Source: Candidatus Hermodarchaeota archaeon (lineage in GTDB: Archaea; Asgardarchaeota; Thorarchaeia; Thorarchaeales; Thorarchaeaceae). From it: a DNA stretch of 64,000 bases. Under the pieces are notes generated by a model. It saw only the letters and a program-made list of their open reading frames with translations. It had not been told where the DNA came from and did no database searches. Every line of letters begins with the position of its first letter. Position 1 is the stretch's first letter. Shown one piece after another: positions 1-64,000 of the stretch. The DNA lies in contig JBHLLF010000002.1 of the NCBI GenBank assembly GCA_048885865.1, positions 128,001 to 192,000 of the forward strand, read 5' to 3'. Both the position numbers and the translations under genes were made by a program.

Positions 1-988
1 AGACATCAACTCTGTAACTCGGTATTTGAACCTCAAATTGTCCGCCCTTTCGGAGTTTCGTATCGTATCCGGCCCTGCTCAGTGCATCAATGATCTCGTC
101 TTTATCAAGACCTAATCCAGTCAACTGGTTGACCTCATTTATGGATACCATCATGATTTCCGGTGAGAAATTGGGCGTTTCATGCTCGGTGCCGTCAGGA
201 TAGACAACAGTGAGCGATTCAACTCTACCACCTCTCTCTGCCAGTGAAGCGGTCATGATATTCAGTGCCTGATTGATTGTGGGTAGATGTGTGCCAGTCA
301 CCTCTACAAAGAGATTGTTTGTTTCGGTAGTTATTCGGCCTAGGTGATTGCTGTTAATGATTGGAGGGAGGCTCAATACCTTTCCCTCGGAATCGTGGAG
401 CAGAGGCCATTTCTTGAAACCTGAAATGATTGAGCCATAATCAATCCCTTTCTCATGGTCTGAGATGATTGTTGGGCCATCCATCTCAATCTCATAGCCT
501 AGCGGAACGAACCTGATTTTTTCTGGCCTTTCAGGGCTATAGATTAGAGGGAATTCCATCTCATCGAAAACGTAGAGACCTATGCTGGCCTTCTTTCTGT
601 TTCTTCCATGAGTCGATGTGAGTGCCTCTTGAAGATGCATATACTCCTTGATCAATTCGTCGCTGGTTTCAACTCCTTTCACAATTGAGCATACAAGATA
701 TGGTCGTATCTTTGCGAGACCAGGTTTGACAAGTGCCTGAAGCCCCGATTTCTTCACCTTGTAGTCCCGGAGTCCCGAATCAATACGAAGGAATGACCTT
801 ACAGCCCTTGCAATGCCTTCTGTTGAAAGCATGTCCTGTCTGTCAGGATTTATCTCAATCTCTATGATATTGCCATCAATCTTCTCAACTTCTGCTTTGA
901 TTAGAAACAAGGCGTCTTCGAGATTCTTAATTGACATCTTCTTCCCGATTAGCCCAAGGAGGTCATCGATTCTGCTTTCCACTATCAT
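1..988 (-). CDS. pheT: Phenylalanine--tRNA ligase beta subunit (truncated by window edge)
   Basis: Not in ORF track. Manual translation from ATG 988: MIVESRIDDLLGLIGKK...EINPDRQDMLSTEGIAR...LQEALTSTHGRNRKKASIG...VLSLPPIINS, the archaeal PheT B3/B4 motifs. Starts immediately after the pheS stop. Confidence 0.95.
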   Translation of the reverse strand, partial: MIVESRIDDLLGLIGKKMSIKNLEDALFLIKAEVEKIDGNIIEIEINPDRQDMLSTEGIARAVRSFLRIDSGLRDYKVKKSGLQALVKPGLAKIRPYLVCSIVKGVETSDELIKEYMHLQEALTSTHGRNRKKASIGLYVFDEMEFPLIYSPERPEKIRFVPLGYEIEMDGPTIISDHEKGIDYGSIISGFKKWPLLHDSEGKVLSLPPIINSNHLGRITTETNNLFVEVTGTHLPTINQALNIMTASLAERGGRVESLTVVYPDGTEHETPNFSPEIMMVSINEVNQLTGLGLDKDEIIDALSRAGYDTKLRKGGQFEVQIPSYRVDV

Positions 989-2506
989 CTATAGCACCTC
1001 CCGGATGAAGCTGGCCTTTCTTAACCAACCGAGATCCCTGGAGAATAGGTCTCTAATGTCATTGATTCCCATGGCGGCCATATACAGACGTCCAGAGCCT
1101 AAACCCCACGCTAGAACTGTGTCCTTGATTCCAAGAGGATATGTCACCTCGGGTCTGAAGATTCCTGATCCACCAAGCTCAATCCAGCCGAGTTTCTCAT
1201 GCTTGCCAAAGGTTTCCACGCTTGGTTCTGTGAATGGGAACTGGCCTGGCTTGAACTTGAGCTTTTCAACTCCCACAGCATTGCAGATAGATTTCAGATA
1301 TCCTAGGAGATCCCTCAGTGTGAGACCCTTGTCCATGATTATTCCCTCGCACTGATTGAACTCCTGTGCATGCGTTGCACTCAGAGTTTCTGACCTGAAG
1401 TTGCGATCTATTATGAACATCTTCTGAGGGCTCTCTCTATGTTCCCAAAGATATCTCATCGAGACTGGTGTGGTATGAGGGCGAAGACAGAGCCTTGTTG
1501 AAATCTCTTTGCTAAATGGCCAGTCCCATCCCTTCGACCCTGTATCTCCTCCATTCTCATGCACAGCCTTTACGGCACGATAGTATTTGGCGTCCCTGAT
1601 ATCTCCGTGATCATATGGTGATTCAATCCTGAACTGGTCTTGGACTTCACGAGCAACATGATCCTGAGGTACGAACAATGCGTCGTGTGCCCAGAACTCG
1701 GTTTCCACAAAAGGACCATTCCATTCTGTAAATCCTAGTCCAATCATGATCTCTCTCAGCCAATCATTGAACTCAACATATGGATGCTTCTTGCCATAAT
1801 ATGCGTAGGCAGGCTCCAACTCGACATTAAACGGTCTGAACACTTTCCCTTCCCATGTTCGGGCGCTCAGCATTTCTGGTGTCAAATCTATGATGCCGCT
1901 GAATTCTTCGCTAAGCAGCTTCTCTGCTGCTGCTCGTGTTTCTTCAGCAACCTTTGCAAGAAACATCTTTGATGTTTTAGCTGAAATGAGCGATCTTTCT
2001 AAAGCAGTCTTCACGGATGCCTCATACCTTCTTGGGAATCTATGCTCTCCCCTGAGAATCTTCGAAAGCACGCTCTCAATTGGAGTTTCAATACTTTCAG
2101 CATTTGCAGAAAGGACTGTTGTTCCGCTTTCCTTCGATATTGCGAGCCATCCATTCTTTCTTGTCCAGCTCAGAGCAATTCCCTTGGATTCCGGCGATAT
2201 CCCGCTAATAGATATGGCCTCCTCCAACTTGGCTCGTCCGCCAAGCTTCACAACTGCACGAAACAGCCTGACCTCAGGAAGCCCATTCTCTGCATAGTCT
2301 AGCCCCTCCTCCGTGAGGTAGTATGATGCAATCTCTTCCGTATTGAGTTCAATTAGCCCCTTTTGTGAGAGGGAGTTGAAAATTGATACAACCCGCTCTT
2401 CATTTTCGCCAAGTCTTTTGGCGATGATTTTCGATGTTATTCTCTCACTGCTATCGACTAATTGCTCAAGAACTGCTCTTTCTCCTTTTGTCAGCTGCTC
2501 GGTCAT
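989..2506 (-). CDS. pheS: Phenylalanine--tRNA ligase alpha subunit (archaeal/eukaryal long form)
   Basis: DALFVPQDHVAREVQDQF, LRPHTT, FRSETLSATHAQEFNQCEG, FPFTEPS, ELGGSGIFRPE; N-terminal winged-helix extensions. Confidence 0.97.
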   Translation of the reverse strand: MTEQLTKGERAVLEQLVDSSERITSKIIAKRLGENEERVVSIFNSLSQKGLIELNTEEIASYYLTEEGLDYAENGLPEVRLFRAVVKLGGRAKLEEAISISGISPESKGIALSWTRKNGWLAISKESGTTVLSANAESIETPIESVLSKILRGEHRFPRRYEASVKTALERSLISAKTSKMFLAKVAEETRAAAEKLLSEEFSGIIDLTPEMLSARTWEGKVFRPFNVELEPAYAYYGKKHPYVEFNDWLREIMIGLGFTEWNGPFVETEFWAHDALFVPQDHVAREVQDQFRIESPYDHGDIRDAKYYRAVKAVHENGGDTGSKGWDWPFSKEISTRLCLRPHTTPVSMRYLWEHRESPQKMFIIDRNFRSETLSATHAQEFNQCEGIIMDKGLTLRDLLGYLKSICNAVGVEKLKFKPGQFPFTEPSVETFGKHEKLGWIELGGSGIFRPEVTYPLGIKDTVLAWGLGSGRLYMAAMGINDIRDLFSRDLGWLRKASFIREVL

Positions 2507-2807
2507 ATGTCTATCAAAACTCCTGAGCTTGTATTTTGATGCTTGGAATGACCCGCCTTATACAAACTAAGGTCATAGAAAAAGCAATCCATTGCTATAA
2601 TGATGTAAATTGGCGGTACATCCCTTCTTCACCTATCTACTGCAGGCTCAGTTGTGTCTACCTTTTTAACTTGTCGCCATTGCTTGGGAATGTCTGCTAC
2701 GTAATGTTAAAATACGGACATACATGCGATGACCGTGGCGGTTGCCTGACGGCCACTAGTTCTTATAGAAATCCGTCAATTTAGCAGAGAATAAGAGGTG
2801 AAATAGA

Positions 2808-3887
2808 ATGTCTGCCGAGCGTCAAAAGCTCAAGAGGAAGGTCCAACAGCTCAAGGCACTCCAAGGTAGGCATAGCTCTTTCACCACGCTCTACATCCCA
2901 CCGGCAAAAAGCCTAGTTGATGTTACTGGATTTGTAAAAGCGGAGCTGGCTGGGGCTGACAACATCAAGAGTAAAGCGAACAGAAAGAATGTGCAAGACA
3001 ATCTCACAGCAATTCTGAGTGAGCTCAATATGATCACAGCTATGCCTGAGAATGGCATGGCGTTCTTCTTTGGCATTATGGAAGAAGGTGGCACAACCGA
3101 AGAGATCCGGGAGATAGTCATTCCTCCTGCACCAATCTCACAGTTCACCTACATCTGTGGTCGTGAGTTCATAACCGATGAACTTGAAGAAATGACCCTG
3201 CCCAAGAGCTTAGTCGTCATAACTCTGATTGAGGGCGGAAAGGTTACCATTGGATACCTGCGTGGTAAGCACATGGAACTCGTCCGCGATGAGGACTTCT
3301 ACATCATAGGAAAGACTCGTGCAGGCGGTCAGAGTGCTAAGCGATATTTGCGTATCAGAGAGGAAAAGATGTTGGAGTTCTTCCGACATGTGGGTAGAAT
3401 GCTGAAGGACCTCCTGCTTGATAATATTGACAACGTGGATGCGATTGTGCTTGGCGGTAACACAATAAGATGTCAGGAATTCCTGGAGAAAGGTGACCTA
3501 GACTATCGAATTCGAGAGAAGATTGCAGAAACCATTATTCCAGTAAGCGTCATAGATGAAACCGGACTCTATCAAGCAATGAAAGAGGCATCCCGGCTTC
3601 TCAAGGAAACCGAGATTTATGCTGAGCGTCAGATATGGGATGGATTCATGGAAGCTCTCATGAAGGGGGAGAATGATGTTGCATATGGCGAAAAGGAAGT
3701 GCTGGATGCTCTCAGGGCCGGCCGCGTTGAAACAATAATGGTCACTGAAGATAACACTGACCTCATAGATTCTCTATATAATGAGATTGGTGACTACGGC
3801 TCTGAATTGATGGTATTCTCTGCTCAAACAGAATCAGGTGCACAATTGAAATCATTCGGAGGCGTTGCTGCGCGCCTTCGTTGGTAA
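2808..3887 (+). CDS. prf1: Peptide chain release factor aRF1/eRF1 family
   Basis: NIKS (ADNIKSK), YxCxxxF (YICGREF) and GGQ (AGGQSAKRY) motifs; C-terminal FGGVAARLR; SD GAGGTG upstream. Confidence 0.93.
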   Translation: MSAERQKLKRKVQQLKALQGRHSSFTTLYIPPAKSLVDVTGFVKAELAGADNIKSKANRKNVQDNLTAILSELNMITAMPENGMAFFFGIMEEGGTTEEIREIVIPPAPISQFTYICGREFITDELEEMTLPKSLVVITLIEGGKVTIGYLRGKHMELVRDEDFYIIGKTRAGGQSAKRYLRIREEKMLEFFRHVGRMLKDLLLDNIDNVDAIVLGGNTIRCQEFLEKGDLDYRIREKIAETIIPVSVIDETGLYQAMKEASRLLKETEIYAERQIWDGFMEALMKGENDVAYGEKEVLDALRAGRVETIMVTEDNTDLIDSLYNEIGDYGSELMVFSAQTESGAQLKSFGGVAARLRW

Positions 3888-3890
3888 TCA

Positions 3891-4304
3891 TTATTCCTTC
3901 GGAATGCGTGGTATTTCACGAAGCATGTCTATATCCTCAGCCCATGCTACAAGCTCTTTGCCCATATTCTCCAAGTACTGAAGGAGAACGACTTGATATT
4001 TGTGCAGATGATGTTGCTCTAGTTTCTTCTGCTTCTCAACAAAATCTCTTACTCTTCTAGGAAGTCCTGCGCTCCATCGCCTGACAGCCATTTCGGCCTT
4101 CCGATCGCCAAGAACCCTCTTAGCCGTCCTCGACCTCCGTTTCAAAACCAGAATGTGTTCAAGAGTCCTCTGAACTGCAATTATGGCTGCGACAAGTTCC
4201 TTTGCATCGGCCTTAAGGCTCTCATTTCGAGTTGTGTAGTATATCTCTTTGATAAGTCGCTTGGCTTTGATCACGTAGTTCAGCAGTTCTATCATCTCTT
4301 GCAT
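3891..4304 (-). CDS. Hypothetical basic helical protein
   Basis: ORF 3891-4397; start moved to ATG 4304 behind GGAGG. Co-oriented downstream of the Cas4-like genes; no recognisable motif. Confidence 0.6.
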   Translation of the reverse strand: MQEMIELLNYVIKAKRLIKEIYYTTRNESLKADAKELVAAIIAVQRTLEHILVLKRRSRTAKRVLGDRKAEMAVRRWSAGLPRRVRDFVEKQKKLEQHHLHKYQVVLLQYLENMGKELVAWAEDIDMLREIPRIPKE

Positions 4305-4342
4305 GCTTTTAGCCTCCACATCTAGAGAGATTACTCTTTTGC

Positions 4343-5008
4343 CTATGCAGCTGAGCGGTTGCAGATGCCGTTTCTTCCATACGGACAGGCTCTGCACTTC
4401 TCTTTGCTAGGACTGGCCTTCGGTTTTCTCCCCTGATACCAGACCTCATCAAGTTTTGCCAAGGCCTTCAAAACTTGCCTCTGATTGAATCTTCTGCTAT
4501 ATACCATCGCATCTCCACATGACACGCAATCAACCTGATTTTTCCCGATACAATTCTTTGCAGTCCTCTGCGAACAATATACGAGAACCAGCCTTGCACT
4601 GGCACATGAAACTCCAGTTTCCATAAGGGCAAGTGCGTATAGCCCTGCTTGGAAGAGGTCCTCTTCCCTGGGCTTAAGCGGACTATGTTTCATGGGGAAC
4701 TTCCGTTCTATGATGGCATCAAGCACTGGTACCTCTTCCCAATGCAGGACAGCGTTGTCAAACCTACCATTGAACCTGTGTCCCAATGAATAGACTGATT
4801 GTTCACTGAATAGAAAGGACCTTTTGGATTCTGGCTTCCTTCTTAATCTGAGGAACTCTTGAAGTGTCCATCTACTTGTTTCCGCACCTCTTATGCGCCT
4901 TCCACTTGAAAGGAGGATTCCTCCGGAGTTCATATAGATTAAGGCAAAAACGCCTCCAATGAACATGAAAAATAGAATGCCATTTGTGAATGGGTCCATT
5001 TGCATCAT
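4343..5008 (-). CDS. Cas4-like PD-(D/E)xK nuclease core with N-terminal TM helix
   Basis: GRFD...ERK...QAGLY catalytic motifs, C-terminal CRACPYGRNGIC, N-terminal hydrophobic ILFFMFIGGVFALIY. Start ATG 5008 overlaps the upstream TGA (ATGA). Confidence 0.8.
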   Translation of the reverse strand: MMQMDPFTNGILFFMFIGGVFALIYMNSGGILLSSGRRIRGAETSRWTLQEFLRLRRKPESKRSFLFSEQSVYSLGHRFNGRFDNAVLHWEEVPVLDAIIERKFPMKHSPLKPREEDLFQAGLYALALMETGVSCASARLVLVYCSQRTAKNCIGKNQVDCVSCGDAMVYSRRFNQRQVLKALAKLDEVWYQGRKPKASPSKEKCRACPYGRNGICNRSAA

Positions 5009-5259
5009 CCCACCACCCATAGAACAGCTGCTGCTATAGTTCCAATCAAAATCAATGCTCTAATCAAACGACTGAACGATCGGACAGGTTTTGGATTCAA
5101 CCCCACTTCGCGATGAAGTCGTTCGCCATCTCTACTAGCTTCAGAGGGGCTCTCTCGGCGCATCTGTAGTAATAAGAATCTATGTTCGCAGAGATACTGG
5201 ATGCGAAGTTCAGACACATCTCGATATCGTCCCAATGGGCCCCTCTTAGGATCCTTCAT
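5005..5259 (-). CDS. Cas4-like N-terminal fragment with C-terminal TM helix
   Basis: VSELRIQYLCEHR...DGERLH matches the Cas4 N-terminus (S-x7-C and G-x3-H); ends in hydrophobic ALILIGTIAAAVLWVVG. Confidence 0.7.
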   Translation of the reverse strand: MKDPKRGPLGRYRDVSELRIQYLCEHRFLLLQMRRESPSEASRDGERLHREVGLNPKPVRSFSRLIRALILIGTIAAAVLWVVG

Positions 5260-5451
5260 CCTTCATCTGATGATTGGTGTCCCATGAGCCCTCAAAAGGG
5301 GCACCGTTTTCGAATTTGGGTGGATAAGAGAATATACATAGGTCTGAGAAGTGTTTTACCTCAATATCGCAATCATAGGAGCTTTACTTATATTCGTGTG
5401 ACGTAAATCCTAGGATGTTAGACTTCACCAGCGGAGTCTGGGGAAACTCGA

Positions 5452-5883
5452 ATGGGTGATATGATGTCTGAAGACTACGATGGAGCTACGGCTGGCAGAG
5501 TTCTCGTTTTTGATGCCAACGAGACTGTAAGGTTTCCAGCACAATTCAAAGACGCCATGGGAACCAATAACGGGTTGATGGTGCTAGTACACAAGGACCG
5601 ACTCATCAAGATCTTCCCGCTCGAAGACAAAGAGGTAAGCTTTCTGTCGGTCGAGATTAAAAAACTTACAAATGACTTCTTAACACAGCTCTCGCAGGTC
5701 TTCAAATCAGCAGGCCTAGTCGATTTGCTATTTTCAACAGGTGTCTGCCTTCGTGGCACAAGATGTTTCTATGAGTGCTACTTCAATCCCGGACAGCTTA
5801 CGAATACTTTGGATGATCTGAGGAACGAACTTGCTGCACTAGAAGGTGTCAGCTATGTCCACATAGAGAATGTTCATTCATGA
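5452..5883 (+). CDS. Putative regulator, AbrB/MraZ-like N-domain plus ACT-like C-domain
   Basis: VFDANETVRFPAQFKDAMG resembles the AbrB swapped-hairpin pattern; the C-terminal half has an ACT-like beta-alpha-beta-beta-alpha-beta pattern. Confidence 0.45.
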   Translation: MGDMMSEDYDGATAGRVLVFDANETVRFPAQFKDAMGTNNGLMVLVHKDRLIKIFPLEDKEVSFLSVEIKKLTNDFLTQLSQVFKSAGLVDLLFSTGVCLRGTRCFYECYFNPGQLTNTLDDLRNELAALEGVSYVHIENVHS

Positions 5884-5910
5884 TTTGAAATGGTGAGTTG
5901 CTGAGGGGAC

Positions 5911-6537
5911 ATGCAGGACATAGTCATAGACCTGATACTCCAGGGCTATCTAGGTTTGTTCATAGTCTGCTTGGCAATCAATCTGATACCGTTTATTAGC
6001 CCCAGCAATATGGTGCTGGCGGCTGTCGCCTATCTATTCATGTTTCCTGGCGAGCGACCCCTTTCTGAGGCCATCATAATTGCGGTTCAAATTGGGATTG
6101 TAGTTGCCCTCGCTGCAACAATATCAAAAGTCATTCTTTACTATGCAATGAGAGGATCACGTGTTGTTCTATCAAAGAGTATGCTAGCGAAGATCGACCT
6201 AGAGCGGGAAAGAGTAGAGAAGTGGGGGGCTATTGCTTTGCTCCTATCAGCCGGTTCTCCAGTGCCTGACGATCCAATCGTAATCTACTGCGGGCTCACT
6301 CAATATAGCGTTCCAAAATTCTTTGCTAGCTATTACATTGGGAAGGTGGCAGTCACCATTCCAGGGGCACTCATTGCATCAGCGGTGAGTTCGCTTTTCG
6401 GTTCAATGCCAAGTATTCTTGGCTCCATCGCATTGACAGCCATTATTCTTGGAATCATTTTCAAACGCAAGTCTGATGAAGGTCCCATTAATCAAGAAAC
6501 CGACACTCCTGAGGAATGGAAGGAAGAGCAGAATTAG
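5911..6537 (+). CDS. VTT/DedA (SNARE-associated) family membrane protein
   Basis: NLIPFISP, SPVPDD..., YYIGK, multiple TM segments. Confidence 0.75.
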   Translation: MQDIVIDLILQGYLGLFIVCLAINLIPFISPSNMVLAAVAYLFMFPGERPLSEAIIIAVQIGIVVALAATISKVILYYAMRGSRVVLSKSMLAKIDLERERVEKWGAIALLLSAGSPVPDDPIVIYCGLTQYSVPKFFASYYIGKVAVTIPGALIASAVSSLFGSMPSILGSIALTAIILGIIFKRKSDEGPINQETDTPEEWKEEQN

Positions 6538-6595
6538 CAGATGTAGGAACTCTTAAGAGCTTCACAACGATGTAATCCTTCGCTCTGGTGGTAAG

Positions 6596-6991
6596 ATGGC
6601 AGGAAGAAGTACTGCAGAAATCAAGTGTGTGAAATGCAAGAATGTGTACGAGTTCGACGTTATTGATCACATCGACCTCTCGCAAGACCGCGACCTCGTG
6701 AAGAACCTGAAGGCTGGTAAAGCAAACCGTGTTCAATGCCCCAAATGCAAGAAGGTTCAGTATCTTGATCGGAGTCTAGTCATTAATTTTGAGCCAGAGA
6801 ATCTCATTGTCGTTTATGATCCCGCAGCAAAGAGGAAAGCAGTTCGGGAGGAACATGAGCGAGAATATCAGAACGTGATTGGATTCAATGAGATTCTAGA
6901 AGAGGTTGGAGAAGAAACCGAATTCAAGGTCATCTCCAAAATCGATGAGCTAAAGGGACTCGTGGTTGAATACATGAAAGCTTATGAATAG
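6596..6991 (+). CDS. CpXC-domain zinc-ribbon protein
   Basis: CVKC...IDLSQDRDL...CPKC spacing typical of the CpXC family. Confidence 0.7.
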   Translation: MAGRSTAEIKCVKCKNVYEFDVIDHIDLSQDRDLVKNLKAGKANRVQCPKCKKVQYLDRSLVINFEPENLIVVYDPAAKRKAVREEHEREYQNVIGFNEILEEVGEETEFKVISKIDELKGLVVEYMKAYE

Positions 6992-6999
6992 AATAATGA

Positions 7000-8067
7000 C
7001 TAAAGTTTCCTCTTTCCAAGCAGAAACTCCTCAACCCATCTCTCAGCTCTATACATGGTTGTAGGTGTGGGAGGCATCTTGAATCCATAGGCAGAGATCG
7101 ATTTCAGTGCTCCACCAATCTCTCTCTTGAGGGCTAATTTCGCACCGCGGATTGCATCCATTAGGATGGGTCCTGCATTTGGGCCATCAGTGACTTCCAT
7201 TCTGATATCAATCTTAATCGGTGCGCCTCCAAACTGGCGGCCATGTATATAGAAGTACGACTCCCTGCTGTTGTCCATGAATGGAACGAAATCTGAAGAG
7301 CCAGCCACGAGAGGAGCGTCATAAGGTAGGTCTTGACTGATTGCACTGCTCTTTACTCCTCGCTTCCTCATACGACCTCGATAATGCGAATCCAGTGACT
7401 CAGCTCCTCCGCCTACATCCAACTGATAGCTTTTATCTACACGAACTCCGCGAGCCACAAGAAGCTGGAGCAAGTTCCTATGAAGCACAGTTGAGCCAAG
7501 CTGGTCTTGAAGATCGTCTCCAATCAGAGGCAGTCCTTTCTCTTCGAATTTGTTGCTCCATTCTTGGTCAGAGGCTATCGGTATTGGAGCGCCATTAATG
7601 AATGCACATCCAGCTTCAAGACTGGCTCCAGCATAGAACTTTGTTGCTTCCTCGGCAGACCCTGGCAAGAGGTTGATGACGACCTCTGCCCCTGAGTCAC
7701 GAAGAATCTTGACAACATCCGAGTCGGATTCGCTGGAAACCGTGATCAATGCTCGAAGCATATCATCTACTCCATCGTGAACAGGACCTTTCTCTACTTT
7801 CACGCCGGTCCTAGGAACATCCGCAAATCGAATAACATTGTTGGGGTTGGCAAAGATTGCATCTGCTAGGTCTACGCCTACCTTTCCTTCAGCCACATCA
7901 AAAGCCGCCACGAAATTGATGTCTCTTACATGAAAACCAGCAAAATCTGGATGGCTAAGACCTACTAGGTCGTCGTTAGCTTTTGTATCTTTATAGTATT
8001 CCACGCCCTGGATTAGGGCGCTCGCGCAGTTGCCTACACCCACTATTGCTACATTTATCCCATTCAT
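7000..8067 (-). CDS. myo-inositol-1-phosphate synthase-like protein (divergent)
   Basis: VAIVGVGNCASALIQGVEYY, AAFDV, GCAFIN, GDD. Several catalytic motifs are altered (see findings). Start ATG 8067 behind GAGGTG. Confidence 0.8.
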   Translation of the reverse strand: MNGINVAIVGVGNCASALIQGVEYYKDTKANDDLVGLSHPDFAGFHVRDINFVAAFDVAEGKVGVDLADAIFANPNNVIRFADVPRTGVKVEKGPVHDGVDDMLRALITVSSESDSDVVKILRDSGAEVVINLLPGSAEEATKFYAGASLEAGCAFINGAPIPIASDQEWSNKFEEKGLPLIGDDLQDQLGSTVLHRNLLQLLVARGVRVDKSYQLDVGGGAESLDSHYRGRMRKRGVKSSAISQDLPYDAPLVAGSSDFVPFMDNSRESYFYIHGRQFGGAPIKIDIRMEVTDGPNAGPILMDAIRGAKLALKREIGGALKSISAYGFKMPPTPTTMYRAERWVEEFLLGKRKL

Positions 8068-8485
8068 GCTATACACCTCTGACTACACAGTATAGGCTCG
8101 GGACCGCATTCCCATGGTATACTTTTAAAGTTTTATGACCATATAATAGTGCGTTAATGAGACGTATGAGACCTCGGGGTGGTTTCGTCCAGAAGAAATG
8201 CTTATGTTGCTAGGACGCATACTTTCTGGTCGGACGTCTGGCTGAAGCCTGTTGCTCCTCACACATGCAGAAGAGTGTGTGACCGGATTCAACGTCTTTC
8301 CGAATGTCCTCCTGTAGGGAGATTCGGCTCTCACCCAGTGTTCAGAGAACGGCGTTGTATCACGTGGTTTGGAGCACCACTTACTCACGTTCAAATTGAG
8401 AGGGTGGACCTCAAATGCCCAGATGGGCACCAAGTCTTTGGCTCTGGCCAGCGTCCCCCTATTCTTCAGGAATCTATTTCTCAGC

Positions 8486-9646
8486 TCAGAGACTCTCAGC
8501 CAATAGATCTACAATATCAGCGACTCCAATTGAGCTTCCTTCCTGACTTGCTCCCGCATCTAGGTTGCTTACGCAGAAGGGACATGCAGAAGCAATGAGG
8601 TCAGCTCCTGTTTCAATTGCCTGCCTAACCCTATCTGACGCTATTCGTTTGGAGAGATCTGAATCATATGAACGTACACCTCCACCTGCGCCACAACATA
8701 GTGCTGCTTCTCTCGTGGATTCCATCTCTACTAACTCTATCCCCGGAATATCAGAGAGAATCTCCCGCGGTGCATCATAAATTCTGAATTCTCTGCCAAG
8801 ATGACAGGGATCATGGTATGTGACTATCCTTTTCCGTCCAGGTCCTCGAAAGCTCAAATCTCCGTTTCTTATAAGTTCAGCCGCATACTCCACAATATGT
8901 ATCACTTGAGGAAGATCAATACCGAAGCGCTTTGGGAAATCCGACTTGAGTGTTTTTAGGCATCCAGGGCAAGATACAACAATACGCTCAGCTCCTGCCA
9001 CTTCAAATGCTCTTTTGATTCGTTCAGCATTCTCCTTAGCTTCCTCCACTCTGCCAGTCCTAATCATGATAGACCCACAGCATGGTTCTTCCCCAAGCAC
9101 CCCGAAGTCTTCCGCAGCTGCACTCAATATCTTCACAGTTGAGATGGCGATGTTTGGAAGTTTCATCCCTGCGGTACATCCCGTGTAGTAAATCGTAGAT
9201 GCCTTGGCTGGGACATCAAATCCGACCTCCCCTACCCAGTTTCTCCTGATGCTGTTGTCATCCTCATAGGGATTCAGATATTTCAGAATCCGTTCTGCAA
9301 TGGCATCCCTTGATTCATTTGGTGCATCACTCAGAACTTGACGGACCTGTTCGAGAGTCTGCTTGGGATCGAATTCAGCTGCGCAAATCTCTGTGCAATT
9401 TCCACATAGCATGCATGTGAAAATCGATTCGACATTTTCTGCAGTCTTCTCCAGCCTTCCATCGAGGAGCGCCTGTGCAACCTGGATTCTCCCTCTCATG
9501 AAGCTGGTTTCGAAACCACTTGAGTTCCTCCAGACTGGACATACGCCCTCGAAGCCTATAGATTCCAAGACGGCATTTCGACAGATGCCACACCTTCTGC
9601 ACTGAGCCAAGTTCTCAAGGAGGTCATCTATGTCTGCTCCGACCAA
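8486..9646 (-). CDS. (Fe-S)-binding CCG-domain protein (GlcF/HdrD-like)
   Basis: CRRCGIC...CP, CMLCGNCTEIC, two CCG motifs, YHDPCHL. Confidence 0.9.
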   Translation of the reverse strand: MVGADIDDLLENLAQCRRCGICRNAVLESIGFEGVCPVWRNSSGFETSFMRGRIQVAQALLDGRLEKTAENVESIFTCMLCGNCTEICAAEFDPKQTLEQVRQVLSDAPNESRDAIAERILKYLNPYEDDNSIRRNWVGEVGFDVPAKASTIYYTGCTAGMKLPNIAISTVKILSAAAEDFGVLGEEPCCGSIMIRTGRVEEAKENAERIKRAFEVAGAERIVVSCPGCLKTLKSDFPKRFGIDLPQVIHIVEYAAELIRNGDLSFRGPGRKRIVTYHDPCHLGREFRIYDAPREILSDIPGIELVEMESTREAALCCGAGGGVRSYDSDLSKRIASDRVRQAIETGADLIASACPFCVSNLDAGASQEGSSIGVADIVDLLAESL

Positions 9647-9649
9647 CTC

Positions 9650-11056
9650 TCAAATACCTCCTAAGACACCTGGATTCATTATCCCCTTGGGATCGAGCGA
9701 TGCTTTCAGAGACTTCACAAGTCCAAGGTATCTGTCCATCTCCTCAACGCCATCACTCCAATAAGGTGCTAGCTTGAAAGGAACTGCACCAGTCTTGAAT
9801 AGGCGGCGAGCTAGCTCTCCGTGTGCTTCACGCGCCCTCTGCGCTTCATCCCTATCTTGTGGATCATAGAATAGCTGTGGATAGAAATTGTAGCTAGCAT
9901 GTCCCGATTGGAAACCTGCAGTGTGACCTAGAATGTTATATTCCTCCATTACGGACCAGAACTCTTCGATAGTCCTGTGCCAATTTGATGGTGTTTGATG
10001 GTGATACAATATTCGCCAATGCCACCTATGGACATAGGAAGCTCGAACTAGAATCCTCATTCTATTCTTCCACTCACCTTCTGGCAATTCCTTGATGCCA
10101 ATTTCATAGCCACCAGTGCTTTCGCATAGTTTCCTAGTCATCTCAATGTCACTTTGGAGTTGGTCCTTTCGTAATGATCCAAGAACAAGAGAAACTGTGT
10201 ATTTTGGCCAATCATATTTGGGAATTCCAAATTCCTCTCCTATCATTTCGAGGAATAAATCGAGAATGTGACCTTCATAGATGACTGCCCAGAGAGAGCC
10301 AACATCATTTTGCTTTAGCTCAATTAGGAAATGCTCAGCCTGGCCTGCGTCGTCAAAGCCAAAAGTATTGTAGTCGAACTGATGCATCCGCTTGTGGGTC
10401 TTGAGTGATACTTTCGTGATGATGCCAAAACTGCCTAAGGAACCAATAAAGAGCCCAGTAAGGTCTGGACCAAACGAATATCGCAGGAAAGGTCCTGGTG
10501 CATTTGGATTAGCCTCAGATCCAGTCTGAATGATGCGGCCATCCGATAGCACCACCTCCAATCCTAGGACAAATTCTGCAATGCATCCGAATTTCGATGA
10601 TCCAAATCCCGCTCCGTTTACAGCAACATTTCCTGCGACTGTCGCCGAAAGTGATGAGCCAGGGTAGAATGGAACCCACAGGTCATCCGGCTTGAGAAAA
10701 CTGTCAAGCATGCCGTATGTGACACCCGCTCCAACGGTAACTGAACGAAGTTCTTTGTACAGAATAATATTGTTCAATCGCATCATTTCTATGACAAGTC
10801 CGCCATCTTTGGGAATAACTTCTCCTTGAAGGCTAGAACCGCCTGATCTCGGTATAACCGGGATTTGATTCTTGTTTGCAATCCTCATGATTTGCGCAAC
10901 TTCATCGGTATTTCCAGGACGGACCACAGCTCCTGGCATCACAGGGTCATAGCTAGTTGATGCTGAAACAGAATATGCAATTAGCACATCTTTTCTAGTC
11001 GATACATACTCCTTTCCTACAATCTTCTCCAATTCAATGATAACTTTAGGATCCAT
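9650..11056 (-). CDS. FAD-binding oxidoreductase (GlcD/D-lactate dehydrogenase-like)
   Basis: PRSGGSSL, ATVAGNVAVNGAG, GLEVVL, LFIGSLGSFGIIT, LDPKGIMNPG. Confidence 0.9.
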   Translation of the reverse strand: MDPKVIIELEKIVGKEYVSTRKDVLIAYSVSASTSYDPVMPGAVVRPGNTDEVAQIMRIANKNQIPVIPRSGGSSLQGEVIPKDGGLVIEMMRLNNIILYKELRSVTVGAGVTYGMLDSFLKPDDLWVPFYPGSSLSATVAGNVAVNGAGFGSSKFGCIAEFVLGLEVVLSDGRIIQTGSEANPNAPGPFLRYSFGPDLTGLFIGSLGSFGIITKVSLKTHKRMHQFDYNTFGFDDAGQAEHFLIELKQNDVGSLWAVIYEGHILDLFLEMIGEEFGIPKYDWPKYTVSLVLGSLRKDQLQSDIEMTRKLCESTGGYEIGIKELPEGEWKNRMRILVRASYVHRWHWRILYHHQTPSNWHRTIEEFWSVMEEYNILGHTAGFQSGHASYNFYPQLFYDPQDRDEAQRAREAHGELARRLFKTGAVPFKLAPYWSDGVEEMDRYLGLVKSLKASLDPKGIMNPGVLGGI

Positions 11057-11149
11057 TTTATCACCTCCGCGTACCTGAGCGAATCATAAAATGCACTGAA
11101 TCATCATCAAGTCGCTCGTGGTTTTTTGGGCCGCTTTTATAGATGCTGC

Positions 11150-11800
11150 TTATTTTCTGACATCATTAACAATATCAAGAAACATCTTGACATTTTCAGT
11201 GATGACTTCATAGCGGCCATCCTTTATTGCCTTCTTATCAGTAATGGCGCTACCTACACCTAACGCAAAAGCCCCTGCTTCCAGCAATGGACGTGCCGTT
11301 TCTAAATTGACGCCCCCTGTGGGTACTAGCGGAATCTGGGGAAGAGGTGCTCTCACAGCCTTGATGTACTCGGCTCCTCCAAGATTTCCACATGGAAAAA
11401 TCTTGACTGCATCGGATCCAAGATTATACGCATCAAGAATCTCTGTTGGTGTCAGCGCGCCAGGAATGCAAGGCTTGGAGTGTTTCTTTGTTGCTTCGAT
11501 AAGCTCCCTTGAGTATCCCGGACTTACAATGAATTCGCTGCCTGCAGCCACTGCATCGTCAACCATCTTGGCGTTGAGAACCGTTCCGGTACCAATCAGA
11601 ACCTTGTCACCTAGTTCATCAGTGAGCTGTCGGACTACATCGGTTGCTCCCGGAACACTGAAGGTGACTTCAATGATTCTCACTCCACCCTTGAGGAATG
11701 CATCTGCGACCTTCATTGCAGTTTCAGAAGAATCGACGCGGATTATTGGAATAAGTCCAGTCCTCTGTATCAACTCTAGAGCTTTCTCTTTTTCCCACAT
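11150..11800 (-). CDS. eda: KDPG/KHG aldolase, bacterial type
   Basis: IEVTF, IGTGTVL, FIVSP, PGALTPTEI, Schiff-base KIFP, PTGGV. Confidence 0.92.
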   Translation of the reverse strand: MWEKEKALELIQRTGLIPIIRVDSSETAMKVADAFLKGGVRIIEVTFSVPGATDVVRQLTDELGDKVLIGTGTVLNAKMVDDAVAAGSEFIVSPGYSRELIEATKKHSKPCIPGALTPTEILDAYNLGSDAVKIFPCGNLGGAEYIKAVRAPLPQIPLVPTGGVNLETARPLLEAGAFALGVGSAITDKKAIKDGRYEVITENVKMFLDIVNDVRK

Positions 11801-11810
11801 GACTTCAACC

Positions 11811-12806
11811 CTACCTATCTATCCTGAGGCCGCGTTCACGTCCTTTGATGAGCTTCTCAACTTCTTCCTTGTATACGAAGGCCAGGTCTCCAGGCACGGA
11901 GTGTTTCAATGCTGAAAATGCAGAGCCAAAGTCCACAGCTTTCTGAAGGTCGTTCAGAATGAGGTAGCCGTAGATGAAACCTGCGCTGCATGAGTCGCCT
12001 CCTCCAAGTCGATCTATCACTTCAACATCATATACGGGGCTTTTGTAGACTTTACCATCAGAATACGCGAATACTGACCATTTGTTTGTAAGAACGGTGG
12101 GAGTTTCTCGAATCGTGATTACAACCACTTCAAATCCGAATTTCTCAGTCAGCTTCTTGGCGACGTCTTCGTAGTCCTTACCCTCAATACCATAGACCAC
12201 CTTCGTGTCCTCTTCTGTGGTAATCAATATGTCAATGTACTCTGAGGCTGGCTCAGTAAACTCTCTCGCCTCTTCTGGTGTCCATAGCTTGCCTCGATAG
12301 TTTACATCGTATGAAACCTTGCAGCCCTTTTCTTTAGCTATCGTCAAAACTTCCGTAGTGGCATCTGCGCATGAGGCACTCAATGCAGGAGTGATGCCGC
12401 TGGTGTGGAATAGCTTTGTGCCATCAAGTATCTTGTTCCATGGAACCTCTCTAGGCATGATCTTGCTTATTGCGGACTCCTTCCTATCGTAGATGACTCG
12501 ATTTGTCCTAGGAGCCGCTCCAAATTCAACGAAGTAGACGCCGCAGCGACTATCTGGATCCCAGAGAATATGGGATGTATCAACACCATGCTCTCTAGCC
12601 TGGTTTCGGATGAAATGGCCAATGGAGTTGTCACCGAGCTTCGTTACATAGGCTGAGCTGAGCTCAAGACGGGAACATGCCACAGCCACATTCATCTCAG
12701 CTCCCCCTGCATGAGCGTTGAAGCTGTGAGTCTGTTCAAATCTCATAAAGTTGGGAGGTGATAGTCGGAGCATGACCTCTCCAAAGGTGACTACATCATA
12801 TCCCAT
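11811..12806 (-). CDS. kdgK: 2-keto-3-deoxygluconate kinase (PfkB family)
   Basis: FGEVMLRLSP, GGAEMNVA, YDR..SA, SGITPALS, DVNYR.KLW, DRLGGGDS. Confidence 0.85.
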   Translation of the reverse strand: MGYDVVTFGEVMLRLSPPNFMRFEQTHSFNAHAGGAEMNVAVACSRLELSSAYVTKLGDNSIGHFIRNQAREHGVDTSHILWDPDSRCGVYFVEFGAAPRTNRVIYDRKESAISKIMPREVPWNKILDGTKLFHTSGITPALSASCADATTEVLTIAKEKGCKVSYDVNYRGKLWTPEEAREFTEPASEYIDILITTEEDTKVVYGIEGKDYEDVAKKLTEKFGFEVVVITIRETPTVLTNKWSVFAYSDGKVYKSPVYDVEVIDRLGGGDSCSAGFIYGYLILNDLQKAVDFGSAFSALKHSVPGDLAFVYKEEVEKLIKGRERGLRIDR

Positions 12807-12885
12807 TGAATCACACTCTTTGGTCGATTAAACAAGAAGAGAAGGAATGGTCTGAGAGTTAAATCTGCCGTAAGTAGGATGATGC

Positions 12886-15231
12886 TTAAGTGCTAGGCCT
12901 GAACTCCGTTCGTGCAATTACCTCATCCTGAACAAATGGGTCAAGTTCAATGAAGTAAGCACTGTAACCTGCAACGCGTACGATGAGATCCCTATGTTGC
13001 AGGGGATTCACTTTCGCATCCTCCAATGTTTCCTTGTCCACGACATTGAACTGTACATGCAGTCCTCCAAGCTTGAAATATCCGTCAATTAGACTGATGA
13101 ATTTCTTTCTGCTAGAAGTGGATTCGAAGTAATCCGGAGTGAACTTCATGTTGTAGAGTGTTCCATTGTAGCAAAGCCTGTGGTCCAGTCGCGCCACGGA
13201 GTTCATAGCAGCAGTTGGCCCATGAACGTCGCGATTCTGAGTTGGCGACACGCCGTCAGAAATCATCTTTCCAGCTTTTCTGCCATCTGGAGTTGCTCCA
13301 AGAACCTCGCCTTGAGGTATATACATAGAAACTGAGAATAGTGCACCATGATACGGACCATTTCGCGTTGTCATCCTTTTCTGAATTGAATTACAGAAGG
13401 CTCTGCCTGTGTCACGAGCTAAGAAGTCTACTCGCTCAATGTCATTTCCGTATTTATCAGGATCGTTCTCAAGACGAATTCTGAATTCTTCTTTACCTTC
13501 ATAATCGTTCTCTAGCATCTGAAGCATCTGGTCCATCGAGATTTCAGTTGACTCGAATACGTATTTCCTTACCATCGAAAGCGAGTCGGCTACAATCGCA
13601 ACGCCGGTGCCCATTATGCCTCCGGAGTTATACTTCGCTCCTCCTTCCTGCATTGTCTTTCCAATTTCCAAGCAACCCTGAAGGAGTGATGAGATGAAGG
13701 GTGTAGGTTTTTCGCTTGAGAGAATACCTGCCGCTACTCTATCCGCCCTCGTGAGGAGGTCGATGGCGTGATCAAGCTGTTTCTCATAAGCTTGCCAGAG
13801 TTCATCAAATGATTTGAAGTCCCTTGGGTCACCAGTCAAGAGACCTACCATTTCTCCAGTACCCGGGTCTCTACCGTTATTGAGGGTTATCTCTAGAATC
13901 TTTGGCAAATTGACATAGCCGATATTCTGCCTTGGATCTGACTTTCCAGCTATGATAGGCTCTACGCATCCAAGGATGGAATAGTCATGGATTTCGGAGG
14001 GATCCGTTCCCTTATCCTTCATTAGTGGGATTATAATCTCATCATTGAATAGGCCCGGCATACCTAGTCCTTTGGAGATGACATCAACAACCTTGAGTTT
14101 GAATCTCTCTGGTGTCCCCTTATGCCACCTAAATGAAATGGTGGGCTGAGTAACTCTTGTGTTTCCAGTGGCCTCAAGAATGAGTTCTGTTAAGTCATTA
14201 CATGCATCATCACCATTGGAGTCCTGACCGCCAATGGTAAGATTCTGAAACATAGGAAATCCTGCAAAAGCTACGCTATAGTATTCATTGCGGAGCTTGA
14301 TTACAGAGGCGAATTTTATCCACAACATCTCTAGGAGCTCGATGGCTGTTTCCTTGTTTATCAGACCTGACGCAATATCCTTGCTGTAGAAGGGATACAT
14401 GTATTGGTCGAATCTTCCAGTTGATACAGAATGGCCATTCGACTCCAATTGCACTAGCAAATGAATGAACCAAAATGACTGTAGCGCCTCATGAAATGAA
14501 GTGGCTGGCTTGGCAGGCACTCTTCTACATATCTCTGCCATTTGCTCAAGTTCTTTCCTGCGTTCTGGTTCATTTGTATCTGCAGCCATTTGCTCTGCCA
14601 AGTCTGCATATCGATTGGCGAACCCAATAACTCCTGCTATTGAAATTTCAACAGCCTCATAGAATTCCTGTTTGTCCTTGTCCTTTGTCTTGGCCTGAAG
14701 GCTAGCAGCTTCACTGGCCATCGCTTCAAGCCCTTCAGATAGAACACGTTCGTAGTCTGGAATGAAGTGGCCAATTCCAGTACCTGGCGCTCCAATAGTG
14801 AACAATCCAGCTTTAGATGCACGCTGTGAATCCGCAGGCATTTCTTCCCGAGCGATTTCAGCTGTGCTTTTCCCTTTCCAATATTCAAAGACATCTCTGA
14901 GTGTCTTTTTGTCGGATTCTTCTATCTCAAAACGTTCAGTTCGTCGCTTGTTGAATCGGTCAAGCTCGTCATAAATCCAAGTCCAACTATATTCTGGGAA
15001 GATCTGACAGGAGCGAGGAGTGGGTCCCATGTTTGCCACAATGACCTCTTCTGGCTCAATTCGTAGAGTCATATTATCTAGGACGAATGAAAATGCCTTT
15101 GCCATTCTAATCTTAGCTGGCTCATCTTCATGCGATTTGAGATACTCTGTGAAAAGCCTCGCTCTCTCTGAGGATATAGTTGGCTGAGCATCTAACATGC
15201 GGTCGCGCAAGCGACTGGTCCGAGAGTTCAT
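12886..15231 (-). CDS. Glycyl radical enzyme, eliminase (diol dehydratase/YbiW-like) class
   Basis: Cys loop GCVEP, Gly loop RVAGYS, ESNGHS, FPEYS.W..DELDR, ATPDGR. Single active-site Cys, so not PFL. Confidence 0.93.
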   Translation of the reverse strand: MNSRTSRLRDRMLDAQPTISSERARLFTEYLKSHEDEPAKIRMAKAFSFVLDNMTLRIEPEEVIVANMGPTPRSCQIFPEYSWTWIYDELDRFNKRRTERFEIEESDKKTLRDVFEYWKGKSTAEIAREEMPADSQRASKAGLFTIGAPGTGIGHFIPDYERVLSEGLEAMASEAASLQAKTKDKDKQEFYEAVEISIAGVIGFANRYADLAEQMAADTNEPERRKELEQMAEICRRVPAKPATSFHEALQSFWFIHLLVQLESNGHSVSTGRFDQYMYPFYSKDIASGLINKETAIELLEMLWIKFASVIKLRNEYYSVAFAGFPMFQNLTIGGQDSNGDDACNDLTELILEATGNTRVTQPTISFRWHKGTPERFKLKVVDVISKGLGMPGLFNDEIIIPLMKDKGTDPSEIHDYSILGCVEPIIAGKSDPRQNIGYVNLPKILEITLNNGRDPGTGEMVGLLTGDPRDFKSFDELWQAYEKQLDHAIDLLTRADRVAAGILSSEKPTPFISSLLQGCLEIGKTMQEGGAKYNSGGIMGTGVAIVADSLSMVRKYVFESTEISMDQMLQMLENDYEGKEEFRIRLENDPDKYGNDIERVDFLARDTGRAFCNSIQKRMTTRNGPYHGALFSVSMYIPQGEVLGATPDGRKAGKMISDGVSPTQNRDVHGPTAAMNSVARLDHRLCYNGTLYNMKFTPDYFESTSSRKKFISLIDGYFKLGGLHVQFNVVDKETLEDAKVNPLQHRDLIVRVAGYSAYFIELDPFVQDEVIARTEFRPST

Positions 15232-15287
15232 CGTCAAATATACTAGCACGATAGCTATTTACTCTTCCCCTAGCGCCAAAATTCGAG

Positions 15288-16448
15288 CTATCGAAGGAGC
15301 TTCGGCAAATATGTATCAAGTCTCTGGATGGCATCTTCAATCGTTTCAGTAGACATGGCATAGCAGATACGAAGGAACCCTTCACCATAATGGCCAAAAG
15401 CTGAACCATGAACTGTGACAACACCGGTGTCCTCTACAAGCTTAACTGCCAGGTCTAATGACTTGATTCCGAATGCGCTAACATCAGGGAAGACATAGAA
15501 CGCGCCCCCAGGCGGAGCTAATTCAACTCCCTCAATTGCATTCAATCCCTTTGTTATGATATCTCGTCGCTTTCTGAATGTGTCAGTCATTATCTTCACA
15601 GAGTCCTGTGGTCCACTTACAGCTGCTTGTGCAGCTTTTTGTGAGATTGAGGTAGGCATCGATAACACATGTTCCTGAAGTTTGACCATATTCTCTATTA
15701 TCTCTGCGGGACCAGTTGCGAAGCCAATTCTCCATCCTGTCATTGCGTAGGTCTTTGAGAACGAGAAGAGTGAGACTGTTCTTTCCTTCATTCCAGGTAG
15801 CGATCCAATGAAGAGCGGCTTTTCATCGTTCCATCTAAACTTCTCATACGCACCATCCGCTAGGACATACAAATCATGCTCGATTGCGATTTCAGCGATT
15901 CTCTTGAGTTCGTTTCTCGGAATGGTTCCCCCAGTAGGATTGTTGGGGAAATTGAGAACCAGCAGCTTAGTCTTGTCAGTAATCAATTCCAGGAGGTCGT
16001 CAGCTTTGAAGGAAAAACCCAGCTCTCTCTTAAGCTGAATTGGAACCCCTATTCCACCACACATTGCGATATGTGCAGCATGGCTTACAAATCCAGGGTC
16101 TGGATAGATTACCTCATCTCCTGAATCGACAATGACAAGATTAGAGAGCAATAGGGAGCCCATGCCTCCTGCAGTGCAGATAATCTCTGTGACAGGGTCA
16201 GCGTCTATGCCATTATCTCGCTTAAGCTTCTCTGCAAATGCTTCGCGGACTTCAGGTAAGCCAGCATTGTGGGTATACTTCGTGTACCCGTCTGCAATTG
16301 CCTGATATGCGGCATCCTTGATGTACTGTGGAGTATCGAAATCAGGCATACCGACTGTCATATCAAGTGCATTCTCTCTACCCATTGCCATTCTGAACAT
16401 CTTTCGAATCTCGCTGGCCACAATGATTTCATTTCTCTTCGCGAGCAT
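15288..16448 (-). CDS. PLP-dependent aminotransferase class I/II
   Basis: PNNPTG, DGAYE, SFSKTYAMTGWRIG. Confidence 0.92.
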   Translation of the reverse strand: MLAKRNEIIVASEIRKMFRMAMGRENALDMTVGMPDFDTPQYIKDAAYQAIADGYTKYTHNAGLPEVREAFAEKLKRDNGIDADPVTEIICTAGGMGSLLLSNLVIVDSGDEVIYPDPGFVSHAAHIAMCGGIGVPIQLKRELGFSFKADDLLELITDKTKLLVLNFPNNPTGGTIPRNELKRIAEIAIEHDLYVLADGAYEKFRWNDEKPLFIGSLPGMKERTVSLFSFSKTYAMTGWRIGFATGPAEIIENMVKLQEHVLSMPTSISQKAAQAAVSGPQDSVKIMTDTFRKRRDIITKGLNAIEGVELAPPGGAFYVFPDVSAFGIKSLDLAVKLVEDTGVVTVHGSAFGHYGEGFLRICYAMSTETIEDAIQRLDTYLPKLLR

Positions 16449-16597
16449 TACTAGTCCCTGATGGTGGCGGAGTCCACCTGCTTTATATAATGTGCCAATT
16501 GGACCACCTGATTATCTGAGGTTAATGTCCTCAATGCATAGGAGATTTAAGACGCCATTAGGAAACATAGCCAAGGATGACCATAGGAGAACAATAA

Positions 16598-17266
16598 ATG
16601 ATTGACAAACGACAAGCAATAATCGATCGTTGCATGAAGCTCTATGTGGCGGCATTCTCAGATGCGGCTGATGAGGTTGGCATCGGTCGAGTATGCATGG
16701 ATAGTGGCATAGTTCCTTTGACAAAGAATGTGAGAATGGCTGGATTTGCACGAACCGGTAGAATGGTCCGTTCGCCATCTCAGCAGCCTTATGACGAGAA
16801 GCAACTCGATCATCTAATGAGCTTGTCGACAGACGCCGAGCCTGGAGACCTTTTGGTCATCGACTCTGGAGGAGCGAAGGATTGCTCAGTATGGGGCCAA
16901 GTGTTGACAAAGATAGGCATCCCTCGGGGCATTCAAGGTGCTGTGGTCGATGGCACATCACGAGACATTGTAGATATTGACGAGGTTGGGTTTACGGTAT
17001 TTGCCCGAGGACGTCATCCAGGCACTATGAGAGGTCGACTTGATGTTGAATCCGTAAACCAACAGATAGTGTGCGGCGGAGTCATTGTGAATCCGGGCGA
17101 TCTTATCTTTGCGGATGGAGACGGAGTTGTAGTGATTCCTCAGGACAAGATTGAGGAGGTCCTAAAGCACGCTGAGGGAGTAGTTGATACTGACAACTGG
17201 TGGTCAGAGAAGCTTGATGATGGCGAGGACCCTCATGAGCTTCACAAGGAACGGCCTATTCCCTAG
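16598..17266 (+). CDS. RraA-family / HMG (4-hydroxy-4-methyl-2-oxoglutarate) aldolase-like protein
   Basis: WGQVL, DGTSRD, PGDLIFADGDGVVVIP. Confidence 0.85.
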   Translation: MIDKRQAIIDRCMKLYVAAFSDAADEVGIGRVCMDSGIVPLTKNVRMAGFARTGRMVRSPSQQPYDEKQLDHLMSLSTDAEPGDLLVIDSGGAKDCSVWGQVLTKIGIPRGIQGAVVDGTSRDIVDIDEVGFTVFARGRHPGTMRGRLDVESVNQQIVCGGVIVNPGDLIFADGDGVVVIPQDKIEEVLKHAEGVVDTDNWWSEKLDDGEDPHELHKERPIP

Positions 17267-18393
17267 AAATTGAGGGGATACCTTCCCCTCTTCTCGGCAT
17301 AGTCATACATCTCAAGAATCTTCTCTGGAGTAGAATCCGGCTGTATGTTGTGGGCTGGAGCTAGAATATAGCCTCCACCCGGTGCGAGTGCTTTCAAGCG
17401 CGTATCTATCTCGCTCCTGAGGTCATCAGAAGTGCCTCTCTCAGACATAGCCCGTTGAAGGTCAACTCCGCCATGAAAGGTTAGTCTGTCACCGTATTTC
17501 TCTTTTAGAATAGCAGAGTCCATTCCCTTTGCAAGAGGCTGAATCGGATTCAGAATATCCACATCAACCTCCAATAGGTCATTAATCATCGGCTCTACTG
17601 CTCCGCAGCTGTGATACAGAATTTTGACGTGAGGAGCTCTCTTGTGGATGTCACCATAGATTTTCTTGTGCCGAGGTTTTACGAGCTTCTTGTACATCCG
17701 AGGACTCATAATCAGACCATCTTGATGCCCGAGGTCGTCACCTACTTGTACAATGTCCAGATACTCTCCTGCTTCATCCAAAAGGACTCTATTCATATCG
17801 AGTGCCAACTCCATTGCTTTGTCCATCATTGCTTCCGCAAGCTTTGTGCGTTGGCCCAGATCAATCAAGAACTTGTCAAATCCGCGCATATAGTGCTCAC
17901 ATATCTCAAAGACTCCCCATGGCCCGCCCACCATCCCAACCACTGCATAGTCAGTTTTATCATGGAGGTACTTCGCCCACTCAACAACGCCTTCCATTCG
18001 TGAAGAATCATCAGCATCCGGCCACGGATACTCCTCGACTTGTTCCACTTCTGTGAACTCAGCCCATGGGAAATAGGTCACTTCCCAGTAGAGGCCGATG
18101 TATTTTCCGCGAAAGCCATATTCTGTGTCGGTAGAGCCATCAGGATAGGTCCTCATCTTGAAACTTGAAGATGGATTCATGTACACACGTCGGAAGTCTA
18201 CATGAAGTCTACGCAGCATTTCCTCAGAGATTTTCCATGCTTCCATTATACCCCATTCTTGATCCTCCTTGGCAGTTATGCCTAGGTGATCTCGCAAGTT
18301 GCGGTACGCAGCCGACGTTGTCCAATAGTCGATTGGCACCCTATCTGGCTCCTCATGGTTAACAGCTTTGTGGAATCTCTCTCGTGAACTCAT
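17263..18393 (-). CDS. UroD/MtaA-CmuA family protein (candidate methylcorrinoid acceptor methyltransferase)
   Basis: EPDRVP, GDDLG.Q, HSCG, LNPIQ, GGGYILAPAHNIQ. Confidence 0.8.
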   Translation of the reverse strand: MSSRERFHKAVNHEEPDRVPIDYWTTSAAYRNLRDHLGITAKEDQEWGIMEAWKISEEMLRRLHVDFRRVYMNPSSSFKMRTYPDGSTDTEYGFRGKYIGLYWEVTYFPWAEFTEVEQVEEYPWPDADDSSRMEGVVEWAKYLHDKTDYAVVGMVGGPWGVFEICEHYMRGFDKFLIDLGQRTKLAEAMMDKAMELALDMNRVLLDEAGEYLDIVQVGDDLGHQDGLIMSPRMYKKLVKPRHKKIYGDIHKRAPHVKILYHSCGAVEPMINDLLEVDVDILNPIQPLAKGMDSAILKEKYGDRLTFHGGVDLQRAMSERGTSDDLRSEIDTRLKALAPGGGYILAPAHNIQPDSTPEKILEMYDYAEKRGRYPLNF

Positions 18394-18527
18394 TCTTGAT
18401 TGACACTCCTGAGAATGTGCTAATTCCGCTTGTGGGATTTAACTCCGCCTTAAGATGCAACCGCTAATTAAACCTTCAGCGGAAATGTTTATGTAGTTCG
18501 CAGCGTCAGGGCGTCTTCTTAGGGAGA

Positions 18528-19601
18528 TTGGCCAAATTGGGAAAAATGAAGGCTGGGATTCTTTACGGACCTAGGGATCTCAGGGTTGAGGAACTTGATA
18601 TTCCAAGCCTCAAACCTGGTTGGGTCTTGATCAAGGTGCGAGCAGCTGGAATTTGTGGAAGCGATTTACATCTGTACAAAGAGAAGACATTCATTCCAAT
18701 ATCATCTGTGATTGGTGAAGGAATCTATGTTCCAGGTCATGAGCTTGCAGGTGAAATTCAGGAGCTAGGCGAGGGTGTCACTGACCTTCAGGTTGGCGAC
18801 AGAGTGGTTGTTGAGCCCACAGTCAACTGTGGCAAGTGTGATTGGTGTAGAACCGGTCTGTATAATTTATGTGAGAATTCAGGACTAATCGGGTTTTACT
18901 ACATTGGTGGACTAGCTGAGTTTGTTGTAGCCCCAGCAGAGAAGTGCTTCAAGATTTCAGAGAAAACCTCGTTTGAAGAAGCGGCTATGATGGACTGCGC
19001 TGCAGTTGCCGAACGGGCCATCCGACGCGCTAAGGTATCTAACGAAGACAGAGTGGCCATCCTAGGTTCTGGGACCATCGGTCTCTTTGCAACTCAGGGT
19101 GTTCTAGCAGCTGGAGCCCGAGAGGTCTTTGTCACTGGCACACACAAATTTCAGATTGAGGCTGCGAAACGCTTTGGAGCAGCCGCTGCTATTAACGCAA
19201 GGACTGAAAACGTGGTTGAGAAAATAATGGAATTAACTTCTGGAAAGGGGGTGGATAAGGTCATTGAGGCAGTTGGAGGAGAAGCACCTGTCTTGGATGA
19301 GGGCGTCACCATTCTTAGGAGGCGCGGCATTATTGTTGCGACTGGCATCTTCTTGAATCCAGTGCCTATCAATATGTTCAGCCTCATTACCAAAGAAGTC
19401 ACACTAACGGGCGCGTGGGGATATGCATATTGGACCCATCTAAAGGAATTCGCTGTGTCCTTAGAGTTATTGGAATCAGGGAAAATCGATGCTAAGTCCT
19501 TGATTACTCACAAATTCCCACTCGAAAAGGCATCAGAAGCTTTTGATATCGCTTTGGATAAGAAGAAATCACAGTCTATCAAGGTCCAGATTACCTTCTA
19601 A
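18528..19601 (+). CDS. Zn-dependent alcohol/polyol dehydrogenase (MDR family)
   Basis: GICGSD, GHE, CGKCDWC-x7-C, GSGTIG. Confidence 0.92.
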   Translation: MAKLGKMKAGILYGPRDLRVEELDIPSLKPGWVLIKVRAAGICGSDLHLYKEKTFIPISSVIGEGIYVPGHELAGEIQELGEGVTDLQVGDRVVVEPTVNCGKCDWCRTGLYNLCENSGLIGFYYIGGLAEFVVAPAEKCFKISEKTSFEEAAMMDCAAVAERAIRRAKVSNEDRVAILGSGTIGLFATQGVLAAGAREVFVTGTHKFQIEAAKRFGAAAAINARTENVVEKIMELTSGKGVDKVIEAVGGEAPVLDEGVTILRRRGIIVATGIFLNPVPINMFSLITKEVTLTGAWGYAYWTHLKEFAVSLELLESGKIDAKSLITHKFPLEKASEAFDIALDKKKSQSIKVQITF

Positions 19602-19621
19602 TCGAAAAATCATGAACTAAG

Positions 19622-20140
19622 GTGAAAGAGTTGTCTGACGAATTAAGCTGGGAGCTATGCAACGAACTTGTTGCAGGAGAGATAGCCACTAGATGCTTGA
19701 TTGTTTCCTATTTCGTTCACAGATTGCCTAGGAAGTATGGCGAAGAGATCCTGGAAGACATCAAGCAGGCTAACTATGATGCTGGATATGTGGCAGGAAA
19801 GAATGCAGCCAAGGCAGTTGGCAAGAATGACCTCAAGACTCTTGGTGAGCTATTTGGGGGCACGAAAGTCTTCAATCCAGAAATAATTGGACTTACTGAG
19901 GATAGGGCAGTTATTCATTGGCGTAGATGTCCAGTCCCAACTCTCGTTGCTACATTCGAAGAGATGGGCTTGACTGAAGATTATCTAGCGACCGTCTGTC
20001 CAATACTCGAGCTATTTGACAATGGATTCGTTGAGGGTTGGAATCCTGAGCTAGAAGCCCAGAATCCTACAGAGGTTGGAGAAACACATCTGCAAAAGGG
20101 TGGCGATTTCTGTACAGTTGTGATTGCCAAGAAGAGCTGA
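19622..20140 (+). CDS. V4R-fold / 2-amino-thiazoline-4-carboxylate hydrolase-like protein
   Basis: RCP...C...FDNGFVEGWNP...LQKGGDFC pattern. Confidence 0.6.
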   Translation: MKELSDELSWELCNELVAGEIATRCLIVSYFVHRLPRKYGEEILEDIKQANYDAGYVAGKNAAKAVGKNDLKTLGELFGGTKVFNPEIIGLTEDRAVIHWRRCPVPTLVATFEEMGLTEDYLATVCPILELFDNGFVEGWNPELEAQNPTEVGETHLQKGGDFCTVVIAKKS

Positions 20141-20181
20141 ATTGAAGTCAGAGATTCTGGCTGTTAGTGGATTTATTAATT

Positions 20182-20952
20182 TCATCCCCCAGGGGTGTCA
20201 ACATCCTTGTACCACTTCTTTGATGTCCCAACTCTAGCTCTCATCTTCCAAGATCTGCCTTTTGGCTTGTCCTCAATGCTCTGAAGAAGCTCTTCTATTC
20301 GAGAACTTGCAACCTCCTTTTCTTGATTATCGAGAACAGTGAACTCACGCATCAATGATGCGACCTTTTTCAGGTTGGTAGTAACTGTATAATAGAACCC
20401 CCATTCCTTGGAGAGTATCTCAGCTATGTAGCCAGCATTGATGGTGTTCTCATCAGTATCGCCAATTTCGTGAGCTAAAATCAGCATGGTGGTGTCGATA
20501 ATGTCCTTCTCGCTAATCTTCACAATCTGCATCTTCTGAAGTAGCAATTCTGCAAGAGGAACGGTAGGACTATCAATTTCTAATCTCTTCTTATATTCGA
20601 TCTTATGACACATCTCTAGTCGATCAAGAAAGACATCTATATGTCGCCCATCAGAGTTGTTTATGAAAATCATTCTGCCTCCCAATGCAAAGCTAAAAGA
20701 GAGCAATCTTCGAGAGTAGTTTTGGCCTTCGAAGAACTTCTCTATTTTGGATGACTGTTTCTCATAGGCGACATAATCTATGTCAGTGATGAACCTACCC
20801 ATTTTCTCATGCAGATACGCATATTCTGGGCTGTGAAGTCGAATTGCTATTGCCCCCATGAGTCTAAGAATGATTCCTTGTTTGTTCGCCTCCTCGATGA
20901 TTCTAAGAGCTTCGTCAACAAACACTTGGTGATTTCCTTTCTCTCCTTCCAT
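20182..20952 (-). CDS. Nucleotidyltransferase-fold protein (copy A)
   Basis: LRLMGAIA, TDIDY, IDVFLD (Pol-beta superfamily G-x-x-A / DxD / D pattern); conserved LLLQKMQI..KD..D and WKMRARVG...WY. Start ATG 20952. Confidence 0.75.
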   Translation of the reverse strand: MEGEKGNHQVFVDEALRIIEEANKQGIILRLMGAIAIRLHSPEYAYLHEKMGRFITDIDYVAYEKQSSKIEKFFEGQNYSRRLLSFSFALGGRMIFINNSDGRHIDVFLDRLEMCHKIEYKKRLEIDSPTVPLAELLLQKMQIVKISEKDIIDTTMLILAHEIGDTDENTINAGYIAEILSKEWGFYYTVTTNLKKVASLMREFTVLDNQEKEVASSRIEELLQSIEDKPKGRSWKMRARVGTSKKWYKDVDTPGG

Positions 20953-21000
20953 GTACAACACTTCGAGGAATAGCAAATTCCTGGCTTGAATTCTGTAACG

Positions 21001-21008
21001 TTTAAATA
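21001..21008. promoter_or_regulatory. Putative bidirectional TATA box between NTase A and phosphoesterase A
   Basis: TTTAAATA (reverse TATTTAAA) in the 90-bp gap between divergent starts 20952 and 21043. Confidence 0.45.
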
Positions 21009-21042
21009 TCTATTTCGGCCGCTGGCTTTGCGAGGTTTAATC

Positions 21043-21993
21043 TTGACCCGCATCTTCTTCTCCTGTGATGCTCACGGAAGCGTTCCGGTCCTTCGCAAGA
21101 TGGTGAAAGTCCACGAGGCCTACAATTGCGATGTTGTCATGATGTGTGGTGACCTCACCGGAAAGGCAGTTGTGCCTATCGTTGAGGAGAAGCCAGGCGT
21201 CTGGTGGTCATCACCGTGGGGACGAAAGGAAACATACAAGTCCGAGAAGGACCTTCAAAGGGCTAAAGACATCTATGAGAAACGCGGCTTCTATTGGTTC
21301 TTCTCAAATGAGTCGGAACTAGAAGAGCTTCAAGATTCGCCAGAGAAAGTCAAATCCCTTTTTCAGAAGCTGATGCTTGAGCGAATGGAGTTTTGGATTA
21401 ATCTCATTGAGGAGAAAGTTCCTAATGACATAATGGTCATAGTGAGTCCTGGAAACGATGATGCAAAGGATATTGATGAGCTCATTATGAAAAGCAGTCG
21501 GATTACGCAGTCTATCGAAAAAGTTGTTGATCTTGACGATAGACATCAGATGATCTCCTGTGAATGGGTGAATTCAACGCCTTGGGATACTCCGCGTGAG
21601 TGTCCTGAGGATGAGTTAATGGTCAAGCTGGAGACGGAATTTGGTCGAATCAGCACACATGAGAATCTAGTCTGCAACTTCCATGCCCCTCCGTATGGGA
21701 CACTGATAGATCTTGCACCAAAACTGGATGACAAGCAACAGGTTAAGGTCCGATATGGAGCTCCTGAAATGGTGCCTGTTGGAAGCAAAAGCGTCCGCGA
21801 AACCTTCGAGAGATACCAGCCTCTCCTAGGTCTTCACGGACATATCCATGAATCAGTAGGTATGGAACACATTGGTCGTACACTCTGCGTCAATCCAGGC
21901 TCCGCATACACGCAGGGTATGTTGAATGCATTTGTAATTGATCTGCCTAGGAAGCCAGAAGAAGAGGTGGTAGCGGTCAGTGTGACAGCTTAG
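21043..21993 (+). CDS. Calcineurin-like metallophosphoesterase (copy A)
   Basis: DAHGS, GDLTGK, PGNDD, HAPP, HGHIHES, NPGS. TTG start 21043 behind GAGGT. Confidence 0.9.
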   Translation: MTRIFFSCDAHGSVPVLRKMVKVHEAYNCDVVMMCGDLTGKAVVPIVEEKPGVWWSSPWGRKETYKSEKDLQRAKDIYEKRGFYWFFSNESELEELQDSPEKVKSLFQKLMLERMEFWINLIEEKVPNDIMVIVSPGNDDAKDIDELIMKSSRITQSIEKVVDLDDRHQMISCEWVNSTPWDTPRECPEDELMVKLETEFGRISTHENLVCNFHAPPYGTLIDLAPKLDDKQQVKVRYGAPEMVPVGSKSVRETFERYQPLLGLHGHIHESVGMEHIGRTLCVNPGSAYTQGMLNAFVIDLPRKPEEEVVAVSVTA

Positions 21994-22010
21994 CGTATTT
22001 TGGTGGGTGA

Positions 22011-22709
22011 TTGAAGATGTCCATTGATAGTGGCGAAAGAAGGCGTGCAAAGGGGAAAGCCAAGAGGTCGCAACCAGGTGAAGTTGATACTGATGATTTA
22101 CGAAAAGCAATCTACCACATTGACGCCTATCGGTCGCACATCTTCTACAATCTCAGTTTCGTAGAAAAGATGGTGGAGCAGGGAACCCTTGGGCGCATAT
22201 TTGGAGAAAACTGGAAGAAGCTGAGTAGAAGACTCATTAGAATGGCACGTGGTCCCACATCAAATCCCCATACTCTTCGTCTTGCACGGTATCAGTCGTA
22301 TACCGAAGCATTCTGGCAGATAGCAATACCTATTGTCTTCATCTTGCTGATAGTTGGCCTCATCGCACCGGATATTCCATTTATCAGTACGATTGCCCCA
22401 TATGTAATGATTGTTGCATTTTCTGCAATGATAATTGGACTTCTCGGAAGATCTCTAATTGGAGCGCGCATTGCGAAGAGTATCGATGAATACTTTAAGA
22501 ATAATCCCGAGGCGCAGCAACTTCGAGTTGAAGAATTGAAATCAGTAGTCCAATTGTTAATCAATGAACTGCGACGTGCACTGCATCAATTGAAAGAAGA
22601 GCCTGATGAACATCTGGTTGGAATTGGGCTTTTAGACTATAATCACATCGAAGTCGTGAAAGAGCCCAGGCCCTGGCGGAAATACTACCTAGTGAAGGTT
22701 ACGTTCTGA
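22011..22709 (+). CDS. Uncharacterised 2-TM membrane protein (copy A)
   Basis: Basic N-terminus, two TM helices, C-terminal DYNHIEVVKEPRPWRKYYLVKV; paralog of 34344-35051. Confidence 0.75.
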   Translation: MKMSIDSGERRRAKGKAKRSQPGEVDTDDLRKAIYHIDAYRSHIFYNLSFVEKMVEQGTLGRIFGENWKKLSRRLIRMARGPTSNPHTLRLARYQSYTEAFWQIAIPIVFILLIVGLIAPDIPFISTIAPYVMIVAFSAMIIGLLGRSLIGARIAKSIDEYFKNNPEAQQLRVEELKSVVQLLINELRRALHQLKEEPDEHLVGIGLLDYNHIEVVKEPRPWRKYYLVKVTF

Positions 22710-22884
22710 AGTCTACCTATATCTCATGCTTGGAAATTCTAAGGACAACTGATGAACTTTAAACATAGTAGTCTACTCATTAAACAAAAACGGGAACTCT
22801 TATTACACAGAACACCTCCATTAGCGATTCATCTTCTCTGATTTAAGTTCGGAGGAGGTTAAAAGAAATAGAGGGAGAGATTAG

Positions 22885-24465
22885 ATGTCACAAGAAGTAC
22901 TCTTTCTAAGGCCAACCTCAGGGCTGACCAAGTATTTCGGTACATGGACCTCTCTGTTCGCAATTATTGGTGCAAGTCTAGGAACGTATCAATGGCTATT
23001 TGTTGGTATTCTACAGGATCTCTACCCGGGTATCAATGCCGGCATGACATGGGGAATAGGTATGTTCTTCATGCTCCTGTATACCCTCATGATGACACTC
23101 CTGTCTATGGCCATGCCTCGTTCTTCAGGCCTATACCAAATCTCTGCAAGAGGATTTAATCCAGTTGCGGGGACAATTGCGGTTTGGCGTGGTATAATAG
23201 CCAATCCCATCATCAAGACAAGTGAGTTCTACCTCTTTCTTGTATTCCTGGGCGCTGCATTCGCTCAGTGGGGCGCAGTTACGAATAATGCCGCAATGCA
23301 AGGACTCGGGGCTACCTTCTCCACACAGGAGCCGATGGTACTTGTTTTTGTTTCAATTCTATTAATGGCGTTATTCTCAGTAATTGCATACTTAGGGCCA
23401 TTACTCAAGATGGAACCCAGGATACAGATGGCGGGAGGGGTCTTCTCCACAATTGGATGGTTAATGGCGCTCTTCGTTCTCCTTGGTACTCCAACAACTG
23501 CTGTCCAGGGCCGCTGGGATGCAGTTTGGGGTGCAGGAGCGTATACAGAGGTGCAAACAGTGGCCGCTGCTGCAGGGTATGCAGCACCGGTGTTTAGTAT
23601 AGAAATGACACTGTTGGCAACGGTGTGGCCTATAGGCCTAACGTGGCCATATCTTATCCTGCTTTATGGTGGAGAGGTATCAGATCCAGCAAAGAACCTA
23701 GTGCTGACTCAGCTTCTGGGTGGGCTAATTCTTGCTGGATTGTTAACAGCAGGTGCTGGACTATTCCAAGGGGTCTTTGGGACCTTCTCAAGTGAATATG
23801 GCGTGGCAGCAGCATCAGGCAACTTGACGCAAACAGGTGTCTTCCAAGGAGGCTTAGGGACATTCACTGCGGTGTTAGCTGCAAATCCGTTTATCTCTGG
23901 ATGGATATTACTTTCACCAGTAGTCATCGGACTTACAGCAACTCCAATAAATATGGCGTGGGTCACGAGAGGATTCTTCCAGGCTTCACTCGACAGAATG
24001 ATGCCATCCGTCTTCGGCAGGCTCTCGAAGTATCACACACCAACCTATGCAATCCTATACTACTTCCTATTTGGTGCTCCGTTTGCATTTGCCTACGCAA
24101 ATCCAGGGCTAAGTGGCTTCCTGGCCGTAGTCACTTCGCTAGTGGGATTGTGGGGCATCGAGATGCTATTCCAGTCAATGGCTGCGTTACAATTGCCCTT
24201 CATACGGCGGCCGTTATATGAAGGGAGTATAAGAGCGCAACCTGAGATCGGCGGATTTGCCTTGGTATCGTTACTTGGCGTAATCATATTGCCAGTATCG
24301 TTATTCCTATTGATTGGCTTCTTCCAAGGGGCAGCATTTCTGTCGATCGTCTCGATGTGCGTCCAATATGGATTCTCGGCGTTATGGTTTGTGTATTTTG
24401 CACGGCGGTTACAGAAGCAGAATATAGACCTCGATGCAATATACACGTCATTATCACCTGAGTAA
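22885..24465 (+). CDS. APC-family amino acid permease (copy A)
   Basis: FLRPTSGL, MPRSSGLY, GGEV..P, SLDRMMP..F, about 12 TM segments. Confidence 0.9.
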   Translation: MSQEVLFLRPTSGLTKYFGTWTSLFAIIGASLGTYQWLFVGILQDLYPGINAGMTWGIGMFFMLLYTLMMTLLSMAMPRSSGLYQISARGFNPVAGTIAVWRGIIANPIIKTSEFYLFLVFLGAAFAQWGAVTNNAAMQGLGATFSTQEPMVLVFVSILLMALFSVIAYLGPLLKMEPRIQMAGGVFSTIGWLMALFVLLGTPTTAVQGRWDAVWGAGAYTEVQTVAAAAGYAAPVFSIEMTLLATVWPIGLTWPYLILLYGGEVSDPAKNLVLTQLLGGLILAGLLTAGAGLFQGVFGTFSSEYGVAAASGNLTQTGVFQGGLGTFTAVLAANPFISGWILLSPVVIGLTATPINMAWVTRGFFQASLDRMMPSVFGRLSKYHTPTYAILYYFLFGAPFAFAYANPGLSGFLAVVTSLVGLWGIEMLFQSMAALQLPFIRRPLYEGSIRAQPEIGGFALVSLLGVIILPVSLFLLIGFFQGAAFLSIVSMCVQYGFSALWFVYFARRLQKQNIDLDAIYTSLSPE

Positions 24466-24475
24466 ATCCACCATA

Positions 24476-24518
24476 GCCTGAGGACTAACAACCCTCGGGC
24501 ATCCCCTTCTTTTTTTTT
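24476..24518 (+). terminator. Hairpin plus T-tract terminator after APC A
   Basis: GCCTGAGG...CCTCGGGC stem followed by ATCCCCTTC and a run of T. Confidence 0.65.
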
Positions 24519-24691
24519 GAATTGAATCTTCATGAATATAATATAAGTTAAATCCCAGCGACTATCAGTCGTTTAAGAAGAACGACTAGAGATATAAGAC
24601 CCACAGACAATAAGCGAGGTTGCGTGAAGCGTTCAAGCAGCTCACAATTCTGTGTATTCATGCTTGTATCATATACAGGAGGAGAAATGAC

Positions 24692-25342
24692 ATGAGTCCC
24701 GATATATTCGAGGATTTGGAAAAAGCCGTCATTGAAGGAGATTCTGAGCAATGCGAGGATCTCGCAAAGAAATCATTGGAGCAAAACATACCTCCCCTTG
24801 ACGCTATCACCAATGGACTTGCAAAAGGCGTGAAATCTGTTGGAGACAAGTTCAGCAAAGGGGAAGTCTTTCTGGTTGAGCTAATCATGGCTGGAGATGC
24901 CATGAAAGCTGGCATGTCTGTCTTACTACCAGAAATAAAAGCATCCAAGGCTGAGATGAAGACGCTTGGAAAGGTCATACTTGGTACTGTGGCGGGTGAT
25001 ATCCATAGCATCGGCAAGGATATTGTCGCTACACTTCTAGAAGCAGAGGGTTTTGAAGTGATTAACGTTGGTGAGGATATTGCCTCTGAGGTATTCGTTG
25101 AGAAGGTGAAGGAACACTCACCCGACATATTAGGACTGTCTTCTCTATTGACAGCTACAATGCCAGCGCAAAAGGAAGTTATCGAAAAGCTAGTTGAAGC
25201 TGGATTGAAGGATAAAGTGAAGGTCATTATTGGAGGGGCGCCCACAACCAATGAGTGGGCAGTCGAAATAGGGGCTAATGGCTGGGCGGGAGATGCAGTT
25301 AGTGCAGTTGAACTAGTGAAGCAGCTGGTAGGCGAGAATTGA
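24692..25342 (+). CDS. Corrinoid (B12-binding) methyltransferase protein, MttC/MtbC-like
   Basis: GDIHSIGK (DxHxxG), SSLLT.TM, IIGGAP. ATG 24692 behind GGAGG. Confidence 0.93.
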   Translation: MSPDIFEDLEKAVIEGDSEQCEDLAKKSLEQNIPPLDAITNGLAKGVKSVGDKFSKGEVFLVELIMAGDAMKAGMSVLLPEIKASKAEMKTLGKVILGTVAGDIHSIGKDIVATLLEAEGFEVINVGEDIASEVFVEKVKEHSPDILGLSSLLTATMPAQKEVIEKLVEAGLKDKVKVIIGGAPTTNEWAVEIGANGWAGDAVSAVELVKQLVGEN

Positions 25343-25359
25343 ACTAGAGGTGATATTGC

Positions 25360-26799
25360 ATGTTTAATTTACTAGGTAGAAACGAAATAGCCGACATCCA
25401 TGTAGCAGCCATGGAGGTTCTTGAAAATGTTGGAGTAATGGTTCAACATGATAAGGCACTGAAACTACTCGGGGATGCAGGAGCAGATGTAGATAAGAAG
25501 TCCAAAGTGGTGAAAATCCCTGAGAGCCTGTTGCAGGATGCTCTGCAGAAATCGCCTGGAAGGCATTTGATGGCATCGCGGAATCCGAAGTACGATTTTG
25601 TGATTGGAGATGGAGCGTCATATTATACGAATGCATTTGGAGCTCATTATACTATAGACTTGGAAACGGGTGAACGAAGACTATCTACACTGAAGGATCT
25701 AGAGGAGTTCACACTTCTTGCAGATTACTTCGCAACTGTAGACTACATCAAGCCAAACATCCTTCCACAAGATGTGTCTAAAACCATCTGGGAACAAGAA
25801 ATGGCTTTGGCTATGTTCAAAAGTGCTGAGAAGCATCTAAGCTTAGTCGCATTAACTCCTCAGGGGTGGAGAGATGTGATTAGAATGTCAATGATTGTGG
25901 CTGGGGGTGAGGAGGAGTTCATCAAGAATCCATCCTTTATTGATACAGGATTCAATAATGTTCCCCCCCTCAAGTATACGCCAGAAATCATTGATATGAT
26001 CCTGGAATGCGCGAAATACAAGATACCATTTGACATCAGTACTGGTGCCCTCGCTAGCGCCAGTGCTCCAGTTACGCTAGCAGGAACAATAGTGCAGGGG
26101 ATAGTTGAGAACCACGTAATTGTAGTCCTAACTCAGCTTGTGGGACCTGGTACACCCATTATGTGGGGGTCCTGCGCAACCATTCTTGACCAACGATATG
26201 GGACCGCAGCCTATGGGTCGCCTGAGAATGGACTAATTCACGCGGCGTTTTCCCAGATGGCTCGATTCTATGGCATTCCCTACTACGGTGCGGCTGGAGT
26301 CATTGACTCAAAGATTCCTGATCATCAGGCCGTATATGAGAACACCATCAATGTACTAGTTGCAACCCTTGCTGGCGCTGATGTTGTACACGACGCAGTA
26401 TACGGAATAGTTGAAGCTGGAGTGACTGCTAGCTATGAGTTGTTCGGAATAAGCAATGAAATCTGTGGAGCCATAAAGCGAATCGCAAAAGGTATGAGAG
26501 TGACAAAGGAGACCCTTGCTGCTGATCTTATTGCAGCAGTGGGACATGAAAAGAACTATCTCAATACCCCAGAAGCATTGAGATTTACAAAGAAGCATCT
26601 ACTAGAGGAACAATGGCAGCCTGTTTTGACTGAACGGGCTTCCAGACCGGAATGGGAAAAGAGAGGTTCGAAAGACATGTTCCAGAGGGCAAAGGAACAA
26701 GTCAAGGAGATTCTCTCCAGTCATGAGGTTGAACCTCTGGGCAAAGATGTGGAAGCAGAAATGCGGAAGATTATAGACAAGAGATCTAAAGGAAAATAG
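25360..26799 (+). CDS. MttB-superfamily methyltransferase, non-pyrrolysine
   Basis: SAPVTLAG, PGTP, GSPE, FYGIP...DSKIPDHQA.YE. The position equivalent to Pyl is Val (GVIDSK); no in-frame TAG. Confidence 0.9.
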   Translation: MFNLLGRNEIADIHVAAMEVLENVGVMVQHDKALKLLGDAGADVDKKSKVVKIPESLLQDALQKSPGRHLMASRNPKYDFVIGDGASYYTNAFGAHYTIDLETGERRLSTLKDLEEFTLLADYFATVDYIKPNILPQDVSKTIWEQEMALAMFKSAEKHLSLVALTPQGWRDVIRMSMIVAGGEEEFIKNPSFIDTGFNNVPPLKYTPEIIDMILECAKYKIPFDISTGALASASAPVTLAGTIVQGIVENHVIVVLTQLVGPGTPIMWGSCATILDQRYGTAAYGSPENGLIHAAFSQMARFYGIPYYGAAGVIDSKIPDHQAVYENTINVLVATLAGADVVHDAVYGIVEAGVTASYELFGISNEICGAIKRIAKGMRVTKETLAADLIAAVGHEKNYLNTPEALRFTKKHLLEEQWQPVLTERASRPEWEKRGSKDMFQRAKEQVKEILSSHEVEPLGKDVEAEMRKIIDKRSKGK

Positions 26800-26812
26800 A
26801 AGGAACGAAGGA

Positions 26813-27292
26813 GTGTTAGAGATGGAGGAACCCTCAGCGGACGATGTCAGAAAAGTCGGTATGTCTACAGTGGCTGCTGCGCATACTGTATATGTTGAAA
26901 CAGTGAGAAGGCAATTCGGTGAGAAAGGGCTTGAGGCACTTGGCGAGGCAAATCGTCTTCATGGCATAGAACTGGGAGAGGATGGTGTCAAGAGCGGAGG
27001 ACTCAGAAAAGGTGATCTAAGGTCTATTTACGAGTTCTTTGCTGCCGCTCATCCTTTCTTTGGATTTGAACTAGAGATATCTGACATTTCGGATACTTTA
27101 CTTGACCTCAAAGTCACTGCGTGTCCATGGATTGACACATTTCGAACAAAGGGTGCCAATGAAGACATCTGTCACTGGGTATGCAAGATTGACGAAGGCA
27201 TCGCGCAAGCAGTTGACTCAGACCTCAGCATGACCATTCCTCTTTGCATGATGCGTGGAGATAACTATTGCATCTATAGATGGCAGAAGTAG
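26813..27292 (+). CDS. V4R-fold / ATC-hydrolase-like protein (second copy)
   Basis: VTACPW...ICHWVCKIDEG...CMMRGDNYC. Confidence 0.65.
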   Translation: MLEMEEPSADDVRKVGMSTVAAAHTVYVETVRRQFGEKGLEALGEANRLHGIELGEDGVKSGGLRKGDLRSIYEFFAAAHPFFGFELEISDISDTLLDLKVTACPWIDTFRTKGANEDICHWVCKIDEGIAQAVDSDLSMTIPLCMMRGDNYCIYRWQK

Positions 27293-27465
27293 ACAGCTAC
27301 CCCTTTCAAAGGAATGCTGGAACACCTAAGAGGCAAATGTGAATCTACATCCACTCCTTTTGGACCTTTAACATGGTTTAAACCGGAGTGCTTAATTAAC
27401 CCCGGACCACACTCCTTCGTTAAATCACGGATAGTGAGGTCCGTCCTCAGACTGGAGGTCCTAAT

Positions 27466-28851
27466 ATGGTTGATGTGAAGAAGATAACGGAGCTTCTCGT
27501 CGATGTGGTTGGCTCAGACCGAGTTACCGATAGGGACTTCGATATTATCCCCTATAGCAGAGACCTTAGTCCTGCAAAGCAGAAGAAGCCGAGCCACGTA
27601 GTGATGCCAGAAACCCGTGAAGAAATTCAGGGCATTCTGAAGATTGCCAATGACATTGATGTTCCAGTATATGTCAGGGGCGGCGGCACCTCACACTGGG
27701 ATGCCTTTCTCCCTCAGGTATCTGGTCCAAGTATTATGTTAGACCTGGGAAGGATGAACAAGATTCTTGACATAAATGAGAGGGATCTTGTGGCGACTGT
27801 CCAACCCAACTGTACCTGGGCCAAGTTGGATCAGGAACTACGTGACAAAGGTCTAACCTATCTTTGCAGTGAAGCTGGCGGTCCTGCCATGACTATTGGC
27901 GGCTCAGTGATGAAAGCCGGAGGAGGTCCACATTCCACTGCAAAGTTCGGATTCCATGGGAATCAAGATGTGATAACTCTCGAAATGGTCATGCCAAATG
28001 GTGATGTTGTGGAAACAGGCAGTGCCGCTTGGCCTAGTGCAGGTAAGTTTGAACGGCAATGCCTGGGCCCAGACCTGGCTGGGATGTTCATAGGCGCAGA
28101 GGGAATTCTTGGAATCTGCACTGAACTAACTCTGCGAATTCGTCCCGCGGTTGATATTAGTGAGCGGTTGACTGCGGTCATGCCAACGCTTGATGAAGTG
28201 ATTGAGTTCGGCCATTTCATCAATCAGCATGTGGGGGATGAGTTTTTGCAGGGGATATACCTGTGGGTGGATCCTACTGCTCCTGATGTGTTCTTTCTGA
28301 TGATGGATATCTTTGGCTATGAGCAAGAGATTGTCGCACATCGCAAGAAACGAATTGAGGATAAGATTAAGGAGCTGGGCGGTGAGATTGGAGACCGTGC
28401 CCCTGCAGATGACTATTATGGTCGGATTCTTACAGGGCTCACTGATTTGTTCAAAACTGGTGTTTGGCACTTCTTTGGCTCAGGCTCTTTGAGAATAGAT
28501 GATATCTCATTTCTTTACAAGGTCTGGAGGGAGGAGGTTATCGAGAAGAGAGGATACACAAAGGCTGGATTTGGTGGACAGGTCCTGCCGAGGCGATGGC
28601 TGGCCTTCATGGTAACTAACTACAAAGAGCCTGAAGAATGGGATGAGCTTGTCAAGATGTGTGATGAGATAGATGAAATGGTGCTGGCTGGGCCAGTGGT
28701 TCCTTATGGAATAGGCGGGCGAGACGGGCTTCGTCAATTTGTAGCTGCACGTGACACTGGCTATTATCGCTTGCTGAAGACTTTGAAGCGAACACTAGAT
28801 CCCAAGAATATCCTGCAACGTGGCATATTCATACCGGAGGAGGAGTTCTGA
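27466..28851 (+). CDS. FAD-binding oxidoreductase (GlcD-like, second copy)
   Basis: RGGGTS, TIGGSV, FIGAEGILGI, LDPKNIL. Confidence 0.9.
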   Translation: MVDVKKITELLVDVVGSDRVTDRDFDIIPYSRDLSPAKQKKPSHVVMPETREEIQGILKIANDIDVPVYVRGGGTSHWDAFLPQVSGPSIMLDLGRMNKILDINERDLVATVQPNCTWAKLDQELRDKGLTYLCSEAGGPAMTIGGSVMKAGGGPHSTAKFGFHGNQDVITLEMVMPNGDVVETGSAAWPSAGKFERQCLGPDLAGMFIGAEGILGICTELTLRIRPAVDISERLTAVMPTLDEVIEFGHFINQHVGDEFLQGIYLWVDPTAPDVFFLMMDIFGYEQEIVAHRKKRIEDKIKELGGEIGDRAPADDYYGRILTGLTDLFKTGVWHFFGSGSLRIDDISFLYKVWREEVIEKRGYTKAGFGGQVLPRRWLAFMVTNYKEPEEWDELVKMCDEIDEMVLAGPVVPYGIGGRDGLRQFVAARDTGYYRLLKTLKRTLDPKNILQRGIFIPEEEF

Positions 28852-30045
28852 ATGAGAATCGAGGACTACAAGGATATGATCTATGCATGCGGTAGATGCA
28901 ATCTGTGTCATGGGGCAGATTTCGATGAGCGATGTCCTGAACTCTTCACCCAATATTGGGAATCGTCGACTCTGAGAGGCCGGATGGCCATTGCTAGTGG
29001 CATTCTGGAGGGGAAGCTTGACTATTCTGAGGAGATGGCTGAACGAATTTTCGGTTGCTTCATGTGTGGCCGTTGTCAAGAGGAATGCAAGAAGGCGGCA
29101 GATATCAATACAATTGATATTACGAAGGCCATGAGAGCTGATTTCGTGGAAAAGGGGATCAAGATTCCCGAAGCCGGAGCAAAGATGGCTGATACCGTTG
29201 TGGATAGTGGGAATATCTTTGCTGATCCGCCAGCTGAGCACACAAAGTGGGCTGAGGGCCTGAAATTCACAAATGATGCCAAAACCCTGTTCTATCCGGG
29301 ATGTTTAGCCAGTCATCGATTCAAGGAGAAGACCAGAATACTTGTGCAAACATTGCAGGCCGCGGGATACGAACTCAACTTCCTAGGAGAGAAACAGAGA
29401 TGCTGTGGGACGCCCTATTGGATAACTGGCAAAGACTCCGAAGCAAAAAGCAATGCAGAAGATTTCGTCAATATGCTTACCGAGCTAGGGATACGAGAAA
29501 TAATCACTCCCTGTCCCAGCTGCTTTCGAGCTCTTGATGAGGAATATCCAAAGTTGCTGGGAAAAGAGGTTCCATTCCGAGTGAGGCATACTAGCCAGGT
29601 CCTTCAGGAGATTGTGGAAGGAAAGAAACTCAAGTTCAAAGTTCCAATTGATAAGAAAGTGACCTACCATGACCCATGTGAAATTGGAAGACTCCGGGGA
29701 ATATACGATCCTGGACGCACTGTCCTCAATGCGCTACCCGGCGTCGAGCTAATTGAGATGGGGCGAAATCGCGAGGAAGCATTTTGCTGCGGCGGAGGTG
29801 GAGGAGTCAAAATCATGTACGAGGACCATTCCAATAAGGTCGCAGAGGAACGCATCGGCGATTTCATCGAGACCAATGCTGACCTACTCACAACAATCTG
29901 TCCGGCATGCGAGATGAATCTCACCCATGGTACTTACGCGGCTGATATTGAAGCAAGAGTCTTGGATGTTGCAGAACTTGTAGCTGTTGCAGCCGGCATT
30001 GTAGATAGGGAGATACTTGAGCCTGACTATTTCCCTGAGGACTAA
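28852..30045 (+). CDS. (Fe-S)-binding CCG-domain protein (second copy)
   Basis: CGRCNLC...CP, CFMCGRCQEEC, RCCG, YHDPCE, FCCGGGGG. Confidence 0.9.
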   Translation: MRIEDYKDMIYACGRCNLCHGADFDERCPELFTQYWESSTLRGRMAIASGILEGKLDYSEEMAERIFGCFMCGRCQEECKKAADINTIDITKAMRADFVEKGIKIPEAGAKMADTVVDSGNIFADPPAEHTKWAEGLKFTNDAKTLFYPGCLASHRFKEKTRILVQTLQAAGYELNFLGEKQRCCGTPYWITGKDSEAKSNAEDFVNMLTELGIREIITPCPSCFRALDEEYPKLLGKEVPFRVRHTSQVLQEIVEGKKLKFKVPIDKKVTYHDPCEIGRLRGIYDPGRTVLNALPGVELIEMGRNREEAFCCGGGGGVKIMYEDHSNKVAEERIGDFIETNADLLTTICPACEMNLTHGTYAADIEARVLDVAELVAVAAGIVDREILEPDYFPED

Positions 30046-30053
30046 CTATTGGT

Positions 30054-30344
30054 CTATCCCCCAACTGCAGCAATCATGAATACAATGAGGTCTCCTCGCG
30101 AGAGCTTTGTTTTCTCTCCCTGATGTGCTACCATGTTTTTACCATTCACAATGACAATTGCATCTCTTCGCAGCTTGCCGCTGCCCTTCTCTTCAAGGTA
30201 TGGCTCGAATCTCTCCCCATAAGATTCTCGAAGGTCGTCAATCAGGTCTCTGACAGTAGCTCCGTCTTGAGTTTCAAAGCTGAATTTGTCATGTTCATGT
30301 GACTTGAGCCCCTTATTCATGAGTTTGACAAAGACCTCTGTCAT
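30054..30344 (-). CDS. MoaD/ThiS/SAMP ubiquitin-like sulfur carrier
   Basis: TVRDLI, IVNG, GD.I, C-terminal AAVGG. Start ATG 30344. Confidence 0.88.
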   Translation of the reverse strand: MTEVFVKLMNKGLKSHEHDKFSFETQDGATVRDLIDDLRESYGERFEPYLEEKGSGKLRRDAIVIVNGKNMVAHQGEKTKLSRGDLIVFMIAAVGG

Positions 30345-30555
30345 GGCATACACTTCCTTAACATTCAAGTCAAAATAGCCAAAGTTTAAGTTAAGTATGA
30401 CGGAACAGTCTCTAAGCATGAGGGCATATTAAGCCACCACAAGTGTTTTCAGGCGGTAGCTCTCGTGCCTACACAAGAGTGATATACCCTAAGCAGGGCT
30501 GAATGAAACATCAAACAGGGAACTTGCCATCACCGGCAAAAGAAGGCTGGTCTAA

Positions 30556-31341
30556 TTGACTGAAACGAATGGACACCGACTAACATTGAAAGAGTGGCTT
30601 GCTGCGCACGCACGTACTGAACCTGTACATTATAGGAAAATTGCTGAGGCTCTTGGTCGTGATGCCGCTTCAGTTTCTGCATCGCTATCTATTGAGAGAA
30701 AACAAGCCGAGGAGGACAATAGACCACCCTATTTCGTTAGAATTCGACCTGGCCTATATCAGTATAATGACCTCTGTGAGGGTGCTGTTGATGAGGACCT
30801 AATAAGAGAGGTTCGTGATCGTGCAGAAGAGTTCAACCTAGCTACCCGCAGAGAGATGCGACAGAGGATTGCTAATCTTGACATCCATGGGTTTGAAGAG
30901 CTAGCGAAGATCATTCTACTGAACATCAGGGCCAGAGTCGAGAAATCTGAAGTTATCAGGCGCTACAACAACACTATTGTCATGACCACATCTTGGCGAG
31001 ACGATGGAGGGAGGTCTCCTGTTGTTGTATATGCGAGGAAATGTCGTCTTGACGAGAAGATAGAACGTGATACAATACTTGAGATCCGTGGCGCTCTCCC
31101 GACCTTCAAGGCCAATCAGGGAGTTCTAATATCGAATGGGATTGTTACCCCTGAGGGGAAGGACGAGGCTCTAGGCTATGCAGGTGCTGATGTGAAGGTT
31201 TCAGTACCTCCTGTCCACCTGATGGACATTGAGATATGCCTTAACATTCTTCTAGAGAGCCGCACCGGCGTGAGAGAGAGAAAAGTCGAGGTTCTTATCC
31301 CGGACGATGAGTTTTGGGAACGTCTATCCACAGAAGAGTAG
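30556..31341 (+). CDS. HARE-HTH plus Mrr-like restriction endonuclease fold protein, catalytically degenerate
   Basis: N-terminal PVHYRKIAEAL...FVRIRPGLY winged helix; Mrr-like FEEL...RGAL...GVLISNG...LMD...GV. Confidence 0.7.
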   Translation: MTETNGHRLTLKEWLAAHARTEPVHYRKIAEALGRDAASVSASLSIERKQAEEDNRPPYFVRIRPGLYQYNDLCEGAVDEDLIREVRDRAEEFNLATRREMRQRIANLDIHGFEELAKIILLNIRARVEKSEVIRRYNNTIVMTTSWRDDGGRSPVVVYARKCRLDEKIERDTILEIRGALPTFKANQGVLISNGIVTPEGKDEALGYAGADVKVSVPPVHLMDIEICLNILLESRTGVRERKVEVLIPDDEFWERLSTEE

Positions 31342-31590
31342 CGTTCCAATCATGAGTCAACACGCATTCGACTCAGGCCGTCATTTACATCCAAGTTCTA
31401 CATTAGTCGATGGGATAATACTCAATTCATTGTATAGGTATTGTATTAAATCGCAAAATGTTAACTTTTTCATAAAGTAGCGCACGAAAGGCGCGCCTTA
31501 AGGTTTTAATAGAGGAAATGCGTTACTTCTGGCTCATCACGGAGAGAGATTCACAATTCACCGTGAGAGAGAAATTTGGAGAAGAACGCA

Positions 31591-33129
31591 ATGGGCGAGG
31601 AACAAAAACTCCTATTCGTGCGTGAAAGCTCCGGCCTAGTAAAGGAAGTAGGTACGGGCTTTGCCCTGCTTCTTCCAATTGCACTAACTCTTGGACCTTG
31701 GTTCCACTACTTCGGGCCTCAGGTTTCATCATGGTATCCAGGTGCGCATCTAGTTCCGATGTATGCCATCGGCGCAGGAATCGTCTTCTTTGAAGCAATT
31801 GCATTGATGTGCCTAATGCTTGCGATGCCACGATCTGGTGCCTCCTACCACTTCACTGGTAGAGGTCTCAGTCCAATTTTTGGTGTGATGGAAGGTTGGC
31901 GGTCCGTAATTACCAATCCTGTATTTAGAGGGACAGGTAGCTTCTTCGCGGTACAGATCTTCGCAGGCGGTCTCGTAGTTGTTGGTACAGCAACCGGCAA
32001 CGCTGGTCTTGTTGCAGCAGCGACAGCTCTAGGATCAGACTGGATTCTACTGTTTGTTGCAGCAGCAATAATGATCTTTGTAGGATTCATCTTTAGCTAT
32101 CTCAGCGTAAAATGGTTGGGCTGGTTTACGATAATCCTCGGATTGATCAATATCATAGCGTTGTTAGTTGCTGATCTTGTTATGCTAGCGACTCCCATTA
32201 CTCAGTCAGTTTGGGAGGGTACAATGGGCTCAGGTACCTGGGCTCCGATCGCTGCATTCGACAACTCAGCCTATGTCGACTTTGACTGGGCAGCTGTGGG
32301 CCCTGCTTTGATTCTAACCGTTGGTGGAATGTGGCCTTACCTTATTATGCCAGTAGCAGGTGAAGTGGCACAGCCAAGTAGAAACATCCCCTTGAGCAAT
32401 CTGGGTGGATGGGCTGGTATCGCCTTCTTTTTCATGCTCTCAGGCTTCGCAGTTGAGTCAAGCATGGGAGCCGACCTGTATGGCATCAACTTCGCTGGAG
32501 GCGTATTCCCAGGATTTGGTAACTATGCAGCAGTCATTCTTGGAGCCAATCCGTTAGCGTGGTTCGTGATATTATGTCCGGTCTATGCGAGCGTGTTAGA
32601 CTCACCGAGCAATGCACTGTGGGTTACCCGACCAATGCATTCCATGGCTATGGACCGGTTCTGTCCTGAAGCATTCGCAAGTGTCCATCCGAAGTACCAT
32701 GTTCCACACATTACATTGTACTTCTGGTTGATTCTATCACTTGGAACAGTAGCCTTCGCTACATTCCTAGTAATTACAACCGGCACTGCTCTCGACGCAC
32801 TGATTGGCGTAGCATTCACCTACGTCTTTATCAGATGGCAGATGGCACTGGCTGCGGTATCATTACCGTACTACAGGCCAACATTATGGGAGCGAAGCGG
32901 AGCGTGGAAGTTCCTGGGCATTCCACTGATATCAATCGGTGGTCTGGTTGCAGGCGGCGCATTCTTCTATTCTATGATAGCATTCGTACCAGGTGGTGCC
33001 GCTTACGAGGTCTGGTTCACTGTGATCGTATACGTGATTGGTCAATTAGCCTACATGTACTACGGTGCTAAGAACAAGGCCAAAGGCATCGAGATGTCTG
33101 CTATCTTCGGACAGCTTCCGCCAGAGTAG
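31591..33129 (+). CDS. APC-family amino acid permease (copy B)
   Basis: FVRESSGL, MPRSGASY, AGEVAQP, AMDRFCP..F, C-terminal FGQLPPE. Confidence 0.9.
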   Translation: MGEEQKLLFVRESSGLVKEVGTGFALLLPIALTLGPWFHYFGPQVSSWYPGAHLVPMYAIGAGIVFFEAIALMCLMLAMPRSGASYHFTGRGLSPIFGVMEGWRSVITNPVFRGTGSFFAVQIFAGGLVVVGTATGNAGLVAAATALGSDWILLFVAAAIMIFVGFIFSYLSVKWLGWFTIILGLINIIALLVADLVMLATPITQSVWEGTMGSGTWAPIAAFDNSAYVDFDWAAVGPALILTVGGMWPYLIMPVAGEVAQPSRNIPLSNLGGWAGIAFFFMLSGFAVESSMGADLYGINFAGGVFPGFGNYAAVILGANPLAWFVILCPVYASVLDSPSNALWVTRPMHSMAMDRFCPEAFASVHPKYHVPHITLYFWLILSLGTVAFATFLVITTGTALDALIGVAFTYVFIRWQMALAAVSLPYYRPTLWERSGAWKFLGIPLISIGGLVAGGAFFYSMIAFVPGGAAYEVWFTVIVYVIGQLAYMYYGAKNKAKGIEMSAIFGQLPPE

Positions 33130-33142
33130 AACGCATTTCATT

Positions 33143-33181
33143 TGAAGAGAGCCGCAAGCTCTCTTCACCCCTCTCTTTTTT
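33143..33181 (+). terminator. Hairpin plus pyrimidine/T-tract terminator after APC B
   Basis: TGAAGAGAGC-CGCAA-GCTCTCTTCA perfect 10-bp stem, then CCCCTCTCTTTTTT. Confidence 0.75.
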
Positions 33182-33219
33182 CGCGTCTCTCAGTAGCCAA
33201 AAGATAGCTGAATCATCAT

Positions 33220-34188
33220 CTAGGAAATGGCGCTATCATCATTTTCCTCTGATTCCTGAGGCTCTTCTTCTGCAAAATCGTATATGGGCGGAAATCGATT
33301 TCTGCTTGCCTTGCTTGAAAATGCTTCCAGCTTGTCCCACGATTTGTGAAAACGCGAAGGGAAGGATCTAGGTCTGATTGCTAGTACCTCCTCAATATCA
33401 TCTGAGGATCTGTAGATATCGAGCGCTTTCTTGGCATCCTCCACAATTCGCTGTCGCTCTTCATCATCGAGCACCTGCTGTTGATATTGATAGGCATCCT
33501 CATGCCATTGGTATTTTATCGAGAACTCTTGATGATCATTGAAGATGCTATCAATAAGCCTCCAAGGCCAGAACGTGGCCATCTGAGCAAGTTGCACACC
33601 GGCACCGTAGAAGTCTATTGCCATTCCCTCTTTACAGAAGATATAATCGGGGCCTCGCTCCCGAAATTTTGGATTTGGCTTAGCCATACGCCCTCTCTTT
33701 GACCAATCGAACCACTGTGCCCTATGGCGTCCAACGACCTCGCACTGGTTAATAATGTATCTGACTGCTGCGGCAGTACCATGATGTGCCAATCCCGGTA
33801 GACTCGGACGTTCAAGAATCCCCTCAACCAGCTCCTTTACAGTTGCCACATCCTCCAATGGAAATGTAGCCCAGACTGGAAAAACTGCACGTCCATATGG
33901 CATCGAAAACAGAAACAGCATCCCTGCAGGTCCAATTGGCTCGAAGTCATCAGGAAGTTCCTCATACATCGGCCACGTTTTATCATCCTTACAGTAATGC
34001 ACTTCACAGACTTCAAAGGATACTACCTCACTCCAACCGGCGTCATATGTAGCTAGATACTTCTTCCTTCTTTTTTCGCGAGGAAGAACGAATCTTGCAT
34101 ACTCTGAATTGATTTGGAGCTCCTGTTTGTCGTCATAAGGATCAGTACCAAGATATTCAAGGTCTGGAAGTCTGTCATATGTACTCAT
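33220..34188 (-). CDS. Hypothetical protein
   Basis: 322-aa ORF filling the gap, protein-like composition, acidic tail; no motif recognised. Confidence 0.7.
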   Translation of the reverse strand: MSTYDRLPDLEYLGTDPYDDKQELQINSEYARFVLPREKRRKKYLATYDAGWSEVVSFEVCEVHYCKDDKTWPMYEELPDDFEPIGPAGMLFLFSMPYGRAVFPVWATFPLEDVATVKELVEGILERPSLPGLAHHGTAAAVRYIINQCEVVGRHRAQWFDWSKRGRMAKPNPKFRERGPDYIFCKEGMAIDFYGAGVQLAQMATFWPWRLIDSIFNDHQEFSIKYQWHEDAYQYQQQVLDDEERQRIVEDAKKALDIYRSSDDIEEVLAIRPRSFPSRFHKSWDKLEAFSSKASRNRFPPIYDFAEEEPQESEENDDSAIS

Positions 34189-34343
34189 CTTTAGTAAATC
34201 CCCATGAATAAGCGCGAGTCGGTTTGAGAGTTATTTGAATCTCCTGCCAGCCCATTCTTAAACAAGCTGGTATATGCCCGCAAGTTAATCGTAAACATTA
34301 ATTAGCTGTATTCGCGAGCCAATCGCTAAGAGGACTTGGTAAG

Positions 34344-35051
34344 ATGAGTCACCGGGGAAAGCAAGATAAAAAGGTAAAGCGGCCATCATCAGTATCGCTT
34401 GACGATTTCCAATTCACTCCCGCGAATCTGGATTTGAGATTCAGCAAGAATCTATTGACAGTGTTGGATGGCTATCGAATTCAGAGAACATATGACCTGG
34501 GCTTTATCGATAAGAAAGTTGGAGAAGGAGAATTGCCTAGGACTTTCGTTCAGCAGTGGGGAACCATGAGGAAGGCTCTCACCAAGCTCGCTGCCATTGG
34601 CCCAAAAGTCCCTGGAGTTGAGTCCTCGCTGAATCGTAGGCAGACAATGTCCTTCATTGGGATGGCTTCACTCACCATTGCAGTTCCAATTCTGCTATTC
34701 ACTTACGTATTGCAGCTTGATTGGCTAGCACCTATTGGCTTACCAATTGCCCTTGTTGCAGTCGGCTTAATGCTAATCAGCTGGATGACTTCAGCCTGGT
34801 ATAATAGAAAGGTTGCATGGTTGATTCATGACTATGTAGAAGAGAATCAAGCATTGGTATCCAACGAAAGGCGGCACCTCAAGAAATGGGTCCAAATACT
34901 GATAATGCACACATCAAGTCTTATGCGAAAAAGCGGTGAGGATCCCGAGAAGAATCTTGTCAAATTCTTTAATGACGACTATAATGGAATTGAGGTATTG
35001 AAAGTTCCAAGTGGTTTCCGGAAGCACTATGTCGTCAAAATTAGATTGTAA
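34344..35051 (+). CDS. Uncharacterised 2-TM membrane protein (copy B)
   Basis: Basic N-terminus, LDGYR, two TM helices, C-terminal DYNGIEVLKVPSGFRKHYVVKI. Confidence 0.75.
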   Translation: MSHRGKQDKKVKRPSSVSLDDFQFTPANLDLRFSKNLLTVLDGYRIQRTYDLGFIDKKVGEGELPRTFVQQWGTMRKALTKLAAIGPKVPGVESSLNRRQTMSFIGMASLTIAVPILLFTYVLQLDWLAPIGLPIALVAVGLMLISWMTSAWYNRKVAWLIHDYVEENQALVSNERRHLKKWVQILIMHTSSLMRKSGEDPEKNLVKFFNDDYNGIEVLKVPSGFRKHYVVKIRL

Positions 35052-35084
35052 GAAAAGGGACTCGATTTGCCCTGAATCGAGCCC
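35052..35084 (-). terminator. Hairpin terminator between convergent genes
   Basis: Minus strand GGGCTCGATT-CAGGGCA-AATCGAGTCCC followed by TTTTC. Confidence 0.55.
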
Positions 35085-35098
35085 AGTAGTTTCAGTTT

Positions 35099-36214
35099 CT
35101 ATACAAGATCTTCCATAGGCTTATAGTCAAGGTCAAAGCCGAAATGACGTGGGCCTAAAACCTTCAAACCTTCAGTGCTACGAAATACCTGTTCTGATTT
35201 CATTCCGATTACACTGACCTGGTCACCGGCTTTGATGTCTGTGTTTGTTATTGGCTCACCAGATTTTGCATCAATTATCTCAATAATGTCCGGACTCATG
35301 ACCCAAGGTTTGTCATCAAGCCATGTGACATGATTCTCATTCTTGAACCAGACTCGAAGCTCAGACCCGGGCCTAATACCACTTCCCTTGATCTTAGTTT
35401 CGCCCCACATGTAGCCTGCCCGGTTCTCCCATGTCTTATCCACGACCTCTCCCCGGAAGAGAATCCAGCCTCCTACATTTTCAACAATCTTGTCAGCAGG
35501 ATCATCGCCCGTGTCACGACTCTCTCTAATCATCTTGCCAACTTCATAGCTTTTAGTCAGTGTTCCTGGGATAATTGCATCATGGAAATCCGAGCCTTTC
35601 AATGGAAAAGCAACATTTCCCAACCTTCCCCAGGCAGCTTCACTGAGTGCCTTGGAGATTCGCTCACCCATCTCAAAGTTGATGACATGTTCTACTATGC
35701 TCTTGTTACCAAACCAATCGATAAGAGCCATTGGTGCCATCGAGAACCCCTTGATGCATACTGTGTTCTGGCAAATCTCTGGAACTGCTCTTGCTGAATA
35801 ATCTCCGTCAACACATGGAATGCCGTGTTTCACAGCTGAATCTATTGGTGCTGGCGTATTCACTCCTCCAAGCTCAAATGGAGCCACCGCCGCGAACTTT
35901 ACTCCCATATGGTCCTCTAACGCTTTGAGACCCGCAGCTAGTTCTTGCTCATAGTAGTCCCAAGGAAATCGAGTTCTCAACGCCTCAATTTCTGGAGTAG
36001 GAGGTGCGATAGTCCCTGAATAGTAAGAGCAAGCAACCCAGTCATCATTCTTCACGTGCCCCACGTCAACAATCTCTATTGTCTTCCCCGCATCCATGTG
36101 AGGATAAAGCATATCGAGTCCGAGCTGCTTTGAGCCGCCCCCGCCAGTTCCAAAGAATGTGCATCCGGTGGTGAGGTCGTCTACATCGGTCCTCGTTTTT
36201 AATATCAAAGTCAT
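35099..36214 (-). CDS. DUF917 family protein (copy 1)
   Basis: FGTGGGG, PFELGGVN, VDGDYSARAVPE, FKNEN, SPDII. Start ATG 36214. Confidence 0.88.
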   Translation of the reverse strand: MTLILKTRTDVDDLTTGCTFFGTGGGGSKQLGLDMLYPHMDAGKTIEIVDVGHVKNDDWVACSYYSGTIAPPTPEIEALRTRFPWDYYEQELAAGLKALEDHMGVKFAAVAPFELGGVNTPAPIDSAVKHGIPCVDGDYSARAVPEICQNTVCIKGFSMAPMALIDWFGNKSIVEHVINFEMGERISKALSEAAWGRLGNVAFPLKGSDFHDAIIPGTLTKSYEVGKMIRESRDTGDDPADKIVENVGGWILFRGEVVDKTWENRAGYMWGETKIKGSGIRPGSELRVWFKNENHVTWLDDKPWVMSPDIIEIIDAKSGEPITNTDIKAGDQVSVIGMKSEQVFRSTEGLKVLGPRHFGFDLDYKPMEDLV

Positions 36215-36336
36215 ATTAGTCCCAATCCCATTAAAGTGACTTAAACAAGAATTATGCTTGGCTCTATATATTTCCAATGGACTAAAAACAAGGTTGGAAG
36301 GAAGGCGCAAGTGCACCTTCCTCTCCGACATCAGAG

Positions 36337-37278
36337 CTAAAGCTCTACTCGTCCCGCTTGGACATTTCCATCTTCGATGGTGATGAGGAATCCTTTCAAG
36401 ATGCCCTCTCTGTACTCTGAGCCTGGGTTAACACAGAGCGTTCGCCCAATCTTTCTGTATCCCACACTTTCATGGATATGACCATGCATGCCCAATAATG
36501 GCTGATACTTCTCAATCACTGCTCGGACTGATTTGCTACCAACTGGTGTCATAATCTCATGTGCACCTGCCTTTGCAACACGATGGTCCTCAGTCAACTG
36601 AGGTGCTACATCGAGTCCTGAGTTGAATGGAGGGTCATGAAAGTTGCAGAGTACGTTTGAGTAATCATCTGTTTCAAGACGTGCAAATTCTGCTTCCAGC
36701 TTGTCCAGCAGCTCCTCATCAGGACATTCTCTGTGAGTGTTCCACGGTGTGGAGTTTACCCATTCCAGACTTATCATGGGATATCCATGAATGTCAACAA
36801 CTCTCTGTAGAGGATATATGATTCTCTCGTCATTCTTTATTACTTCATCAATGACATAGTCGTCATCATTTCCTGGATTCACAACGACCATTACGTCTTC
36901 AGGTATCCGTTCATTAGCCATGTGCATCCATTCCTGAATTCTCTCCACCATTAGTCTTTCAAAGAGCTTGGTGATCTCTCCAGGCGTTTCCTGAAGATGC
37001 GCCAACTCATCCGGTGTAAGTATTGCTGGATAGAACCCCTCGTCCTTAGTGAACTTGATGAATTTGTCAAGATCCTTTTGCTTCTTGAAGGTCTTCTTTT
37101 GGCCTCGGGGGTTGGCATACCATCTGTCTTCTTTCTCTTGTATAATCGGCATGATGGCTTTCCCGGTTAGGTCGCCGCACATCATCGCTACGTCTGCTTT
37201 GAACGCCTTTGGTGCCCGACACATTTTCTCCCAGGTCTGTTGGCTTCCGTGTGGGTCACAGGCTTGGAATATCCTCAT
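36337..37278 (-). CDS. Calcineurin-like metallophosphoesterase (copy B)
   Basis: DPHGS, GDLTGK, PGNDD, HDPP, HGHIHES, NPGSEY. Confidence 0.9.
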   Translation of the reverse strand: MRIFQACDPHGSQQTWEKMCRAPKAFKADVAMMCGDLTGKAIMPIIQEKEDRWYANPRGQKKTFKKQKDLDKFIKFTKDEGFYPAILTPDELAHLQETPGEITKLFERLMVERIQEWMHMANERIPEDVMVVVNPGNDDDYVIDEVIKNDERIIYPLQRVVDIHGYPMISLEWVNSTPWNTHRECPDEELLDKLEAEFARLETDDYSNVLCNFHDPPFNSGLDVAPQLTEDHRVAKAGAHEIMTPVGSKSVRAVIEKYQPLLGMHGHIHESVGYRKIGRTLCVNPGSEYREGILKGFLITIEDGNVQAGRVEL

Positions 37279-37499
37279 CTAATTACCTCGTAATCGTTTC
37301 TGCGTTGTGAACTCCTCAGAGTCCCAGACGAATTGTCGATGTGACAGTTTAGCCTTGTTTAAAGTTTAATGGTGCAACACATTTTGCAGCTTAAGGAGAT
37401 TTAGAAAAAAAGGAGTCTGTGCCATGTCACAAGATATTAATGTCATATGAAACATCGCAGGTGTAATAAGACCCTTGAATTCTAGAGGAGTACAGAGAT

Positions 37500-38300
37500 T
37501 TGAATGGGAAATATGGTCCAATTCTAGATGACTTCATGGAGGAAGCAATGCGGATTGAGAAAGCAGCTGCTGAAATGGACATTCCACTTCGCCTTATTGG
37601 CTGTCTTGCATTTAGGTTGAAGAGTCCGGAATATACAGACCTCCATATCAAGATGGGAAGAGAGGTCACGGATATTGACTTCATAAGCTACTACAAGCAT
37701 CAGAAGAAATTGCGGAATCTGTTCAGAGATGAACTAGGGTACCACTGGGTTCCTCCCGGATTTGCTCGTGCTAGCACATTGAGAGACCTCTTCATCGATG
37801 TTGAACGTGAACGCAAGGTAGATGTCTTCTACGATCACCTTGAATTTTGTCATAAGATTGATTTCAAGAAGAAAGACCGACTAGAGGTGGACCAACCCAC
37901 AATTCCATTGGCGGAGCTATTCCTAGAGAAGACGCAGATAGTCGAGATCAATGCCAAGGACTTGAAGGATCTAATCATTACTTTCCTTGCCCACGATGTA
38001 AGTACTCAAGATGATGACACTCAGGTCAATGGCAAGTACATAGCAAAGATGCTATCGGATGACTGGGGATTTTACTATACTGTGACGGAGAACCTCAAGA
38101 AGTTCTTCGACTTCGTACCCACCGTTCCGGAAATCACTGAGGAGCAAAAGGAGATAGTGTTGTCCAGAGCCAAGAAGCTTCATCAGATGATTGAGGAGGA
38201 ACCGAAATCAGGGTCTTGGAAGCGTCGAGCAAAGGTTGGTCCTAAGCAACGCTGGTATAAAGTAGTTCATTCAATGGAAGGAACTAGGAACGCAGACTAG
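37500..38300 (+). CDS. Nucleotidyltransferase-fold protein (copy B)
   Basis: LRLIGCLA, TDIDF, VDVFYD, LFLEKTQI..KD..D, WKRRAKVG...WY. Confidence 0.75.
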   Translation: MNGKYGPILDDFMEEAMRIEKAAAEMDIPLRLIGCLAFRLKSPEYTDLHIKMGREVTDIDFISYYKHQKKLRNLFRDELGYHWVPPGFARASTLRDLFIDVERERKVDVFYDHLEFCHKIDFKKKDRLEVDQPTIPLAELFLEKTQIVEINAKDLKDLIITFLAHDVSTQDDDTQVNGKYIAKMLSDDWGFYYTVTENLKKFFDFVPTVPEITEEQKEIVLSRAKKLHQMIEEEPKSGSWKRRAKVGPKQRWYKVVHSMEGTRNAD

Positions 38301-38342
38301 TTTCCGAACATTCCGCATAGGCAATCATTGGAGAGAGATGCA

Positions 38343-39461
38343 ATGGAACTAACAAAGCAGAATTCCTACGACATGCTAACAGGCGTGGGAATACTAGGGA
38401 CAGGCGGTGGAGGAGATCCTGTGACTTTTGGTAAGCCAATGGTCGATTGGGACTATGACCGAGGGCGTGTCTACGAGGTCACACCTCCAGCTGAGATCAA
38501 AGATGATGCATTCATTGTCTGTGGCGGTTACATGGGAAGCGTAAAGGCATTCACCTCCATAGGGGACATGCTTGAAGCCTGGGAGACCAGATATGAGCTC
38601 CATGAAGCAATGAAGATGTCCGAGAAAATCGCCGGCAAGAAGGTCGACCACCTTGTACCATTTGAGCTGGGCGGCACGAATACTACTGTCATGTTGTCGC
38701 TAGCCGCTAGAGCAGGGATAACCACCGTAGATGGGGATGGACTCGGCCGCTCTGCTCCAGAGAGCCAGATGATTTCGTTTGTTGGATATGGAATAGAGCT
38801 GTGCCCTATGCCACTTGTTACGAAGAATGGGAGCATAGTAGTCGTTGAGAAGTCTACGTCACCAGCTCTTGCTGATGAGATTGGCAGATTCGCAGTGGTT
38901 CAGGATGGTGGAGCTGGTGCTAACAACCACTACCATCAGACTGGCGCACAGTTGAAGAAATCCGTGATTCCAGACAGCATTTCGAAATCAATTGAGCTTG
39001 GTGAAGCTGTACGTGATGCAAACGAGAGCAAAAAGGATCCAATTGATGCATTCCTAGATACTATGGGCGGCCAGAGACTCATCAAGGGCAAGATTGAGGA
39101 AGTAAGAGGCGAGGATCGAGCAGGCCATTGGCAGGTAGTGGTGAGAATCAAGCCAGAGGACTTGAAGAGCAAATTCGAAGTTGTCGTGAAGAACGAGTAC
39201 ATGATGGCAATGAGCGATGGAAAACCGGTAGTAATGTTTCCTGATCTCATTTGCATACATTATCCTGACACCGGACATGGAGTCATGAGTGCTAACCTCA
39301 AAGAGGGTATGGAGGTGGTTGTTACAGCATCTCCTGCACATGAAAGGTTGAGATATGCTGGGAGTACAGAGATTGGTCGGAAGGCATTCCATCCTGAGCG
39401 CTATGGTCATCCTGAACTTGAGTACATACCCATGGAAGAAATCATCGGAAATCTCCGATAG
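38343..39461 (+). CDS. DUF917 family protein (copy 2)
   Basis: LGTGGGGD, PFELGGTN, VDGDGLGRSAPE, KNEY, FPDLI. Confidence 0.88.
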   Translation: MELTKQNSYDMLTGVGILGTGGGGDPVTFGKPMVDWDYDRGRVYEVTPPAEIKDDAFIVCGGYMGSVKAFTSIGDMLEAWETRYELHEAMKMSEKIAGKKVDHLVPFELGGTNTTVMLSLAARAGITTVDGDGLGRSAPESQMISFVGYGIELCPMPLVTKNGSIVVVEKSTSPALADEIGRFAVVQDGGAGANNHYHQTGAQLKKSVIPDSISKSIELGEAVRDANESKKDPIDAFLDTMGGQRLIKGKIEEVRGEDRAGHWQVVVRIKPEDLKSKFEVVVKNEYMMAMSDGKPVVMFPDLICIHYPDTGHGVMSANLKEGMEVVVTASPAHERLRYAGSTEIGRKAFHPERYGHPELEYIPMEEIIGNLR

Positions 39462-39509
39462 ATAATTTGAAAGGCGACCGACCTTGTCGGTTCTTACTGG
39501 TGTTGCATC

Positions 39510-40277
39510 ATGAAGCGGATTGCCCTTATCGGTGCTACCGGCATAGATTGGTGGATGGATGAGAAGAAGCGAGATTTCGTGAAGTTACATACTCCTATGG
39601 GGTATGAAATAGTAAACTATACTCCGAAATATGGCACACACAGTGTTGAATCGCATGTCGACGAAGCGTACAATGCGCCATTCATCTTGGAGCAAATATT
39701 GAAAGCAGAGAAGGACGGCTGTGATGCAATTGTCATCGATTGTGCTTGTGACCCCGTTCTTGATGCAGCTAGAGAAGTCTGTAGGGTACCTGTTGTTGCT
39801 CCACGAAACTCAGCCCTTCACGTTGCACTTACTCTAGGTACAAAATTCAGTATAATTACAGTTCAAGGCCAATCGCTTCTGAGATGCATGCAAGAAGGCG
39901 TTCGGAAAGAGGGTCTCGAGTCATTCTGCGCCAGTGTTCGGCATCTAACAATGCCAGTTCTAGACATTCCGAAGAACCCAAAAGATACACAGGAAGAACT
40001 CCTACGGACGTGCAAGACGGCTATAGAAGAGGATGGGGCAGATGTCATTGTCCTCGGATGCACGGCACTTTCTCATGAGGTTGACCTCGAGCCTATCATG
40101 AAGGAACTTGGCATTCCTATCTTGGACCCATGGGTGATAGCAATTCGAATGGCTCATACGCTGGCTGAAACTGGATTGACGCATAGCAAGATTGCCTATC
40201 CAAATCCTCCACGGAAGGGCATCACAGAAATCCCTGCGATCGAGGGTGTCTTTGATGACGTGCTAAAGTCTGATTGA
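39510..40277 (+). CDS. Asp/Glu/hydantoin racemase family protein
   Basis: DCACDP and LGCT two-cysteine motifs; GADVIVLG. Confidence 0.87.
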   Translation: MKRIALIGATGIDWWMDEKKRDFVKLHTPMGYEIVNYTPKYGTHSVESHVDEAYNAPFILEQILKAEKDGCDAIVIDCACDPVLDAAREVCRVPVVAPRNSALHVALTLGTKFSIITVQGQSLLRCMQEGVRKEGLESFCASVRHLTMPVLDIPKNPKDTQEELLRTCKTAIEEDGADVIVLGCTALSHEVDLEPIMKELGIPILDPWVIAIRMAHTLAETGLTHSKIAYPNPPRKGITEIPAIEGVFDDVLKSD

Positions 40278-40292
40278 GGAATATACATTTCA

Positions 40293-41534
40293 CTAAGTCT
40301 TGCTTCTTCTTAGTAGGACCATCATCATCAGCAAGATTACCACTGCCAGAAGTGCATACATGAGATACGGGAATGTGAGACCGAAGCCCGTCACCCAGCC
40401 TCCAACGATTGGACCGAGGAAGAGTCCCACACCGCCCATACTCTCGACTAGTCCAGCATGAGCTCCTTTCTCCAAATCCGTTGCTGAAACAACCAGATAC
40501 AAGGCTCCCAGATAGTTGAATCCCACCCCCAATCCGGAAAGCATCATTGCAATCGCAAACACCCAGATGTCTATGAATGAGAACAAAAGGAAGCCTGAAA
40601 TCGCAGACAGAATTGCTCCAAGAAGTATGACTGTCTTCATGTAGTCCCCAGGCATTCTGGCGATCGCAATGAAACCAGCAGTTCGAACAATGTTCCATAT
40701 CAGAAGCAGGTTTCCGAAATCTTCTGTAGCAAATGGATATCCTAGGAGAACGAGATTCTCAATGTAGGAAGGGAATAAGGCCAGAATTACAGTCGATACT
40801 ACACCCCATAGCATCACAGAGAGATATGACGCAATGAATATGGGTGACGCTTTGCTCGCCTTTTGCTCCCTAGTCGTGATTTGAGTCGCTGTATTCAAGT
40901 TCTCAGGCGTTTCTGGCTTTCTCTTGTACGCCTGAAGGAATAATGCGATAATTGCCAATGAGAATACCTCAATGGCTAGGATAACATAGATGCTCGAGAG
41001 GTCTCCATAGATACCAGCGAGATACGCAATAATCATCGGTGGGAGGATCATTGACGCACTCCATGCCGTTGAGAAATTGCCAAGAGTCGCTACCTGTGAT
41101 TCTGGTTCAAGTTCCGCGACCATTCCTTCAATGGTTGGAGCAATGAATCCAAAGACAAGGCCCTCCACCGTGCGTATCGCTATCAAATGAATAGTTTGAA
41201 TGAACGGAAGAAGATAGAGAAGAATGACCCCGACATAAGCTGCTGTGGAAACTAAAAGCGTCTTCTTTCTACCAACCCTATCTGAAAGACGACCACCAAT
41301 TGCAGGCGAAAACATATACACAAATCCAAACACACCGAAGGCGATTCCTGACTCTAAGGGGGTTCCTCCAAGTCGAAATACATACCACGATGCAAAGATC
41401 TCAGTCGTTCCCAATACGAACACAACGAGAAACGTCGTAATGTATCCAACAATCCGATTCTTCTTTCGAATTTCAGGGGTTAAGTCCGGCTCTCCATCTA
41501 CATCTAGGCAGAAGGGTTCACATGGTTCGTGCAT
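40293..41534 (-). CDS. MFS transporter
   Basis: Motif A GRLSDRVGRKK, 12 TM segments. Confidence 0.9.
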   Translation of the reverse strand: MHEPCEPFCLDVDGEPDLTPEIRKKNRIVGYITTFLVVFVLGTTEIFASWYVFRLGGTPLESGIAFGVFGFVYMFSPAIGGRLSDRVGRKKTLLVSTAAYVGVILLYLLPFIQTIHLIAIRTVEGLVFGFIAPTIEGMVAELEPESQVATLGNFSTAWSASMILPPMIIAYLAGIYGDLSSIYVILAIEVFSLAIIALFLQAYKRKPETPENLNTATQITTREQKASKASPIFIASYLSVMLWGVVSTVILALFPSYIENLVLLGYPFATEDFGNLLLIWNIVRTAGFIAIARMPGDYMKTVILLGAILSAISGFLLFSFIDIWVFAIAMMLSGLGVGFNYLGALYLVVSATDLEKGAHAGLVESMGGVGLFLGPIVGGWVTGFGLTFPYLMYALLAVVILLMMMVLLRRSKT

Positions 41535-41555
41535 ATTCTCACCGCATGCGTCTGA

Positions 41556-42569
41556 CTACTTGAGATGTGGAGCAATCTCTTTGCCAATCAGCTTCGCTGT
41601 TTCAATTGGATTGGTACCTGGAACTGGAAATGCCACAGGAGTATTGGCTCCGGCATCGATCATGTCTTGTATCTGTTTGATACATGATTCAACATCTCCT
41701 ACAACGCAAAGCTCTTGCAGCATCTTGTCAGTAATCAATTCTCCAAGCCCAGCATCGTCGCCTTTCTCTGCAGCCTCTCTAAAAGCAATTGTATCTTCAG
41801 GTCGGACTCCTGCATGCTCCATCAAAGGACCTCCTGCCTGAGAATGAGGCAAGTATAGCTTTGAAAACTCTCTGACGATGTTGTATGCGTTGTCCAAGTC
41901 ATCATCAACCACAACTGGAAGATATCCCACCATCTCGAAGTCATCCAAGGACTTCCCTGCTTCTTTAGCACCTGCTTCAACTCTTTCCCAGGCAAACTTT
42001 GTGTAGTTTGGAGTGCAGAAGATTGACATTATGGCTCCGTTTCCAATCTCCCCTGCAAGTTTCATTCCCTGCTTTCCCTCGAACGCAAGATAGATTGGAA
42101 CTTCTTTTCTAACAGGTTCAAAGATCAACTGCACAGCTTTGGTTTCGAAGAATTTCCCCTTGTGAGTAATGCTTTCTCCGGTCATTATCTTTCTGATGAC
42201 CTCGATACTCTCCTTGGTCCTCGAGATTGGCTTCTTATCCCAGAGTCCCATTTGATCCATCCAGAAAGGTACGCCTGACCCTAGACCAAAGATAGCACGT
42301 TTGTTGCACATCTCATCTATAGTCGCAAATTCCATTGCTGTTAACGCTGGGTGCCGAGAGTAGGGATTGACAACACCCAATCCAATTCGTATCTTCTCGG
42401 TTGCCATAGACCCTGCAGCCATGTATGGAATCCCGCCTCTGAAGAAGTAGTCTTCAGCGAACCAGACCGATCCTAATCCCGCAGCTTCTGTCGCTTTCGC
42501 CAGTTCAACACCTTCTTTCACTGGGAAAACACCTGTCATAGCCATTCCAAATTCCTTGTAACCTTTCAT
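41556..42569 (-). CDS. LLM-class F420-dependent oxidoreductase (Mer-like)
   Basis: WFAEDY, GLGVVNPYSRHP, GLGSG, PIYLA, LAGEI. Confidence 0.85.
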   Translation of the reverse strand: MKGYKEFGMAMTGVFPVKEGVELAKATEAAGLGSVWFAEDYFFRGGIPYMAAGSMATEKIRIGLGVVNPYSRHPALTAMEFATIDEMCNKRAIFGLGSGVPFWMDQMGLWDKKPISRTKESIEVIRKIMTGESITHKGKFFETKAVQLIFEPVRKEVPIYLAFEGKQGMKLAGEIGNGAIMSIFCTPNYTKFAWERVEAGAKEAGKSLDDFEMVGYLPVVVDDDLDNAYNIVREFSKLYLPHSQAGGPLMEHAGVRPEDTIAFREAAEKGDDAGLGELITDKMLQELCVVGDVESCIKQIQDMIDAGANTPVAFPVPGTNPIETAKLIGKEIAPHLK

Positions 42570-42589
42570 GACATCTCACCATTTCTTTC

Positions 42590-42621
42590 AAAACAAGAGA
42601 GAAGGGGGAAGAAATCCCCCT
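42590..42621 (-). terminator. Hairpin plus pyrimidine tract downstream of AOR
   Basis: Minus strand AGGGGGA-TTTCT-TCCCCCT followed by TCTCTCTTGTTTT. Confidence 0.5.
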
Positions 42622-42624
42622 GTT

Positions 42625-44544
42625 CTAGGGCAATTTGCCAATGCTCTCTAGATAGTCTGCTACATCCTTGAGACCAAGCTTCTCGTAGGTCTCTCTCTTG
42701 GGCCAACTTGTCTTGGGATCCCATTCGTGAAGCGCATAGTACCTGTCGAGCATGCCATCCAATTCCTCCTGGGAGTTCATCTCGCCCTTGAGTGGACCAC
42801 TAGCGGCTCCCTCATTCATTAACCTCCAGGGCAAATTGTCATGCTCCCTGGTGGCTCCACGTGTCACATTGAACGCCTTCTCAAGTGTCACGACTCTGCG
42901 GCCAGTGTACATCATCTCATCCTCAGTCAAGGAGATGCCTGTCGCTGCTTCATACAGACGCGCCATGTTATCGGGATTGACTCCAAAAGCGGCTGTAGAA
43001 GTGAATACACAGAATCCCAAAGCTTCCGTTATCTCATAGCAGTCTTCATGCCAGCGGACAATCTCGGCGCGAAAATCAGTGAAGTGAGGTGACGCCCACT
43101 TCTTGTCACCTGTCACCTTCTCAATGACTTCGACCGCCTCAGGGCTAGCTCCGAATTCTGCAAAGGTTTCAGTCATGAGATGGTCATTTCCTCGGGGGTT
43201 GACTGCAAAGGCTAATGCATATGCTTTCGCAGATCTTGTTTCGACATTGGACTGCTCAAGACCCTTGGAGTTCATGATGGCCCACTTATAGGAGTCGTGA
43301 CCAACCTTCTTGGTTGCTATCTTGAGACCATCTCCAAGGAGGTTCCCCAGCTTGCCTTTTCGCAAGGCCAATGCCTCGACCGTCTTTAGAGTTTCATCAA
43401 GCTTGCCCCAGTCAAGCTCAAGCCCATCTGTGTCTTCTTTCGTAAGAACTCCCCGCAGGTAGCTCTCAATAGCCCACTGGGAAACAGTGCCTGCTGTAAT
43501 AGTGTCTAATCCCAGACGGTTACACATCTCGTTGAGCAGAAGGACACCTTCAGTGTCAATGATTCCTGGACCGTTGCCAAGTGCTCCAAAGGTTTCATAT
43601 TCTGGACCACCGCTCGCGATTCCCTTGTTTGGTCCTTCGTCTATGACAGAGTACCGATGGCATCCTATAGTGCAGCCAAAGCAAGCTACGCGTCTTTTGA
43701 GATACCCTTTCTCAACCAAAGCTTGGCCAGTTATTGGATGGACATTTTCAGTATACCCAGTTTGCCAGTTCTTCCCTGGGAATGCATGCAGCTCGTTGAC
43801 AGCAGCTATCGAACCCGCTGTTCCGAAGTCATGAAGGCCAACTGCGCCGCTATCGTTACGAAGATTCTCTCTCATCTCTTCCGCAACATCAGCGAATTTC
43901 TTCGGATCTTTCACCCTTACTGGTTTGTTGCCTTTCACTGCAATGGCTTTCAACTTCTTTTTACCCATAACTGCAGCTCCGCCTCCACGGCCAGCAGCAT
44001 GGTATAGTGAGCACTGAATTGAAGATGCTCGAACAAGCTTTTCCCCAGCTGGGCCAATATACAGCGCCTTTGAGTCATTCCCATGCCACTTCTTCAGCAG
44101 AGTATCCGTTTCAATGATATCCTTGCCCCAGAGGTCCTTGGCATCTCTGATTTCCACGTCGTCATTATTGATCCAGATGTATGAGGGTTTATCCGCCACG
44201 CCATGAACAACTAGGTGGTCATAGCCTGCAAACTTCAGTTCCGAACCCCAGTGGCCTCCAGTGTTGCTCTTGAGATAGAGCCCAGTTGTGCAACCAACAG
44301 TGGTCACAGATGTTCGGCCTGAGCACGGAGCAGTTGTGCCGGTTACCGCGCCGGGGGCATAGATGATTATATTCCTTGGATCATCCCATGTGATCGCTGG
44401 ATCTTTACAGTAGTCCCAAAGGAGCTTGGCATTTATACCTCTTGAGCCGACGTACAGGCGTCTCCATTCCTCTGGAATGTCTTCTTTCCAAATCTTCCCA
44501 CTTGAAAGGTCAACATGTAGTATCTTTCCTTGATGCCCGTACAT
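42625..44544 (-). CDS. aor: Tungsten-dependent aldehyde:ferredoxin oxidoreductase family
   Basis: IGPAGEK, GRGGGAAVMGKKKLKAI, PEYET, GLDTI, YY...WD. Confidence 0.92.
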   Translation of the reverse strand: MYGHQGKILHVDLSSGKIWKEDIPEEWRRLYVGSRGINAKLLWDYCKDPAITWDDPRNIIIYAPGAVTGTTAPCSGRTSVTTVGCTTGLYLKSNTGGHWGSELKFAGYDHLVVHGVADKPSYIWINNDDVEIRDAKDLWGKDIIETDTLLKKWHGNDSKALYIGPAGEKLVRASSIQCSLYHAAGRGGGAAVMGKKKLKAIAVKGNKPVRVKDPKKFADVAEEMRENLRNDSGAVGLHDFGTAGSIAAVNELHAFPGKNWQTGYTENVHPITGQALVEKGYLKRRVACFGCTIGCHRYSVIDEGPNKGIASGGPEYETFGALGNGPGIIDTEGVLLLNEMCNRLGLDTITAGTVSQWAIESYLRGVLTKEDTDGLELDWGKLDETLKTVEALALRKGKLGNLLGDGLKIATKKVGHDSYKWAIMNSKGLEQSNVETRSAKAYALAFAVNPRGNDHLMTETFAEFGASPEAVEVIEKVTGDKKWASPHFTDFRAEIVRWHEDCYEITEALGFCVFTSTAAFGVNPDNMARLYEAATGISLTEDEMMYTGRRVVTLEKAFNVTRGATREHDNLPWRLMNEGAASGPLKGEMNSQEELDGMLDRYYALHEWDPKTSWPKRETYEKLGLKDVADYLESIGKLP

Positions 44545-44545
44545 T

Positions 44546-45037
44546 CTATGCAGCCTCCCTTTTCAACTCACGATACATGGCCATTCTAGCCGATCGTAGC
44601 TTCTTCTTCTGTTTCAACAAGTCATCTGTGGCACCCATCCACTGAATTGCACCGGGTACACAGTGCTTTGCACAATACGGATCGCCTCCACAAAGGTCAC
44701 AGATTATCGCCTTGTTATTCTCTGGATGCAGTCGAATTCCATGGTAAGGACAGGCTTCCACACATTTAGCCTGGCTCGTACATTTGCTATTATCAACAGT
44801 GATGATTCCCGTTTCATCATCTCTTGATAGTGCCTTTTCAGGACACGAATCAATACATGGATGTGCATCGCATTGTTCACACAAGAACTGAATGCCTAGC
44901 GCGATGTCCTCTTTCTTGTAGACTTTCACTCTCCCTCTATATGGGTCGAATAGGTCCTCCTTCGTCAAAGAACAAGCTAGAGAACACTGCTTGCAGCCAG
45001 TACATTTGTCCATATCGACTAATAGTAAATTGGCCAT
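44546..45037 (-). CDS. 4Fe-4S multicluster electron-transfer subunit
   Basis: CTGCKQCSLAC, CEQC...C...CP, CTSQAKCVEACP (one Cys replaced), CDLC...C...C. Confidence 0.9.
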   Translation of the reverse strand: MANLLLVDMDKCTGCKQCSLACSLTKEDLFDPYRGRVKVYKKEDIALGIQFLCEQCDAHPCIDSCPEKALSRDDETGIITVDNSKCTSQAKCVEACPYHGIRLHPENNKAIICDLCGGDPYCAKHCVPGAIQWMGATDDLLKQKKKLRSARMAMYRELKREAA

Positions 45038-45242
45038 TTTCCATCAGCGTCCATTTCGAATGTTAAATTGGTCCTATCACATTGAATCCACCATTTTAAT
45101 GCTGTCCTTCTCGTCCTGTTATACGATGCATATCGATTGACTTTAACAAATTATGAAATCTTAATCTTTCATTATCAATATCAAAATTCGAAAGACACAT
45201 CTTGCAGATTGTCTCTATCAAAGATACGTCTGAGGTTCAGAG

Positions 45243-47234
45243 ATGGTCAATCAACAAAGTATGCAGAAGACTATTCGCCAACTAGTTAAGTTCAAGAATG
45301 CCTCAGATGCTATTACAGATATCGAGATTCTACGACTAGTCTTCGTTCGCATACTCGAGGAGATCCATAAAGAATTGGAAGAACCACCAAGGTCTCCCGA
45401 CTATACACATCTCGGCTTGTTTTCTGATTCGCGTTCCAGCTGGAACCAAGAATGTGCCGAGAACATCTTAGATTTCAACTTGGAACCCAAGAATAATGAA
45501 TCACTGCTCGACACCAGAGTTTTGATACTGGGTAACTTGTTTGAGGCATTCAAAAGTCAGAAAAGCAGGAAGAACCGGGGAGTCTACTACACTCCATATA
45601 ATCTTGCACGAACCATAAGCAGTCTCTCCGTTGATGCTTTCGAATCGCAAAACCGTATTTCGACGGTTTCTCAACTACTGGGTCTCAAGATATTGGACAA
45701 TGCGTGTGGAAGTGGGACATTCCTTTTCGCTATGCTCGAAGAGATTCTCAGAAGAATCTCAGCAGGAAAAGAGAAGATTGTATTGGAAAGCATTGATGTA
45801 GAAACCACTAAACTCGATTCCGTAGCATCATATCTGCTAAGCAAATCGCTCTTTGGGCACGATATTGATGAAGATGCGATTGCGATTGCTGAGGCTCAGC
45901 TTTGGCTAGCTCTATACTCTATCAGTGGCACAATTCCTTCATTGATTCGCATACCAAACCTCAAAGTCACAGATACTCTTTTTTCAGAAGTACTTGATGA
46001 GAAATACGACATTGTGATAGGAAATCCCCCATATATGCGACTCACATCCGCGGAGATTGAGTTTAAGAAGACTATCAAAGCACGATATGATACAACCCGA
46101 GAATACAACACACACGCTCTCTTTGTCCAGGCATCTTTGTCCCAACTGAAGCAGAACGGAATCCTTGGCTATTTGATTCACAAGAATCTTCTAACTCTCG
46201 ACACTTTTAGAAGACTCAGGAAGTCAATTGTAAAATCCCATGGCCTTATTCATATCTCAGATTGTGGCCCAGGAGTTTTTCGTGGTGTGACGGCTGAAAC
46301 CGCATTCATTATCCTGCAAAATAGACCCAGAGCAATTCCTCCCAAAATCCGTCTATCACGATACAATTCTGTTCTCGGCAGGTGCTGTGAAATATCAACC
46401 GTTGACCGAGATGACTATTGCAGTCTAATCTCAGCTTGGAATCATCGGTACCTATTGAGTATCACCTCAGATGTTATACCCTATTTGCAGTATTTGTCCA
46501 ATTTGCCGCAGCTAAACACATTGGTCACAATAAAACGCGGAATTGAAACAGGATGCAATCGAAAGTTCATTTCAGACGCAGCCAAGCAGGGAGGTAATTG
46601 GAAGCCTCTACTTCGAGGAAGGGATGTAGAGAAATTTGCTATAAAGGGCAACGTATGTTTGAATCATGATGTCGCCAGATTGGCAAAACCCGGTCGAAGA
46701 GACTTGCAGGAAATTCCAAAGGTTGTGGTGCAGCAAAACTCAGAACATCCCATTGCTTTCTATGATTCTGGAAACTATCTGGTACTCAACTCAACAACCT
46801 ATTTGACTGATGCCAGTGAAGATCTGCTTAAGGCAGTCTGTGTGTTGCTGAATTCTAACCTAATATCTTGGTTTTTCAAGACTGTACTGACGAATAATGC
46901 AGGTTTAACTGTCAATCTCCTACCCAACAATTTGGGTATGATTCCAGTCCCAAAGAGATTGGATTTACCCTTTTTTTCTACCCTTTGTGATATTCTAACT
47001 CATTTGCGGGCATCATCTGATTCAGCATCGTTCCAGTTTTGGCATGAAACTCTTACTGAAACACTAGTACTTGGTGCCTACTTTCCACATCTTTCCAAAG
47101 ACAGCAATGGAAACCACCGAATACAAGAAATCGTGGACTCAATTACATCAGAATCAATTGGGAGCGTCTTATGTGATAAGGCTGTCAATTCTGCAAAGAT
47201 CGCCTTGAAGGAATTTGCATTCCTCCAGTCATGA
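45243..47234 (+). CDS. N6-adenine DNA methyltransferase (Eco57I/TaqI-like, gamma order)
   Basis: GVYYTP, LDNACGSGTF, IGNPPY, C-terminal TaqI-like TRD (RGIETG, LRGRDV, LLNS). Confidence 0.88.
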   Translation: MVNQQSMQKTIRQLVKFKNASDAITDIEILRLVFVRILEEIHKELEEPPRSPDYTHLGLFSDSRSSWNQECAENILDFNLEPKNNESLLDTRVLILGNLFEAFKSQKSRKNRGVYYTPYNLARTISSLSVDAFESQNRISTVSQLLGLKILDNACGSGTFLFAMLEEILRRISAGKEKIVLESIDVETTKLDSVASYLLSKSLFGHDIDEDAIAIAEAQLWLALYSISGTIPSLIRIPNLKVTDTLFSEVLDEKYDIVIGNPPYMRLTSAEIEFKKTIKARYDTTREYNTHALFVQASLSQLKQNGILGYLIHKNLLTLDTFRRLRKSIVKSHGLIHISDCGPGVFRGVTAETAFIILQNRPRAIPPKIRLSRYNSVLGRCCEISTVDRDDYCSLISAWNHRYLLSITSDVIPYLQYLSNLPQLNTLVTIKRGIETGCNRKFISDAAKQGGNWKPLLRGRDVEKFAIKGNVCLNHDVARLAKPGRRDLQEIPKVVVQQNSEHPIAFYDSGNYLVLNSTTYLTDASEDLLKAVCVLLNSNLISWFFKTVLTNNAGLTVNLLPNNLGMIPVPKRLDLPFFSTLCDILTHLRASSDSASFQFWHETLTETLVLGAYFPHLSKDSNGNHRIQEIVDSITSESIGSVLCDKAVNSAKIALKEFAFLQS

Positions 47235-47304
47235 GTCAATGTATTGATAGCGAGAGGCAAACAGAGATAAGTCGTGTCTTATGCAATGGCACTGAGGGAA
47301 TTCT

Positions 47305-47838
47305 GTGACCGCGGAACAAGACGCGCCTGTACGACCAGATGAATTGGTCTATGATCCAGCTTCGATGGATGGTAGAGGTATACTTGATACCCTGAGTATG
47401 CTTCTGTCTCATCATCCTCCGTCTCAGTATGGACATTGTCTCAGGGTTTCCTTTGCAGGTCGTTCTGTATATTTCTGTGGTAGATGTTCGGGCATCTATG
47501 GCGGTCTAGGATTAGGTATGATTCTGCTTTTATTCTTCAGATCCATTTTGGAACCAGATTGGTTCTGGTTCATGATATCAATGGCAGTAGGATTTGCTAC
47601 CGTTGTTGATTGGGTGAGTCAAAGACTAACTCCTAGGAAGACAACGAATTTCATAAGGGCTATTACAGGATTTCTAAGCGGTTTCTGCCTTGCAATAATC
47701 TTCTACTTGGGCAATCTCTGGTATATGCTGGTTGCGCTTGCTATAATGGGTGTCACGGTAGGAGGAGTGGGATTTGTGGAAAATAGAAGAATAAAGCATG
47801 AGAGGGCAATCCTTGAAGCTGAAGAATCCGAAGAATGA
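47305..47838 (+). CDS. DUF2085-like membrane protein
   Basis: SHH.P...CGRCSGIY.G, DW.SQ, N..R.ITG. Confidence 0.7.
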   Translation: MTAEQDAPVRPDELVYDPASMDGRGILDTLSMLLSHHPPSQYGHCLRVSFAGRSVYFCGRCSGIYGGLGLGMILLLFFRSILEPDWFWFMISMAVGFATVVDWVSQRLTPRKTTNFIRAITGFLSGFCLAIIFYLGNLWYMLVALAIMGVTVGGVGFVENRRIKHERAILEAEESEE

Positions 47839-47875
47839 GACAATCATTTTAACAATGGTATAGTTCCTTGAAGTT

Positions 47876-49021
47876 GTGACTCCGATGATTCCTACAGCAA
47901 AACCGATTATCGAAACAGAAGAGATTGAGGCAGTGAAGAGTGTCCTCGAATCAGGTATGTTGGCAGAGGGCAAGGTTTCGCGGCAATTTGAAACAGAGTT
48001 TGCAGATTACGTTGGGACCAAGTATGCCACTGTGACCAGCAACGGAACAACAGCACTTTCAACCGCACTTGAAGCTCTAGGCCTCCAACCCGGAGACGAA
48101 GTTATCACAACTCCATTCACCTTCATTGCGTCAGCCAATTCTATCGTCATGATTGGTGCTGTTCCTGTGTTTGTTGATGTGAAATTTGACACCTACAATA
48201 TCAATCCAGAGTTAATTGAAGAGGCCATTACAAAGAACACTCGGGCAATTATGCCAGTTCATATCTTTGGAATGCCATGCGAGATGGACCAAATCATGGA
48301 GATTGCAGAGAAGCATGACCTCCTAGTTATTGAGGATGCATGTCAAGCACATGGAGCTACTGTGAGCGGCAAAATGGTGGGATCAATAGGGCACATTGGA
48401 ACATACTCATTCTATGCCACCAAGAACCTGATGACAGGTGAAGGAGGCATGATCACAACGAATGATGAAGAACTCATGGATCGTTGTCTGATGATAAAGA
48501 ATCACGGACGGGGTCCCGAGGGTGGCTATAATCATCATCGTGTTGGATATAACAATCGAATGCTGGATATAGTAGCAGCACTAGGACGGGTCCAGTTGAA
48601 ACGCATGCCTGAAGTAGTCAGAAAGCGACAAGAGAATGCCAGCAGATATGACCAGTTCTTCTCAGACTTTCCCGAGGTCCAACCGCAAATCACCTTGCCT
48701 GGAATGGAGTCAGGCTATCATGTATATGCTCCGCGCTTCTTCGTAAAGAATCTCTCGCGAGATGAAATCCTCCAACGTCTTCGCGATGCGAAGATAGGAG
48801 CTCGCACTGTCTATGCATTACCTTGTCACAAGCAGAGAACATATCAGAATATCTTCAGTTGGCGGTGGTCTCGGTGCGTGAATTATCCTGACTATTCTTC
48901 CATGACATTTCAGAATGCGGAAACCATAGGTGAAACGCACATTGAGATTCCAGTTCATCCAGGTGTGACTGAAGAGAATCTGACCCACATATTGGAAACC
49001 TTGACGAGCATTCTAGGCTAA
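47876..49021 (+). CDS. DegT/DnrJ/EryC1/StrS sugar aminotransferase
   Basis: NGTTAL, EDACQAHG, SFYATKNLMTGEGG. Confidence 0.93.
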   Translation: MTPMIPTAKPIIETEEIEAVKSVLESGMLAEGKVSRQFETEFADYVGTKYATVTSNGTTALSTALEALGLQPGDEVITTPFTFIASANSIVMIGAVPVFVDVKFDTYNINPELIEEAITKNTRAIMPVHIFGMPCEMDQIMEIAEKHDLLVIEDACQAHGATVSGKMVGSIGHIGTYSFYATKNLMTGEGGMITTNDEELMDRCLMIKNHGRGPEGGYNHHRVGYNNRMLDIVAALGRVQLKRMPEVVRKRQENASRYDQFFSDFPEVQPQITLPGMESGYHVYAPRFFVKNLSRDEILQRLRDAKIGARTVYALPCHKQRTYQNIFSWRWSRCVNYPDYSSMTFQNAETIGETHIEIPVHPGVTEENLTHILETLTSILG

Positions 49022-49671
49022 GCATCTGGAATGAAATGGGGAAGTATAGATCGGAGGTCTTTGGACCGGATAGTTAGGCTAGCGGCGCGGCTGACATTTT
49101 CAGTCATTGGATTAAACGCGATGCTCAGATTGGAGATCTGAAACAACGGAATGTCATTCTCACCATCACCCACACTAGCTAGATTGTTGGTTGCAAACCC
49201 GTTTTCTTCCAAATACTCAGTCATCCGTTCAGCCTTTTGAGGCCCTTCCATGATATAATGCACCTCGCCGTCATGAGTCCCATTCTTCTCTCCTAGCATA
49301 TTGGAGTAGGCGAAATCTAGATTGAGCCTCTTTCCAAAGGGCTTCATGAAGAACTGACTAACACCACTTGAGATGCATCCCACGAGATAGCCCCACTTTT
49401 TCAATGTTGCAACAGTTTCTTCCGCACCGCACATCAGGGGCAGGCATTCAACAAGTGGGTCTAGAGTACCGTCTGTCGGCACTCCTATCCATATCTTGGC
49501 TCCCTCCTTTATTGCCTCAGCCATAGTCCGACGGTTTTCTCCCTGCTTCGCGTAGATGGCCATGAACTGTTCCTCTATTCCAAGTTCTTTTGTGATTGGA
49601 TGAACGGCACTTGGCCCATCATAAAGGACTCCGTCAAGATCAAGGCATACTACTTTGATATCCGGGTCCAA
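49018..49671 (-). CDS. HAD phosphatase, SerB-like
   Basis: DLDGVL, ISSG, K, VGDGEND. Confidence 0.85.
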   Translation of the reverse strand: MDPDIKVVCLDLDGVLYDGPSAVHPITKELGIEEQFMAIYAKQGENRRTMAEAIKEGAKIWIGVPTDGTLDPLVECLPLMCGAEETVATLKKWGYLVGCISSGVSQFFMKPFGKRLNLDFAYSNMLGEKNGTHDGEVHYIMEGPQKAERMTEYLEENGFATNNLASVGDGENDIPLFQISNLSIAFNPMTENVSRAASLTIRSKDLRSILPHFIPDA

Positions 49672-49798
49672 TGGATTTTGACCTCCTTAGCGCTTGTTTT
49701 TGTACGCTTCGCCATGTATTAGAATATACTGGACTATCCAAAGGGGATGCCGTAGAAAGGGTATTATCTCGATGCTCATCTGAATGCGATGACTGAGG

Positions 49799-50968
49799 AT
49801 GAACTCAATAGTAAATGAACCACGCCGCCGCCGTCATCGTCCAGATATAATAAATGAGATTCGTCGAATAGGTAAAAAGAAGCGAAAGGATGAAGATCTC
49901 ACTTTTGAGATTGGCAGGACACCTCGAGAAACACTCAGTAAGCTGCTCATTGTGTGCGGGAAGGTAGGAGATGAAAATGCTGATGCATATCAAGCAAAGG
50001 CACAAGAAATAGGCGCTGACTTTGTAGTCGAGCCTGGTAGATCATGGGTGTTGACAGACAAGACGGTTAAAGATTGCTTTGAAGAAGGAAAACATGCAGG
50101 AGTACTGCTGATTGGTACAAACAAGGAACTACCTGCGACTCAAATAGAATATCAAGGATCCTATGGGTTCACTGATTGGTTTATTCAGGACATAGACGGA
50201 GATGAAATCCCTGACACTCCGGTTGGCAGAGTATTTGGCCCACAGGAAACAATCCTGTATCATATGGACCCACTGATTATTGACAGCAACATTGCTGTAG
50301 TGTTTGATTCCCAGCCAGGGCGTTCAACGAGGCATGTAGAGGGATTGAAACAACTTGGCTTTGAAGTTGATGTGTTAAGGCGGTTCACAGAGAAAGATAG
50401 AAAGCTGCTTTCAGTTAGCGAATTCATACTTCAGTTCTCAGATGGTATGTTTGATTCTAGAATACATGGCACTCCGGAGAAATGGGCATCACACAATTCA
50501 GTGATTCTCGATTATCAACAAGCGTCCTCCATCAACTTTGAAGGATATCCTGTTATTTACTCGGAAGCGTGCAGCACCGCGATGGAGGGGCCACTCCTTA
50601 GAGCATTCCTGGACCAAGGCGCATGCTACATTGGTGCAACATTGGACACGATGAACAATCTGGAACCCTTTGACGATTGGAGGTTCTGCGCATATGCGGA
50701 TGGCTGGAAGTTTGGCTTTCTTGACCTTCTAGACACATACAAACTCATAGGTCAGGTCAAGGTCAGCGTTGACAAAGCAATTTTTGAGAACTTGGATGAA
50801 AATGCGAAAAGAGAGATAGCGGCGGTCAGAAATGGGGAAACATTCGAGATAACTTCGGACAATGGATTATCTGCGACGGAATGGGTCATGTTTGGGAATC
50901 CGCTTCGAAGAACAACCGTCGGTCCAGCTGCAGATTACACACCAGGTCGGCTCATTGTAGACACCTAG
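49799..50968 (+). CDS. Peptidase C25 (gingipain-like) family protein without signal peptide
   Basis: VLLIG...LP...TD...DIDGDEIPDTPVGR, IHG, SEACST, YIGAT, FGNP. Confidence 0.65.
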   Translation: MNSIVNEPRRRRHRPDIINEIRRIGKKKRKDEDLTFEIGRTPRETLSKLLIVCGKVGDENADAYQAKAQEIGADFVVEPGRSWVLTDKTVKDCFEEGKHAGVLLIGTNKELPATQIEYQGSYGFTDWFIQDIDGDEIPDTPVGRVFGPQETILYHMDPLIIDSNIAVVFDSQPGRSTRHVEGLKQLGFEVDVLRRFTEKDRKLLSVSEFILQFSDGMFDSRIHGTPEKWASHNSVILDYQQASSINFEGYPVIYSEACSTAMEGPLLRAFLDQGACYIGATLDTMNNLEPFDDWRFCAYADGWKFGFLDLLDTYKLIGQVKVSVDKAIFENLDENAKREIAAVRNGETFEITSDNGLSATEWVMFGNPLRRTTVGPAADYTPGRLIVDT

Positions 50969-50970
50969 AC

Positions 50971-51369
50971 CTAGCCTTGCACTTGCTTCTGCGTCCTCAA
51001 TCCAATCATTCCACCAATGAATCCGCCTAGTCCACCAATCACTGATAGAATAATAGCTGCCATGAAAATTGAGAGAATGTCTGCTCCTGATGAGGAAAGC
51101 GATTCCAGAAAGAGGAGAAGTGGAGTAGTTGAAAGGACTGATGCTAGGAAGCCCCCTATTGCGCCCCACCTAGGACTAAGCATGAAATAGCCGCAGACAA
51201 GTCCCGAAACAAGAGGAGCTGCAACCCACAAAACTACATAGAGTCCTATATTTAACAGAGCGGCTGCGAAAACCAACCCCAAAAATCGGATCAATGTATC
51301 CTTGGAGATTATCTCAATCGCCTCTTGTGGGCAACATAAGATTTTGATATAACGGTGACGTTTCAACAA
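50971..51369 (-). CDS. Small membrane protein (DUF5518-like)
   Basis: Four hydrophobic helices, APLVSGLVCGY, GGLGGFIGG. True start probably downstream (TTG 51294). Confidence 0.6.
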   Translation of the reverse strand: MLKRHRYIKILCCPQEAIEIISKDTLIRFLGLVFAAALLNIGLYVVLWVAAPLVSGLVCGYFMLSPRWGAIGGFLASVLSTTPLLLFLESLSSSGADILSIFMAAIILSVIGGLGGFIGGMIGLRTQKQVQG

Positions 51370-51409
51370 TAGTCTTTCATAGGGGTTCGCAGCGACTTGA
51401 TGAAGTTGG

Positions 51410-52342
51410 TTGATGCATTTGCTTCTTGAACTTGAAGTGCCCTCAAACTACGACCTCCTTAAGTCCGTTCATTCTTGGATCTTTCCTGATATTCAACCTG
51501 TTCCAGAAGTGACTGGTCTAGACTATTTTGGTCGTGTTTTTAGAATCAAGGGTAGACCAGTCCCTATAATTATCAGACAGCATGGGCCCGGGCAAATACT
51601 TGAAATCGTATATCCAGAGAAGTCCGCGACCATCAAGGATGTCCAGCAGCTCTCAAGGAGAATCCTCGGACTAGACAAGAGGATGGACTCAGCCCTTTCA
51701 TTAATGAGAAGTGATTTAAAACTGAAACGATTTGTGGCAAATGTAGCAGGCATATTTCCGTATATTGCAGAGTCATTTTATGAGGCACTAGTGAAGACCA
51801 TCATTCAGCAACAGATTTCCTATCGCTCAGCAAATGTCGTGACAAAGAGGATGATTCTTGGCCTATCAAAGAAACATGTCTTCGAAGGTATTGTACTTTA
51901 CCCTTTTCCCACTCCTGAAGATATCGTGGAATGCGGCGTAGATGGACTTGGAAGGTTTGGAATAGGATATAGGACGGAATATGTGCATAGAATCTCTTCA
52001 CTTGTTGCCTACGGCGATCTAGACCTAGAACCGCTGTCGACGATGACATTCAAAGAGATAATGGAGATTCTAGGTCCTATCCGTGGTGTTGGTGAATGGA
52101 CGGTTCAAGCCGCCATGATTGCAGGTTTGGGCGATCTTTCTATTTTCCCATATGACGACCTCGTCATTCAGAATATTCTGGGCGAGCTTTACAATAATGG
52201 AGTTAGAATGACAAAAACACAGGTGATCGAGAAATCAGCAGAATGGGGGCATGAGGGGCCTTCAGTCCTTTATCTTTTGATGTCAGCCTATGTCCTTGGA
52301 CTCGTGCCGCCCCAAGGCAAGCCGAAAACGCATAAAAGGTGA
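51410..52342 (+). CDS. alkA: DNA-3-methyladenine glycosylase (AlkA, HhH-GPD)
   Basis: EALVKTIIQQQIS, FPTP, IRGVGEWT, FPYDDL. Confidence 0.87.
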   Translation: MMHLLLELEVPSNYDLLKSVHSWIFPDIQPVPEVTGLDYFGRVFRIKGRPVPIIIRQHGPGQILEIVYPEKSATIKDVQQLSRRILGLDKRMDSALSLMRSDLKLKRFVANVAGIFPYIAESFYEALVKTIIQQQISYRSANVVTKRMILGLSKKHVFEGIVLYPFPTPEDIVECGVDGLGRFGIGYRTEYVHRISSLVAYGDLDLEPLSTMTFKEIMEILGPIRGVGEWTVQAAMIAGLGDLSIFPYDDLVIQNILGELYNNGVRMTKTQVIEKSAEWGHEGPSVLYLLMSAYVLGLVPPQGKPKTHKR

Positions 52343-52369
52343 CTGTCTTTTGATGAACCATAGCCTCGG

Positions 52370-53539
52370 GTGAGTTGCGTGACCGAGAAGGGAAAGAAGA
52401 AGAACACAAAACTTTGGCGCATATATTCTATGTTCAGAAAGGAGCTAAGACTAATCATCAATGACAAATTCGCACTTCTTCTTATCTTCGCTTTGCCAGG
52501 GATGATTATGCTAACAATGTACGGAGCGATAAATACCGGTCAAGTAGGCTTTACATCAACTGAATATGGCCAGAAAAGCGAGGATGCAATGGTTCTTGGT
52601 GTAGTAGACTCGGATCCAACTGACACCTTCCCGGGCGAGGACCTTTCCCAGAATTTCACATGGTATCTTCAACGTAGCCCGGACTTCATTGTGGAGATAT
52701 TTCCAGATGAAGAAGCAGCACTGACTGAGTTGTACTATGATCGTGTCGATGCATACGCAGTAATTCCCTATGGATTTGAGGGTAACATAACCGGTGATAT
52801 TCCTGCATTCGTTTCAATTCATATCTCAAGCACGAATATCATGAGTCAGGCAGCCGTGTTTGGTGCATTCAGTAGTGTGGTAGCTGATTTCAGATTCGAC
52901 CACGGTTGGATTAAACATGAAGTAGATGTGGAAACAGTACGGGAATTTGAGCCAACAGGAAATTACACTGCAGCCACATTTGGTGCTTTCATGGTTGTCT
53001 TTGCAGTCTTCATCGCCACCTCCGCAACGGCTGCACAGGCGATCGTAGGAGATGTCCCTCTGAATCGAATGCTACTGACTCCCGCCACCAAGATGGAGGC
53101 CGTGCTTGCTAAGACTCTAGCATATTTCGCGGTGGGCCTAATCCAGATTCAATTTCTGCTAATAATGTGGATGGGCATGTTTGGCATTATTCCAAATACC
53201 GATTATATCACTCTTAATGCAGTCCTGTGGCTATTAGCCCTATCCGGCTCGGCTCTGGGAGTAGTTATTTCAACTGTCGTAACGACGCGTCTGCAAGCAA
53301 ACCAGTCCTTCCTTTTCCTCCTATTTGCATCAATGATTGTCGGGACTGGATTCCTTGATGTTGGAATAATCGATGAATGGTTCCCACTAAACCTAGGTAG
53401 AGTCATGATGATTGATACTGCTTTCAAGGGAGTAGACTTGTTTACATTCACCAACGAAATAATTAGGATATTGATTTTCTCTGCGGCTCTAATCCTCGTA
53501 GCCTGGGGAATCTTTGCGAGGCGAACAAGTCTCGCATAG
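52370..53539 (+). CDS. ABC-2 type transporter permease
   Basis: KELR..., extracellular domain, RMLLTP..K, five C-terminal TM segments. Confidence 0.85.
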   Translation: MSCVTEKGKKKNTKLWRIYSMFRKELRLIINDKFALLLIFALPGMIMLTMYGAINTGQVGFTSTEYGQKSEDAMVLGVVDSDPTDTFPGEDLSQNFTWYLQRSPDFIVEIFPDEEAALTELYYDRVDAYAVIPYGFEGNITGDIPAFVSIHISSTNIMSQAAVFGAFSSVVADFRFDHGWIKHEVDVETVREFEPTGNYTAATFGAFMVVFAVFIATSATAAQAIVGDVPLNRMLLTPATKMEAVLAKTLAYFAVGLIQIQFLLIMWMGMFGIIPNTDYITLNAVLWLLALSGSALGVVISTVVTTRLQANQSFLFLLFASMIVGTGFLDVGIIDEWFPLNLGRVMMIDTAFKGVDLFTFTNEIIRILIFSAALILVAWGIFARRTSLA

Positions 53540-54448
53540 CTAGAATCCCAGGAATACAAAGACAACTACGGCAGCATTGTTGAATCCATGAGCCATTGTA
53601 GGAGCCATTATTGAGTAATTACGCTTCTGAGCGAGATAACCCAATATGAGTCCCAGCACGAATCTATTTGGCATTCCGAAAATATCCAGGTGAATCGCAG
53701 CGAAGATGAAACTTGTGATAATCAAGGCGTAAAGACCAGGATTTGTCCTCCGCTGAATGAAATACATCTCCATTCTTCTCTGCAAGAATCCTCTGAAAAG
53801 AAGCTCCTCGCTGAAACCAACGGCAGCAAACATTAGGATTACCCAAAGGATGACATCTAATACACCATTTACCTCAAAGAAGCTAATACCTGCGTCTGGC
53901 AGATCAAATGCGATGCTAATCAGCAAAGACACAAGAAGATTGGCTACAAGCATTACGCCTCCTATGGCAAGTCCCAGAATGGCTTCTTTCAAAGAAGTCA
54001 TGTCCTTAACCCCAATAGAGCTGAGCTTGTACCCATTCCTTCTCACATACCAGATTGGTGGAACAATGAATCCGATTTCAGCGATGGTTATGACAAGCAC
54101 TGCTATAGGATCGAGGTAAATATTGCCAGTGACGAGGTCGACGATAATGAGACCCGATGCCATAAGCGGTACCATTAGGATGACTGTGAGCCCCACAGTA
54201 ATGCCAAACGCAGCTCCTGTCAGAAGAAGAATGTGGAATAATCTGTTCCAATCAACCTCACGTTCAATTACCGAACCTGGCTCGAAGATGTCAATTCCTG
54301 CAAATTCCTGCATTTCAAAAGCGTCTGGGTCACTGATTGCCAAGTGGTGTGCACCAACTGAGTCAGCATCCGACCTGAGATAAGGATTTGCTTGTGCGAC
54401 ATTCTTATTGCTGAGTCCAATAGGTTTTATCAGGTGGGTTCGCAGCAA
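53540..54448 (-). CDS. CPBP (CAAX type II/Abi) intramembrane glutamic endopeptidase
   Basis: EELLFRG, FAAIH, HGFNN. Real start likely TTG 54343. Confidence 0.9.
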   Translation of the reverse strand: MLRTHLIKPIGLSNKNVAQANPYLRSDADSVGAHHLAISDPDAFEMQEFAGIDIFEPGSVIEREVDWNRLFHILLLTGAAFGITVGLTVILMVPLMASGLIIVDLVTGNIYLDPIAVLVITIAEIGFIVPPIWYVRRNGYKLSSIGVKDMTSLKEAILGLAIGGVMLVANLLVSLLISIAFDLPDAGISFFEVNGVLDVILWVILMFAAVGFSEELLFRGFLQRRMEMYFIQRRTNPGLYALIITSFIFAAIHLDIFGMPNRFVLGLILGYLAQKRNYSIMAPTMAHGFNNAAVVVFVFLGF

Positions 54449-54492
54449 GTGGTCAAATCAAAATCTCCATGCCTTATGATTGGTGGTGACTT

Positions 54493-56493
54493 GTGGAGCA
54501 TGTCAGCGAGCCTCGCTTTCGAAGAGGCACAGCACTTCTCGTCATCTCAGTCATCTTTGTTGCTGCTTTTGCTATTATCGTGATAATCCCTCGCAGTTCA
54601 GACCAACCTAGCTTGAATGTGAGAGTCTGCATTATTGATTCGGGAATCAACAAGGACAGCTATTTGCGTCCTAGAGTAATTCTAGAAAGTAGCTTTATCA
54701 ACACGTCCTATGGGTATTCAATCAATTTGAATTCAACCACAGATAGTCTCCCACTATATACTCCTCATGGAACTTACGTCGCACAGATAATCGCCCGTGA
54801 TGCGCCGGATGCAGCTATCGTGAATGCGAAGGTCGTCACTTCAAATAACACGGCGACTGTGGAATCTATTGTTGCTGCAATCCAATGGGCTGTCGAAGAT
54901 GCAGAATGTGATGTAATCAACCTGAGTATCGGCACATATCCCTACATTCAGGGAACGCTCCGTGATGCAGTGAGATGGGCTTTCTACAGGGGGGTGACTA
55001 TTGTAGCCGCAGCTGGAAACGATGGCCAGGGCGGAATCGCTGGAACTTCTGTCGATTCCCCCGCCGTCTATCCTGAAGTCATTGCTGTCGCAGCTGTGAA
55101 TGAGGGCGGAATACCCTATGACTTCTCCGCCCGAGGACCACTAAGAAACAGAACCATCAAGCCAGACATCGTCGCGAACGGATTTTATTCCACAAATGGG
55201 GCTGCTGGAGTGTTTGGTACAAGCTTTGCGGCTCCTGTGGTGGCTTCCGCGGCAGCAAACATAATCAATTTCTGTGAGGAGAACGAGTGGTCTTGGACCC
55301 CAGGAATGATAAAGGCTGTTTTGATGTCAACTGCTACATACCTATCATCTGAGGCTTGGGAAGTTGGCGCCGGACTATTGAACAGCGAGCGAGCAATTGG
55401 GCTTGTCAATAACGTAGCCAAGAGAAACAGACTCCCAATGGTCGCATATCTGATGCCTGCTGCGGGCCCATTCGCGTTTGAGAGATGGTTTGTAAACTCA
55501 TCAATCATAATAACGGGTTCTGTGTTCTGCAGCCGCAATACCTTGTTCACAATTATTTATAGTGGCACTGCAGCTGATTGGGTTCACGGGCCAGCAACAA
55601 TTCGAATCAATCAAACTGGCTCTTTTGAGTTCTCTATCGAAATCACTAGTAATGAAACTCTGGAAGGTCAGATGCTATCTGCAACCCTTTCTTCATCAGC
55701 CTATAGCAATCTACGTACACGAATGACCTTTGATGCCGCACTTCCATTTGCGAGGATTGCATTTGATATCAGCCATTCTCCTTGGCTGACGGATTCAATT
55801 TACGGTCAATTTCGAGAGATGTACTCACTACTGACATCTTCTGGAATCGCAGTTGAGGAGATCAGATTCGAGTCCGATATAACTCCTGAGAATCTTGGTC
55901 GTTATGAAGCAATCTTCATCCTAGATCCCTGTGCCTGGGGATATAGGTACGAACAAGGAAACGTATGGTCAAGGCAATCATTCACCTATTCTCAGTCTGA
56001 GAAGGATGCATATCTTGGGTACTGGAATTCAGGAGGGAGTATTCTTGTTATTGGGATGGGAAACAGAAGTCTTGATTTGGAATCGGCAAATGGACTCCTC
56101 TCACTCTTTGGGTTCCGACTCAACTATGACAGCATTCCTAGAATTACAATTGAGGTGGGCGGCATATCTTCCACACTCCTTATCACAGATCTCATGAATC
56201 ATACAACTACTGAGGATATAGAATCATTCGATTTTGTTGGATGCTCGATTAACTATACTGGCAATGCATATCCTTTGGCGCAAGCCGAACTGTCATTTCC
56301 GGATGAATACGGCATAATTCATAGTGAGAATTATACCGTGATGGCTGCATTGGAAGGGGTGCTAGGCGGACGAATGATTGTGTCGGGAACGAATTTCATG
56401 TTCGACAATTGGGGAATAGAAGGATACTATCAATCAGAAGATAATGATCGATTTACACTTCAGATAGCATATTGGTTGATTGGAGTGATCTAG
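54493..56493 (+). CDS. Membrane-anchored S8 subtilase with site-1-protease-like C-terminal domain
   Basis: IDSG, HGT, AAGN, GTSFAAP triad; N-terminal TM; C-terminal FDISH...DSIYGQFREMYSLL..SGIAVEE...GGSIL domain. Confidence 0.88.
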   Translation: MEHVSEPRFRRGTALLVISVIFVAAFAIIVIIPRSSDQPSLNVRVCIIDSGINKDSYLRPRVILESSFINTSYGYSINLNSTTDSLPLYTPHGTYVAQIIARDAPDAAIVNAKVVTSNNTATVESIVAAIQWAVEDAECDVINLSIGTYPYIQGTLRDAVRWAFYRGVTIVAAAGNDGQGGIAGTSVDSPAVYPEVIAVAAVNEGGIPYDFSARGPLRNRTIKPDIVANGFYSTNGAAGVFGTSFAAPVVASAAANIINFCEENEWSWTPGMIKAVLMSTATYLSSEAWEVGAGLLNSERAIGLVNNVAKRNRLPMVAYLMPAAGPFAFERWFVNSSIIITGSVFCSRNTLFTIIYSGTAADWVHGPATIRINQTGSFEFSIEITSNETLEGQMLSATLSSSAYSNLRTRMTFDAALPFARIAFDISHSPWLTDSIYGQFREMYSLLTSSGIAVEEIRFESDITPENLGRYEAIFILDPCAWGYRYEQGNVWSRQSFTYSQSEKDAYLGYWNSGGSILVIGMGNRSLDLESANGLLSLFGFRLNYDSIPRITIEVGGISSTLLITDLMNHTTTEDIESFDFVGCSINYTGNAYPLAQAELSFPDEYGIIHSENYTVMAALEGVLGGRMIVSGTNFMFDNWGIEGYYQSEDNDRFTLQIAYWLIGVI

Positions 56494-56495
56494 AA

Positions 56496-56879
56496 TTAGA
56501 GCAGCGGAGCGATGCTGTCACAGGCCGTCTTTGCTGCGTAGACAAGCAAGCCAGTTTTCATGCTTTTTGCTGCAGCCAAGACAAGAATCGCTTTCTCTCC
56601 GGCGCTTTTCATAATCATGAGGCCTTTCTGATTTGTGAGGAGAACCTCTTCAAGCATTCCTTGCTCCATTCGTTCTGCTGCAAGGTCCGCAACTCCCAAG
56701 ATTGAAGCTGCCATCGCTGCGATTTCAGCCTCTTCAAGTCCCTGTGGGACGGCAGATGCAATAGGTAGGCCTTCTTTTGAAAGTAACATCCATGCCTTTA
56801 CTCCGGTGGCAAGTGAGGTCGCCTCTTCCATGATTTGCCGAAGCTTCCCCTGTAGCTCTTCGAATGCTGGGTCAAACAT
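56496..56879 (-). CDS. Roadblock/LC7 domain protein
   Basis: LLSKEGLPIAS...IAAMAASI...G.L. Start ATG 56879. Confidence 0.9.
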   Translation of the reverse strand: MFDPAFEELQGKLRQIMEEATSLATGVKAWMLLSKEGLPIASAVPQGLEEAEIAAMAASILGVADLAAERMEQGMLEEVLLTNQKGLMIMKSAGEKAILVLAAAKSMKTGLLVYAAKTACDSIAPLL

Positions 56880-57046
56880 GAAGGCCTCACTCCACACGTA
56901 AGGTACTAGCGGGACTGAGAATGGAAAGCGTATTAATAAAGTTTGATAACATATCTTGGTCGTACAAATCAATGCGGCGTTTATCTGATGATTGGAGAGC
57001 GAGAATCAGTCAAAGACATGTTTTCTCCGTTTGCATGGTGAGTGAT

Positions 57047-57661
57047 ATGTTTGATATACACGAAATAGACTCGGATATCGAACAGAAGTTTCACAGCGAA
57101 TGGAAAAAAGGTGTTCGCGTGTTAGGTGTTTCAGAGAGCTTTAAGCGCGGTGATGAAAGGAGCATAGCAGTGGGCGTTGTGATGAGGGGCGATATGCGGA
57201 TAGATGGAATGGGATTCTGTGAGCCCAAGGTGGGAGGTACAGATGCGACAGAGAAGCTAGTTGGCATGTACTCACGATTGGCAAGAGAAGACATCAGGGT
57301 GTGGTTGCTAGGTGGCTGCATTATATCATGGTTTAATGTCGTCGATTCTGTGAGGTTACATGAAGGCACAGGAGTACCCGTCGTATGCCTCTCTTACAAT
57401 CCGTCAGAGGGCATAGAGAGGTACTTCCGTGAATACTTCCCGGATGATTGGCAGAGTAGAATCGATATGATGGATAGAGGCGGTCAGAGGCAAGAGGTTT
57501 CTTTGAAAACTGGCCACTCTGTATTTCTAACCACATCTGGAATCACACTTGATAAGGCACGAAAGCTTGTGGATCAATTCACCTTGGATGGTCGGGTTCC
57601 AGAGCCTATTCGTATTGCAAGAATCATCGCAGCGGCTCGAAGACGTGATGGACCACCGTAG
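57047..57661 (+). CDS. DUF99 (endonuclease V-like) family protein
   Basis: RVLGVSES, VGGTDAT, GCIISWFNVVD, GRVPEPIRIA. Confidence 0.85.
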   Translation: MFDIHEIDSDIEQKFHSEWKKGVRVLGVSESFKRGDERSIAVGVVMRGDMRIDGMGFCEPKVGGTDATEKLVGMYSRLAREDIRVWLLGGCIISWFNVVDSVRLHEGTGVPVVCLSYNPSEGIERYFREYFPDDWQSRIDMMDRGGQRQEVSLKTGHSVFLTTSGITLDKARKLVDQFTLDGRVPEPIRIARIIAAARRRDGPP

Positions 57662-57662
57662 G

Positions 57663-58283
57663 TCAGGTTTCATTCGCGAGATGTTTCTCGTGTTCCCTGC
57701 ATAGTGAGTTGTAGATATCGACAGCTAATGCAACATCCAATCTCTCCAGCCGCAGTCGACTCGATTCGAAGAAGCCTGTAAGACTGCTTGGCGCCACGCC
57801 TGACCTCTCAAGCGCCACAGCATGGATAAGCATGTCCAGAATATCACTCGAAATAACAACTCGTGCTTCTAGAGAGGTTTGCTTCTGAATCTCATCCCAA
57901 AAGGTGAGTAGTGATGATCCTGCCTTACCTAACAGATCGAGGATTCTTGACATCGCTTCGGTTTCGGCTTTTGCTTTAATTCTCATCTGTATTTGGCTAT
58001 CAGGAGCATCTCGATCAATGACCACATCCGATGTTTCAGATTCAGCAAGGTCATGCAGAATTGCCATGGTCAGGATTTTGCCAACATCTATCTTGACCCC
58101 ATTTTGCTCACACTGCTTTGCGAGGAGAAGTGAGATTAGCGCTGTGCCAAATGAATGTTCAGCCACAGACTCGACCTGACTTCCGTCAAGACCCGCGAGA
58201 ATCCACCCAGTTCTATTCAGATTCTTGAGCACCTCGCCTTTCATTGCTAGCTCAATAATCTCTTCTGTATTCATATTCATCAC
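57663..58283 (-). CDS. HD-domain phosphohydrolase (YfbR/HDDC2-like)
   Basis: LK...RTGW...ESVAEHS...HDLAE...D. Confidence 0.88.
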   Translation of the reverse strand: MMNMNTEEIIELAMKGEVLKNLNRTGWILAGLDGSQVESVAEHSFGTALISLLLAKQCEQNGVKIDVGKILTMAILHDLAESETSDVVIDRDAPDSQIQMRIKAKAETEAMSRILDLLGKAGSSLLTFWDEIQKQTSLEARVVISSDILDMLIHAVALERSGVAPSSLTGFFESSRLRLERLDVALAVDIYNSLCREHEKHLANET

Positions 58284-58333
58284 CTATAGGATAAGGAAAT
58301 GGGGGCATGCACCCCCTCAACTCACCTTGTTTC

Positions 58334-59422
58334 TTAGGAGTCATCTACCGTAATTGTGCCGTTGATTATTTGCCCAGCGTACTCCCAAGCGGCATTAATG
58401 TAAGTATCATCGACAATTGTAGTACTGAACTCAAAGTCCGTAATGTTGACACCTTGGTTGGCCAAATTGAAGTTCTCTGAGATTCCTCCAGGGAACATGT
58501 TCCAGAGTGTTGCATTCACGATATTGACTGCAGCTATATCATATCTTGGGACCACACTCGTCACAATCCAGCTGGGTCCTGATCTCACCAATGGATCCCG
58601 ATTTCCATAGTAGTCAAGATTCATCTCAGCCCCTATTACCAAAGGCTTCCTATTGGTCAATGCCAAGTCATAGAATGTGTCATTAGCGGCCTGCATTCCA
58701 GCCCTGACACCCTCAATACTCGCTCTAACAGGTGCGAATATGATTGAACAGAAATCGGTGGTGAAGAGGGTGTTGGTCATGGTTTCCGCAGTTGCACTGT
58801 CATTGTAACTACCTACATATCGAGGTGTGAGGACTTCCACATTCAGCCCATAGGCTAGTGTTGCGGTATCCACTCCATGTTCAAAACCCGCAATCATGCG
58901 AAGGACATCGTAGTCGGTGGCTACTGAACCAAGTATTCCGATAGTGCCGTTGTAAGGGTCTTCATCTGCAACCAATGCTGCAATGATTCCTGCAAGAAAG
59001 GCAGCTTCATGGATATCAAATGTTGCAGATGCTACATTGTCAAGATTGACCAGACCCCCAATAATGGCGAATTTTTGCGTGGGGTGCTCATTTGCAACAT
59101 TCTGGAGTTCATCCTGAAGTTCTTGGCCCACGACAATAATCAGAAGATAGTTGCCAGAGGCTGCAAGGCTCTCCATGAGTGTTTCTGCTTCGGCTTCTGT
59201 GGCAGGAGGATCAGGACGATAATACCGCACCAATATATTCTCAGTTAATCCCTCATCCACTTGATCAGCTCTGCCCATATCTCCAAAACCTGGGTTCATT
59301 ACAACAACTGCAATGGAAGCTGGCTCATACTGAGCTGTCAGAAACAAAATGCCGCCCACCGATCCAAAGACAATGACTGCTATCAATATTGATGCTAGCG
59401 TACCTGACCTCGAGCTGCTCAA
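58334..59422 (-). CDS. BMP-family (PnrA/Med-like) ABC substrate-binding protein
   Basis: GFGD, EHPTQKFAII, NVASATF..HEAAFLAG, GFEHG, TSVV.RYD; N-terminal TM. TTG 59422 behind GGAGG. Confidence 0.82.
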   Translation of the reverse strand: MSSSRSGTLASILIAVIVFGSVGGILFLTAQYEPASIAVVVMNPGFGDMGRADQVDEGLTENILVRYYRPDPPATEAEAETLMESLAASGNYLLIIVVGQELQDELQNVANEHPTQKFAIIGGLVNLDNVASATFDIHEAAFLAGIIAALVADEDPYNGTIGILGSVATDYDVLRMIAGFEHGVDTATLAYGLNVEVLTPRYVGSYNDSATAETMTNTLFTTDFCSIIFAPVRASIEGVRAGMQAANDTFYDLALTNRKPLVIGAEMNLDYYGNRDPLVRSGPSWIVTSVVPRYDIAAVNIVNATLWNMFPGGISENFNLANQGVNITDFEFSTTIVDDTYINAAWEYAGQIINGTITVDDS

Positions 59423-59583
59423 GATGGTTCCTCCATCGTCGCTGTTCTCCAAGGTGGCTGTTCTTAAACCTATTGGCATGAGTAGAGTCACACGTGCTTG
59501 AGTATAATAGATGGATGACAGAATCTTGGAGAGCATGAGTTATAAATATCTGAAGTCCTAACCAGTGAGTAGAGATTCGTGAG

Positions 59584-60309
59584 ATGAAGAAAATGGCCCA
59601 GAGAACGCTTGCTGAGGTGGCCACCCTTCTTGAAGAAACACTTGAGATTCACAAGTCGGTGACACACGTTGTCCTCTCTACTAAAGAAGGTGTAGTTGTC
59701 GCATCAGTCTGCCGGGAGAATGAGATGGACTCAAAAATCATCTCTACGGTTGCAGCCGCACTTGTATGGGCAGGAGCTACTGCATTGGACTCCATCGGCT
59801 CATCCAGCCCTGCATACCTTGTCCACTCAACAACTATTGAACGTATCATCACAATCCTCCAACCAAATTATCTATTGGTAGTGATTATATCGAAGGCTAA
59901 TGATGCAGGTCTGGATTTACAGAAGATTTTGCCAACTCTTCAATCTCTTGCTACAAGAATGGAGCTTGTTATGGGCTCAACCAGCACTTTTGGACAGCAG
60001 ACTACATTGGGGCGAATTGTTGAAGAACTTCCTGAAATAACTCAGACAATGTTGCTGACAGAGGAGGGTCTTCCATTGGGATCAGTTGGATTTGAGAATA
60101 CAATCGAGCTTGCTGGGCTTGCGAGTTCGATTTTCTCAAACGGCTTGACATTCTCTGAACAGACTGAGTATATTTCATTCGCCGCAGGTACAACTGAACT
60201 GATGGTTGTTCGAGTTGACGAGAATCGTCTTTTACTTGTCGCTTGCCGTGATCAGAATCCAGCTGAACTGGCATCAAAAGTGAGGAATATTTTGGACGGT
60301 TTATCCTAG
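59584..60309 (+). CDS. Tandem roadblock/LC7-like domain protein
   Basis: Two repeats: VLSTKEGVVVAS...ISTVAAAL and LLTEEGLPLGS...LAGLASSI. Confidence 0.75.
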   Translation: MKKMAQRTLAEVATLLEETLEIHKSVTHVVLSTKEGVVVASVCRENEMDSKIISTVAAALVWAGATALDSIGSSSPAYLVHSTTIERIITILQPNYLLVVIISKANDAGLDLQKILPTLQSLATRMELVMGSTSTFGQQTTLGRIVEELPEITQTMLLTEEGLPLGSVGFENTIELAGLASSIFSNGLTFSEQTEYISFAAGTTELMVVRVDENRLLLVACRDQNPAELASKVRNILDGLS

Positions 60310-60311
60310 AC

Positions 60312-61013
60312 CTACACCCTCGCCTTTTCGGTGGGGACTTCTGCATCCGCCATCTCTTCATCGTCAAAGAACTGGAAATCCCACTCTCTAAGATTGATTG
60401 TGATAAAGCAGTCTTTTCCTCTCTCAGGACAGTCAATTCGGATTGTGACATGGTCCTCTGTTGATTCGCGGATCTCTGGATTCATGCAGCCATCTTCAAG
60501 TTTCTCCAAGAGGAACATAACAAATGCCTCTGAGATTGTATTCAGACTACCCTCCATGAGTGCTTGGCCTAGTTCATCTAGGAAATGCTTCTTCTTTCTG
60601 CCTTCCTTTTCAACTCTGCAAAGCCCTACCTCTTCCATTCTCGACACATGCCATCTGACAGTGTCATGATGAACCCCGAGGTTCTCCGCCATTTGCTCCT
60701 GGTAACATCCCGGATTGTTCACTATAAATGCGAAGATCTTCTGAGCGGTTTCACTTCGCATAGTAAGATATGCCATCTCTGCTTCTCTAGACCTGAGCAT
60801 TTTTGGATAGTAGAGGCGCTTTCCAGCAAACTTGATTGATTTGACGAGACCTTCGCGTTCCAGAATTCTGAGATGCCATGTAAGAGTGCCAAGAGGTGAT
60901 TCGAGCATCTCAACTAACTCTAGCAAATATGTGCCCGGATTTTCACAAAGGACCTGGTAAAGGTCTCTTCGGAACGGATGGAGAAGCAATGCCATGCGTT
61001 TCTGCCTTCCCAT
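60312..61013 (-). CDS. Double winged-helix (ArsR-like) transcriptional regulator
   Basis: Two repeats of NPG...E...L......WHL..LE..GL. Confidence 0.85.
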   Translation of the reverse strand: MGRQKRMALLLHPFRRDLYQVLCENPGTYLLELVEMLESPLGTLTWHLRILEREGLVKSIKFAGKRLYYPKMLRSREAEMAYLTMRSETAQKIFAFIVNNPGCYQEQMAENLGVHHDTVRWHVSRMEEVGLCRVEKEGRKKKHFLDELGQALMEGSLNTISEAFVMFLLEKLEDGCMNPEIRESTEDHVTIRIDCPERGKDCFITINLREWDFQFFDDEEMADAEVPTEKARV

Positions 61014-61170
61014 CTTAAAACCTCTCGTCCTGCTCCCTCACAATCATCAATGAAGGGTAATAAAAGGGCTTCTGTCTTTGGTCTAAATTCGTACATATAT
61101 CAAACATGCAGAATCCTTAATTAAGCCATCACCGGGTTTACAACTATTGCGCTACCAACGAGGGTCTACT

Positions 61171-63003
61171 TTGTGCGGAATAACCGGTATTGTGAGTATG
61201 AATCGCAATAACATCGGCGAGATTCTGATCGAGTGCAGCAGAAAATTGACCTACCGAGGATACGACTCCGTGGGTCTTGCGGCAGTCCACAATGGCAAAG
61301 TAGAGCTAAGAAAGGATGTTGGCACAATTGACGAGGTCAACAAACTCCTCAGTCTATCAAAGATGCCTGGAGATCGGGGAATCTCTCAGCTCAGATGGGC
61401 AACCTATGGTGCTCCTACGAAGATTAATGCCCAGCCGCATTTTGCATGTGACAATATTCTGTTTGGAGCACATAATGGCAACCTTCACAACTATGTTGAG
61501 TATCGACAAGAGCTGGTTGATACTGGACATGTCGTTCGATCTGAGAATGACGGTGAGCTGTGTGTTCATGCTGTCGATAAATATTATGAACAAACCGGGG
61601 ACATCTTTGAAGCTGTGCGCCTATCCGTAAACGACCTCAAGGGTGCATACGCGTATGCAGTTGGTCGGGCTGACTTGCGTGAGATTTATGCAGTGAAGAT
61701 GGGTTCCTCTCTTGTTGCTGGAATAGCAGAGGAGGATACTATTGTTTCAAGCGACCTGCCTTCAATCCTTCCGCTCACGAATAACGTTGTATATCTTCAG
61801 GACGGGGAAATGCTTAGGCTGACACCTAATGATGTTGAAGTCTTTAGAATCAAGGACGGCAAACGTCTATCTAGAGAGCCTGAGGTAAGCACCGTCGACG
61901 CACGTGCGGCGGAGAAGGGTGGATATCCTCACTTCATGCTCAAGGAAATTAATGAACAGCCCAAGGTGGCAGAGGATGTAATAGGGGTTCTGCAAGGGTC
62001 TCAAACCGATCAATGGCTCAGAATGATTGAAGACGCCTCCAGACACTATTTGGTTGCTTGTGGAACCTCCTATCATGCCGGAATAGTGGGGGCCTACTAT
62101 TTCAACAAATATGCAGGCATTCCCTTGATTCCAGCAATTGGTGGACAGTTCATTCCAATGTATGGGAACACTATGACCGATGATTGCCTGTCCATCCTTG
62201 TATCTCAATCAGGGGAAACCAAGGATATCATCAATGTACTTAATCTAGCCAAAGAGAAAAATGTGGGGCAAACTCTAGGAATTGTAAATGTTATTGGAAG
62301 CACTTTGATGTTTGGAGCCAATGCCTACATCCCCATGGCTTGTGGGTACGAGGTTAGTGTTCCTGCAACCAAGACATACTACTCACAGAATATCATCTTC
62401 GCATATCTTGCTGCACGACTTGGTGAAAGAAATGGAACTCTAGATCCTTCCGAGGCCAAAGCTTTCATCAGCACACTATCCAAGGACCTGCCTCGTCTTA
62501 CCCAAGACACGATAAACCGGACCAGTATCCAGGCAAAAGACCTTGCACGGACTTTGGTTAATGTCAAAGACCTGTATTGCTTGGGATATGGGTTTACGGA
62601 TGGTGTAGCTCGGGAAGGCGCGCTGAAGATAAAGGAGATCGTGTATAATCACTGTGAGGGAATGTATTCGAGCGAGTTCAAACACGGACCGCTGAGCATT
62701 GTTCAGGATGGATACCCTGTGATTTTTGTTACAACTCGTGAGGACAGCTGGATGGTTATTAATCACCTGAGTGAAGTCAGGGTTCGGGGAGGACGAACCA
62801 TCATAGTTGGTGAATATGAGGAAAAGCTTAGACATTACGTAGATTCAGATTTTGATTATATGGTGGTTCCGAAATCCAATCTTTTTCTAAATCCAATTCT
62901 GGATGTGATACCACTGCAGCTACTGAGCTACTTCCTTTCGGTTGATTTGGGGATAAATCCTGATTTCCCTAGGAATCTGTCAAAGACACTTACAGTTGAC
63001 TAA
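61171..63003 (+). CDS. glmS: Glutamine--fructose-6-phosphate aminotransferase (isomerising)
   Basis: TTG start gives M-CGI, YRGYDS, RWAT, SQSGET, ALKIKE, EFKHGP, PRNLSKTLTVD. Confidence 0.93.
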   Translation: MCGITGIVSMNRNNIGEILIECSRKLTYRGYDSVGLAAVHNGKVELRKDVGTIDEVNKLLSLSKMPGDRGISQLRWATYGAPTKINAQPHFACDNILFGAHNGNLHNYVEYRQELVDTGHVVRSENDGELCVHAVDKYYEQTGDIFEAVRLSVNDLKGAYAYAVGRADLREIYAVKMGSSLVAGIAEEDTIVSSDLPSILPLTNNVVYLQDGEMLRLTPNDVEVFRIKDGKRLSREPEVSTVDARAAEKGGYPHFMLKEINEQPKVAEDVIGVLQGSQTDQWLRMIEDASRHYLVACGTSYHAGIVGAYYFNKYAGIPLIPAIGGQFIPMYGNTMTDDCLSILVSQSGETKDIINVLNLAKEKNVGQTLGIVNVIGSTLMFGANAYIPMACGYEVSVPATKTYYSQNIIFAYLAARLGERNGTLDPSEAKAFISTLSKDLPRLTQDTINRTSIQAKDLARTLVNVKDLYCLGYGFTDGVAREGALKIKEIVYNHCEGMYSSEFKHGPLSIVQDGYPVIFVTTREDSWMVINHLSEVRVRGGRTIIVGEYEEKLRHYVDSDFDYMVVPKSNLFLNPILDVIPLQLLSYFLSVDLGINPDFPRNLSKTLTVD

Positions 63004-63386
63004 TCCTTGTCACCCGTTTCGCCAATTCTAATGGCTCTCATCTCAGAAGAAATAACATTTCCTGCATCAAAGCCCTCACGAATATCGACGACCTCATCAT
63101 CATCTATTTCAAATACCCCGATGAGCTGAGTTTCATCACCCAAGGCCCACTGTCCATAAATCAGCTTATTCTCAGTAGTTTCACACTCCAACAGGCCCAT
63201 TGTGCCTGTGCTGGACCACCAGCTTAGACACTTCCCTTGGTATCCCATTTGAAGTATCAATTCGTCCCAAAGCTTTCCCAGCCTAGTTGGTCCGTGCTTG
63301 TTTCTAAATGTGATTAGAATATGCCCTCGCTTTTCTTTCAGTTCTTCGTTGATCGAGTGCATCTCTCTATCTGTAAACAGTGGCAT
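63000..63386 (-). CDS. Hypothetical protein
   Basis: 128-aa ORF convergent with glmS, fills the gap. Confidence 0.55.
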   Translation of the reverse strand: MPLFTDREMHSINEELKEKRGHILITFRNKHGPTRLGKLWDELILQMGYQGKCLSWWSSTGTMGLLECETTENKLIYGQWALGDETQLIGVFEIDDDEVVDIREGFDAGNVISSEMRAIRIGETGDKD

Positions 63387-63475
63387 CTATCTTCATTCTA
63401 CTCAAATCTTGATGAGTTAAAAGCCCCTCGCTATGGATATAAGCTACAACATTCTATACCGGATTGGTCTTAATC

Positions 63476-64000
63476 ATGAATAAGGAGCGGCTCTCACGAA
63501 TTGGACTCTTCTCATCGGACCCTTGGTCGTCGAGAGTTCAAGGTCTAGAGAATGCTCTCCAGAATCTTAACGTAAGTTCCCTTCGTGTGATTCCATGGAA
63601 GGTAGCTCGAATCGGATCGACAGATGAGCACCATATCATTTCAGAAGGGGTGGACCTGACTGAGCTTGATTTGCTTCTAGTACTCGATTTGGGGGCAAAT
63701 GATATTGGAGCCTTCTTCAATCGAGTAGGGCTTTTGTCAGCGCTTGCTGAGCTGGGTGTCACGATAGTGAATTCGGTTTCATCAATCCTGCTTATGCGTA
63801 ATAAATCTGAAACGATGAGAAAACTTGTTTCAGCGAAGTTGCCAGTTCCTCGAACATTGATTACAGAGTCTATGGATGATGCCGCAGCTTTCGTTCAGGA
63901 GAATTTTCCTTGTGTTCTCAAACCCATAACTGGGTTTGGTGGTCTTGGAGTCCAACTAATTGAGAAAGACTTCGACTTGGAGAATATCTATGACTATCTC
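63476..64000 (+). CDS. RimK/LysX-family ATP-grasp ligase (truncated by window edge)
   Basis: Manual translation MNKERLSRIG...GVTIVNS...RNK...LPVPRT...PCVLKPITGFGGLGV. Confidence 0.85.
   Translation, partial: MNKERLSRIGLFSSDPWSSRVQGLENALQNLNVSSLRVIPWKVARIGSTDEHHIISEGVDLTELDLLLVLDLGANDIGAFFNRVGLLSALAELGVTIVNSVSSILLMRNKSETMRKLVSAKLPVPRTLITESMDDAAAFVQENFPCVLKPITGFGGLGVQLIEKDFDLENIYDYL

What the first reader, a model, noticed from the sequence alone, without database searches (positions are those of the whole stretch)
4343..5259. Cas4-like nuclease split into two separately membrane-anchored halves
Seen: ORF 5005-5259 carries the Cas4 N-terminal elements (first Fe-S Cys in YLCEHR, GERLH) then a C-terminal TM. 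ORF 4343-5008 starts with a TM, then carries D...ExK...QxxxY and the three C-terminal Cys, plus an extra C-x7-C-x7-CxxC. The genes are joined by an ATGA stop/start overlap. Established: the Cas4/AddB 4Fe-4S cluster needs one N-terminal and three C-terminal Cys. Inference: a TM hairpin was inserted into Cas4 and the gene was then cut at the outside loop, so a heterodimer would rebuild the cluster on the cytoplasmic membrane face. No cas1/cas2 or array is present, so this is a solo membrane nuclease (DNA uptake or anti-viral entry defence), possibly with 3891-4304 as partner.
Basis: partly seen in the sequence, partly recalled or inferred. Interest (0 to 1): 0.72.

Follow-up and report, generated by a model that had tools for sequence, protein, structure and literature searches.

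The report
Split membrane-anchored Cas4/Exo5-like nuclease
Two tightly coupled small genes of a Thorarchaeota (Asgard archaeon) genome each encode one membrane helix plus one part of a single Cas4/Exo5-type iron-sulfur DNA nuclease, so the enzyme probably has to be put together from two proteins on the inner face of the membrane; I found no paper describing this layout, and its cellular job is untested.

Summary
An 84-aa ORF (5008-5259, minus strand) and a 221-aa ORF (4346-5008, minus strand) overlap in ATGA.

The split is real. All 64 related Thorarchaeota loci with both genes keep a stop codon between them. The junction varies (frame -1, +1 or 0), both genes are under purifying selection, and independent contigs show no indels.

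Profile comparison maps small residues 10-54 and large residues 45-221 onto adjacent parts of single-chain, soluble Exo5/Cas4-like nucleases. The two TM helices therefore sit exactly at the break.

The small chain carries the N-terminal cluster Cys and the motif I His. The large chain carries motifs II, III and QhxxY, the three C-terminal Cys and an extra invariant 4-Cys insert. Charge distribution puts both soluble parts in the cytoplasm.

An AF2 model of a natural in-frame relative, read through its stop, docks the small part in the canonical Cas4 position (Z 16.3, against 10.8 for the large chain alone).

No cas1, cas2 or CRISPR array was found. The downstream 137-aa gene persists in genomes that lack the pair, so it is not an obligate partner. 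No fused intermediate was found.

Function is inferred only. This scan had already noted the same family in other Thorarchaeota genomes.

The parts
5008..5259 (-). Small subunit gene (84 aa; stop at 5005-5007). It has an N-terminal cytoplasmic segment with the cluster Cys (C24 in QYLCEHR) and the RecB motif I-like G..LH (H49), then a C-terminal tail-anchor TM helix.
   Evidence: The invariant residues are R13, V15, L18, Q21, C24, E25, G45, L48 and H49. hhalign places residues 10-54 on columns 25-69 of the single-chain relatives (probability 95.6%, E 1.2e-8). Median dN/dS is 0.32.
5011..5067 (-). TM helix of the small subunit (residues 65-83). Only 1 residue follows it.
   Evidence: The Kyte-Doolittle 19-mer mean is 2.45 here and 2.76 as the mean of 60 homologues. 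K/R counts are 2.0 in the 12 residues before the helix and 0.07 after it.
5005..5008 (-). ATGA stop/start overlap joining the two genes (translational coupling).
   Evidence: Contigs from other samples span it without indels. The junction type differs between relatives.
4346..5008 (-). Large subunit gene (221 aa; stop at 4343-4345). It has an N-terminal TM helix and then the PD-(D/E)XK core with D84, E101-x-K103 and Q120xxxY124.
   Evidence: hhalign places residues 45-221 on columns 72-256 of the single-chain relatives (probability 99.6%, E 7.6e-24). Median dN/dS is 0.16.
4934..4990 (-). TM helix of the large subunit (residues 7-25), predicted N-terminus out and C-terminus in.
   Evidence: K/R 0.13 before the helix, 3.03 in the 15 residues after it. 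AF2 gives a helix at residues 6-27.
4517..4576 (-). Extra invariant four-Cys insert, C145-x7-C153-x7-C161-x2-C164. It is probably a structural metal site (Zn or a second Fe-S cluster).
   Evidence: invariant in 30 sequences. Some single-chain relatives have a CxxC...C...C insert at the same place. Which metal it binds was not tested.
4361..4396 (-). C-terminal Cys triad C205-x2-C208-x7-C216, the three C-terminal ligands of the iron-staple cluster.
   Evidence: It aligns with the KCRxCxYxxxC triad of Exo5/Cas4-like proteins.
3891..4304 (-). Downstream co-oriented 137-aa helical protein of unknown function. It is a conserved neighbour, 38 nt after the large gene, but not an obligate partner.
   Evidence: It is present in genera g29 and g23 and in G018 and G394, which lack the pair. 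In g29 and g23 it sits directly beside the divergent 143-aa gene. No family match was found.

Best explanation
The two genes encode complementary parts of one Cas4/Exo5-type 'iron-staple' PD-(D/E)XK nuclease. The enzyme works as an obligate heterodimer tethered to the cytoplasmic face of the membrane.

The small chain is tail-anchored. It supplies the N-terminal helices with the first cluster Cys (C24) and the motif I His (H49), which is a ligand of the catalytic metal in SSO0001. The large chain has its N-terminus outside, one TM helix and its C-terminus inside. It supplies motifs II, III and QhxxY, the three C-terminal Cys and an extra 4-Cys metal site.

Tight translational coupling makes both chains together. 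Their TM helices pair in the membrane and bring the soluble parts together, so that an inter-chain Fe-S cluster and the active site form.

Shown here (all in silico): the split, its conservation, which residues lie on which chain, the position of the break, the predicted topology and the predicted docking.

Inferred: that the chains assemble, that a cluster binds, that the enzyme cuts DNA, and the role. The role I think most likely is cutting ssDNA or DNA ends that appear at the membrane (incoming foreign or imported DNA), while the tether keeps the nuclease off the chromosome. It is not a CRISPR adaptation enzyme.
For: Conservation of the split:
- All 64 loci with both genes have a stop after the small ORF. 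Junctions are -4 overlaps (24), +4 gaps (21, plus 7 that are ambiguous between -8 and +4), and others including two in-frame cases.
- The large gene is single-copy in 69 of 85 genomes of one family.
- The small ORF was found in 21 of 24 genomes searched with it.
- dN/dS is 0.32 for the small gene and 0.16 for the large gene.
- Logan contigs from three other samples cover the junction without indels.

Complementarity of the two chains:
- The small profile maps to columns 25-69 of the single-chain relatives and the large profile to columns 72-256.

Fold:
- The large chain alone gives pLDDT 84.9. It matches Cas4 7mi4 at Z 10.8 over chain residues 54-217 only.
- The natural in-frame relative L041, read through its TGA, gives pLDDT 86.9 and pTM 0.83. 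Residues 11-50 have pLDDT 85-94, and residues 62-81 and 87-107 form a TM hairpin.
- That model matches 7mi4 at Z 16.3 (190 residues aligned, chain 5-203), human EXO5 at Z 14.3 and SSO0001 at Z 12.4.

Topology:
- The positive-inside pattern holds in 60 pairs.

Residue roles:
- In SSO0001 the metal ligands are His62, Asp99 and Glu113 and the N-terminal cluster ligand is Cys32. In Pcal_0546 the corresponding residues are Cys64 and His94, and SSO1391 H80A is inactive (PMC4176176).

Coupled decay:
- In genus g3 a TnpB-type element truncates the small gene in two genomes. In another genome the small gene is truncated and the large gene is deleted.

No CRISPR link:
-.
Against: - There is no experimental or expression evidence; no RNA run holds the stretch.
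- The docking comes from a single-chain read-through model with an unpaired alignment and a 4-residue covalent loop. That favours proximity, although not a particular docking position.
- The tool does not return atomic distances, so the geometry of the four Cys was not checked.
- In several Cas4 proteins the cluster is dispensable for cleavage (PMC4176176; PMC12501428), so the cluster may be purely structural.
- In G396 and G397 the large gene is still intact although the small gene is broken. This could mean recent decay, or some function of the large chain alone.
- The pair lies in a housekeeping, vertically inherited neighbourhood (aRF1, PheRS, DedA/VTT), which is not typical of defence genes. 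It has also been lost in some lineages.
Confidence: 0.7

Rival explanations
1. The split is an artefact or a pseudogene: a frameshifted single gene produced by a sequencing or assembly error or by recent decay.
For: The two ORFs overlap by 4 nt in different frames, as a frameshift would produce.
Against: Sixty-four loci from different species all have two ORFs, with different junction types and frame relations. Both ORFs are under purifying selection. Independent contigs show no indels. No ~300-aa fused protein exists among the strong hits.
Confidence: 0.01
2. One polypeptide with a TM hairpin is made by programmed frameshifting or stop read-through, and the two-gene appearance is misleading.
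For: Two relatives (L041, L061) have the ORFs in frame, separated only by a TGA and 2-3 codons.
Against: The required shift would be -1 in 24 loci, +1 in about 28 and 0 in two, and there is no shared slippery site. Each large ORF has its own start codon placed at the small ORF's stop, which is the usual pattern of translational coupling.
Confidence: 0.04
3. The topology is reversed: the nuclease domain faces outside, making a surface or extracellular nuclease for eDNA scavenging or DNA uptake.
For: Membrane-bound extracellular nucleases exist in bacteria (general knowledge). An N-terminal hydrophobic helix could act as a signal anchor.
Against: K/R residues are enriched on the domain side of both helices (3.03 against 0.13, and 2.0 against 0.07). 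The small chain is tail-anchored with a 1-residue tail, so its domain cannot be exported by a signal peptide. A domain with eight conserved Cys, probably holding Fe-S, is expected to be assembled in the cytoplasm (inference).
Confidence: 0.06
4. The assembly is as in the best explanation, but the role is housekeeping DNA metabolism (flap, end or ssDNA processing like EXO5, MGME1 or Dna2) at membrane-attached chromosome sites, not handling of incoming DNA.
For: The pair is single-copy, syntenic and vertically inherited among housekeeping genes. The closest folds include EXO5, MGME1 and Dna2. It matches no defence-system model other than generic Cas4 models.
Against: The pair is dispensable. It is absent from three 96-99% complete genomes of genus g29 and from g23, and it is decaying in g3. 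Nothing explains why a repair nuclease would need two membrane anchors.
Confidence: 0.25

Closest known systems
Single-chain prokaryotic Exo5/PDDEXK_1-type 'Cas4-like' nucleases (250-280 aa; for example P0125, P0141 and a Thermoprotei 'PD-(D/E)XK nuclease family protein'; Pfam PF09810 plus PF12705)
   Same: They are the nearest sequence relatives (E 5e-8 and weaker with the large-chain profile). They share the N-terminal V-S-x-I/L-x-Q-x-Y-C-E ... G-x-x-x-H, then D, ExK, QxxxY, F/Y-W...R and KCRxCxYxxxC. Some carry a Cys-rich insert at the same site. They occur sporadically in other Asgard lineages (14 of 314 genomes).
   Different: They are one soluble chain without TM helices. Their distribution is patchy, and none was found in the 85 Thorarchaeota-family genomes. 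The Thorarchaeota form has about 75 extra residues (two TM helices plus linkers) and a stop codon between columns 69 and 72.
Human/yeast Exonuclease V (EXO5; PF09810; PDB 7LW7-7LWA)
   Same: It is the best PDB sequence hit of the large-chain profile (E 0.014, C-terminal Cys region). Structural match is Z 14.3 with 192 residues aligned for the read-through model. Its cluster uses one N-terminal and three C-terminal Cys (general knowledge).
   Different: EXO5 is single-chain and soluble (nuclear and mitochondrial). PF09810 scores only 12.2 bits against a cut-off of 25 for the Thorarchaeota protein.
Cas4 of CRISPR adaptation modules and solo-Cas4 (PF01930/TIGR00372; SSO0001 4IC1, Pcal_0546 4R5Q, 8D3L, 7MI4; M. 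mazei Solo-Cas4)
   Same: [quoted passage not shown] Solo forms outside CRISPR loci are common (PMC5704561; PMC12501428).
   Different: Scores are below the curated cut-offs (PF01930 14.5 against 22.7; TIGR00372 25.9 against 65). No cas1, cas2 or array is present. Cas4 is not split and has no TM helices; the Cas4 phylogenomics paper does not mention transmembrane or split forms.
SNIPE (E. coli PD-lambda-1), a membrane-bound nuclease that cleaves phage DNA during injection (PMC13190303)
   Same: It is a functional analogy only. It has the same layout as predicted for the large chain: N-terminus outside, one TM helix and a cytoplasmic nuclease. Its membrane anchor keeps the nuclease off host DNA.
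   Different: SNIPE is one chain with DUF4041 and a GIY-YIG nuclease, so it is not homologous. It is bacterial and a proven defence gene. No defence role has been shown here.

Membership tests
Cas4 (PF01930 / TIGR00372, CRISPR adaptation nuclease) | Score above the curated family cut-off | tested here: not met
   PF01930 scores 14.5 bits against a cut-off of 22.7. TIGR00372 scores 25.9 against 65, over the C-terminal 37 residues only. The read-through relative P0156 scores 12.9 bits.
Cas4 (PF01930 / TIGR00372, CRISPR adaptation nuclease) | RecB motifs II (D), III (ExK) and QhxxY | tested here: met
   D84, E101, K103, Q120 and Y124 are invariant in 30 homologues.
Cas4 (PF01930 / TIGR00372, CRISPR adaptation nuclease) | Genomic association with cas1/cas2 or a CRISPR array | tested here: not met
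   The 87%-complete genome has no Cas1 or Cas2 match. The window has no CRISPR-like repeats. The housekeeping synteny is conserved.
Iron-staple nucleases (AddB / Dna2 / Cas4 / Exo5 type) | One N-terminal plus three C-terminal conserved Cys flanking a RecB-like core | tested here: met
   C24 is on the small chain; C205, C208 and C216 are on the large chain. All are invariant and align to the corresponding Cys of single-chain relatives. The difference is that the four Cys lie on two polypeptides.
Iron-staple nucleases (AddB / Dna2 / Cas4 / Exo5 type) | A bound Fe-S cluster | not testable with these tools
   This needs purification with UV-vis or EPR spectroscopy. The model coordinates are not returned, so even the Cys geometry could not be measured.
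Iron-staple nucleases (AddB / Dna2 / Cas4 / Exo5 type) | RecB-like fold that includes the N-terminal helices | tested here: met
   The read-through model matches 7mi4 at Z 16.3 (model 6-303 to chain 5-203), EXO5 at 14.3, AdnA at 13.6 and SSO0001 at 12.4. The large chain alone gives Z 10.8, 8.2 and 6.5 and lacks the first ~50 residues of the target.
Exo5 (PF09810) | Score above the curated family cut-off | tested here: not met
   P0156 scores 12.2 bits against 25. The window's large ORF gives no PF09810 hit. The nearest single-chain relatives do pass (25.7-32.5 bits).
PDDEXK_1 (PF12705) | Score above the curated family cut-off | tested here: inconclusive
   P0156 scores 22.0 bits against a cut-off of 22. 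Two family members carry a precomputed PF12705 hit. The window's own ORF gives no hit at E<=1.
SNIPE (DUF4041 + GIY-YIG membrane nuclease) | [quoted passage not shown] | tested here: not met
   Pfam and PADLOC scans show only Cas4/PDDEXK-type matches. The resemblance is one of topology only.

The most novel reading that the evidence does not exclude
The Fe-S cluster is an inter-subunit staple. Its insertion, which depends on iron, redox state and the membrane, is what switches on a nuclease that is otherwise inert as two separate chains. The assembled enzyme then acts as a constitutive entry guard at the membrane of Asgard archaea, cutting viral or other incoming DNA. It would be an archaeal, non-homologous counterpart of SNIPE that tells self from non-self by location.
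Probability: 0.2. Interest if true: 0.8.

Novelty: new variant of a known kind. Interest (0 to 1): 0.6.

Why it matters
Iron-staple nucleases (AddB, Dna2, Cas4, Exo5) are known as single soluble domains whose Fe-S cluster pins the N- and C-terminal segments of one chain together.

Here the same fold is conserved across one family of Asgard archaea as two chains. The cluster ligands (1 + 3) and the catalytic metal ligands (motif I against motifs II and III) are divided between the chains, and each chain has its own membrane anchor.

If the chains assemble as predicted, this would be:
- a natural split enzyme whose activity depends on two membrane proteins meeting;
- a case where an Fe-S 'staple' joins two polypeptides;
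- a PD-(D/E)XK nuclease confined to the membrane surface.

It gives a concrete, small and expressible system for testing what the cluster does in this family. It also allows a test of whether archaea use nuclease location to spare their own DNA, as was recently shown for the bacterial SNIPE system.

It does not bear on CRISPR adaptation.

Tried and rejected
1. Fused forms. The 261-312-aa database proteins are out-of-frame N-terminal extensions of the large ORF, not fusions. Genomic open frames of 282-296 aa are the same thing. The profile search of 1.84 billion representatives gave no strong hit longer than 252 aa.

2. Alignment A5 (small chains truncated before the TM helix) was misaligned by MAFFT and was discarded. 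A4 was used instead. In A4 the small chains' TM helices align under TM2, which is noise in those columns only.

3. The PDB profile search with the small chain alone gave only chance hits.

4. Expression: no RNA holder is listed for this stretch. This is no evidence either way.

5. The 137-aa neighbour has no Pfam, NCBIfam or PADLOC match, and its Atlas hits score below 0.8. Its function is left open.

6. I did not try a frame-shifting four-letter code to fuse the window's own two ORFs for folding. A natural in-frame relative (L041) read under table 4 was used instead.

7. Earlier notes of this scan mention Cas4-like proteins with 4 TM helices inserted, in Poseidoniales. I had no sequence of these in hand and did not test whether the insertion site is the same.

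8. Literature searches found no description of this layout: Cas4 + transmembrane + Asgard, solo-Cas4 phylogenomics and Cas4 + tail-anchored (0 papers). The library lacks most subscription journals.

Full report
**Observation.** On the minus strand, an 84-aa ORF (5259-5008, TGA stop at 5007-5005) overlaps a 221-aa ORF (5008-4346, stop at 4345-4343) in the sequence ATGA.
- The small protein reads ...RYRDVSELRIQYLCEHR...GERLH... and ends in a hydrophobic helix.
- The large protein begins with a hydrophobic helix. It then carries GRFD, IERK, QAGLY, C-x7-C-x7-C-x2-C and C-x2-C-x7-C.

**Organism and family.** Homologues of the large ORF are named Candidatus Thorarchaeota.
- A six-frame profile search of 400 genomes of the phylum finds one strong copy in 69 of 85 genomes of one family (f1). 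Elsewhere there are only weak hits to other nucleases.
- The small ORF was found in 21 of 24 f1 genomes searched with it.

**Is the split real?** I extracted the locus from 66 genomes.
- In all 64 that hold both genes, a stop codon ends the small ORF and the large ORF has its own start beside it.
- The junction is not conserved. There are 24 ATGA/GTGA-type -4 overlaps, 21 TGAnnnnATG +4 gaps and 7 cases ambiguous between -8 and +4. There are also TAATG overlaps, and two loci where the genes are in frame, separated by a TGA plus 2-3 codons.
- A frameshift error or a programmed frameshift would not look like this.
- Database proteins of 261-312 aa are out-of-frame upstream extensions of the large ORF, not fusions.
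- Pairwise dN/dS has a median of 0.32 for the small gene and 0.16 for the large gene.
- Logan contigs from three other samples of the same study cover the junction with no insertion or deletion.
- No fused form appears among 1.84 billion representative proteins; all hits below E 1e-50 are 252 aa or shorter.

**What the two chains are.** Sequence models place the large ORF weakly with Cas4, below the cut-offs: PF01930 at E 0.038, TIGR00372 at 7.6e-6, and PADLOC Cas4 models down to 3e-8. The best solved-structure hit by profile is human Exonuclease V.
- The next relatives after the family itself are single-chain soluble proteins of 250-280 aa. These pass Pfam Exo5 and PDDEXK_1 and are annotated as PD-(D/E)XK or Cas4-like.
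- Profile-profile alignment against 20 of them is the key result. Small residues 10-54 align to their columns 25-69 (probability 95.6%, E 1.2e-8). Large residues 45-221 align to columns 72-256 (probability 99.6%, E 7.6e-24).
- The two chains are therefore collinear, adjacent pieces of one domain. Everything between them is extra: the linker and TM helix of the small chain, the stop, and the TM helix and linker of the large chain.

**Division of labour.**
- The small chain holds the invariant C24 and the invariant G..LH (H49). In SSO0001 the N-terminal cluster ligand is Cys32 and the catalytic metal is bound by His62, Asp99 and Glu113. In Pcal_0546 the equivalents are Cys64 and His94, and SSO1391 H80A is inactive (PMC4176176).
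- The Cys-to-His spacing is 25 residues here and 30 there. I read H49 as the motif I His; this is an inference from alignment.
- The large chain holds D84, E101, K103, Q120, Y124 and C205, C208, C216, all invariant. It also holds four further invariant Cys (145, 153, 161, 164) in an insert.
- Neither chain has a complete active site or a complete cluster site.

**Structure.** The large chain alone folds with pLDDT 84.9. It matches Cas4, MGME1, EXO5 and AdnA only from about residue 54 of Cas4 onward (7mi4 Z 10.8, 137 residues aligned).
- To test docking without typing any sequence, I used relative L041 (genome G343). Its two genes are naturally in frame, and I read its TGA as Trp under table 4.
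- The 303-residue chain was folded with alignment A4, which holds unpaired small and large rows. It gives pLDDT 86.9 and pTM 0.83. Residues 11-50 have pLDDT 85-94, and the TM hairpin spans residues 62-81 and 87-107. The C-terminal Cys region is more confident than in the large chain alone.
- It now aligns with Cas4 over the whole domain: 7mi4 Z 16.3, 190 residues aligned, model 6-303 to chain 5-203. It matches EXO5 at Z 14.3 and SSO0001 at Z 12.4.
- So the small chain's soluble part is predicted to sit where the Cas4 N-terminal helices sit.
- Caveats: the covalent loop favours proximity, the alignment is unpaired, and I could not measure Cys-Cys distances.

**Topology.** Figures are for 60 pairs.

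| Chain | Helix position | Mean hydropathy | K/R before helix | K/R after helix |
|---|---|---|---|---|
| Small | C-terminal end, about 1 residue follows | 2.76 | 2.0 (12 residues) | 0.07 |
| Large | residues about 6-25 | 2.65 | 0.13 | 3.03 (15 residues) |

By the positive-inside rule both soluble parts are cytoplasmic, and only a few residues of each chain face outside. The small chain is a tail-anchored protein. The large chain has its N-terminus out and C-terminus in, as was shown experimentally for SNIPE (PMC13190303).

**Context.** The neighbourhood is conserved across the family: aRF1 (convergent), the 137-aa gene, the large gene, the small gene, then a divergent 143-aa gene, a DedA/VTT membrane protein and a zinc-ribbon protein.
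- No Cas1, Cas2 or Pfam Cas4 match exists in the 87%-complete genome. The single-chain profile hits only this large ORF. The window has no CRISPR-like repeats.
- The 137-aa gene is not an obligate partner. It is present in 75 of 85 f1 genomes and in the sister family. These include genera g29 (3 of 3; 96-99% complete) and g23, which have no nuclease pair. There it lies directly beside the divergent 143-aa gene with no remnant between them.

**Loss and decay.** Genus g3 shows a series.
- G398 has the pair intact.
- G396 and G397 have the small gene truncated by the end of a TnpB/IS605-type element, while the large gene is still intact.
- G018 has a 66-aa remnant of the small gene and the large gene deleted, beside an intact 138-aa gene.
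- G394 gives no match.

The pair is therefore dispensable and tends to go as a unit.

**Relatives in other Asgard lineages.** Single-chain soluble relatives occur in only 14 of 314 non-f1 genomes and in 0 of 85 f1 genomes. Some sit inside 540-560-aa open frames.

**Mechanism.** The parts, the break position, the topology and the docking are shown in silico. Assembly, cluster binding, activity and role are inferred.
- I commit to an obligate heterodimeric nuclease tethered to the cytoplasmic face of the membrane.
- Its most likely substrate is ssDNA or DNA ends arising at the membrane, with the tether and the two-chain requirement limiting damage to the chromosome.
- A housekeeping role at membrane-attached DNA is the main rival.

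**Novelty.** Searches of the paper library found no description of a split or membrane-anchored Cas4/Exo5-like nuclease. Earlier AI notes of this scan report the same two-gene family in other Thorarchaeota genomes, and TM-inserted Cas4-like proteins in other archaea. I consulted these after reaching my own reading; they agree with it. I did not test the link to the other archaeal forms.

Noticed in passing
L022:200-640 (G396) and L025:880-1330 (G397): The C-terminal end of a TnpB/IS605-type protein (CHVCG...GGEYF.C..C....HAD.NAARNI) reads right up to the truncated remnant of the small-subunit gene. A transposon insertion has removed the Cys/His part of the small chain, while the large gene is still intact.
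   Followed up: partly
L020:1483-2080 (G018): The small gene is reduced to a 66-aa ORF without the LH motif or the TM helix. Only about 400 nt remain where the 663-nt large gene should be. The downstream 138-aa gene is intact.
   Followed up: partly
window 3891-4304 (-): This 137-aa helical protein is more conserved than the nuclease (97% against 87% identity in the closest relative). It is found across the order and matches nothing in Pfam, NCBIfam, PADLOC or the Atlas. It is an orphan conserved Thorarchaeota gene.
   Followed up: partly
G014:C220 (large gene at 5182-5832; 137-aa gene at 17938-18348): In this one genome the 137-aa gene lies about 12 kb from the nuclease pair instead of about 40 nt away. 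This suggests a large insertion or a rearrangement between them.
   Followed up: no
G183:C42, G205:C412, G273:C76, G281:C23, G194:C45: In one other Asgard family (f9), the single-chain Exo5-like nuclease sits inside open frames of 540-560 aa. It is apparently fused to another domain of about 300 aa that I did not identify.
   Followed up: no
window 5452-5883 (+) and 6596-6991 (+): The divergent neighbour is a very conserved 143-aa protein (96-100% identity within the genus; weak match to PRK08577). Further on is a 131-aa protein with two CxxC pairs. Both are syntenic across the family and uncharacterised.
   Followed up: no
window 4517-4576 (-): The invariant C-x7-C-x7-C-x2-C insert in the nuclease core is a second candidate metal site. 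Some single-chain relatives (P0125, P0129, P0148) have a different Cys-rich insert at the same position.
   Followed up: partly
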